From the IMG/VR virus record IMGVR_UViG_638341086_000004: a stretch of DNA of 11,922 nucleotides; one strand, given 5' to 3'. Below the pieces are notes generated by a model that was given only the letters and a program-made list of their open reading frames with translations, ran no database searches and had not been told where the DNA came from. Below, piece after piece: positions 1 through 11,922 of the stretch; positions within the stretch are counted from its first letter, which is position 1; every line of letters begins with the position of its first letter. Source of the stretch: a virus. Taxonomy: Duplodnaviria > Heunggongvirae > Uroviricota > Caudoviricetes. The position numbers were made by a program, and so were the translations under genes.

Positions 1-243
1 TTCCCGTAACAACTGACGCCAGACTTTACGCACACCGTATACCTTGTGATTTTCATCGTATACGCGCTGTATCTCTTTCTTCAGCCAGTCATCGCGCTGC
101 GCACGGGCACTGCGTTTATCCGGATGATGTCGCTGTTGCTGACAGTGGTAATACGTTGACGGGGCAATATGCAGTTCACTGCATACCGGTCCGACCCCGC
201 ACTGCTCACGCAGCTTATCCAGCAGTGGCATTATTTTTTCCAG
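1..243 (-). CDS. IS3-family transposase OrfB, N-terminal part only (partial; the DDE catalytic region lies beyond the window)
   Basis: Hand translation of the minus strand, open through the window edge: [81 protein letters not shown]. It is in the -1 frame relative to OrfA and overlaps the A6 slippery run. Confidence 0.8.
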
Positions 244-557
244 AGGCGGTCGAACTCCGCCTTCGCAAAATAAGCGGAAGCCTGGCGAAGGATATCGTTA
301 CTGCGGCGCAGTTCACGATTTTCACGCTCCAGCTCTTTCAGACGCTGACGTTCAGCGGTGGTGAGCCCTCCATCACCGCCCCCGGTATCCCGCTCATGCT
401 GGCGAACCCAGACACGCAGAGTCTCCGGCGTACAGCCAATCTTTGGAGCAATGGAACAAATTGTCGCCCATTGTGAGTCATATTCGCCCTGACTTTCCAG
501 AACCATACGGACTGCCCGTTGACGGACTTCAGGGGAAAAACGAGTATTTTTAGTCAT
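231..557 (-). CDS. IS3-family transposase OrfA (HTH DNA-binding subunit)
   Basis: 108-aa [22 protein letters not shown]...[36 protein letters not shown]: N-terminal HTH plus a leucine-zipper-like coiled coil typical of IS3 OrfA. An A6 run (T-run at 234-239 on the plus strand) lies at its 3' end where the -1 frameshift into OrfB is expected. Confidence 0.9.
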
Positions 558-864
558 CCTGTTTACCTCTTTCTCAGGAAGTTTAGTCTCCAGGATTCCC
601 GGGGCGGTTCACCCCGCCATACTTACCGCCGCGCCATTTCGCGGGTTGCCACAACCGGAAGCGCACGGTCGACGAAAATTTAACGACAGGCTATCTATGA
701 ACCAGCTACCTCGCCGTGCGCTTTCGCGTTATGGTCTGACTTTTCAGGGAAATATCCTTTCAGTAAACTGTCAGTGCCGGATGCTCACCCGTGTCCGGCG
801 CACGCACTCCACCTCACCCGTGGAGAACTCCTTAATTACTAACCTTAGCTTTGTTGATTAGCTA

Positions 865-1083
865 CTAACGCGGGTATGTAATCATTCTGGCAATGCTTAA
901 TGCCGCTGCTTTTTCCAGATTGGTGATATCCTGCTCCAGAGCGGACAGATTTTCAGCCTGCTTAGCCCTGGCTTCATTAGCCCATTTCAGATCCTGCGCT
1001 GCATTAATTTTCTGGCGCATCCACTCATAAAGTTCATCATCGGTATAGTCTGGCGCGATGATGACGGGTTCTCGTTTCTGCAT
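865..1083 (-). CDS. Hypothetical small prophage protein (72 aa), third gene of a leftward early operon; size and position resemble kil-type genes, with no sequence-level support
   Basis: ORF with a GAGGA-like RBS upstream of the ATG at 1083. It is co-directional with and tightly spaced after the two small ORFs upstream. Protein is coiled-coil-like (KINAAQDLKWANEARAKQAENLSALEQDITNLEKAA). Confidence 0.5.
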   Translation of the reverse strand: MQKREPVIIAPDYTDDELYEWMRQKINAAQDLKWANEARAKQAENLSALEQDITNLEKAAALSIARMITYPR

Positions 1084-1112
1084 ACTGATTCCTCGCGGTG
1101 CTGTTTCGCTTA

Positions 1113-1241
1113 TCAGCCGTTAGATTTTGCCGAACTGGAAAGCGCCTGTTTAAACTCACTGAAGCTGAGAGCTTCTTCGCCTTCGGCAAGGCCTTCGAAG
1201 TATTCTTCGTAAGCCTTTTCCATGATTGTGTCGAAATCCAT
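1113..1241 (-). CDS. Hypothetical small acidic protein (42 aa), absent from the supplied ORF track
   Basis: Hand translation of the minus strand: MDFDTIMEKAYEEYFEGLAEGEEALSFSEFKQALSSSAKSNG. Strong RBS (AGGTGA) 5 nt upstream of the ATG. The start is coupled to the stop of the upstream gene (TGAtATG arrangement). Confidence 0.4.
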   Translation of the reverse strand: MDFDTIMEKAYEEYFEGLAEGEEALSFSEFKQALSSSAKSNG

Positions 1242-1242
1242 A

Positions 1243-1398
1243 TCACTCACCTGAGTTTCTTTCCAGCCAGCGACGGGCACCATTTTCGGTTTTAAACGTT
1301 TTGCTTTTGGTATACGTCATTGCGGTGAACGTGCCGTCCTGGTTTGGAAACACGCCGTACACCAGAGATTCGTTGTTGCCAAGATCGATAGTATCCAT
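1243..1398 (-). CDS. Hypothetical small prophage protein (51 aa from the internal ATG; an alternative upstream ATG at 1479 would give 78 aa)
   Basis: ORF MDTIDLGNNESLVYGVFPNQDGTFTAMTYTKSKTFKTENGARRWLERNSGE with a GAGG RBS 5 nt upstream of the ATG at 1398. First gene of the leftward operon next to the operator region. Confidence 0.45.
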   Translation of the reverse strand: MDTIDLGNNESLVYGVFPNQDGTFTAMTYTKSKTFKTENGARRWLERNSGE

Positions 1399-1584
1399 GC
1401 TGACCTCATTTCCCCTTAACGCCGGGGTAGCGGAACAAAAACCTGCTGCATAGTTATTAAAGTTGAACCCTGCCGTCATGTTCTTACGCTTCGGGCTGGC
1501 TACTTAACCCCTGACCACTGCCTGGTAACTCGAAGTATTGCCCTGCATTCTGTGGGGCGGGGTGGGTTGGTATGAAAAGAAGGA

Positions 1585-1621
1585 TACCCATAGGTATTTA
1601 AAAAGTAAATACCCATGGGTA
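1585..1621. promoter_or_regulatory. Left operator region (OL-like): two palindromic repressor-binding candidates, TACCCATAGGTA (1585-1596) and the perfect palindrome TACCCATGGGTA (1610-1621)
   Basis: Two 12-bp dyads with centres 25 bp apart in the non-coding gap between the repressor 3' end and the leftward operon. The same half-site (TACCCA) recurs in the repressor/cro intergenic region. Confidence 0.5.
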
Positions 1622-1663
1622 ACTTTTTGCGGTGTCTTAACTGGTGACTAGTTGTTTGGTGAG

Positions 1664-2083
1664 CTATGATGCGTTTTGTGCTTTCTTTTTACGGATTTCT
1701 TCGTAGATCATATTGTAATACTGTTTTTTCTCTTCAAGAGTTTTTAATAAGTTATCCGCTTCACTTTCTGGCAGTTCGTCTAAGAGATCTAAAAAAATAC
1801 GTTGTCGTGGCGTTAGAACCCTTGTTTCATAACTGGAGGCTGTGTTCGTTGATGATGAAACGATACCATCCATCCATCCCCGGGGTAACCCAAAGGACTC
1901 TTCGATAATCTCCACCATATCATCAGCGATCCGTTTTTTTCCCTTTTTCCCCTCTGGGTACAACATTCTTGATACATAAGAAGGCTCGCGCCCGATCTTT
2001 CTGGCCACGTTAACCGCTTTACCATCGCATTTCTCATCACGAATTTTGATGAGTTGCTGTCGTCTAAATTCATATTTATCCAT
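1664..2083 (-). CDS. Prophage immunity repressor, short HTH-only type (RacR/DicA-like size class; no S24 peptidase domain)
   Basis: 139-aa ORF divergent from the cro-like gene. An HTH-like segment (GKAVNVARKIGREPSYVSRMLYPEG) and the length are incompatible with a LexA-type cleavage domain. No SD upstream of the ATG, suggesting a leaderless mRNA. Confidence 0.75.
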   Translation of the reverse strand: MDKYEFRRQQLIKIRDEKCDGKAVNVARKIGREPSYVSRMLYPEGKKGKKRIADDMVEIIEESFGLPRGWMDGIVSSSTNTASSYETRVLTPRQRIFLDLLDELPESEADNLLKTLEEKKQYYNMIYEEIRKKKAQNAS

Positions 2084-2119
2084 AGGTAAATAATAGATGC
2101 GATTACTGCAAGGTAAACA

Positions 2120-2158
2120 ACCTGTGGGTATTGACTTTTGTTTACCTGTGGGTATTCT
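2120..2158. promoter_or_regulatory. Right operator/promoter region (OR/pR-like): two copies of ACCTGTGGGTAT (2120-2131 and 2144-2155) overlapping a candidate rightward promoter (-35 TTGACT at 2131-2136, -10 TATTCT at 2153-2158)
   Basis: Two identical 12-mers 24 bp apart carrying the TACCCA half-site (reverse complement), in the divergent intergenic region. A -35/-10 pair with a 16-bp spacer is positioned to drive the cro-like gene (RBS AAGGAG at 2173-2178, ATG at 2184). Confidence 0.5.
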
Positions 2159-2183
2159 TTGCTGTGTTTACTAAGGAGTAGCT

Positions 2184-2465
2184 ATGGAAGAATTAAGAAT
2201 ATTTCTCAATTCTCTTTCGTCAGATGAACAGCGTATGTTTGCATGCGAGTGTGGTACCAGCATCGGTTATCTAAGAAAGGCATTGAGTAAAGGTCAAGTG
2301 TTAGGGGCATCGTTATGTGTCCTTATTGAGCGAGCCAGTAATGGTGAAGTTACACGTCAGCAACTAAGGCCTTTTGATTGGATGAATATTTGGCCCGAGC
2401 TGGAAGATACCAAAACGTTAACACAACCACTTTCTAGGAGCTTGATTCATGAAAATCAAGCATGA
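2184..2465 (+). CDS. Cro-like HTH regulator (YdaS family)
   Basis: 93-aa ORF with a strong RBS (AAGGAG), first gene rightward from the operator region. Sequence resembles YdaS-type Cro analogues (recall). Its end overlaps the start of the next gene. Confidence 0.75.
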   Translation: MEELRIFLNSLSSDEQRMFACECGTSIGYLRKALSKGQVLGASLCVLIERASNGEVTRQQLRPFDWMNIWPELEDTKTLTQPLSRSLIHENQA

Positions 2466-2874
2466 ACACATCCGCATGGCGATGAATGCCTGGGCGCATC
2501 CGGACGGTGAAAAAGTTCCGGCAGCTGAAATAACCAGGGCTTATTTTGAACTGGGTATGACGTTCCCAGAACTGTATGACGACAGCCATCCGGAAGCCCT
2601 GGCTCGCAATACCCAGAAAATTTTCCGCTGGATAGAGAAAGACACCCCTGATGCAGTTGAAAAAATTCAGGCGTTGTTACCAGCGATCGAAAAGGCAATG
2701 CCACCTTTGCTGGTGGCCAGAATGCGCAGCCACAGTTCAGCTTATTTTCGGGAGCTGGTGGAGACGCGGGAGCGACTGGTGAGAGACGCTGATGATTTTG
2801 TAGCAGTGGCAATCGCCGGTTTCAATCAGATGAACCGTGGTGGCCCGGCAGGAAATGCTGTGGCAGTTCATTGA
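2449..2874 (+). CDS. CII-like regulator (YdaT family)
   Basis: 141-aa ORF with an AGGAG RBS 8 nt upstream, overlapping the end of the cro-like gene. Position and size match the YdaT class that follows YdaS in Rac-type immunity regions (recall). Confidence 0.75.
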   Translation: MKIKHEHIRMAMNAWAHPDGEKVPAAEITRAYFELGMTFPELYDDSHPEALARNTQKIFRWIEKDTPDAVEKIQALLPAIEKAMPPLLVARMRSHSSAYFRELVETRERLVRDADDFVAVAIAGFNQMNRGGPAGNAVAVH

Positions 2875-2945
2875 CTGACAATAGCCATATCGAATCGCTT
2901 CCGGCAACTCGTGAGTAAAAAGATTCGGTATCAGAAGAGGTGAGT

Positions 2946-4016
2946 ATGGCTAACGCCTGGCTCAGATTATGGCATGACATGCCAAATGACCCTAAGTGGC
3001 GAACAATTGCCAGGGTGTCAGGGCAGCCAATTGCAACAGTGATGGCAGTGTATATCCACCTCCTGGTGAGCGCGTCACGAAATGTCACGCGAGGTCACAT
3101 TGATGTCACGACAGAAGATTTGGCAAGTGCGCTCGACGTGACAGAAGAGGTAATTGATTCAATTTTGCAGACGATGCAGGGGCGGGTACTTGATGGTGAT
3201 TTAATCACTGGATGGGAAAAACGCCAGGTGCTGAAAGAGGACAACGGCAATATTTCGCAAACCGCAAAATCTCCTGCAGAGCGCAAGAGGGCGCAGCGAG
3301 AGAGGGAAAGAAAGCGGGAACAAAATGGCGATTGTCACGGCGCGTCACGAAATGTCACGCACATGTCACGACGAGTCACGACAGATAAAGATACAGATAA
3401 AGATACAGATAAAGATACAGATAAAGATACAGATCAAGAAGATCAAAACACTATGGTCCATGGCGTAAAAAACGCCACGAACCAGGCAGGGGATGTTCAG
3501 ACCGTCAATCCTGGTCAGCCAGCAGGCACGACACCGGAAGCCGATTCGGGCGCTGTGCAGCAGGTGATGACCGCAAGGCCGGAGCAATCACACCAACTGC
3601 AGCAGCCCGAAGCCGATTCCGCCATTCAGCGGGAAGCCGATCGGGTAGTCCCGGAAAACACCGGTCAGTCTGTGGGACGAGTGGATTATCCGGATGTGTT
3701 CGAACAGGTCTGGCGGGAGTACCCGTTGCGTGCTGGGGCAAACCCGAAGAAATCCGCTTTCAGTGCCTGGAAGGCCAGATTACGCGAGGGGGTGCCACCA
3801 GAGGCCATGCTGGATGGTGTGAGGCGTTACGCGAGATACCTGGCGGCGACCGGGAAAGCGGGAACGGAATTTGTTCAGCGAGCGACGACGTTTTTTGGGC
3901 CGGACCGGAATTTTGAAAACCCCTGGTTGCTCCCGGTAAGCGGCACGAACAACCAGCGTTGCGTGAATCACATTTCTGAACCGGACACTGAAATACCGCC
4001 GGGATTCAGGGGGTGA
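2946..4016 (+). CDS. Phage replication initiator (O-like role) with a DnaT-like C-terminal domain
   Basis: ORF starting at the ATG at 2946 (GAGG RBS 5 nt upstream; the ORF track starts at GTG 2940). The C-terminus ...VNHISEPDTEIPPGFRG resembles the C-terminus of E. coli primosomal protein DnaT as I recall it. The middle of the gene carries iteron-like repeats and an AT-rich tandem repeat. It is immediately followed by a DnaC-like gene. Confidence 0.8.
   Translation: MANAWLRLWHDMPNDPKWRTIARVSGQPIATVMAVYIHLLVSASRNVTRGHIDVTTEDLASALDVTEEVIDSILQTMQGRVLDGDLITGWEKRQVLKEDNGNISQTAKSPAERKRAQRERERKREQNGDCHGASRNVTHMSRRVTTDKDTDKDTDKDTDKDTDQEDQNTMVHGVKNATNQAGDVQTVNPGQPAGTTPEADSGAVQQVMTARPEQSHQLQQPEADSAIQREADRVVPENTGQSVGRVDYPDVFEQVWREYPLRAGANPKKSAFSAWKARLREGVPPEAMLDGVRRYARYLAATGKAGTEFVQRATTFFGPDRNFENPWLLPVSGTNNQRCVNHISEPDTEIPPGFRG
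3074..3110. repeat. Iteron-like cluster 1: four GTCAC(G/A) motifs phased ~10-11 bp apart
   Basis: GTCACG at 3074, 3084 and 3105, GTCACA at 3094. The 20-mer CGCGTCACGAAATGTCACGC (3071-3090) recurs exactly at 3341-3360. Confidence 0.55.
3334..3380. repeat. Iteron-like cluster 2: five GTCACG motifs phased at helical-turn spacing, directly upstream of an AT-rich tandem repeat (candidate phage origin)
   Basis: GTCACG at 3334, 3344, 3354, 3365 and 3375. Contains the second copy of the 20-mer CGCGTCACGAAATGTCACGC. Lies inside the initiator gene, as lambda-type origins lie inside O. Confidence 0.6.
3384..3431. repeat. Perfect 12-bp tandem repeat (GATAAAGATACA x4, then a degenerate partial unit), AT-rich; encodes a (DKDT)n linker in the initiator
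   Basis: Read directly from the sequence; units at 3384, 3396, 3408 and 3420. Immediately 3' of iteron cluster 2. Confidence 0.85.
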
Positions 4017-4022
4017 CGTGTC

Positions 4023-4769
4023 ATGAAAAACATTGCGGCAGTTGGGGTTCTTGAACGTATTCGCAGACTTGCACCACAGGGGGCGGTTCCACCGTACCGG
4101 ACGGTGGAGGAGTGGCGGGAATGGCAACTTGCTGAAGGACGAAAACGCAGCGAGGAGATTAACCGCCAGAATCGCCAGTTGCGGGTGGAAAAAATCCTGA
4201 ATCGTTCGGGCATCCAGCCTCTGCACAGCAAATGCTCGTTTGCGAATTATCAGGTGCAGAATGACGGGCAAAAATACGCGCTGAGCCAGGCCAAATCCAT
4301 AGCTGACGAACTGATGACCGGGTGCACGAATTTTGTGTTCAGCGGTAAAACCGGCACCGGGAAAAATCACCTTGCAGCGGCGATGGGTAACCGGCTGATG
4401 GCGAAGGGGCGCAGCGTGATTATCGTCACCGTGTCTGATGTCATGAGCGTGTTGCATGACAGCTACGACAACGGCAAATCCGGGGAAAAATTTTTACAGG
4501 AGCTTTGCGGGGTTGATTTGCTGGTCCTGGATGAAATAGGCGTTCAGCGGGAGACGAAAAACGAGCAGGTGGTATTACACCAGATAATTGATCGCCGGAC
4601 AGCATCACTGTGCAGTGTCGGGATGTTAACAAACCTGAATCATGCCGCAATGAGCACGCTTCTTGGTGAGAGGATTATGGACCGGATGACCATGAGCGGT
4701 GGTCGATGGGTGACGTTTAACTGGGATAGCTGGCGTCCAAATGTCAGCAATATGAGGGTTGTGAAGTAA
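4023..4769 (+). CDS. DnaC-like replicative helicase loader (AAA+ ATPase), phage-encoded
   Basis: 248-aa ORF with Walker A (GKTGTGKNHLAAA) and Walker B (LLVLDEIG) motifs. Collinear similarity to E. coli DnaC over its length (recalled sequence: ...NRSGIQPLH..CSF.NY..., MLTN.N...LLGERIMDRM). GGGGTGA RBS upstream. Confidence 0.9.
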   Translation: MKNIAAVGVLERIRRLAPQGAVPPYRTVEEWREWQLAEGRKRSEEINRQNRQLRVEKILNRSGIQPLHSKCSFANYQVQNDGQKYALSQAKSIADELMTGCTNFVFSGKTGTGKNHLAAAMGNRLMAKGRSVIIVTVSDVMSVLHDSYDNGKSGEKFLQELCGVDLLVLDEIGVQRETKNEQVVLHQIIDRRTASLCSVGMLTNLNHAAMSTLLGERIMDRMTMSGGRWVTFNWDSWRPNVSNMRVVK

Positions 4770-4790
4770 TTTTGTCCGGAGGAAATTTTA

Positions 4791-5562
4791 ATGGAAACCG
4801 TATCTGACGCACTGAAAGCACTGAAAAAAGCCTCTTCACATGTGGTGGCAGCTCGCCTTGGAATCAGTCGTGAAGAGGCTGTCAACGAGCTGTGGGAACT
4901 CAAAAGAAATGGCGTCGTTGATAAAACTGGTCACACCTGGTTTCTGGCTGGCGAAGGTGAATCCCTGGTAACCGAAGAGCTGCCAGTAAAATCTGAAGCA
5001 CAGGATATGCTGACCGGGGAGGTCGAACAAAAAGTTACCGCAGACATGATGATTGAGTTTATCGGTCAGGGATGGGGCTAAAACGTGTGAGGAACTGGCG
5101 GGTAAGTTCGGCGTCAGTACTCGCAAGGTTGCTTCCACGCTGGCGGTGGTAACCGCAACGGGGCGGCTGGCACGCGTTAATCAGAGCGGTAAATTTTGTT
5201 ACTGCATGCCGGGCGATAATTTACCAGCAGAGTCGAAAGCCGCGCTGGTAACGGAAAATGATGGTAAGGCCTTTCCTCAGCCAGCAGGTGCTGCGTTACC
5301 AGTCCGGGAAGCCGCAACACAGGAAGAAATTAAAACAGAAACTGTGGCGGACATTGTGCAGCCGTTGCTATCGTTTACCGAAACGCAAGCAGATGAGCTG
5401 ATTTTTCCGTCCCTGCGCAGGGCAAACCTGGCGCTGCGCAGGGCGAAAAGTGATGTTCAGAAGTGGGAGCGAATCTGCGCCGCGCTGCGGGAGCTGAACA
5501 AGCACCGGGATATTGTTCGACAGATTACTGATTCTTCCCGCCGTGTTGTATCGGAAAAGTGA
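4791..5562 (+). pseudogene. Winged-helix-like protein of unknown function (DUF1627-like), apparently split by a +1 frameshift in a G-run at ~5069-5071; the two ORF-track pieces are 4791-5081 and 5053-5562
   Basis: The first ORF (RBS GGAGG, ATG 4791) stops at 5079-5081. The second ORF continues in the +1 frame and has no ATG/RBS of its own (the ORF-track start is TTG). Removing one G from the GGG at 5069-5071 fuses them into one ~257-aa protein (...[21 protein letters not shown]...). Confidence 0.5.
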
Positions 5563-5577
5563 TTGCCGAAGGCGCTT

Positions 5578-6003
5578 ATGGCAAAAGTATTTACACAAGA
5601 AGAGCGAGAAAAAATTAAAGGGCAGGTTGTTGAGCTAGTACGCCGGAGTGGGCGCGAGACGTTACGGCAACTGGAAGCCAAGACAGGTGCGACAAGATAT
5701 CTGATGAGCGTTCTTGCCAGAGAGCTGGTTGCCAGTGGTGATGTATATCACTCTGGCTATGGGTTGTTCCCGTCAGAACAGGCGCGTAAGGACTGGCAAA
5801 ACGCCCGCAAAAAACTCTCGAGGGCAAAGGTGAAGAAACCTGTTGTGGTTGATCCGGGCCTTATCTGGACATTACCCGACGGAGAAATACACCGCTACGA
5901 CAGGCGTATGAACATAATCTGTCGCGAGTGCCGGAAGAGCGAAGCTATGCAGCGTGTACTGGCATTTTATCAAGGAAATGTTAGATATTTTAGACGTTAC
6001 TAG
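5578..6003 (+). CDS. Hypothetical prophage protein (141 aa from the ATG at 5578), possible winged-helix N-terminus
   Basis: ORF with a GAAGG RBS ~7 nt upstream of the ATG at 5578 (the ORF-track start at 5563 is TTG). No recognisable catalytic motifs. Confidence 0.6.
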   Translation: MAKVFTQEEREKIKGQVVELVRRSGRETLRQLEAKTGATRYLMSVLARELVASGDVYHSGYGLFPSEQARKDWQNARKKLSRAKVKKPVVVDPGLIWTLPDGEIHRYDRRMNIICRECRKSEAMQRVLAFYQGNVRYFRRY

Positions 6004-6156
6004 ATTAAAGAGCATTAGTTCAGATGTGAATTGACATTTTCATGGCGCAGGGTAGAGCCAGCGTGGTTGTCCGCTTTGCGTCAAAACCAGATATTACCAG
6101 ATTTAGACATATATTCCCGATAGCCCTGCTCTGATGCTACACTCTGTGCTATTTTC

Positions 6157-6843
6157 ATGACCCCAATAAAAATATTTATGACTATTGCTGATTTCAAACG
6201 GCCTAAATTGGAGCTTCCAAACGGGGCAAACAAACTACTACTGCACTCTTGCTGTGCTCCATGTTCCGGTGAAGTGATGGAGGCGCTTCAGGCCTCGGGA
6301 ATCGACTACACCATCTTTTTCTACAACCCGAACATTCATCCTCAGAAAGAGTATTTAATTCGTAAGGATGAAAATATTCGCTTTGCTGAACAACACGGCG
6401 TGCCGTTTATCGATGCTGATTACGACACCGACAACTGGTTTGAACGTGCCAAAGGAATGGAATGGGAGCCTGAGAGGGGGATCCGTTGTACCATGTGTTT
6501 TGACATGCGTTTTGAGCGGACAGCGTTGTACGCTGCTGAAAATGGTTTCAGTGTGATCAGTAGTTCACTGGGCATTTCACGCTGGAAAAATATGCAGCAG
6601 GTTAACGAGTGTGGGCGGCGAGCTGTTGCGCATTATCCGGGTATGGTGTACTGGGATTATAACTGGCGCAAGCAGGGCGGCTCGTCCCGTATGATTGAAA
6701 TCAGCAAGCGCGAAAAATTCTATCAGCAGGAATATTGTGGCTGTGTGTATTCTCTGCGCGATACCAATCTACACCGCAAATCTCAGGGACGCCCTCTTAT
6801 CAAAATTGGCCAACTCCACTACGGAAAAGAAGAGAAGGAGTGA
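6157..6843 (+). CDS. QueH-like protein (DUF208/COG1636 family, putative epoxyqueuosine reductase-type Fe-S enzyme)
   Basis: 228-aa ORF with the [11 protein letters not shown] motif that I recall as the hallmark of DUF208/QueH, plus further conserved Cys (CTMCFD, EYCGCVY). No clear SD; an alternative ATG lies at 6178. Extended -10-like TGCTACACT at 6134-6142. Confidence 0.7.
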
Positions 6844-7021
6844 TTTTATGGATCACCTTTCTGATTGATTTCATATTGGCGAGGTGACGTGAGTTAAGTA
6901 GAATTGCTGCGGGTGCCTGAGGCTGTCTGCCTCAGGCATGAACACCAAAAGGCAGATAGAGAAAGCCCCAGTTAACATTACGCGTCCTGTAAGACGCTCA
7001 ACATTAATCTGAGGCATATGG

Positions 7022-8146
7022 ATGCGGATGAAAGAATTAAATAAATTCAGAGTGATAGACCTCTTTTGTGGGGCAGGTGGATTATCTTATGGTTTTCTTC
7101 ATGGAGAGATGTCTGACTACTTTGAAAGTATCCTTGCTATTGATAATAATGCTGCAGCTATAAATACCTACAATGCCAATTTTGGTTTGCATGGAGTTCA
7201 GGCAAATATTGAGGAGTGGGCATCCAGCAATACTGTTCCTGAGGCTGATGTGGTCATAGGTGGCCCCCCGTGTCAGGGATTCAGTTTATTGAATAAGAAT
7301 CGTTATGGTGATCACCGAAGAGCATTGTGGGAGCCTTATATGGATGTCATTGAGCGTTCAAGGGCTTGTATGTTCGTCATGGAAAATGTCCCCGGATTGC
7401 TGATAAGCGATGAGTTTGCGGACATTACGTTTAGAGCGAAATCCATGGGCTTTATTCTGCTTAATCCAATGGTGTTGAATACTGCTGACTATGGAGTACC
7501 TCAGACAAGAAAACGAACGATAGCAATCGGTATCAAACGAGAACTCTTCGATGTGCATAGTATTCCGGCGTTCCCGCCAGCACCAACGCATCGTTCCCCT
7601 GATAAGGATGTCGCTTTGCCTGAATGGGTCTGTACGCGTGATGCAATTGGTGACTTACCTGCTCCTGTTGGAACTGATATTCGTAATGAACTTCCTCCGC
7701 TGAACTTACATTTTGGGCGTAATCCCACACCTGTTTCTCTGGAGCGATATAAAGCGGTTCCACCAGGAGGTAACCGTTTCGATTTACAGAAAAAAAGACC
7801 TGATATAACCCCGGCGTGCTGGCTAAAAAAGAAATCTGGAGGGACCGATTTGTTTGGACGTCTGTGGTGGGACAAACCTTCAGTAACGATTCGTACTGAG
7901 TTTTTCAAACCGGAGAAAGGGCGATATTTACATCCGGAAGAGGATCGGCCAATAACTCATCGTGAGGCAGCGAGATTAATGTCTTTTCCTGATAATTTCA
8001 TTTTTACCGGTTCAAAAACTGAGATTGCAAAGCAGATCGGGAATGCTGTTCCACCGCTATTTGCGGCAAAAATCGCACAATATGTGTATGGAGTTTTGCA
8101 GGGACGGTATAAGAATAACATCAGTAAGAATAGTCAAGCAGCCTGA
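7022..8146 (+). CDS. DNA (cytosine-5)-methyltransferase (Type II R-M modification subunit)
   Basis: 374-aa ORF with canonical C5-MTase motifs in order: I (DLFCGAGG), IV (GGPPCQGFS), VI (ENVPGL), VIII (QTRKR), IX (RPITHREAARLMSFPDNFIF), X (GNAVPP). RBS GAGG 7 nt upstream. Confidence 0.92.
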   Translation: MRMKELNKFRVIDLFCGAGGLSYGFLHGEMSDYFESILAIDNNAAAINTYNANFGLHGVQANIEEWASSNTVPEADVVIGGPPCQGFSLLNKNRYGDHRRALWEPYMDVIERSRACMFVMENVPGLLISDEFADITFRAKSMGFILLNPMVLNTADYGVPQTRKRTIAIGIKRELFDVHSIPAFPPAPTHRSPDKDVALPEWVCTRDAIGDLPAPVGTDIRNELPPLNLHFGRNPTPVSLERYKAVPPGGNRFDLQKKRPDITPACWLKKKSGGTDLFGRLWWDKPSVTIRTEFFKPEKGRYLHPEEDRPITHREAARLMSFPDNFIFTGSKTEIAKQIGNAVPPLFAAKIAQYVYGVLQGRYKNNISKNSQAA

Positions 8147-8160
8147 AGGAAATCCAGAAA

Positions 8161-9038
8161 TGAATGGAGATTTGGTTGACAGCATAGTTGGTTTTGCTGA
8201 AGCCAGAAAGGAGTTTCATGCCCAATTGTTACTGAATACGCTCACAATTAATACTGCCGGAGTTGTTAGTAACGCAGATAGCAGTAACAAAAACAGTAAA
8301 GCTATAGCAAGAGAAATTGCTCGCTTCTTGCAGGCTGAAACGATTGGTGAACGTGTTGCAGGGCAAACATCTGGTAATCAGTTTGAGAGTATCTGCGCAG
8401 AGTTTATAGAAAAAACCTTTTTTAAACTCAGCCACTTACGCCCTGGAAAATGGAATGTACATCAGGTTTCTGGTAGAAACAGATTAGAGATAGCTAAATA
8501 TGAACAATATGCCCATCTTATAGCATTGGATAGTGCTGCAAAAAGTAATCCTCAGCTAGCTGCTGCACTGGGGAGTGATTATACGATTTCACCAGATATT
8601 ATTGTTGAAAGAGAACCTGAATGTGATCAAGTTATCAACAGTCCTGAATTACTGGTGGATGATTCTGTTACCCGCATGTCAGCTCTCAGGAGTTCGAATG
8701 GTGGGAAACCAATATTACACGCAAGTATTTCCTGCAAATGGACAATAAGAAGCGACCGGGCCCAGAATGCTCGTTCTGAGGCATTAAATCTTATTCGCAA
8801 CCGTAAGGGAAATCTCCCTCATGTAATGGTTGTTACTGCTGAGCCTACTCCAAGTCGTCTGGCGTCTATTGCTCTTGGTACTGGTGATATAGATTGCGTG
8901 TATCATTTTGCGCTTTATGAACTTATATCAGCAGTTGAAATACTGGGGCTCAGCGATGCAGCTGACATGCTTTCCGTGATGGTTAATGGTAAAAGATTAA
9001 AGGATATTTCTGATCTTCCCTTGGATCTTGCAGTCTGA
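8161..9038 (+). CDS. Putative Type II restriction endonuclease, NgoMIV/Cfr10I/Bse634I-like (PD...SxK...E fold variant)
   Basis: 292-aa ORF starting 15 nt after the MTase stop (RBS GAAGGA). Candidate catalytic residues E76, D146 (SPDIIV), S191-C192-K193 and E207, with K-to-E spacing of 14; this matches the pattern I recall for NgoMIV (E70/D140/K187/E201), offset by 6 residues. The ORF-track start at 8025 overlaps the MTase and is rejected. Confidence 0.7.
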
Positions 9039-9110
9039 CATCTCTACGTAAATAGAGTCTGTCATATTTTAACTGTGATGGCACGTCATTGACTTCAGTA
9101 CATTTTTACT

Positions 9111-9137
9111 AACCCGCTTCGCGGGTTTTGTTTTTTC
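9111..9137 (+). terminator. Rho-independent terminator closing the cargo/R-M block
   Basis: AACCCGC-TTC-GCGGGTT hairpin (7-bp stem) followed by TTGTTTTTTCC. Confidence 0.7.
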
Positions 9138-9208
9138 CTGGCATTCTGGTTTACAATCCACACGCCAGCCTGAACAACTGGCACCTGCTGCGCCAGCAGA
9201 GACAACCG

Positions 9209-9481
9209 ATGGCGCACAATACCAAACACCACAATTCTGATGCCGACCCTGCCAGCAGACACGGACGGCGCTCTCACGCATTCAAATATGACTGGTACCA
9301 GCATGACCAATGCACTGAAGAACAGGCCGAGTGGCTGATTCAGAATTACCGCAGACGTGGATACCAGTTTCAGAAAGGCCTCAGTCCTGACTTCCGACGC
9401 TGGATAATTTCCGTCAGGCTCCCTTATTCCGAACGCCCGCCGCGTCCGTCCCGCACATATCAGCAACGCATCTGGAGGTAA
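9209..9481 (+). CDS. Hypothetical small basic protein (90 aa); position upstream of the DUF968 gene is reminiscent of rem in Qin-type prophages (positional only)
   Basis: ORF whose stop (TAA 9479-9481) sits directly against the GTG start of the next gene (9483), suggesting translational coupling. Weak RBS; a candidate promoter (-10 TACAAT at 9152-9157) lies upstream. Confidence 0.4.
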   Translation: MAHNTKHHNSDADPASRHGRRSHAFKYDWYQHDQCTEEQAEWLIQNYRRRGYQFQKGLSPDFRRWIISVRLPYSERPPRPSRTYQQRIWR

Positions 9482-9482
9482 C

Positions 9483-10532
9483 GTGCGGGTATTACTTCGA
9501 CCTGTTCTGGTACCGGAACTCAGTCTGGTTATCGTTAAGCCAGGCCGTGAATCAATGTCAGTATTCCATAACGGCAGAATATTGGTGGAACCGGAACCCA
9601 AAAACATGCGCAGTCTTCCGTCCGGCGTCGTTGCAGCCGTTAGCCAGCCGTTGGCTGAGGATAAAACATTACTACCATTTTTCAGCGATGAGCGGGTAAT
9701 TCGTGCAGCAGGTGGTGCAGGTGCACTGTCTGACTGGTTATTACGTCACGTGAAATCCTGCCAGTGGCCACACGGCGATTATCATCACAGCGAAACAGTC
9801 ATTCACCGTTACGGTACCGGCGCGATGGTGTTGTGCTGGCACTGTGACAACCAGCTGCGCGACCAGACATCAGAATCACTCGATCAACTTGCTCAGCAGA
9901 ATCTGGTTGCCTGGATGATTGACGTCATCCGTCACGCAATAAGCGGCACGCAGGAGAGGGAGTTATCGCTGGCCGAATTATCCTGGTGGGCGGCCTGCAA
10001 TCAGGTGGTGGATGCACTACCTGAGGCAGTAGCGCGTCGTTCTCTGGGATTACCGGCGGAAAAAATCCGCTCCGTATACCGTGAAAGCGACATCATACCG
10101 GGAGAACAGACCGCCACCAGCATACTGAAGCAGCGCACAAAAAATATTGCGCTACCGCCTCACACCCACCAGCAACAGAACCCACCACAGGAAAAGACGG
10201 TGGTCAGCATTGCCGTTGATCCGGAGTCTCCGGAATCCTTCATGAAACGACCTAAACGTCGCCGCTGGGTAAATGAGAAATACACACGCTGGGTAAAGAC
10301 ACAGCCGTGTGCGTGTTGTGGTAAGCCAGCGGACGATCCTCATCATCTGATTGGTCATGGTCAGGGTGGAATGGGAACAAAATCCCACGATATTTTCACG
10401 CTACCGCTGTGTCGGGAGCATCACAACGAGCTTCATGCGGATCCGCTGGCGTTCGAAGAAAAGCATGGTTCCCAGGTTGATTTAATTTTTCGTTTTCTTG
10501 ATCACGCCTTTGCGACTGGCGTGCTCGGGTAA
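9483..10532 (+). CDS. DUF968/YdfU-like protein with a C-terminal Cys/His-rich HNH-like motif
   Basis: 349-aa ORF (GTG start, GGAGG RBS 4 nt upstream). The C-terminus PCACCGKPADDPHHLIGHGQGG...LPLCREHHNELH looks like a zinc-binding HNH-type nuclease signature. Length equals what I recall for E. coli YdfU. Confidence 0.7.
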   Translation: MRVLLRPVLVPELSLVIVKPGRESMSVFHNGRILVEPEPKNMRSLPSGVVAAVSQPLAEDKTLLPFFSDERVIRAAGGAGALSDWLLRHVKSCQWPHGDYHHSETVIHRYGTGAMVLCWHCDNQLRDQTSESLDQLAQQNLVAWMIDVIRHAISGTQERELSLAELSWWAACNQVVDALPEAVARRSLGLPAEKIRSVYRESDIIPGEQTATSILKQRTKNIALPPHTHQQQNPPQEKTVVSIAVDPESPESFMKRPKRRRWVNEKYTRWVKTQPCACCGKPADDPHHLIGHGQGGMGTKSHDIFTLPLCREHHNELHADPLAFEEKHGSQVDLIFRFLDHAFATGVLG

Positions 10533-10544
10533 AAGAGGTGACTG

Positions 10545-10904
10545 ATGCTCATAGAGTTTGTTTTGCCTTACCCGCCGACGGTGAACACCTACTGGCGACG
10601 TCGTGGCAGCACATATTTTGTATCAAAAGCCGGTGAGCGTTATCGCCGGGCTGTGGCGCTTATTGTTCGCCAGCAGCGGCTGAAATTAAGCCTGTCCGGA
10701 AGGCTGGCGATAAAGGTGATTGCAGAGCCACCGGATAAGCGTCGTCGCGACCTGGACAACATTCTGAAAGCACCGCTGGATGCGCTGACGCATGCGGGAG
10801 TGCTCATTGATGACGAGCAGTTTGATGAAATCAATATTGTACGTGGTCAGCCAGTATCTGGTGGACGGCTGGGTGTGAAGATTTACAAAATTGAGAGTGA
10901 GTGA
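10545..10904 (+). CDS. rusA: Crossover junction endodeoxyribonuclease RusA (Holliday junction resolvase)
   Basis: 119-aa ORF with an AAGAGGTGA RBS. Collinear match to recalled E. coli RusA (YPPTVNTYWRRRG..., DKRRRDLDNILKAPLDALT..., GVLIDDEQ...). Confidence 0.9.
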   Translation: MLIEFVLPYPPTVNTYWRRRGSTYFVSKAGERYRRAVALIVRQQRLKLSLSGRLAIKVIAEPPDKRRRDLDNILKAPLDALTHAGVLIDDEQFDEINIVRGQPVSGGRLGVKIYKIESE

Positions 10905-10912
10905 GCGTAAAT

Positions 10913-11464
10913 ATGATATATCCGGAAATTACAGGCAAAAGCGGCGAACATTTACGCCTGAACACGCTGGAAGCAGTCTGGATCCAGGGGAAATTACGGA
11001 TGTGGGGGCGGTGGTCGTATATCGGTGGGGGTAAATCCGGAAATATGTTTAACCGGTTACTGGTTTCGAAAAAGCTGACGAAAACAGCAGTTAATGAGGT
11101 TTTACGCAGAATGAAGAAATCCGGGCTGGAAAAACCGGAACTTGAGGCATTTTTTCGGGATATGACAAGAGGAAAGCAGAAGAGCTGGTTGTCACATTGT
11201 ACAGACACAGAGGCGTTGATTATTGATCGCGTTATCAGTGAGGTGCTTGGGGAATATCCCGGGCTAATCAATGTTCTCCGGCAAAGGTACGAAGGACGGG
11301 GAATGAGCAAACTGAAAATGGCCGAAAGGTTAAATGCAGATCATCCTGATTGGTCGTTGGTTACGTGCAGACGCCGAATTGATCAATGGTTGGGGGTATC
11401 TGAATTTATGTTATATGCCCCCATGCGCATGGCTTTTGTTACAGAGAAAAATGTTGCAAACTGA
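10913..11464 (+). CDS. Hypothetical protein; candidate late-gene antiterminator (Q-like) by position only
   Basis: ORF directly after rusA (ATG at 10913; the ORF track offers GTG at 10901, which overlaps the rusA stop). It is followed by an intergenic region with promoter-like and terminator-like elements, as for Q/pR'/tR' in lambdoid phages. No Q motif recognised by eye. Confidence 0.5.
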   Translation: MIYPEITGKSGEHLRLNTLEAVWIQGKLRMWGRWSYIGGGKSGNMFNRLLVSKKLTKTAVNEVLRRMKKSGLEKPELEAFFRDMTRGKQKSWLSHCTDTEALIIDRVISEVLGEYPGLINVLRQRYEGRGMSKLKMAERLNADHPDWSLVTCRRRIDQWLGVSEFMLYAPMRMAFVTEKNVAN

Positions 11465-11541
11465 TCAATAAACTGCTTCAATCCGTATAAGCTTCGCAAA
11501 GCTGTATCGCGAGGCGAAACGCAAGTTTTTTTCGCACAAGG

Positions 11542-11567
11542 AAGCCACCGGAAGGTGGTTTTTTTGT
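11542..11567 (+). terminator. Rho-independent terminator (tR'-like) downstream of the Q-like gene
   Basis: AAGCCACC-GGAA-GGTGGTTT hairpin followed by a T7 run. A second hairpin, GCGAAA...TTTCGC with a T-run, lies just upstream at ~11508-11535. Confidence 0.55.
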
Positions 11568-11688
11568 GTCCGCGATATACAGTAGCGCAATAAATTCGCT
11601 GGTGGTTATTAATACCGTTCTTTCAGCTTGCTGGCTTTTTCGACAAGAGTTATTGGTGTGTCACGTTAACCGGAAAAGGGAAAAAGAC

Positions 11689-11886
11689 ATGCTAAAACAG
11701 CAGGATATGACAGAAACCGCCAGAGTGGTGTTTAATGAATTAAGCGTTACCGAACCGGCGACAGTCGGGGAGATAGCGCAGAATACTTACCTTTCACGCG
11801 AACGCTGCCAGTTAATACTGACTCAGCTGGTTATGGCGGGTCTGGCAGACTATCAGTTCGGTTGTTACAGACGCCTTCCGCAGTGA
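11689..11886 (+). CDS. Hypothetical small protein (65 aa), possible HTH/winged-helix
   Basis: ORF from the ATG at 11689 with a purine-rich RBS. The ORF-track N-terminal extension from 11566 starts inside the terminator and looks non-coding. The stop is embedded in a terminator hairpin. Confidence 0.4.
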   Translation: MLKQQDMTETARVVFNELSVTEPATVGEIAQNTYLSRERCQLILTQLVMAGLADYQFGCYRRLPQ

Positions 11887-11900
11887 AGGCTTTTTTATTT
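11873..11900 (+). terminator. Rho-independent terminator
   Basis: GCCTTC-CGCAGT-GAAGGC hairpin followed by TTTTTTATTT. Confidence 0.65.
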
Positions 11901-11922
11901 GTGGTAAATGGGCGGCTGGTGG

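Follow-up and report, generated by a model that had tools for sequence, protein, structure and literature searches.

The stretch of DNA that we analyzed (11,922 nucleotides of IMG/VR record IMGVR_UViG_638341086_000004, hereafter the window) includes, at 1581-2874, the lysis/lysogeny (immunity) region of an E. coli lambdoid prophage that resembles Qin and CP-933P. Judging from the sequence, it is very probable that this region forms a switch in which a short repressor acts on TACC-N4-GGTA operators at PR, PRM, and PL, is made from a leaderless PRM transcript, and does not cleave itself. This is another example of an already characterized kind of switch, and the mechanism is not new: phage lambda, DicA of Qin, and PaaR2 of CP-933P cover every element. 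The features of the switch are listed in Table 1.

Table 1. Coordinates of the predicted switch and of neighboring genes in the window
Feature	Position	Strand	Remarks
PL-type promoter	1581-1609	-	-35 TTTACT 1609..1604, 17-nt spacer, -10 TATCCT 1586..1581; read from the sequence
OL1, TACCCATAGGTA	1585-1596		promoter-proximal left operator; overlaps PL spacer and first two bases of -10
OL2, TACCCATGGGTA	1610-1621		perfect palindrome; abuts PL -35; 25 bp from OL1
Repressor gene, 139 aa	1664-2083	-	ORF; PHROG 5736 'transcriptional regulator' (4e-70); no Pfam match
Near-site, TATCCATAGGTA	2077-2088		across the repressor ATG; doubtful; half set by conserved codons ATG GAT A
PRM-type promoter	2090-2117	-	-35 TTTACC 2117..2112, 16-nt spacer, -10 TATTAT 2095..2090; scan 9/12
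OR3, TACTGCAAGGTA	2104-2115		overlaps PRM -35 and spacer; center -26.5 from ATG
OR2, AACCTGTGGGTA	2119-2130		abuts PR -35; center -41.5 from PRM start, -40.5 from PR start
PR-type promoter	2131-2158	+	TTGACT 2131-2136, 16-nt spacer, TATTCT 2153-2158; scan 9/12
OR1, TACCTGTGGGTA	2143-2154		overlaps PR spacer and beginning of -10
Shine-Dalgarno AAGGAG of Cro-analogue gene	2173-2178	+	anti-SD duplex -8.6 kcal/mol
Cro-analogue gene, YdaS-like, 93 aa	2184-2465	+	Pfam YdaS 9e-6 (under the curated cut-off); PHROG 35
YdaT (cII-analogue) operator, perfect, TTGATTCATGAAAATCAA	2442-2459		spans ydaT start codon; marks PRE-type control
ydaT, cII functional analogue, 141 aa	2449-2874	+	Pfam YdaT_toxin 6e-10; PHROG 163 'CII-like'
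Replication initiator	2940-4016		right of ydaT; Pfam/PHROG
DnaC/IstB-like ATPase (DnaC-like loader)	4023-4769		right of ydaT; Pfam/PHROG

The gene order is lambdoid. The repressor gene and the ydaS-like gene are divergent, and both PR and PRM lie within the 100 bp between them. The product of the ydaS-like gene matches two PDB chains named 'Cro' (8c7k and 8co2, 1e-10), and the product of ydaT matches 3c4r (2.5e-91) and 8bt1 (6.9e-81). A cII-type activator and replication genes lie downstream of cro. Also, operator dyads overlap PR/PRM, and a second set lies at PL, beyond the repressor gene. To the left of the repressor are ydfA/ydfB/ydfC and dicB genes, with rspB adjoining, as with Qin. Indeed, in strain F8704-2, the prophage occupies the same chromosomal neighborhood as Qin (it adjoins rspB). 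RefSeq labels the repressor gene 'hypothetical protein'; our analysis assigns it a function and provides both a 12-bp operator prediction and a promoter map, which are open to direct testing. In the literature on mEp043, six operator 12-mers, and WP_000362155, we found no characterization of the repressor or the operator. (The 'phage repressor pr' gene of strain Nissle 1917 (PMC5987069) is unrelated: none of its four primers matches the window or the CFT073, F8704-2, or K-12 loci.)

The original prediction had placed four 12-bp dyads in two pairs on either side of the 139-aa repressor gene, with the sites 25 bp apart on the left and 24 bp apart on the right (ACCTGTGGGTAT at 2120-2131 and 2144-2155). 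Both the positions and the spacings are correct, and the number of sites is far above chance. Specifically, a search of the window for TACCNNTGGGTA with up to one mismatch gave seven strand-matches, or five distinct sites, all of which lie within 1585-2154; shuffled sequences gave 0.35 matches, and none of 200 shuffles reached seven. Similarly, TACC-N4-GGTA (again with up to one mismatch) occurs at nine sites in the window, six of them inside 570 bp, while the biggest cluster in 500 shuffles was four (mean 1.5). The part of the prediction that fails is the two-site OR, as it overlooked a third right-hand site (OR3), whose position is conserved in relatives. The layout has three sites in OR and two in OL, with the operator consensus TACC-N4-GGTA. 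The near-site across the repressor ATG was considered as a fourth right-hand operator, for autorepression, and rejected: it is not conserved, even among the closest relatives, with two mismatches in L056 (91% identical) and L055 (84% identical). From these alignments, it is probably a chance match.

Comparison with relatives bears out the reading of these dyads as OL and OR operators. At about 45 loci, the same sites surround homologous repressor genes, and their offsets from the ATG match those in the window (−72, −47, and −32 for OR1, OR2, and OR3). These loci span two proteobacterial classes, from the Enterobacterales to Neisseria, Burkholderiales, and Xanthomonas (other taxa with the conserved layout are Salmonella, Yersinia, Serratia, Klebsiella, Pantoea, Edwardsiella, and Aeromonas). 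Across them, OR1 lies at −71 to −73, OR2 at −47/−48, and OR3 at −32/−33; one half-site of OR2 is almost always imperfect (GGTT), and the PR −35 (GTCAA on the other strand) is kept between OR1 and OR2. The OL pair is downstream of the repressor gene, with its sites 25-26 bp apart. In 34 related loci, an operator is followed by TTGACn or TTTACT, 7-8 nt, and another operator whose final TA opens the −10. Among the related loci, the motif overlaps the −35 and −10 of divergent PR/PRM promoters and of a PL promoter. Prophages that have other repressors (Tritos and Qin) lack the motif in their immunity regions. Finally, the predicted recognition helix of the repressor (EPSYVSRM, residues 33-40) varies little or not at all, which matches the invariant operator half-site and which we take as support for specificity. 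From the co-occurrence of the motif with this DNA-binding domain, we infer that the repressor binds these operators and represses PR and PL.

The layout suggests how the switch would work. The repressor most likely binds the 12-bp dyads as a dimer via an XRE-type helix-turn-helix. OR1 and OR2 would cover the −10/spacer and the upstream −35 edge of PR (predicted start near 2165) and so turn off the ydaS(cro)-ydaT(cII)-replication operon. OL1 and OL2 would cover PL in the same way, to silence the leftward ydfA-dicB-type operon. (PL is predicted to start near 1574, into ydfA/ydfB/ydfC; it is a poor match to the consensus (8/12), which is why the promoter scan did not list it.) OR2 is 41.5 bp upstream of the PRM start, which is the position from which lambda CI activates, so it may activate PRM, and OR3, which overlaps the PRM −35, would repress it. 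The layout thus predicts positive and then negative autoregulation. The first nucleotide transcribed from PRM would be the A of the repressor's start codon (predicted +1 at 2083), which gives a leaderless maintenance mRNA, while a YdaT-activated, PRE-type promoter would yield a second, long-leadered repressor transcript.

Another reading of the left pair is that 1585-1621 acts, in the main or in addition to being an operator pair, as an intrinsic terminator that ends the repressor transcript, and that it blocks read-through from PRM into the toxic dicB-type operon. On minus-strand RNA, OL1 and OL2 form a 16-bp hairpin followed by UCCUUCUUUU, and this hairpin begins 43 nt past the repressor stop codon. 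A terminator scan calls it (16 pairs, 5-nt loop, tail TCCTTCTTTT), and the fold is stable (−24.1 kcal/mol, z = −4.7; none of 200 shuffles was as stable). Furthermore, in L056, the two left sites are fully complementary even though their central bases differ. However, the potential to form a hairpin comes free, because any two near-palindromic operator copies pair. Also, L056 lacks the U-tract, and the center of the terminator stem is A/U-rich. Most relatives have the pair 0.6-2.5 kb past the repressor gene, immediately ahead of N-like or early-left genes, and a −35 and a −10 stand at fixed positions. So, a role as a terminator seems somewhat unlikely, and we prefer to view OL1 and OL2 as operators at PL.

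A second possibility is that the locus is a fossil: a decayed prophage would have left the dyads and the repressor behind as remnants, with no bistable switch, or else a permanent lock on toxic dicB/kil-type genes. The prophage copy in the window is partly decayed, as an IS element fills 1-610 and replaces everything to the left of 611, and DUF1627 is frameshifted. It may be that no viable phage is under the control of the switch in this copy any longer. An IS66 element splits the integrase in strain F8704-2, and the closest studied relatives, Qin and CP-933P, are cryptic prophages. On the other hand, the repressor, all of the operators, both promoters, cro, ydaT, and the YdaT operator are intact. 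Of 5,426 complete E. coli genomes, 821 contain at least 80% of a 1-kb query (1500-2500), and the identity is 99.8-100% in the 20 best-matching E. coli genomes among the matches listed. The repressor has 317 homologues, and its 90%-identity cluster has 543 member sequences. CFT073 is one of the 821 genomes, and its copy lies in a prophage with integrase, excisionase, lysis, terminase, portal, and head genes. (In the literature on prophage induction in CFT073, we found nothing that could be mapped to a prophage with this switch.) Even a locked repressor would still be a working repressor/operator system. We consider it unlikely that the locus is only a fossil, and we retain the model of a functional switch.

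The switch was also predicted to have a leaderless repressor transcript. In lambda, it is experimentally established that the PRM transcript of cI is leaderless, and a leadered PRE transcript is used as well. Here, the TATTAT hexamer named in the original prediction does lie on the minus strand, six nt ahead of the repressor ATG. In 30 of 44 distinct upstream regions of relatives, the best −10 hexamer is 6-7 nt ahead of the ATG, and the geometry TTTACC / 16 / TAnnnT / 6-7 nt / ATG is kept; in the other 14, the best-scoring −10 is elsewhere. The repressor ATG lacks a Shine-Dalgarno sequence, as judged by anti-SD duplex energy (positions −20 to −3): the value is +1.9 kcal/mol, versus −8.6 for the cro-like gene, with a family median of −1.7. 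(A few relatives have AGGA or GGAGG about 7-13 nt upstream of the ATG, which is a potential Shine-Dalgarno sequence.) Gene callers repeatedly place the start too far upstream of the conserved MDKYE and so lengthen the N-terminus falsely, a pattern that is typical of leaderless genes. The conservation of the −10 to ATG spacing while the sequences diverge, together with the lack of a Shine-Dalgarno sequence, supports a leaderless PRM transcript, with its start at 2083 predicted from the geometry. There is also a precedent in an analogous ydaS/ydaT-type region: PaaR2 of CP-933P was found to be leaderless by 5′ RACE and N-terminal sequencing, and EMSA and footprints, PRM activation, and control of PL were reported (PMC8630535).

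Across the start codon of ydaT, the window has a perfect copy of the operator that was defined for YdaT in CP-933P by footprinting and ITC (PMC9986795). By analogy, this implies an additional, long-leadered repressor transcript of the PRE type. A promoter scan of 2300-2650 gave no consensus match for a PRE-type promoter, as expected for a promoter that depends on an activator, so the YdaT operator alone marks PRE. It is unlikely that the functional repressor mRNA is instead a leadered, SD-less one from PRE or another upstream promoter: the operator does imply a leftward transcript whose leader would be at least ~360 nt long, as in CP-933P (PMC8630535, PMC9986795), and the promoter scan is consensus matching only, with two promoter-like hits in an 850-bp region that are not above the shuffle expectation of 1.4, but the −10 spacing is kept in those 30 relatives with both the hexamer and the 6-nt discriminator divergent, the PRM −35 is embedded in the conserved OR3, the misplaced starts ahead of MDKYE fit a leaderless gene, and the two options are not mutually exclusive, as lambda cI and PaaR2 have both kinds of transcript.

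The repressor has the length and build of the short DicA/PaaR-type repressors. In an AF2 model (pLDDT 86.8), an N-terminal helix-turn-helix (helices at 23-30 and 34-40) is followed by a disordered linker (77-87) and a DicA/PaaR-like helical hairpin (92-138), and there is nothing but this hairpin after residue 92. The protein has no Pfam match at E ≤ 0.01. Over its first 75 residues, it shares 65-80% identity with the DNA-binding domain of many S24-peptidase CI repressors, among them cI of phage mEp043 (76% over 72 aa). Over residues 1 to ~75-100 (the N-terminal 55-73%), the identity to PF00717-bearing repressors is 64-82%; in the alignment, the S24 block of these relatives is missing. The tail is instead similar to that of DicA (33% identity over 46 aa, E = 1e-7, pairwise BLASTP). 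The NCBIfam model for DicA (NF007257) matches only residues 86-136 (2.8e-5, 23.9 bits versus a cut-off of 101) and does not match the N-terminal domain, so the homology to DicA is confined to the tail. The similarity to a PaaR-type repressor is weak, like that to DicA (26% identity over 97 aa). Searching PDB chains by sequence gave chance-level hits (e.g., ADAR Z-alpha, E ~0.08). The top structural match of the model was the antirepressor-controlled Rep of SPC32H (5d50), with a Foldseek E of ~1e-3 and a high rmsd. These alignments indicate that the repressor is a mosaic: a DNA-binding domain that is usually fused to an S24 autocleavage domain is here joined to a DicA/PaaR-like helical hairpin.

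Thus, the repressor lacks a peptidase domain, as had been proposed from its length. There is also no AG or CG dipeptide anywhere in its 139 residues and hence no Ala-Gly or Cys-Gly bond to cleave. With both the S24 domain and the cleavage bond missing, RecA-stimulated self-cleavage is excluded, and derepression, if any, must take another route. One candidate is an antirepressor, such as those that act on DicA (Rem) and on the repressors of Gifsy; another is switching that is stochastic or driven by Cro, as in CP-933P. Induction by an antirepressor is a conjecture. Rem had no tblastn match in the window, and the ORF at 9128-9481, which lies at rem's syntenic position before DUF968, has no similarity to Rem. 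No antirepressor PHROG was found among the window ORFs that were scanned. Neither the window nor 41 kb of prophage sequence from CFT073 has a LexA box (CTGT-N8-ACAG), and the window has no match to the LexA 20-mer consensus with up to three mismatches, so there is no support for an SOS-controlled antirepressor encoded in cis. Antirepressors are small and diverse, and they can act in trans from other prophages, so these negative searches do not establish absence.

The switch resembles that of lambda in its divergent PR and PRM with a three-site OR, its OL that would control PL, its predicted leaderless PRM transcript, and its predicted cII-type PRE back-up. The geometry is also similar: as in lambda, OR1-OR2 and OL1-OL2 are 24-25 bp apart and OR2 is centered at about −42 of PRM. 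In contrast, the sites are 12 bp rather than 17 bp, OL has two sites rather than three and is just ~0.5 kb from OR, and the proteins have no sequence relation to those of lambda. Without an S24 domain, there is no RecA-mediated cleavage. Also, OR2 and OR3 are 15 bp apart, center to center, versus 23 bp in lambda, so the occupancy logic of lambda may not transfer.

The prophage CP-933P of E. coli O157:H7 likewise has a repressor of ~130-140 aa without a peptidase domain in the cI position (PMC8630535), divergent from ydaS-ydaT over an intergenic region of ~100 bp. Its OR and OL operators overlap PR, PRM, and PL, it has a YdaT-dependent PRE, and it has ydfA/dicB-type genes to the left. YdaT is shared (8bt1 is the CP-933P chain), and the YdaT operator, TTGATT-N6-AATCAA, is identical. 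The repressor, Cro, and operator specificity differ: CP-933P has 18-bp GTTTAGTAA-type repeats in place of TACC-N4-GGTA. The PaaR-type repressor that is 26% identical to ours belongs to the paaR-relB-parE locus of O157:H7 and is maybe a PaaR paralogue, not PaaR2. Also, no paaA/parE toxin-antitoxin pair follows the repressor here.

In the cryptic prophage Qin of E. coli K-12, the repressor is DicA, with Rem as its antirepressor (bioRxiv 10.1101/2023.04.14.536235; PMC3441716). Qin shares the neighborhood of rspB (as seen in F8704-2), the leftward operon (ydfA-ydfB-ydfC-dicB-ydfD), a short repressor with a homologous C-terminal tail and no Ala-Gly bond, and operators on both sides of the repressor gene. 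However, the operators of Qin are of the TGTTAG...CTAACA type, its Cro analogue is DicC rather than a YdaS-like protein, and it has Rem, a homologue of which was not found in the window.

Short repressors that are not cleaved but are bound by antirepressors are also known from Gifsy (GfoR and GtgR) and Salmonella phage SPC32H (Rep/Ant), whose Rep gave the best, albeit weak, structural match. The lambdoid Gifsy repressors are inactivated by small LexA-controlled antirepressors (PMC3121763). These proteins have no detectable sequence homology to our repressor, and a LexA box/antirepressor module was not found here.

The cI of mEp043 and the S24 'LexA family' repressors that start with MDKYE have the same DNA-binding domain, operators, OR/OL layout, and −10 to ATG spacing (L053). 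They differ in their length (221-242 aa) and in having the PF00717 autocleavage domain where our repressor has the DicA-like hairpin. (We found no paper on the operators of mEp043.) It is about as likely as not that the repressor DNA-binding domain, the TACC-N4-GGTA operators, the three-site OR and two-site OL, and the leaderless PRM form one cassette, whose half-sites and bp geometry are kept across the Gamma- and Betaproteobacteria while the C-terminal 'induction module' is repeatedly swapped (for several S24 types, the DicA-like tail, other short tails, or a second HTH). On this view, the protein in E. coli would be a natural chimera, in which an SOS-cleavable type of immunity became non-cleavable while its specificity stayed the same. 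In any case, the same DNA-binding domain and operators are found with either an SOS-cleavable S24 domain (in mEp043 and many Enterobacterales prophages) or a non-cleavable DicA-like tail. This is a clean natural comparison, and it should be useful for studying the evolution of induction modes separately from that of immunity specificity.

The repressor family also supplies many candidate leaderless genes, spread over a wide phylogenetic range of bacteria in which few such genes are known. In some of the betaproteobacterial members, both of the divergent genes, the repressor and cro, appear to be leaderless.

The region around the 139-aa repressor gene is a new immunity type in a known class of lambdoid switches, those with short, non-cleavable, leaderless repressors, to which DicA and PaaR2 also belong. 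Its mechanism is ordinary, and its value lies in annotation; the breadth of conservation of the cassette is mildly interesting. The original prediction of operators on both sides of a leaderless repressor that is not cleaved is supported, and we add a third right operator (OR3) and a PRE/YdaT element.

On re-reading the sequence, the four dyads of that prediction were found exactly where it had placed them, on either side of the repressor gene, as a left pair (TACCCATAGGTA and TACCCATGGGTA, 25 bp apart) and a right pair (two copies of ACCTGTGGGTAT, 24 bp apart). With up to one mismatch, TACCNNTGGGTA occurs at 5 distinct sites in the 11.9 kb, counted as 7 strand-matches and all within 1585-2154 (shuffle expectation 0.35; 0 of 200 shuffles reached 7). 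The set was incomplete, as it overlooked TACTGCAAGGTA (OR3). Comparison with relatives gives a more general motif, TACC-N4-GGTA: allowing one mismatch, six of the nine sites in the window, and all three perfect ones, are inside 570 bp (the biggest cluster among 500 shuffles was 4). A near-match across the repressor ATG (2077-2088) is lost in relatives of 91% and 84% identity; it is probably due to chance.

We compared loci around homologues of both architectures (S24-bearing and short). In nearly all of them, TACC-N4-GGTA starts 72-73, 47-48, and 32-33 bp ahead of the conserved MDKYE start codon; downstream, at 0.5-2.6 kb, there is a pair of sites 25-26 bp apart. The offsets in the window are −71, −47, and −32 from the repressor start, and +462 and +487 for the downstream pair. 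A consensus built from 39 distinct OR regions reads TTACCc..aGGTAAa....aaaTCAATACCca.aGGttATTTACCt...GGTA; nearly all of its conserved positions are matched by the window, the GGTT half-site of OR2 among them. In the predicted recognition helix (EPSYVSRM), residues vary little or not at all among homologues, which is consistent with the invariant operator half-site. There are no TACC-N4-GGTA sites in the immunity regions of phage Tritos or K-12 Qin, both of which have other repressors. (Tritos shares flanks with the window and has a same-sized but different repressor.) As phylogenetic footprinting, this is strong support for the predicted OR and OL sites. ParE-toxin/RelB-type pairs lie beside the repressor genes of two loci (L003 of Salmonella, S24-type, 3733-4298; L058 of O157:H7, PaaR-type, 1229-1707); there is none in the window between repressor and OL.

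A promoter scan called two promoters, PR (TTGACT, 16 nt, TATTCT) and one of PRM type (TTTACC, 16 nt, TATTAT). OR1 lies over the spacer of PR and the first part of the PR −10, OR2 is directly beside the PR −35, and OR3 overlaps the PRM −35 because its half-site is contained in TTTACC. If PRM starts at the A of the ATG (2083), then OR2 is centered at −41.5, which is also where OR2-bound lambda CI sits when it activates PRM. PL (TTTACT, 17 nt, TATCCT) scores only 8/12 and was not called by the scan. In 34 related OL regions, the PL design is an operator, the −35, 7-8 nt, and an operator whose last TA starts the −10, which is the mirror of PR. The OL pair could also double as the repressor's terminator: 43 nt after the stop codon, its RNA folds into a stable hairpin (−24 kcal/mol, z = −4.7), and UCCUUCUUUU comes next. 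However, any two near-palindromes can pair in this way, and the U-tract is absent from a close relative.

Coordinates of features in the window
Feature	Position	Strand	Remarks
IS3-family element	1-610		missing from F8704-2, CFT073, and K-12 versions of the prophage
ALIL frameshift pseudoknot RF01497	160-276	-	inside IS3-family element
Transposase HTH_Tnp_1 ORF	231-557	-	inside IS3-family element
PL −10, −35	1586..1581, 1609..1604	-	
OL1 (predicted)	1585-1596		TACCCATAGGTA
OL2 (predicted)	1610-1621		TACCCATGGGTA
Repressor gene	1664..2083	-	
PRM-type promoter	2117..2090	-	
OR3 (predicted)	2104-2115		TACTGCAAGGTA
OR2 (predicted)	2119-2130		dyad ACCTGTGGGTAT at 2120-2131
PR	2131-2158	+	
OR1 (predicted)	2143-2154		dyad ACCTGTGGGTAT at 2144-2155
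YdaT operator	2442-2459		across ydaT start codon
ydaT	2449-2874	+	
DUF1627 ORFs	4791-5081, 5053-5562	+	overlapping
QueH gene	6157-6843		upstream of restriction-modification genes
sok antitoxin RNA RF01794	6911-7091	+	61 bits, barely over gathering score
DNA cytosine methyltransferase	7022-8146	+	
NgoMIV-family type II restriction endonuclease	8025-9038 (as listed)	+	separate annotation in F8704-2

The repressor transcript is quite likely leaderless, judging from its upstream region. Six nt separate TATTAT from the ATG, there is no in-frame start codon further upstream, and the anti-SD duplex energy (positions −20 to −3) is +1.9 kcal/mol, versus −8.6 for the cro-like neighbor. In the last 40 nt of 44 distinct upstream regions of the family, the top-scoring −10 hexamer stops 6 or 7 nt short of the ATG in 30 cases; the hexamers vary (TATTAT, TAGAAT, TAAAAT, TAGGAT, and others), as do the bases between hexamer and ATG. 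The median anti-SD energy is −1.7 kcal/mol, and −6 is reached in only 4 of the 44. (Gene callers often lengthen the protein beyond the conserved MDKYE start, to a spurious ATG further upstream.) Leaderless expression of the analogous PaaR2 of CP-933P was proved by 5' RACE and N-terminal sequencing (PMC8630535). A PaaR-type gene of O157:H7 has the same layout (TAAAAT, 6 nt, ATG).

A leaderless PRM transcript is compatible with a second, PRE-type one. YdaT in the window has two PDB matches: the uncharacterized entry 3c4r at 2.5e-91, with near identity over the printed alignment, and chain 8bt1, the YdaT of CP-933P, at 6.9e-81. There is also a perfect YdaT operator, TTGATTCATGAAAATCAA (TTGATT-N6-AATCAA), as defined by footprinting in CP-933P (PMC9986795). 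Given both the match and the operator, one expects, as with lambda, a long-leadered PRE-type transcript activated by YdaT. In betaproteobacterial and Xanthomonas loci (L034, L036, L039, L040, L042-L044, L048-L050), the cro-like ATG, ~82-85 nt upstream of the repressor ATG and on the opposite strand, lies ~6 nt after a −10-like hexamer and lacks an SD. That hexamer is made from the end of OR1 (e.g., TATTGT, TTGCGC, ATG), and both divergent genes may be leaderless in these loci.

By sequence comparison, the repressor is chimeric: its DNA-binding domain is of the S24 type, and its tail is DicA-like. RefSeq labels it a 'hypothetical protein' and a Pfam search of the 139 residues found no match, but PHROG 5736 'transcriptional regulator' matches at 4e-70. 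Many 221-242-aa Peptidase_S24 (PF00717) proteins from Salmonella, Edwardsiella, Yersinia, Klebsiella, Pantoea, and others share 64-82% identity at their N-termini with residues 1 to ~75; cI of lambdoid phage mEp043 is one of them (76% over 72 aa). The tail (86-136) resembles the DicA C-terminus (BLASTP, 33% identity over 46 aa, E = 1e-7; NCBIfam, 2.8e-5, short of that model's cut-off) and that of a PaaR-type repressor from an O157:H7 paaR-relB-parE locus (26% over 97 aa). In an AlphaFold model (pLDDT 86.8), the N-terminal domain has four helices, with the HTH at 23-30 and 34-40; residues 77-87 are a disordered linker, and 92-138 form a helical hairpin. Foldseek groups the N-domain with XRE/C-protein/lambda-repressor HTH folds; the best full-length match, a weak one, is 5d50, the Rep protein of Salmonella phage SPC32H, which is under antirepressor control. 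The partners of the window repressor's DNA-binding domain vary across 49 loci: S24 domains of several kinds, the DicA-like tail (Escherichia, Salmonella, Yersinia, Serratia, and Arsenophonus), other short tails, and, in one case, a second HTH. Three E. coli variants (P0015, P0016, and P0018; 135-136 aa) have first 45 residues unlike MDKYE (MNLDDSNSSKFVM...) and return to the family sequence at ...KKRIADDMVEIIEESFGLPRGW; they resemble frameshifted or recombinant alleles that would be without the HTH.

The 139-aa sequence contains no Ala-Gly or Cys-Gly bond, and on three counts, inactivation of this predicted repressor by RecA-stimulated self-cleavage is excluded, which supports the original inference that it is not cleaved in this way. 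Among related systems, DicA is inactivated by the antirepressor Rem (bioRxiv 10.1101/2023.04.14.536235), Gifsy repressors are inactivated by LexA-controlled antirepressors (PMC3121763), and PaaR2 is reported to be unresponsive to mitomycin C, with stochastic switching of its region (PMC8630535). Searches of the window gave neither a Rem homologue nor a LexA box; a LexA box was likewise absent from 41 kb of the CFT073 prophage, and the window ORFs scanned include no antirepressor-type PHROG. Short-repressor relatives in Yersinia and Serratia (L007, 4308-5126; L008, 3648-4622) have a Bro-N or P63C-domain protein between repressor and OL; the window has no counterpart there. Both domains occur in phage antirepressors.

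Window 611-11922 shares 99.2% identity with a prophage that adjoins rspB, the Qin attachment region, in E. coli O39:NM F8704-2, and 1500-2500 is 99.8% identical to a CFT073 prophage adjoining potC. At least 80% of this 1-kb stretch is present in 821 of 5,426 complete E. coli genomes. To the right of the repressor gene, the YdaS-like Cro analogue and the YdaT cII analogue are followed by a replication initiator and a DnaC-like ATPase; to the left are ydfA (DUF1391), ydfB, and ydfC, the beginning of a dicB-type operon. The IS3-family element is inserted ~87 nt upstream of the dicF position in K-12 Qin, and because of this insertion, the leftward dicF/dicB operon is severed from PL in this copy. 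The two DUF1627 ORFs match the first and second parts of one PHROG 630 profile, and as F8704-2 has a single 750-nt CDS, the window copy is probably frameshifted. With its IS element and probable frameshift, this prophage copy is partly decayed; its switch has stayed intact and is conserved widely. The sok RNA indicates a hok/sok module within the prophage. The methyltransferase and NgoMIV-family endonuclease, located between the replication genes and the DUF968/RusA/Q block, are a restriction-modification moron.

Follow-up and report, generated by a model that had tools for sequence, protein, structure and literature searches.

The segment spanning positions 3070-3445 is very probably the replication origin of a Rac-type lambdoid prophage, located within the gene for its own initiator. 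It lies in a window, the whole stretch of DNA that was analysed, of 11,922 nt from the IMG/VR record IMGVR_UViG_638341086_000004 (Caudoviricetes). The assignment is considered very probable because the rows of GTCACG motifs and the AT-rich repeat found in this segment are conserved as DNA across many bacteria. The best reading is an origin of the iteron-plus-unwinding-element type embedded in the initiator gene, which follows a lambda-like design with an iteron design of its own. The initiator belongs to a family that is unstudied but very common.

The gene order of the window is that of racR-ydaS-ydaT-ydaU-ydaV in the Rac prophage of K-12. A divergent repressor gene (1664-2083, minus strand), a YdaS/Cro-like gene (2184-2465, plus strand) and a YdaT/CII-like gene (2449-2874, plus strand), all identified by Pfam and PHROG matches, are followed by the initiator gene (2946-4016, plus strand), a single open reading frame of 356 aa that holds all the repeat elements. 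The next gene (4023-4769, plus strand) codes for a DnaC-like helicase loader of 248 aa (YdaV-like; NCBIfam NF009043, E 1.8e-152), which also matched the DnaC equivalog at 2.2e-89 and Pfam IstB_IS21 and is 80% identical to Rac YdaV. This loader is the presumed partner of the C-terminal domain of the initiator. Promoter-like hexamers were located at 2131-2158 (plus strand) and 2117-2090 (minus strand), at a frequency not above chance, and rightward early transcription would traverse the candidate origin. A DnaA-dependent origin was not supported, as DnaA boxes (TTWTNCACA) had zero matches in the whole window. GATC was not enriched in the window either (31 sites versus 44 expected). An antisense RNA was also considered and rejected, since the promoter-like site (3358-3331, minus strand) and the hairpin (3484-3454, minus strand) are in the wrong order for a transcription unit.

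Judging from its sequence, the product of 2946-4016 is a phage replication initiator. The assignment follows from its match to PHROG 3729, 'replication initiation protein' (E 1.8e-243), from the product name 'phage replisome organizer' that PGAP gives to its RefSeq relatives, and from the DnaC-like loader gene directly downstream. Weak matches to PHROG 'replisome organizer' families were also obtained (phrog_4880, 1.3e-8; phrog_5968, 4.6e-7). A Pfam scan of the 356-aa protein assigned it to no family, its sole match, TFIIF_alpha, being sub-threshold, and there was no match to Pfam Phage_rep_org_N at E <= 0.01. Searches of the curated Pfam and NCBIfam collections returned no initiator family and a weak match between the last 24 aa and the DnaT C-terminus; similarly, a profile search of PDB sequences matched DnaT C-terminal domains alone, and weakly. 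In the AlphaFold2 model, aa 1-95 fold into a winged-helix-like N-terminal domain, aa 110-130 form a basic helix and aa 136-244 a disordered linker, and a helical C-terminal domain (aa 249-316) is followed by an IPPGFRG tail. A Foldseek comparison of this model with the PDB retrieved winged-helix regulators alone, all with non-significant values (E > 0.7), and the N-terminal fold is therefore termed 'winged-helix-like' at most.

An earlier note on this DNA had described clusters of GTCAC(G) motifs at about 10-bp spacing, four at 3074-3110 and five at 3334-3380, inside the initiator open reading frame. The motifs were found at exactly these positions, and all elements lie within the plus-strand open reading frame 2946-4016. 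Array 1 (3074-3110, plus strand) has cores at 3074 (GTCACG), 3084 (GTCACG), 3094 (GTCACA) and 3105 (GTCACG), i.e., at spacings of 10, 10 and 11 bp. The residues that it encodes, aa 43-55 (ASRNVTRGHIDVT), make up a helix end and the loop preceding the helix-turn-helix in the AlphaFold2 model. The five GTCACG cores of array 2 (3334-3380, plus strand) start at 3334, 3344, 3354, 3365 and 3375, at spacings of 10, 10, 11 and 10 bp; all three reading frames are used (CHGASRNVTHMSRRVT) and the encoded segment stands at the start of the disordered linker. The note had also assigned one 20-mer to both arrays. A common sequence is indeed present, but its length needs correction: it is an exact 21-mer, GCGCGTCACGAAATGTCACGC, found at 3070 and 3340. 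A tenth copy of the core, which the note did not include, is an inverted single GTCACG at 3137-3142 (minus strand), 27 bp downstream of array 1 in codons D64-V65-T66. The 11,922-nt window contains 12 copies of GTCACG, of which nine fall within 3074-3380; shuffled sequences gave a mean of 4.9 per window. As many as five same-strand GTCAC copies were observed in 50 nt, while 300 simulations of the window under a first-order Markov model gave a maximum of one or two, and once three. Among all 5-mers, AGATA and GTCAC were the most strongly clustered in the real window.

Array 2 adjoins an AT-rich tandem array (3381-3445, plus strand) made of ACAGATAAAGAT x 4.9 followed by GATCAAGAAGATC, in which there are two GATC sites (3432 and 3441). 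Four perfect AT-rich repeats had been claimed to abut array 2, and the analysis bears this out. Tandem Repeats Finder reported a period of 12, 4.9 copies and 97% matches at 3381-3439, a region that includes four perfect GATAAAGATACA units, and the GC content drops to 0.23-0.28 versus about 0.5 in the flanks. The tandem array is also the least stable 50-nt duplex of the window, with a nearest-neighbour dG of -54.1 (mean of 50-nt duplexes across the window -70.3, sd 4.9). We regard 3381-3445 as a candidate DNA-unwinding element. The tract translates as TDKDTDKDTDKDTDKDTDQED, i.e., (DKDT)n, and together with array 2 it encodes aa 130-166, after the folded N-terminal domain and the basic helix and before the disordered linker and the C-terminal domain. 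A comparison of repeat copy number among related alleles, proposed in the earlier note, verified two and four copies of the 12-mer, and three were deduced from length. Additional copies in the longest E. coli alleles (1225 nt) were considered and discarded; these alleles have four copies plus an unrelated 24-nt insertion further downstream.

The positions of the cores are maintained in relatives that differ widely in base composition. GTCAC is present at nt 129, 139, 149 and 160 of the gene in 20+ species with a GC content of 34-69%, an inverted core is found at nt 193 in most loci of the GTCAC class, and three to five GTCAC copies are located at about nt 380-430, the equivalent of array 2, though the encoded peptide differs. 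The relatives that conserve the sites include Shigella, Rahnella, Serratia, Pseudomonas, Bordetella, Chromobacterium, Acidovorax and others, with a locus GC content of 0.34-0.69 and 67-99% amino-acid identity. Codon usage within the iterons is nearly invariant in 20 sequences: S44 is TCA in 19 of 20, V47 is GTC, T48 is ACG, G50 is GGT and V54 is GTC in 20 of 20, and H51 is CAC in 19 of 19; V65, in the inverted core, is GTG in 17 of 17. The same amino acids outside the cores use three to four codons. The normalised synonymous entropy was 0.14 when the third base falls in a core versus 0.77 for 63 other codons (Mann-Whitney p 9e-6, with the sequences being related and hence not independent samples). 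Since the period of 10-11 bp is no multiple of 3, translation of the motif gives V-T, C-H and S-R, and the same sites translate to different peptides in the homologues. A repeat selected at the peptide level was rejected on account of this non-triplet period and of the frozen synonymous sites.

Other variation respects the same organization. In some N-terminal subfamilies CGAACG(C) or GTAACG replaces GTCACG at both arrays together. The 5-mer most frequent in array 1 is also found in array 2 and is nearly absent from the rest of the gene. Some variants carry a 21-nt insertion in array 1, equal to two iterons and to seven codons, and an allele short of one 10-nt unit carries a frameshift annotation. 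The 40 nt of lowest GC content in the gene come directly after array 2 in most loci, and nearly all relatives, among them one with a genome of 69% GC, have an AGATA[AC] tract right behind array 2. Two reading frames are used for this tract, which give D-K/D-T in some loci and Q-I-R-E in others. A few relatives (L031, L034, L042) have no array 1 and weak array-2-like sites alone, with the tract kept. Comparison of these genes showed the iterons and the AT-rich tract to be under selection as DNA itself. The supposition that coding and cis-acting functions overlap here agrees with the encoded (DKDT)n, the frozen synonymous sites and the retention of the tract in two reading frames. Such conservation, as seen among these relatives, is proof of a function in cis, though not of replication initiation as that function.

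The N-terminal domain and its iterons behave as a module that is joined at the AT-rich tract to differing C-termini, and these C-termini travel with their partner genes, which are DnaC-like, lambda-P-like or DnaB-like. The C-terminus and the partner gene are exchanged as a separate module. Matches limited to the N-terminal part stop at query position 458, which corresponds to window position 3403, and the resulting mosaic joint is inside the AT tract. The module is also found behind different repressor/cro sets and in different hosts, e.g., in a Pseudomonas phage with an S24-type repressor. When viral contigs were scanned for the bare array, 82 of 120 loci had it inside homologues of the initiator gene, most often in the form of two arrays separated by 260-300 nt. 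Of 5426 complete E. coli genomes, 2204 carried the N-terminal-plus-iteron module, which was also present in phages of many other Proteobacteria and in prophages of Shiga-toxin-producing strains. One O157:H7 prophage shows the same layout with an unrelated N-terminal domain: two sets of AAGGGGCTT x3 at a distance of 256 bp, and then (CAGGAA)n. A plasmid search detected no small replicon built on the module, and its yield consisted of large plasmids, mislabelled chromosomes and a circular phage-like element of 50.9 kb from Pseudomonas. In the literature searched, including that on oriJ/Rac, replisome organizer, DUF1376 and the Stx-phage 'Eru' types, these iterons are undescribed and no definition of the origin of this module was found.

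We propose the following pathway for initiation. Upon derepression, rightward early transcription would lead to synthesis of the initiator and the DnaC-like loader. The N-terminal winged-helix-like domain would then bind the GTCACG cores. Because the cores recur every 10-11 bp, all sites face one side of the helix and a cooperative array should be possible, which would assemble on array 2 (3334-3380, five sites); DNA looping may recruit array 1 (3074-3110, four sites) and the inverted core at 3137. The resulting strain would open the adjoining (GATAAAGATACA)4 tract, the easiest DNA of the window to melt. The C-terminal domain of the initiator and its tail would bring the DnaC-like loader with host DnaB, after which the host replisome would take over.

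Other explanations of the arrays have to be weighed against this pathway. The arrays could be initiator sites for autoregulation or copy control and not for origin firing, for example as a transcription roadblock in the initiator's own gene or through plasmid-style handcuffing between arrays. They do stand in the path of early transcription, but they overlap no promoter-like site of note, and array 2 adjoins the least stable DNA of the gene in most loci, which is a hallmark of an origin and not of an operator. In addition, Rac, which a supplementary figure legend reports to have an active origin, shows the same layout. As a whole we consider this alternative improbable, and it may hold for the first array only. 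Some 230 bp of unremarkable composition lie between array 1 and the AT-rich tract, lambda offers no precedent for such an array, and a few relatives that keep the tract lack array 1; therefore, array 1 may serve a different role from array 2.

That the arrays are bound by another protein, i.e., YdaS, YdaT, the repressor or a host factor, is very unlikely. Genes for a YdaT-like protein and a repressor are just upstream; however, the hexamer changes with the subfamily of the surrounding N-terminal domain, the module stays the same behind different repressor/cro sets and hosts, including the Pseudomonas phage with the S24-type repressor, and the window is free of DnaA boxes. A third explanation denies the arrays any cis role and views them as the by-product of a protein-level linker or loop or of replication slippage, with the AT tract acting as a homology patch for module recombination. 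The disordered D/K/T linker encoded by the tract, the variable copy number of the 12-mer and the mosaic joints within the tract are compatible with it. Nonetheless, a non-triplet period that places the motif in three frames, core synonymous sites that are frozen over 34-69% GC, an AGATAA tract that is kept in two reading frames and at a genomic GC content of 69%, and a hexamer that switches at both arrays together are not what it would produce. It is strongly disfavoured, and we give it hardly any probability. The replication origin is the reading that we retain; each computational test able to distinguish a DNA element acting in cis from an accident of coding came out on the side of the earlier note.

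A defined origin would open prophage replication, the incompatibility of co-resident prophages and the link of replication to toxin or late-gene dosage to experiment. The three co-varying hexamer classes are a natural series for mapping how the initiator reads its sites. The DNA signal is overprinted on coding sequence, where it locks in rare codons and determines which residues make up the loop and linker, a fact of relevance to gene annotation and to codon-based selection tests. Array 1 overprints the loop at aa 44-55 just before the helix-turn-helix of the DNA-binding domain. The N-terminal domain is otherwise almost unchanged among the GTCACG, GTAACG and CGAACG classes, and the differences concentrate in three places: the iteron loop, DVTE at aa 64-67 (encoded by the inverted copy) and the basic helix (aa 100-125). 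It is conceivable, if unlikely, that the loop encoded by array 1 helps to recognise its own coding sequence. If so, one change or an array-to-array gene conversion would alter site and reader together, and new origin specificities could arise in this self-referential way.

The earlier comparison with the lambda ori arrangement holds in its location inside the gene, its repeated sites and its downstream AT tract, with no homology to lambda O. The lambda ori lies inside gene O, between the N-terminal DNA-binding and the C-terminal partner-binding parts, and consists of initiator sites in a row followed, on the promoter-distal side, by an unwinding-prone AT-rich tract (PMC6022878). The candidate origin of the window has the same place in its initiator gene, at the junction of the DNA-binding and partner-binding parts, and the same order of sites and AT tract. 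Lambda O tolerates in-frame changes in origin length and its C-terminal half is matched to the helicase-loading partner (PMC6022878), and the initiator family of the window likewise tolerates such in-frame changes and exchanges its N- and C-terminal parts, with the C-terminus accompanied by its partner. In contrast, a Pfam scan detected no sequence relationship between the two initiators. In lambda, each of the four iterons is an 18-bp inverted repeat to which a dimer binds (PMC6022878). Membership in the lambda O family or in ori-lambda proper was rejected, as there was no Phage_rep_O match and the cores are 6-bp direct repeats with variable spacers, not 18-bp palindromes. Unlike lambda, the window has a second array and an inverted site about 230-260 bp upstream, in the code for the DNA-binding domain, and its partner protein is a DnaC-like AAA+ loader instead of lambda P, although alleles with a lambda-P-like partner exist.

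There is a close likeness in gene content to Rac, reported to hold an active origin, oriJ, in a supplementary figure legend (PMC3945230, Fig. S3). Both have a repressor, ydaS, ydaT, an initiator and a DnaC-like loader, both initiators end in the IPPGFRG tail, and both share the AATAAAGATACAGATAAAGAT tract, preceded in each case by short direct repeats. The repeats themselves differ, being (G/A)ATGTTCAA in ydaU and GTCACG in the window. Homology of the N-terminal domain to YdaU (DUF1376) was discarded, as BLASTP aligned the C-terminal 19 aa and the low-complexity linker alone. We infer that oriJ would be placed at the ydaU repeats.

Two further systems share features with the candidate origin. 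The SPP1 'replisome organizer' G38P binds direct repeats in its own gene 38 (oriL), beside an AT-rich region, and then recruits the helicase loader and the helicase. The RefSeq relatives of the window's initiator carry the same product name, but host lineage, repeat sequence and partner proteins are different, and no second distant origin copy was seen in the DNA examined. In P4, ori and crr contain direct cores of about 8 bp, approximately one helical turn apart, that form two initiator-bound clusters. These clusters are kilobases apart and are not embedded in the coding sequence of the DNA-binding domain, and the alpha protein that binds them is a primase-helicase. Although its initiator is unrelated to the alpha protein, the window resembles P4 in having short direct cores at about helical-turn spacing, arranged in two separate clusters.

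The window can be read as the early-right part of a lambdoid E. coli prophage of the Rac type, and its gene order is that of racR-ydaS-ydaT-ydaU-ydaV in K-12 Rac. A repressor-like gene (1664-2083, - strand) is followed on the + strand by YdaS/Cro-like (2184-2465) and YdaT/CII-like (2449-2874) genes, the 356-aa ORF of the initiator (2946-4016), a DnaC-like loader (4023-4769), a Ren-like exclusion gene (5563-6003), a DNA methyltransferase (7022-8146), a RusA-like resolvase (10545-10904) and a Q-like antiterminator (10901-11464). An Rfam ALIL pseudoknot was found at 160-276 (- strand; 119 bits, gathering score 50); ALIL signals frameshifting in transposases of the IS3 family, so the window's left end, beside the prophage immunity region, appears to hold an IS3-type insertion sequence. 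An Rfam sok antitoxin RNA at 6911-7091 (+ strand; 61 bits, gathering score 59) suggests a hok/sok-type toxin-antitoxin locus within the prophage, just upstream of the methyltransferase gene. Of two adjacent + strand ORFs, 4791-5081 matches the first 93 of the 253 positions of phrog_630 and 5053-5562 the last 160; because both match one PHROG, a YdaW/DUF1627-like gene seems to have been split, either through a frameshift or through an error in sequencing (K-12 ydaW has no assigned function).

The earlier note had proposed that a replication origin resembling that of lambda lies inside the initiator gene, and the repeats it described were found again. GTCAC(G) starts on the + strand at 3074, 3084, 3094 and 3105 (array 1, steps of 10, 10 and 11 bp) and at 3334, 3344, 3354, 3365 and 3375 (array 2, steps of 10, 10, 11 and 10 bp), in keeping with the helical-turn spacing claimed, and an additional inverted GTCACG copy is located at 3137-3142. 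The repeat said to be common to both arrays is indeed shared, but it is an exact 21-mer (at 3070 and 3340) rather than a 20-mer. Nine of the window's 12 GTCACG copies fall within one 310-nt stretch (the shuffle mean is 4.9 for the entire window), and the largest same-strand GTCAC cluster in 50 nt has five members, where 300 Markov simulations gave one or two and, once, three. The tandem array of 12-mers adjoining array 2 (3381-3439; 4.9 copies, 97% matches) includes four perfect GATAAAGATACA units, is AT-rich (GC about 0.25) and is translated as (DKDT)n, as had been noted; it is also the least stable 50-nt duplex of the 11.9 kb (dG -54.1 vs. a mean of -70.3, sd 4.9). Just right of this tract, at 3454-3484, there is an imperfect palindrome, TGGTCCATGGCGTAAAAAACGCCACGAACCA, with a DNA hairpin energy of -8.7 kcal/mol (z -2.75; 4 of 200 shuffles fold as well). 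Its significance is doubtful, since the O157 allele has a weaker inner stem. In the lambda origin, too, a palindrome lies on the right of the AT-rich region.

Reading frames, conservation in relatives and codon usage show that selection acts on the repeats as DNA rather than as protein. The period of 10-11 bp is not a multiple of three, so the same hexamer is read as V-T, C-H and S-R, and equivalent sites in homologues encode different peptides (CHGASRNVTHMSRRVT, CHDESRICHDMSRRVT and SVTKCHDESQEVT). The initiator N-terminal domain has about 990 database relatives, and 47 loci were fetched from one-genome-per-species contigs. About 20 of them, with GC contents from 0.34 to 0.69 and amino acid identities of 67-99%, have GTCAC at gene nt 129, 139, 149 and 160, an inverted copy at 193 and a further 3-5 copies near gene nt 380-430. 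In the cores, Ser44 is TCA in 19 of 20 (Ser61 varies among AGT, AGC and TCA), Val47 and Val54 are GTC in 20 of 20 (other valines use 3-4 codons), Thr48 is ACG and Gly50 GGT in 20 of 20, His51 is CAC in 19 of 19 and Val65 is GTG in 17 of 17. Normalised synonymous entropy was 0.14 for the 10 codons with their third base in a core vs. 0.77 for 63 others drawn from the same alignment (Mann-Whitney p 9e-6, which is indicative only because the sequences are related).

The repeats also change together with the initiator in which they are embedded. Subfamilies of the N-terminal domain that are more remote lack GTCAC and have another hexamer at both array places: CGAACG(C) in nine loci, where array 1 encodes ASNATERGRTQ and array 2 TQPNATER, and GTAACG in four; in a single locus GTCACG copies are spaced at 5 bp. 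Within every locus, whichever 5-mer is most frequent in the array-1 region appears again in the array-2 region and is nearly absent from the rest of the gene. Length variation consists of whole iterons. Several alleles (gene nt 149-190) have a 21-nt insertion in array 1, equal to two iterons or seven codons; in many E. coli alleles it lengthens the DNA-binding domain's loop by seven residues, TCHGVSL. Larger insertions in other alleles are composed of additional sites. One allele lacks a single 10-nt array-2 iteron (gene nt about 440) and is annotated as frameshifted. Iteron number changes by slippage, and survival in frame seems to require steps of two iterons.

Over its full length the initiator matches PHROG 3729, "replication initiation protein" (E 1.8e-243), and its RefSeq relatives are named "phage replisome organizer"; Pfam and NCBIfam returned no family, save a weak match of the last 24 residues to the DnaT C-terminus. 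An AlphaFold2 model built with 50 homologues as input is confident at aa 11-95, with three helices, a loop (46-55), a helix-turn-helix (56-63, 67-77) and a beta wing. In a fold search all matches were winged-helix regulators, none of them significant. In the model, array 1 codes for the last part of the third helix and for loop 46-55, exactly where the iteron insertions fall; array 2 starts after a basic helix (110-130), at the beginning of a long disordered linker (136-244) that precedes a helical C-terminal part (249-316). Within the domain, the specificity classes differ mainly at the iteron-encoded loop, the inverted-copy segment (aa 64-67) and the basic helix; a speculative and improbable reading of this pattern is that the loop helps read the iteron that encodes it. 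The tail EPDTEIPPGFRG (aa 333-356, window 3945-4016) resembles the extreme C-terminus of DnaT (NCBIfam NF002770, E 0.0016), a host primosomal protein, and is common to Rac YdaU and other initiators that precede a DnaC-like gene. It may be the point by which the loader-helicase complex is recruited. The tail is also retained in some alleles that have no downstream loader gene.

The AT-rich tract, to judge from relatives, is a DNA element too. The lowest-GC 40 nt of the gene lie directly after the last iteron in most loci and are made of AGATAA/AGATAC units, which persist even in a 69% GC genome, reading CTAGATAAAGATACAGATAAAGATAAA; AGATA[AC] encodes D-K or D-T in most subfamilies and Q-I-R-E in others. 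The copy-number comparison that had been suggested showed that E. coli alleles differ in 12-mer number (two and four copies verified, three inferred from a 12-nt length step). The tract often ends in words containing GATC or AGATCT, here GATCAAGAAGATC (3432-3444) and in Rac AAAGATCTAAAAACAGATCC, the complement of which resembles the oriC 13-mers GATCTnTTnTTTT; GATC is not enriched across the window as a whole.

The N-terminal-plus-iteron module is exchanged. In E. coli it is joined to the window's C-terminus with a DnaC-like gene next, to a "DnaT-like" C-terminus with a lambda-P-like gene downstream, or to a window-type C-terminus with no loader gene after it; in Pseudomonas and Serratia a DnaB-like helicase gene follows. 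Megablast matches confined to the module stop at window 3403, within the 12-mer array, and mosaic joints to alternative C-terminal modules lie inside the AGATAA tract. Rac ydaU and other initiators without further relationship carry this tract as well, so the unwinding element may also serve as a homology patch for module exchange. In an O157:H7 prophage the window-type C-terminal module is joined to an N-terminal domain that is unrelated and has repeats of its own: two arrays 256 bp apart with three AAGGGGCTT copies apiece, then (CAGGAA)n (L006, 1460-1800). Rac ydaU (DUF1376; L001, 3260-3640), the IPPGFRG tail of which is identical to that of the window initiator, has (G/A)ATGTTCAA repeats and then AATAAAGATACAGATAAAGAT. 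Both have unrelated N-terminal domains and the two-array layout with their own repeats, then a simple purine-rich tract, and the array-plus-tract design therefore seems to be general among prophage initiators of this class.

A scan of viral contigs with GTCACG-N4-GTCACG-N4-GTCAC returned at least 120 loci. Among the matches listed, the arrays lie inside a homologue of the initiator domain in 82 of 120, mostly as two arrays 260-300 nt apart, and no extra array was seen outside the gene in these 82. Ten of the other 38 were inspected; most are initiator-like ORFs from high-GC phages, more distantly related, with GTCACG arrays after a basic helix and before a simple repeat (L071, L161, L127, L064, L173, L096 and L147), and two are intergenic arrays (L062, about 3960-4030, and L154). 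The group defined here may therefore be part of a larger superfamily that uses the hexamer.

Taken together, the elements at 3070-3445 very probably form a replication origin within the initiator gene, and we infer initiator binding, unwinding and helicase loading there. That the arrays, most plausibly array 1, are chiefly regulatory is improbable, and little is left for the remaining readings. The module sits behind differing repressor and cro sets in different hosts, which speaks against binding by a neighbouring regulator. Array 1 could loop into the initiation complex or act in copy control or autoregulation. What is new here is a defined candidate origin in an initiator family that is both very common and unstudied, the dual-array design, the three co-varying specificities and a clear case of a cis-element overprinted on the coding sequence of a folded domain.

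That a lambdoid initiator gene can contain the origin is textbook knowledge. Rac is reported to have an active origin, oriJ (PMC3945230); the literature search found no paper mapping oriJ to the ydaU repeats. In ori-lambda, initiator sites and then an AT-rich unwinding region lie inside gene O, the product of which binds DNA through its N-terminal part and P through its C-terminal part (PMC6022878). The window has the same order of sites and AT-rich tract, so the likeness proposed in the earlier note holds as one of layout, not homology, and the initiator follows the same modular logic and is outside the lambda O family. Unlike the 18-bp palindromes of ori-lambda, its sites are short direct cores one helical turn apart, and it has a second array within the region coding for the DNA-binding domain.

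Follow-up and report, generated by a model that had tools for sequence, protein, structure and literature searches.

In E. coli, queuosine (Q) maturation is taught as a B12-dependent process that proceeds via QueG (YjeS), a cobalamin- and [4Fe-4S]-dependent enzyme; the bacterium supplies the epoxyqueuosine (oQ)-tRNA substrate, with tgt and queA both present, and lacks de novo cobalamin synthesis. Both E. coli and Salmonella need cobalamin for the final step in making Q, a finding ascribed to Frey et al. 1988 where PMC4646009 cites that work. The QueH family is independent of cobalamin (PMC13443448), and both types of enzyme can occur in one genome: Staphylococcus aureus encodes QueG and QueH with differing expression profiles, which have been attributed to cofactor supply (PMC13443448), and the two also coexist in Streptococcus pyogenes and Streptococcus suis (PMC12632869). 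Phages, for their part, modify DNA with 7-deazaguanines (PMC6884629), using sets in which DpdA occurs with FolE/QueD/QueE/QueC, ArcS, QueF-L or Gat-QueC; a survey of viral deazaguanine genes published in 2019 reported no QueA, QueG or QueH homologues in the viruses analysed (PMC6884629).

The stretch of DNA analysed here (11,922 nucleotides, referred to as the window) contains an open reading frame of 228 amino acids on the plus strand (6157-6843), which an earlier note had described as a QueH-like (DUF208, CCAPC motif) gene carried as prophage cargo. Both parts of this description hold: the product belongs to the QueH family, and the gene occupies a sharply bordered slot between conserved phage genes. 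The locus and its surroundings comprise the following features, with coordinates in the window except in the last line:

5563-6003, plus strand: DUF977 (Ren-like exclusion protein) gene, left flank of the slot; Pfam DUF977 at E 1e-27, PHROG 142 Ren-like exclusion protein.
6096-6845, plus strand: queH cargo unit, an insertion relative to phages without queH; the minimal unit common to all queH alleles is 6129-6847.
6135-6143, plus strand: extended -10-like element TGcTACACT, about 43 nt upstream of ATG 6178, the putative queH promoter.
6178-6843, plus strand: queH coding sequence, 221 amino acids; assigned by Pfam QueH, PDB entry 7lc5, AlphaFold2 fold, six cysteines plus CCAPC, dN/dS and start-codon conservation.
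6846-7015, plus strand: hokD mRNA leader and sok region, right flank of the slot; Rfam RF01794 sok, with the hok coding sequence gone.
7016-9109, plus strand: type II restriction-modification (R-M) cassette, methyltransferase 7022/7028-8146 and endonuclease 8160-9038; Pfam DNA_methylase and NgoMIV_restric, PADLOC MTase_II and REase_II.
Other occupants of the slot: PD-T7-1 in mEp460 (record L015, 2839-4173, minus strand), PDC-S15/FRG in Tritos (L016, 642-1991, minus strand) and relBE in the Qin remnant (L177, 25387-25913).

Judged by its sequence, the queH product is a full-length QueH of the proteobacterial subfamily, typical and undiverged. Its match to Pfam PF02677 (QueH, formerly DUF208) runs end to end, over profile positions 1-174 of 175, with 221.5 bits (E 1.1e-65; gathering score 23.5), and the protein also matches the sequence of the solved Thermotoga maritima QueH (7lc5) with E 7.8e-22, at an identity of 30-33%. 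The CCAPC motif is part of the sequence HSCCAPCSG at residues 30-38 (228-residue numbering, also used for the cysteines below). In the alignment, C32, C33, C111, C114, C194 and C196 are retained throughout, from the E. coli protein to that of Thermotoga, and at the position of C36 Thermotoga has Asp13, which is mutated in PDB entry 9dco. With T. maritima QueH (DUF208, PF02677, COG1636; PDB entries 7lc5, 7lc7 and 9deu) the prophage protein thus shares the full-length profile, the six cysteines and the predicted fold, but it has CCAPC where the T. maritima enzyme has CCAPD. Since four diverged QueH sequences contain either CCAPC or CCAAC, cysteine appears to be the common state at this position and the aspartate of Thermotoga the exception. 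The CC(A)P(C/D), CxxC and CGC motifs are candidate ligands of an iron-sulfur cluster or metal, and roles of individual residues are read from PDB titles (C9S and D13N mutants) and from conservation. An AlphaFold2 model, computed from an alignment of 23 sequences (mean pLDDT 78.2, pTM 0.80), has T. maritima QueH as each of its five best PDB matches (target-normalised TM scores of 0.78-0.80, E 2e-10 to 6e-9), and the next matches, to TtuA and similar alpha-hydrolase-type folds, are far weaker; the predicted fold matches that of T. maritima QueH. RefSeq names the gene product 'epoxyqueuosine reductase QueH' in every carrier genome listed, which amounts to about 1000 complete genomes, and despite this name an NCBIfam search with the queH product gave no match.

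The longest open reading frame opens at ATG 6157, but this codon reads ATT in the diverged prophage allele L012, whereas ATG 6178 is kept across the queH alleles and agrees with the N-termini of homologues and with the RefSeq protein WP_000150294.1 (221 amino acids). These comparisons point to ATG 6178, not ATG 6157, as the start of queH, and we place it there; a Shine-Dalgarno sequence was found before neither of the two codons. In PHROGs, the product falls into family 3217, listed with 'unknown function', whose profile begins only at residue 34 of the 221-residue protein, downstream of CCAPC. This suggests that a truncated open reading frame has been called in many phage annotations.

The earlier note had regarded a QueH-like gene in a prophage as unexpected, yet queH turned out to be neither rare nor unannotated. 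Among 5426 complete E. coli genomes, 994 (~18%, or about one in five) carry queH, including strains of ST131, O157:H7, O111 and O103, and the gene is near full length and intact in 984 of these 994 carriers. Of the 1016 places at which it was found, 1013 are chromosomal. One of the three remaining copies is located on a 94.5-kb record annotated as plasmid pNR3838_1 (NZ_AP040233.1), which contains the same lambdoid early region, from the repressor to Q, and this record may represent a phage-plasmid or else an unintegrated or misassembled prophage. Outside E. coli, Escherichia albertii has queH in a prophage arrangement, and the isolated phage HannyBb carries it with the annotation hypothetical. 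A wider spread among phages, as might be read from faecal scaffolds labelled 'Bacteriophage sp.' and from 'phage' records of Staphylococcus, Listeria and Acinetobacter, was rejected; these records are unverified or unannotated, and the scaffold that we inspected, MT835504.1, is bacterial DNA encoding ABC transporters, argininosuccinate lyase and aspartate-semialdehyde dehydrogenase. Only HannyBb is therefore counted as a real isolated phage with queH.

Beyond Escherichia, the nearest QueH proteins are those of Scandinavium (92% identity), Kluyvera (91%), Enterobacter (88-90%) and Symbiopectobacterium (87%), followed at about 80% by those of Erwinia, Serratia, Dickeya, Photorhabdus, Providencia, Proteus and others, and at 75-80% by alpha- and betaproteobacterial sequences. 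With 78-92% identity to chromosomal queH of Enterobacterales, the prophage protein is not a diverged paralogue. The same comparison shows that the assumption of the earlier note, that enterobacteria normally use QueG, was too broad, as chromosomal queH at this level of identity is present in Enterobacter, Kluyvera, Scandinavium, Serratia, Erwinia, Dickeya, Photorhabdus, Providencia, Proteus and others. The inspected non-Escherichia loci are surrounded by ordinary chromosomal genes, and among 27 non-Escherichia loci tested none showed the phage neighbours, save for weak methyltransferase-like matches (23-25% identity) in three of them. Known queH genes stand in a chromosomal housekeeping context, in contrast to the copy on temperate phages and prophages. 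We also observed that the E. coli prophage copies retain 75-80% amino acid identity to QueH of Sphingomonas, Paracoccus, Neisseriaceae, Pseudomonas and Stenotrophomonas, in neighbourhoods that vary by genus, which hints at strong constraint on this subfamily, at frequent horizontal transfer, or at both.

For E. coli itself, reliance on QueG was borne out, with queG present in 5425 of the 5426 complete genomes, and a B12-independent route to Q in such a QueG-reliant host, one of the possibilities raised by the earlier note, is what best fits the data. We consider it quite likely that queH encodes a functional cobalamin-independent oQ reductase, captured from a proteobacterial chromosome along with a piece of its upstream sequence, which would act as a B12-free backup of QueG. 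As an iron-sulfur enzyme, the prophage QueH would convert oQ34 to Q34 on the host's tRNA-Asp, -Asn, -His and -Tyr without cobalamin; its catalysis on tRNA is predicted from homology. This is the same reaction on the same tRNAs as that of QueG, to which QueH is unrelated in sequence and fold, with the difference that QueH needs no cobalamin. Both enzymes are encoded in the carrier strains, so that the prophage QueH coexists with QueG instead of replacing it, unlike known QueH. Since E. coli as a whole already has the B12-dependent QueG and does not produce cobalamin itself, a phage-encoded QueH would free the final step of Q synthesis from the external B12 supply, in the way that MetE serves as a backup for MetH, and lysogens might benefit from it under B12 limitation. 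Against such a benefit stands that no established E. coli phenotype is known to tell oQ from Q. The donor would have been a proteobacterial, most likely enterobacterial, chromosome, from which the gene would have come with a short upstream region of its own to reach its present cargo slot in Qin- or Rac-like lambdoid phages, which is bounded by the DUF977 (Ren-like) gene on one side and by the hokD locus on the other.

Redundancy with queG in every carrier could also be taken to mean that queH is a neutral passenger, picked up by illegitimate recombination and without function for either phage or host, and the lack of a detectable strong promoter, terminator or ribosome-binding site would fit such a gene. 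The substitution pattern, however, contradicts this explanation. Between phage-borne alleles, dN/dS is 0.042-0.052 (about 0.045) at dS values of 0.29-0.48, and the gene has remained intact in nearly all carriers. In addition, its position is constant in prophages that differ in their replication and Q (antitermination) modules. The substitutions indicate that queH has been under strong purifying selection while residing on phages with differing modules, and we regard the neutral passenger as very improbable.

The borders of the inserted unit are defined by phages that lack it. In phages Tritos and mEp460, similarity to the window stops at about 6084-6095 and resumes at 6846, which gives the queH unit a size of about 750 bp, and diverged queH prophages as well as Scandinavium match it from 6128/6129 to 6847. 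The unit includes 30-80 bp of upstream sequence and ends two bases past the stop codon. On its right side, the sequence 6846-7015 has counterparts of 91-96% identity ahead of hokD/mokW in many phages; the Rfam sok match (RF01794) spans 6911-7091 with 61 bits against a gathering score of 59, in good agreement only from 6911 to about 7014. The order DUF977, queH, hok leader is found in all 80 IMG/VR loci that carry the identical protein. One characteristic of a moron is that it forms a discrete insert, flanked by conserved phage genes and missing from close relatives, and queH, with its borders at about 6096 and 6845, is such an insert.

In Tritos and mEp460 the same slot holds a gene on the reverse strand, which in mEp460 matches PD-T7-1 of the PADLOC catalogue (E 4e-157) and in Tritos matches PDC-S15 and contains an FRG domain; in the Qin remnant of E. 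coli O39:NM F8704-2 the slot upstream of hokD is filled by relB-relE. These alternative occupants indicate that Qin/Rac-like lambdoid phages have a defence and cargo hot spot, often loaded with conflict genes, between their DUF977 (Ren-like) gene and hokD. Both flanks of the slot are present in roughly 4200 E. coli genomes. The queH unit resembles lambdoid morons and cargo hot spots, such as relBE-hokD of Qin and prophage PD-T7-1, in its sharp borders, its fixed position, the alternative cargo in relatives and a putative promoter of its own; it differs from them in that its cargo is a tRNA-modification enzyme, theirs being a toxin-antitoxin, defence or virulence gene, and in that the scan around queH revealed no terminator. 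QueH itself matches nothing in the PADLOC catalogue, whereas its R-M neighbours and the slot occupants of mEp460 (PD-T7-1) and Tritos (PDC-S15) do.

This neighbourhood raises the question whether the same chemistry might serve in phage-host or phage-phage conflict, with a fixed Q state of tRNA changing the translation of genes biased in NAU/NAC codons and thereby perhaps the lysogen's response to superinfecting phages, colicins or anticodon nucleases, or else buffering the loss of B12 uptake in cells that have lost the BtuB receptor under pressure from phages or colicins. Besides the defence genes and relBE in the slot, the R-M system inserted directly beside queH speaks for such a role, and a 2026 preprint describes phage infection of Shewanella leading to higher Q through queG. 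Cargo hot spots, however, also harbour morons not involved in defence, the prophage protein is undiverged from housekeeping QueH and has no PADLOC match, and a link between oQ versus Q and phage sensitivity is not known for E. coli; the idea concerning BtuB is speculation. We therefore hold a role of QueH chemistry in conflict to be distinctly unlikely. BtuB is both the B12 transporter and a receptor for phages and colicins, and B12 may be short in the gut. A related proposal is that QueH is a lysogenic-conversion or conflict factor which, expressed from its own captured promoter within a hot spot of defence genes, would lock host tRNA in the mature Q state despite a lack of B12 or loss of BtuB, shift translation of NAU/NAC-biased genes and thereby change the outcome of superinfection, biofilm formation or induction. 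To this proposal we assign a small chance; if true, no other enzyme that matures queuosine in tRNA would have been known before as both phage-encoded and involved in phage-host conflict.

A generic scan around queH yielded neither a sigma-70 promoter (at least 9 of 12 matches) nor an intrinsic terminator, and the extended -10 element surfaced only through comparison of the upstream region with chromosomal orthologues. Chromosomal queH genes of Scandinavium, Kluyvera, Enterobacter and Symbiopectobacterium are preceded by the same element (TGCTACAAT or TGCTACACT) at positions -42 to -44, and in the form TGCTACA(A/C)T it is kept in the diverged prophage alleles L012 and L013. More generally, TGnTAnnnT was found upstream in 17 of 51 related loci as opposed to 2 of 51 control windows. 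The homology between the window and Scandinavium opens at 6128, just ahead of the element. Its occurrence in chromosomal orthologues suggests that queH arrived with its own promoter, and the element at 6135-6143 is probably an extended -10 promoter captured together with the gene, which would permit expression in lysogens apart from the early operon. Alternatively, because the generic scan gave no sigma-70 promoter, queH may be expressed by read-through from the phage early-right operon, mainly after induction. A search of Rfam over 5900-7300 revealed no cobalamin or preQ1 riboswitch or other B12-linked regulation; the only convincing match was the hok/sok leader, the one other entry listed being DABA-DC-AT with E 0.71, far under its gathering score.

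The earlier note had also drawn attention to an R-M system next to queH. The system is real and consists of a C5 methyltransferase gene (7022-8146) and an NgoMIV-family endonuclease gene (8160-9038), but its adjacency to queH is incidental. Its genes occur in only 59 of the 5426 complete E. coli genomes, compared with the 994 that carry queH; in ST131 and in most other carriers queH is followed by hokD, and among the 80 IMG/VR loci hokD comes next in 56 and the R-M genes in 20, with four loci cut off. In the window, 2094 bp with the R-M genes (7016-9109) stand in place of 287 bp with the hokD coding sequence in the O25b:H4 strain. The R-M cassette is thus a separate, rarer insertion that displaced the hokD coding sequence and is not part of the queH unit, and a functional link between QueH and the R-M system was rejected on the basis of prevalence and insertion borders. 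The hok leader with a promoter-like site (TTGGCG-17-TAGAAT at 6876-6904, detected by promoter scan) was left directly upstream of the methylase start, so that the promoter of the toxin may now drive the R-M genes. As a side observation, GCCGGC, the NgoMIV site, is absent from the window of 11.9 kb, where 3.2 sites are expected under a first-order model; in the rest of the prophage, counts are near expectation (12 versus 13.5 and 9 versus 11.2), and these are too few sites to call avoidance.

The prophage as a whole bears on the substrate of the enzyme. This is a Qin-like lambdoid prophage situated between rspAB and the Qin remnant, with queH in its early-right region, and prophages of E. coli Z1323HEC0393 and O39:NM F8704-2 share 99.2-99.6% identity with the window from position 611 onward. 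The element in F8704-2 is a complete lambdoid prophage inserted beside rspAB. In order, it encodes an integrase, an exonuclease, dicB, ydfC, repressor and Cro, YdaT, a replisome organiser, a DnaC-like ATPase, DUF1627, DUF977 and queH; these are followed by the methyltransferase, the NgoMIV-family endonuclease, DUF968, RusA, a Q-like antiterminator, a DNA methyltransferase and three tRNA genes, after which come lysis genes, terminase, head and tail genes, sodC, lom and type III secretion (T3SS) effectors. Neither dpdA or a tgt-like gene nor folE, queC, queD or queE is annotated anywhere in this prophage, from the integrase to the tail fibres and effectors, and a Pfam scan of the window proteins found no DpdA/TGT-like transglycosylase and no preQ0 synthesis protein.

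A relative of QueH acting on another deazaguanine substrate had been suggested in the earlier note, which also pointed to neighbouring dpdA or queCDE genes as the thing to look for. In place of oQ in tRNA, such a reductase would use either a free nucleoside or a deazaguanine derivative contained in the phage DNA. DNA modification with 7-deazaguanines is indeed known from phages (PMC6884629), and T. maritima QueH was crystallised with free GMP and queuosine, although these are ligand complexes and not evidence of another substrate. As the prophage has no annotated transglycosylase or preQ0 genes, no epoxy-deazaguanine could be installed in DNA; moreover, the known deazaguanine bases of phage DNA do not include oQ, QueA is absent, and the protein, at 78-92% identity to chromosomal QueH, retains every conserved residue of a typical QueH. 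A different substrate is consequently most unlikely. The described phage sets and the prophage queH have in common that they are phage-borne genes of the deazaguanine/queuosine pathway; the former put preQ0-derived bases into DNA, and none of their genes is found here, while QueH is predicted to act after the base has been inserted into tRNA.

A search of the literature covered here for phage- or prophage-borne QueH retrieved no paper describing it; PMC6206895 and PMC3403352 proved to be false leads (an author name and an old remark on the RuvABC neighbourhood, respectively). The occurrence of QueH in a phage cargo slot thus seems to be undescribed, the enzyme family being ordinary. What is new at the descriptive level is a queuosine-maturation enzyme as stable cargo of temperate phages, its site in a hot spot of defence genes and, probably, its own promoter; with the enzyme family, its chemistry and the moron concept all known, this is an extension of existing knowledge and not a surprise. 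A second, predicted B12-independent reductase is thereby carried on a prophage in ~18% of complete E. coli genomes. If the enzyme is active, the Q/oQ status of tRNA in the carrier lineages would be uncoupled from cobalamin supply. This would be of relevance for studies of translation, biofilm formation and virulence as far as they depend on Q, and also wherever K-12 stands in for other strains; the gene would moreover constitute a rare case of a temperate phage equipped with a host tRNA-modification enzyme.

Three further observations concern other parts of the window. It starts inside an IS3-family element on the minus strand, which extends over 1-610 and contains OrfA (231-557) and an ALIL frameshift pseudoknot (160-276; Rfam RF01497, 119 bits); in complete genomes, similarity of the closest prophages to the window sets in only at 611 or 845, so that this IS3 insertion is specific to the source strain. 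At about 5069, the window has one G more than F8704-2 and O25b:H4, by which the DUF1627 gene (4791-5562) is broken into two overlapping open reading frames (4791-5081 and 5053-5562), which is either a frameshift mutation or a sequencing error. Finally, the replisome-organiser gene contains tandem repeats with a 10-bp unit present five times (3333-3383) and a 12-bp unit present 4.9 times (3381-3439), the latter encoding (TDKD)n; the repeats might act as iterons of the origin, like those in lambda O, or might simply form a linker of low complexity.

Follow-up and report, generated by a model that had tools for sequence, protein, structure and literature searches.

Results

The window, by which we mean the whole stretch of 11,922 nucleotides that was analysed, carries a pair of genes that we read, with a probability of roughly 0.88, as a two-gene type II restriction-modification (R-M) operon, methylase first and endonuclease second, forming accessory cargo of a lambdoid Escherichia coli prophage. 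The two genes are adjacent and co-oriented with a spacer of 13 nt, their pairing is kept across taxa, and both are under purifying selection. The pair lies within what was a hok/sok toxin locus (Table 1).

Table 1. Features of the R-M locus and of the hok-type locus that surrounds it; positions are those of the window.
Feature	Position	Strand	Basis and remarks
Sigma-70-like promoter of the resident hok-type locus	6876..6904	+	TTGGCG-17-TAGAAT; promoter scan
Remnant hok/sok 5′ leader, upstream of the methylase gene	6911..7015	+	Rfam RF01794 'sok'
Inserted R-M cassette	7016..9109	+	Sits in the hokD locus in place of its mok/hok/sok core and fbi element
C5-cytosine DNA methyltransferase gene	7022..8146	+	374 aa; 'long' lineage; PF00145, TIGR00675, motifs
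Methylase/endonuclease spacer	8147..8159	+	13 nt, AGGAAATCCAGAA; holds the endonuclease ribosome-binding site
NgoMIV-family (CCGG-family, PD...K...E) type II endonuclease gene	8160..9038	+	292 aa; predicted site G^CCGGC
Intrinsic terminator	9111..9137	+	7-bp G+C-rich hairpin 9111-9127 plus T-run; terminator scan

Gene organization of the locus

Both open reading frames were listed on the plus strand of the window. The gap between them, put at 15 bp by the sequence-only reading, measures 13 nt and contains a Shine-Dalgarno-like AAGGA ahead of the endonuclease gene. For the methylase, a GAGG at 7011-7014 lies 7 nt 5′ of the ATG at 7022; the start chosen in RefSeq is the ATG at 7028, two codons later, which gives a protein of 372 aa. 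The pair was said to sit in an AT-richer block, and the base composition agrees with this, G+C being 0.40-0.47 over 7000-9000 versus 0.49-0.55 in most of the flanking replication and nin regions.

The endonuclease

The endonuclease matched the Pfam profile NgoMIV_restric (PF09015) from position 1 to 275 of its 275 positions (E 6e-127; 423 bits with a curated cutoff of 23.2 bits), the PADLOC model REase_II (E 8e-126) and, in a PDB sequence search, the sequence of the NgoMIV crystal structure, 1FIU/4ABT (E 1e-118). NCBIfam has no model for the endonuclease. The profile and structure comparisons, which had been proposed as a check of the sequence-only reading, therefore place the 292-aa protein in the NgoMIV family along its full length. 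The 'NgoMIV/Cfr10I-type' of that reading can be narrowed to NgoMIV, because no other CCGG-family enzyme appeared among the PDB sequence search matches, even at E values up to 10, so that the endonuclease belongs specifically to the NgoMIV branch. With Cfr10I and Bse634I (R^CCGGY), SgrAI, AgeI and Kpn2I it has in common the permuted PD...K...E site and the R-(D/E)R motif (PMC6344858).

Over 282 residues the protein is 66% identical to NgoMIV of Neisseria gonorrhoeae (chromosome L157). The full gonococcal locus is contained in this N. gonorrhoeae chromosome, which is filed as a 'plasmid' in PLSDB; the N. gonorrhoeae contigs in the protein-linked collection end inside the endonuclease gene. The two systems share the order of methylase and endonuclease, the tight spacing and the conserved catalytic and R-S-D-R residues. 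They differ in that the E. coli endonuclease has about six extra N-terminal residues and in that the gonococcal locus is chromosomal and adjoins purK, whereas the pair described here is located in a prophage.

The putative active-site residues E76, D146, S191, K193 and E207 were located exactly where the sequence-only reading had put them, and each is identical to its aligned counterpart in NgoMIV (E70, D140, S185, K187 and E201), with a constant offset of 6. NgoMIV cleaves 5′-G^CCGGC; its metal-binding carboxylates are E70, D140 and E201, a conserved lysine has also been described, and the CCGG core is read by the R-(D/E)R motif (PMC6344858). In the E. coli protein this motif is R197-S-D199-R200, and the stretch KWTIRSDRAQNARSE is identical to NgoMIV. 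The alignment also shows conservation at the positions that match NgoMIV D34 and R227 (NAD, PSR), two residues that presumably read the outer G:C pair and would give GCCGGC over RCCGGY. With its active site and CCGG-reading motif intact, the enzyme most likely cuts G^CCGGC, and by analogy with NgoMIV it would probably act as a tetramer on two sites (type IIF behaviour). Eco56I, we take it, is an isoschizomer from E. coli.

The methylase and its partners

The methylase matched PF00145 (E 4e-54; 184.6 bits, cutoff 22) and TIGR00675 (154.5 bits, cutoff 100.65). Its C5-methyltransferase motifs were located, namely I (FCGAGG, residue 15), IV (PPCQ, 83), VI (ENV, 121), VIII (QTRKR, 161) and X (GNAVPP, 340). 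Its identity to the gonococcal M.NgoMIV, a protein of 312 aa, is 22%, with a likeness confined to the shared catalytic motifs, and its identity to the methylase that partners NgoMIV in N. brasiliensis is 25%. On this comparison the methylase is judged not to be an M.NgoMIV orthologue.

Closer relatives of the methylase are 62-82% identical to it. In Idiomarina, Salinicola, Edwardsiella tarda and a P2-like prophage of Yersinia kristensenii (L145), the gene that follows encodes a winged-helix plus HNH nuclease (wHTH-HNH) of 322-330 aa that is unrelated to NgoMIV; these nucleases are 61% conserved among themselves. In gene order such long C5-methylase plus wHTH-HNH systems resemble the pair in the window, and their methylases are 62-77% identical to ours including the target-recognition region; the difference lies in the nuclease. 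We found no characterization of systems of this type.

To describe the partners of the endonuclease family, we surveyed 146 loci fetched for their NgoMIV-family endonuclease gene. A C5-methylase of 312-318 aa lay directly upstream in 100 of them and a methylase of 371-376 aa, the type found in the window, in 33, the latter including five prophage contigs from hosts other than E. coli with 70-72% DNA identity. All of these 33 long-methylase and 100 short-methylase loci have the methylase gene followed by the adjacent endonuclease gene on one strand. Neither type was present in the other 13 loci; five of these run into a contig end, and two that were checked among the remaining eight have an N4/N6-type methylase upstream. 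At least three types of methylase, unrelated to one another, occur as partners of this single endonuclease family. The short methylase is the gonococcal one: the 312-aa methylase gene of N. gonorrhoeae ends directly before the endonuclease gene, and the protein is 71% identical between Neisseria and Yersinia. Short-methylase systems are also carried by phages and plasmids, for example in a P2-like prophage of Yersinia aldovae (L148) and on small plasmids of E. coli, Enterobacter and Acidovorax. They are comparable to the pair in the window in their moron-type position and have endonucleases 75-79% identical to ours, but their partner methylase measures 312-318 aa instead of belonging to the 372-aa type.

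Since the lineage of the methylase partners an unrelated HNH nuclease elsewhere, the pair is a natural hybrid, composed of the methylase of one system and the nuclease of another. The endonucleases found beside long methylases are 80-100% identical to that of the window and all others 78% or less, which suggests a single methylase/endonuclease swap in an enterobacterial ancestor.

What the two parental systems recognized bears on the site of the methylase. At somewhat less than even odds, we consider that the chimera joins two isospecific R-M systems, one of the long C5-methylase plus wHTH-HNH type and one of the NgoMIV type. Alternatively, the R-M system works and the methylase has a site that includes GCCGGC but is shorter or degenerate (for example CCGG, RCCGGY or GCCGG), which would reflect its origin in a different system with an HNH-type nuclease. 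The low identity to the canonical NgoMIV partners (22-25%) fits this proposal, as does the target-recognition region, which is 69-82% identical to that of the methylases paired with HNH nucleases, a conservation no lower than that of the catalytic core. We nevertheless regard a shorter site as unlikely: swaps of R-M genes survive most easily when both systems share their specificity, the hybrid persists in several enterobacterial genera with both genes conserved, and no sign of a broader site was found.

The hok/sok remnant

The match to the Rfam family RF01794 begins 7 nt downstream of the promoter-like site (61 bits with a gathering score of 59; E 7.6e-12), covers model positions 1-86 and is good up to 7013. 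In an alignment, hokD-carrying prophages shared both the -10 element and the start region with the window. By blastn, the QueH-hokD prophage of E. coli ST95-32 (L154) is homologous to the window up to 7015 and again from 9110; the interval that the cassette replaces measures 287 bp in this prophage and contains hokD. With the cassettes of other enterobacterial prophages, the alignment is limited to 7040-9038. Compared with the hokD loci of lambdoid prophages, the window has kept the promoter, ~105 nt at the 5′ end of the leader, and the terminator, whereas it lacks the mok and hok frames, the fbi element and the Sok region and has the R-M genes in their place. Since what is left of the former locus is a leader remnant and a terminator, with the hok frame replaced, it does not qualify as a hok/sok locus. 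A GCACCC element, which is taken to be the hok fold-back (fbi) element, lies just before the hokD terminator in the comparison prophages and is absent from the window.

A strong terminator at the end of the pair had been noted, and the hairpin and T-run are indeed present. They are, however, a property of the prophage hokD locus and not of the cassette, the same hairpin being located 3′ of hokD in L154 and in a second comparison prophage (L155). No other terminator-like site was found in 5900-9600.

Upstream of the methylase start the cassette has brought only 6-12 bp and therefore lacks a promoter of its own, and the GAGG serving the ATG at 7022 is on the hok side of the junction. As the cassette replaced the toxin core of hok/sok, use of the hok-type promoter and the hok terminator is probable. 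By position, we infer that the M-R operon is transcribed from the former, and transcription probably stops at the latter. The predicted fold of the leader base-pairs the methylase start region (z = -3.1), a hint that methylase expression could be low.

Selection and activity

Purifying selection acts on both genes: between E. coli alleles about 3% apart, dN/dS was 0.18 in the methylase gene and 0.06-0.07 in that of the endonuclease. These values bear on a different reading of the locus, in which the endonuclease is silent or inactive in lysogens, the methylase is effectively an orphan or epigenetic enzyme and no restriction-based defence results. Such an outcome could follow from the missing promoter and from a leader fold that would sequester the methylase start region, and the prophage that carries the pair in strain E110019 is degraded: it is a lambdoid prophage beside tRNA-Ser and mtfA whose integrase, terminase and portal genes are pseudogenes. 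(In the carrier prophage of O157:H7 strain 9000, the integrase, excisionase, terminase and portal genes look intact.) We consider silence of the endonuclease quite improbable, given the low dN/dS of its gene, the conservation of all its catalytic and recognition residues, its good ribosome-binding site and the finding that it is intact in all listed complete carrier genomes.

The prophage contains 11 GCCGGC sites, where 9.5-16 are expected. Because these sites are not avoided, the prophage would have to rely on methylation. Avoidance of GCCGGC was also considered as a sign of activity and was rejected for that purpose: the counts for the window (0 versus 2.4 expected) and for the prophage are not significant, and other G+C-only palindromes are likewise rare. 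Taken together, dN/dS and the GCCGGC-site counts argue for an active, self-protected system.

We rejected the possibility that the methylase and the endonuclease are non-cognate, since both genes are conserved together and an active endonuclease would kill a cell that had no protection. The stability of the hybrid would require the long methylase to protect GCCGGC; the target of this methylase is deduced solely from viable co-residence with the endonuclease in 60 complete genomes.

In the mechanism that we propose, transcription of the cassette would start at the hok-type promoter and stop at the hok terminator. The methylase would place 5-methylcytosine within GCCGGC, or within a shorter site containing it, and this methylation would shield the chromosome of the lysogen and the prophage's own 11 sites, while unmethylated DNA of incoming phages or plasmids would be cut by the endonuclease.

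The prophage cargo slot

The order of genes is replication genes, DUF1627, DUF977, QueH, methylase, endonuclease, a small ORF, DUF968, RusA and antiterminator. The placement between the replication genes and the nin/rusA region, as described by the sequence-only reading, is correct for the prophage, except that QueH (6157-6843) intervenes before the pair. With positions 5563-10904 as query, 4749 genomes were matched, only 56 of them at a query coverage of at least 80%; in the remaining matched genomes the stretch from DUF977 to DUF968 contains other cargo. This includes QueH with hokD, QueH with a Kiwa KwaB-like gene, the reverse transcriptase of retron Ec67, an alpha/beta hydrolase, a GIY-YIG nuclease and others. 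Between DUF977 and DUF968, lambdoid prophages thus have a hotspot whose cargo and defence genes vary. The assignment as a moron position is borne out, as the content of the slot varies among homologous prophages and its composition differs from that of the flanks. Related cassettes are found in other surroundings: a 97%-identical allele follows DUF977 without QueH and lies ahead of DUF1367 (L105), and a 72%-identical cassette in another enterobacterial prophage lies ahead of a LexA-like gene and DUF968 (L107).

The position within this slot suggests a further interpretation, namely that the prophage is the main beneficiary of the system, which would act as a selfish addiction module that kills cells after the prophage is lost and as a weapon against competing phages, and would be the direct successor of hok/sok. 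Post-segregational killing is a known capacity of type II R-M systems. The pair sits exactly at a former hok/sok post-segregational killing locus and keeps its control regions, and the same slot carries other defence cargo. These observations are, however, compatible with host defence as well, and as loss of the prophage is rare, the selective value of addiction is doubtful. We hold a role mainly for the prophage to be possible, with the balance against it. For the R-M operon as cargo of the prophage, roles in phage defence and in addiction are both plausible.

Distribution and earlier annotation

Of 5426 complete E. coli genomes, 60 have the 2116-bp pair, each as one chromosomal copy. It is at least 99% identical, with both genes intact, in 59 of these carriers and likewise in most draft copies. 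Carriers are mostly O157:H7 strains from cattle and humans; E110019 and one O39:NM strain belong to them too. Another 28 copies were found in IMG/VR prophage contigs. Among the isolated phage genomes of INPHARED there was no DNA match to the pair, and a protein search of this collection gave one distant match, to a gut phage contig that lacks annotation (56% identity). The NgoMIV endonuclease family as such is spread over hundreds of species, with at least 512 confirmed matches in a scan of species-representative genomes, and is also found on plasmids and prophages.

Whether the pair had been catalogued was left undecided by the sequence-only reading. It is not new, because RefSeq already carries the identical pair under the names 'DNA cytosine methyltransferase' and 'NgoMIV family type II restriction endonuclease', so that it is named in public annotation. 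No paper on the pair was found in the literature on NgoMIV with prophage, E. coli or Shiga toxin, on GCCGGC with O157 or m5C, and on Eco56I; in the m5C-mapping papers found, GCCGGC was reported only for Aeromonas hydrophila and for MAGs.

Discussion

Real as the pair is, it is an ordinary representative of a very well-known enzyme family and has already been annotated. Exchange of methylases and nucleases among R-M systems and turnover of cargo at prophage hotspots are established phenomena. The hybrid partnership and the replacement of the hok/sok core are therefore unsurprising and do not challenge current understanding. If the chimera indeed joins two isospecific systems, the HNH nucleases would represent restriction enzymes of a new structural class, specific for GCCGGC or for a CCGG core. 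On the same reading, the chimera would have appropriated from a hok/sok addiction locus its promoter, leader and terminator, one addiction module displacing another.

The cassette, placed precisely inside a hok/sok locus at a prophage hotspot, illustrates modular exchange in mobile defence cargo. For E. coli, the pair adds a predicted GCCGGC-specific restriction barrier and an m5C mark to about 1% of complete genomes, chiefly those of a cattle and human O157:H7 lineage, and in these carriers it may affect phage susceptibility, transformation efficiency and the interpretation of methylomes.

Partner genes of the two R-M enzyme families

The gene order is constant at four comparison loci (L141, L144, L145 and L146), where a long C5-methylase is followed by an HNH nuclease of 322-330 aa. 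These nucleases form a conserved family, with a winged-helix (HTH_39) match and a C-terminal HNH match, and presumably are restriction enzymes; except for the HNH motif, no solved relative was found. Upstream of some NgoMIV-family endonucleases (Schlesneria MAGs and a viral contig) we found an N4/N6-type methylase, not a C5 enzyme. N4/N6-type enzymes in place of the C5 methylase therefore represent a third partner class for NgoMIV-family endonucleases. Access to the true NgoMIV locus came through two Neisseria gonorrhoeae records in PLSDB (NZ_CP119142.1 and NZ_CP119140.1), which are filed as plasmids but, at 2.17 Mb each, are evidently chromosomes.

Two Yersinia P2-like prophages carry unlike R-M systems in one slot, which has the replication gene gpA on one side and the portal gene on the other (see table). 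In Y. kristensenii, this slot additionally holds a PvuRts1I-like/SRA protein and HicB.

Coordinates of features in the window and at comparison loci
Feature	Position	Strand	Remark
IS3-family transposase gene, with ALIL pseudoknot	window 1-560, chiefly 160-276	-	window start falls inside gene
Perfect 16-bp inverted repeat, TACCCATAGGTATTTA ... TAAATACCCATGGGTA	window 1585-1621		intergenic
Repressor-like gene	window 1664-2083	-	
Perfect fourfold DKDT repeat	window 3384-3431	+	within ORF 2940-4016
QueH (epoxyqueuosine reductase) gene	window 6157-6843	+	Pfam PF02677, E 1e-65
hok/sok type I toxin-antitoxin remnants	window 6911-7015 and 9111-9137	+	either side of R-M cassette
R-M region, Y. kristensenii prophage	L145 2472-6092		long methylase, HNH nuclease
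R-M region, Y. aldovae prophage	L148 3042-4864		canonical short methylase, NgoMIV-type nuclease
Winged-helix/HNH nuclease genes	L141 5105-6073; L144 5147-6130; L145 5100-6092; L146 5088-6068		
N4/N6-type methylase (PF01555) before NgoMIV-family endonuclease	L051 5087-5971; L136 6775-8010		
Second 'DNA-methyltransferase' gene, prophages with same R-M pair	L001 25016-26092; L156 19291-20349		outside window

Surroundings of the R-M cassette

In the window, the hok/sok locus has lost its toxin frame; its promoter and terminator survive, together with the first ~105 nt of the leader. The second gene annotated as 'DNA-methyltransferase' in the carrier prophages of E110019 and O157:H7 strain 9000 is placed downstream of the antiterminator region.

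Elsewhere in the window, the ALIL pseudoknot (programmed frameshift) of the IS3-family transposase gene was identified by Rfam (RF01497, 119 bits), and the DKDT repeat belongs to a 358-aa protein of the replication region. The inverted repeat, located near the repressor-like gene, is a possible operator or terminator; a miRNA match at this site was spurious.

The immediate upstream neighbour of the R-M cassette within the prophage is the QueH gene, which was found again at the same slot of many E. coli prophages, whether the R-M pair is present or absent. QueH is a tRNA-modification enzyme carried as phage cargo and merits attention.
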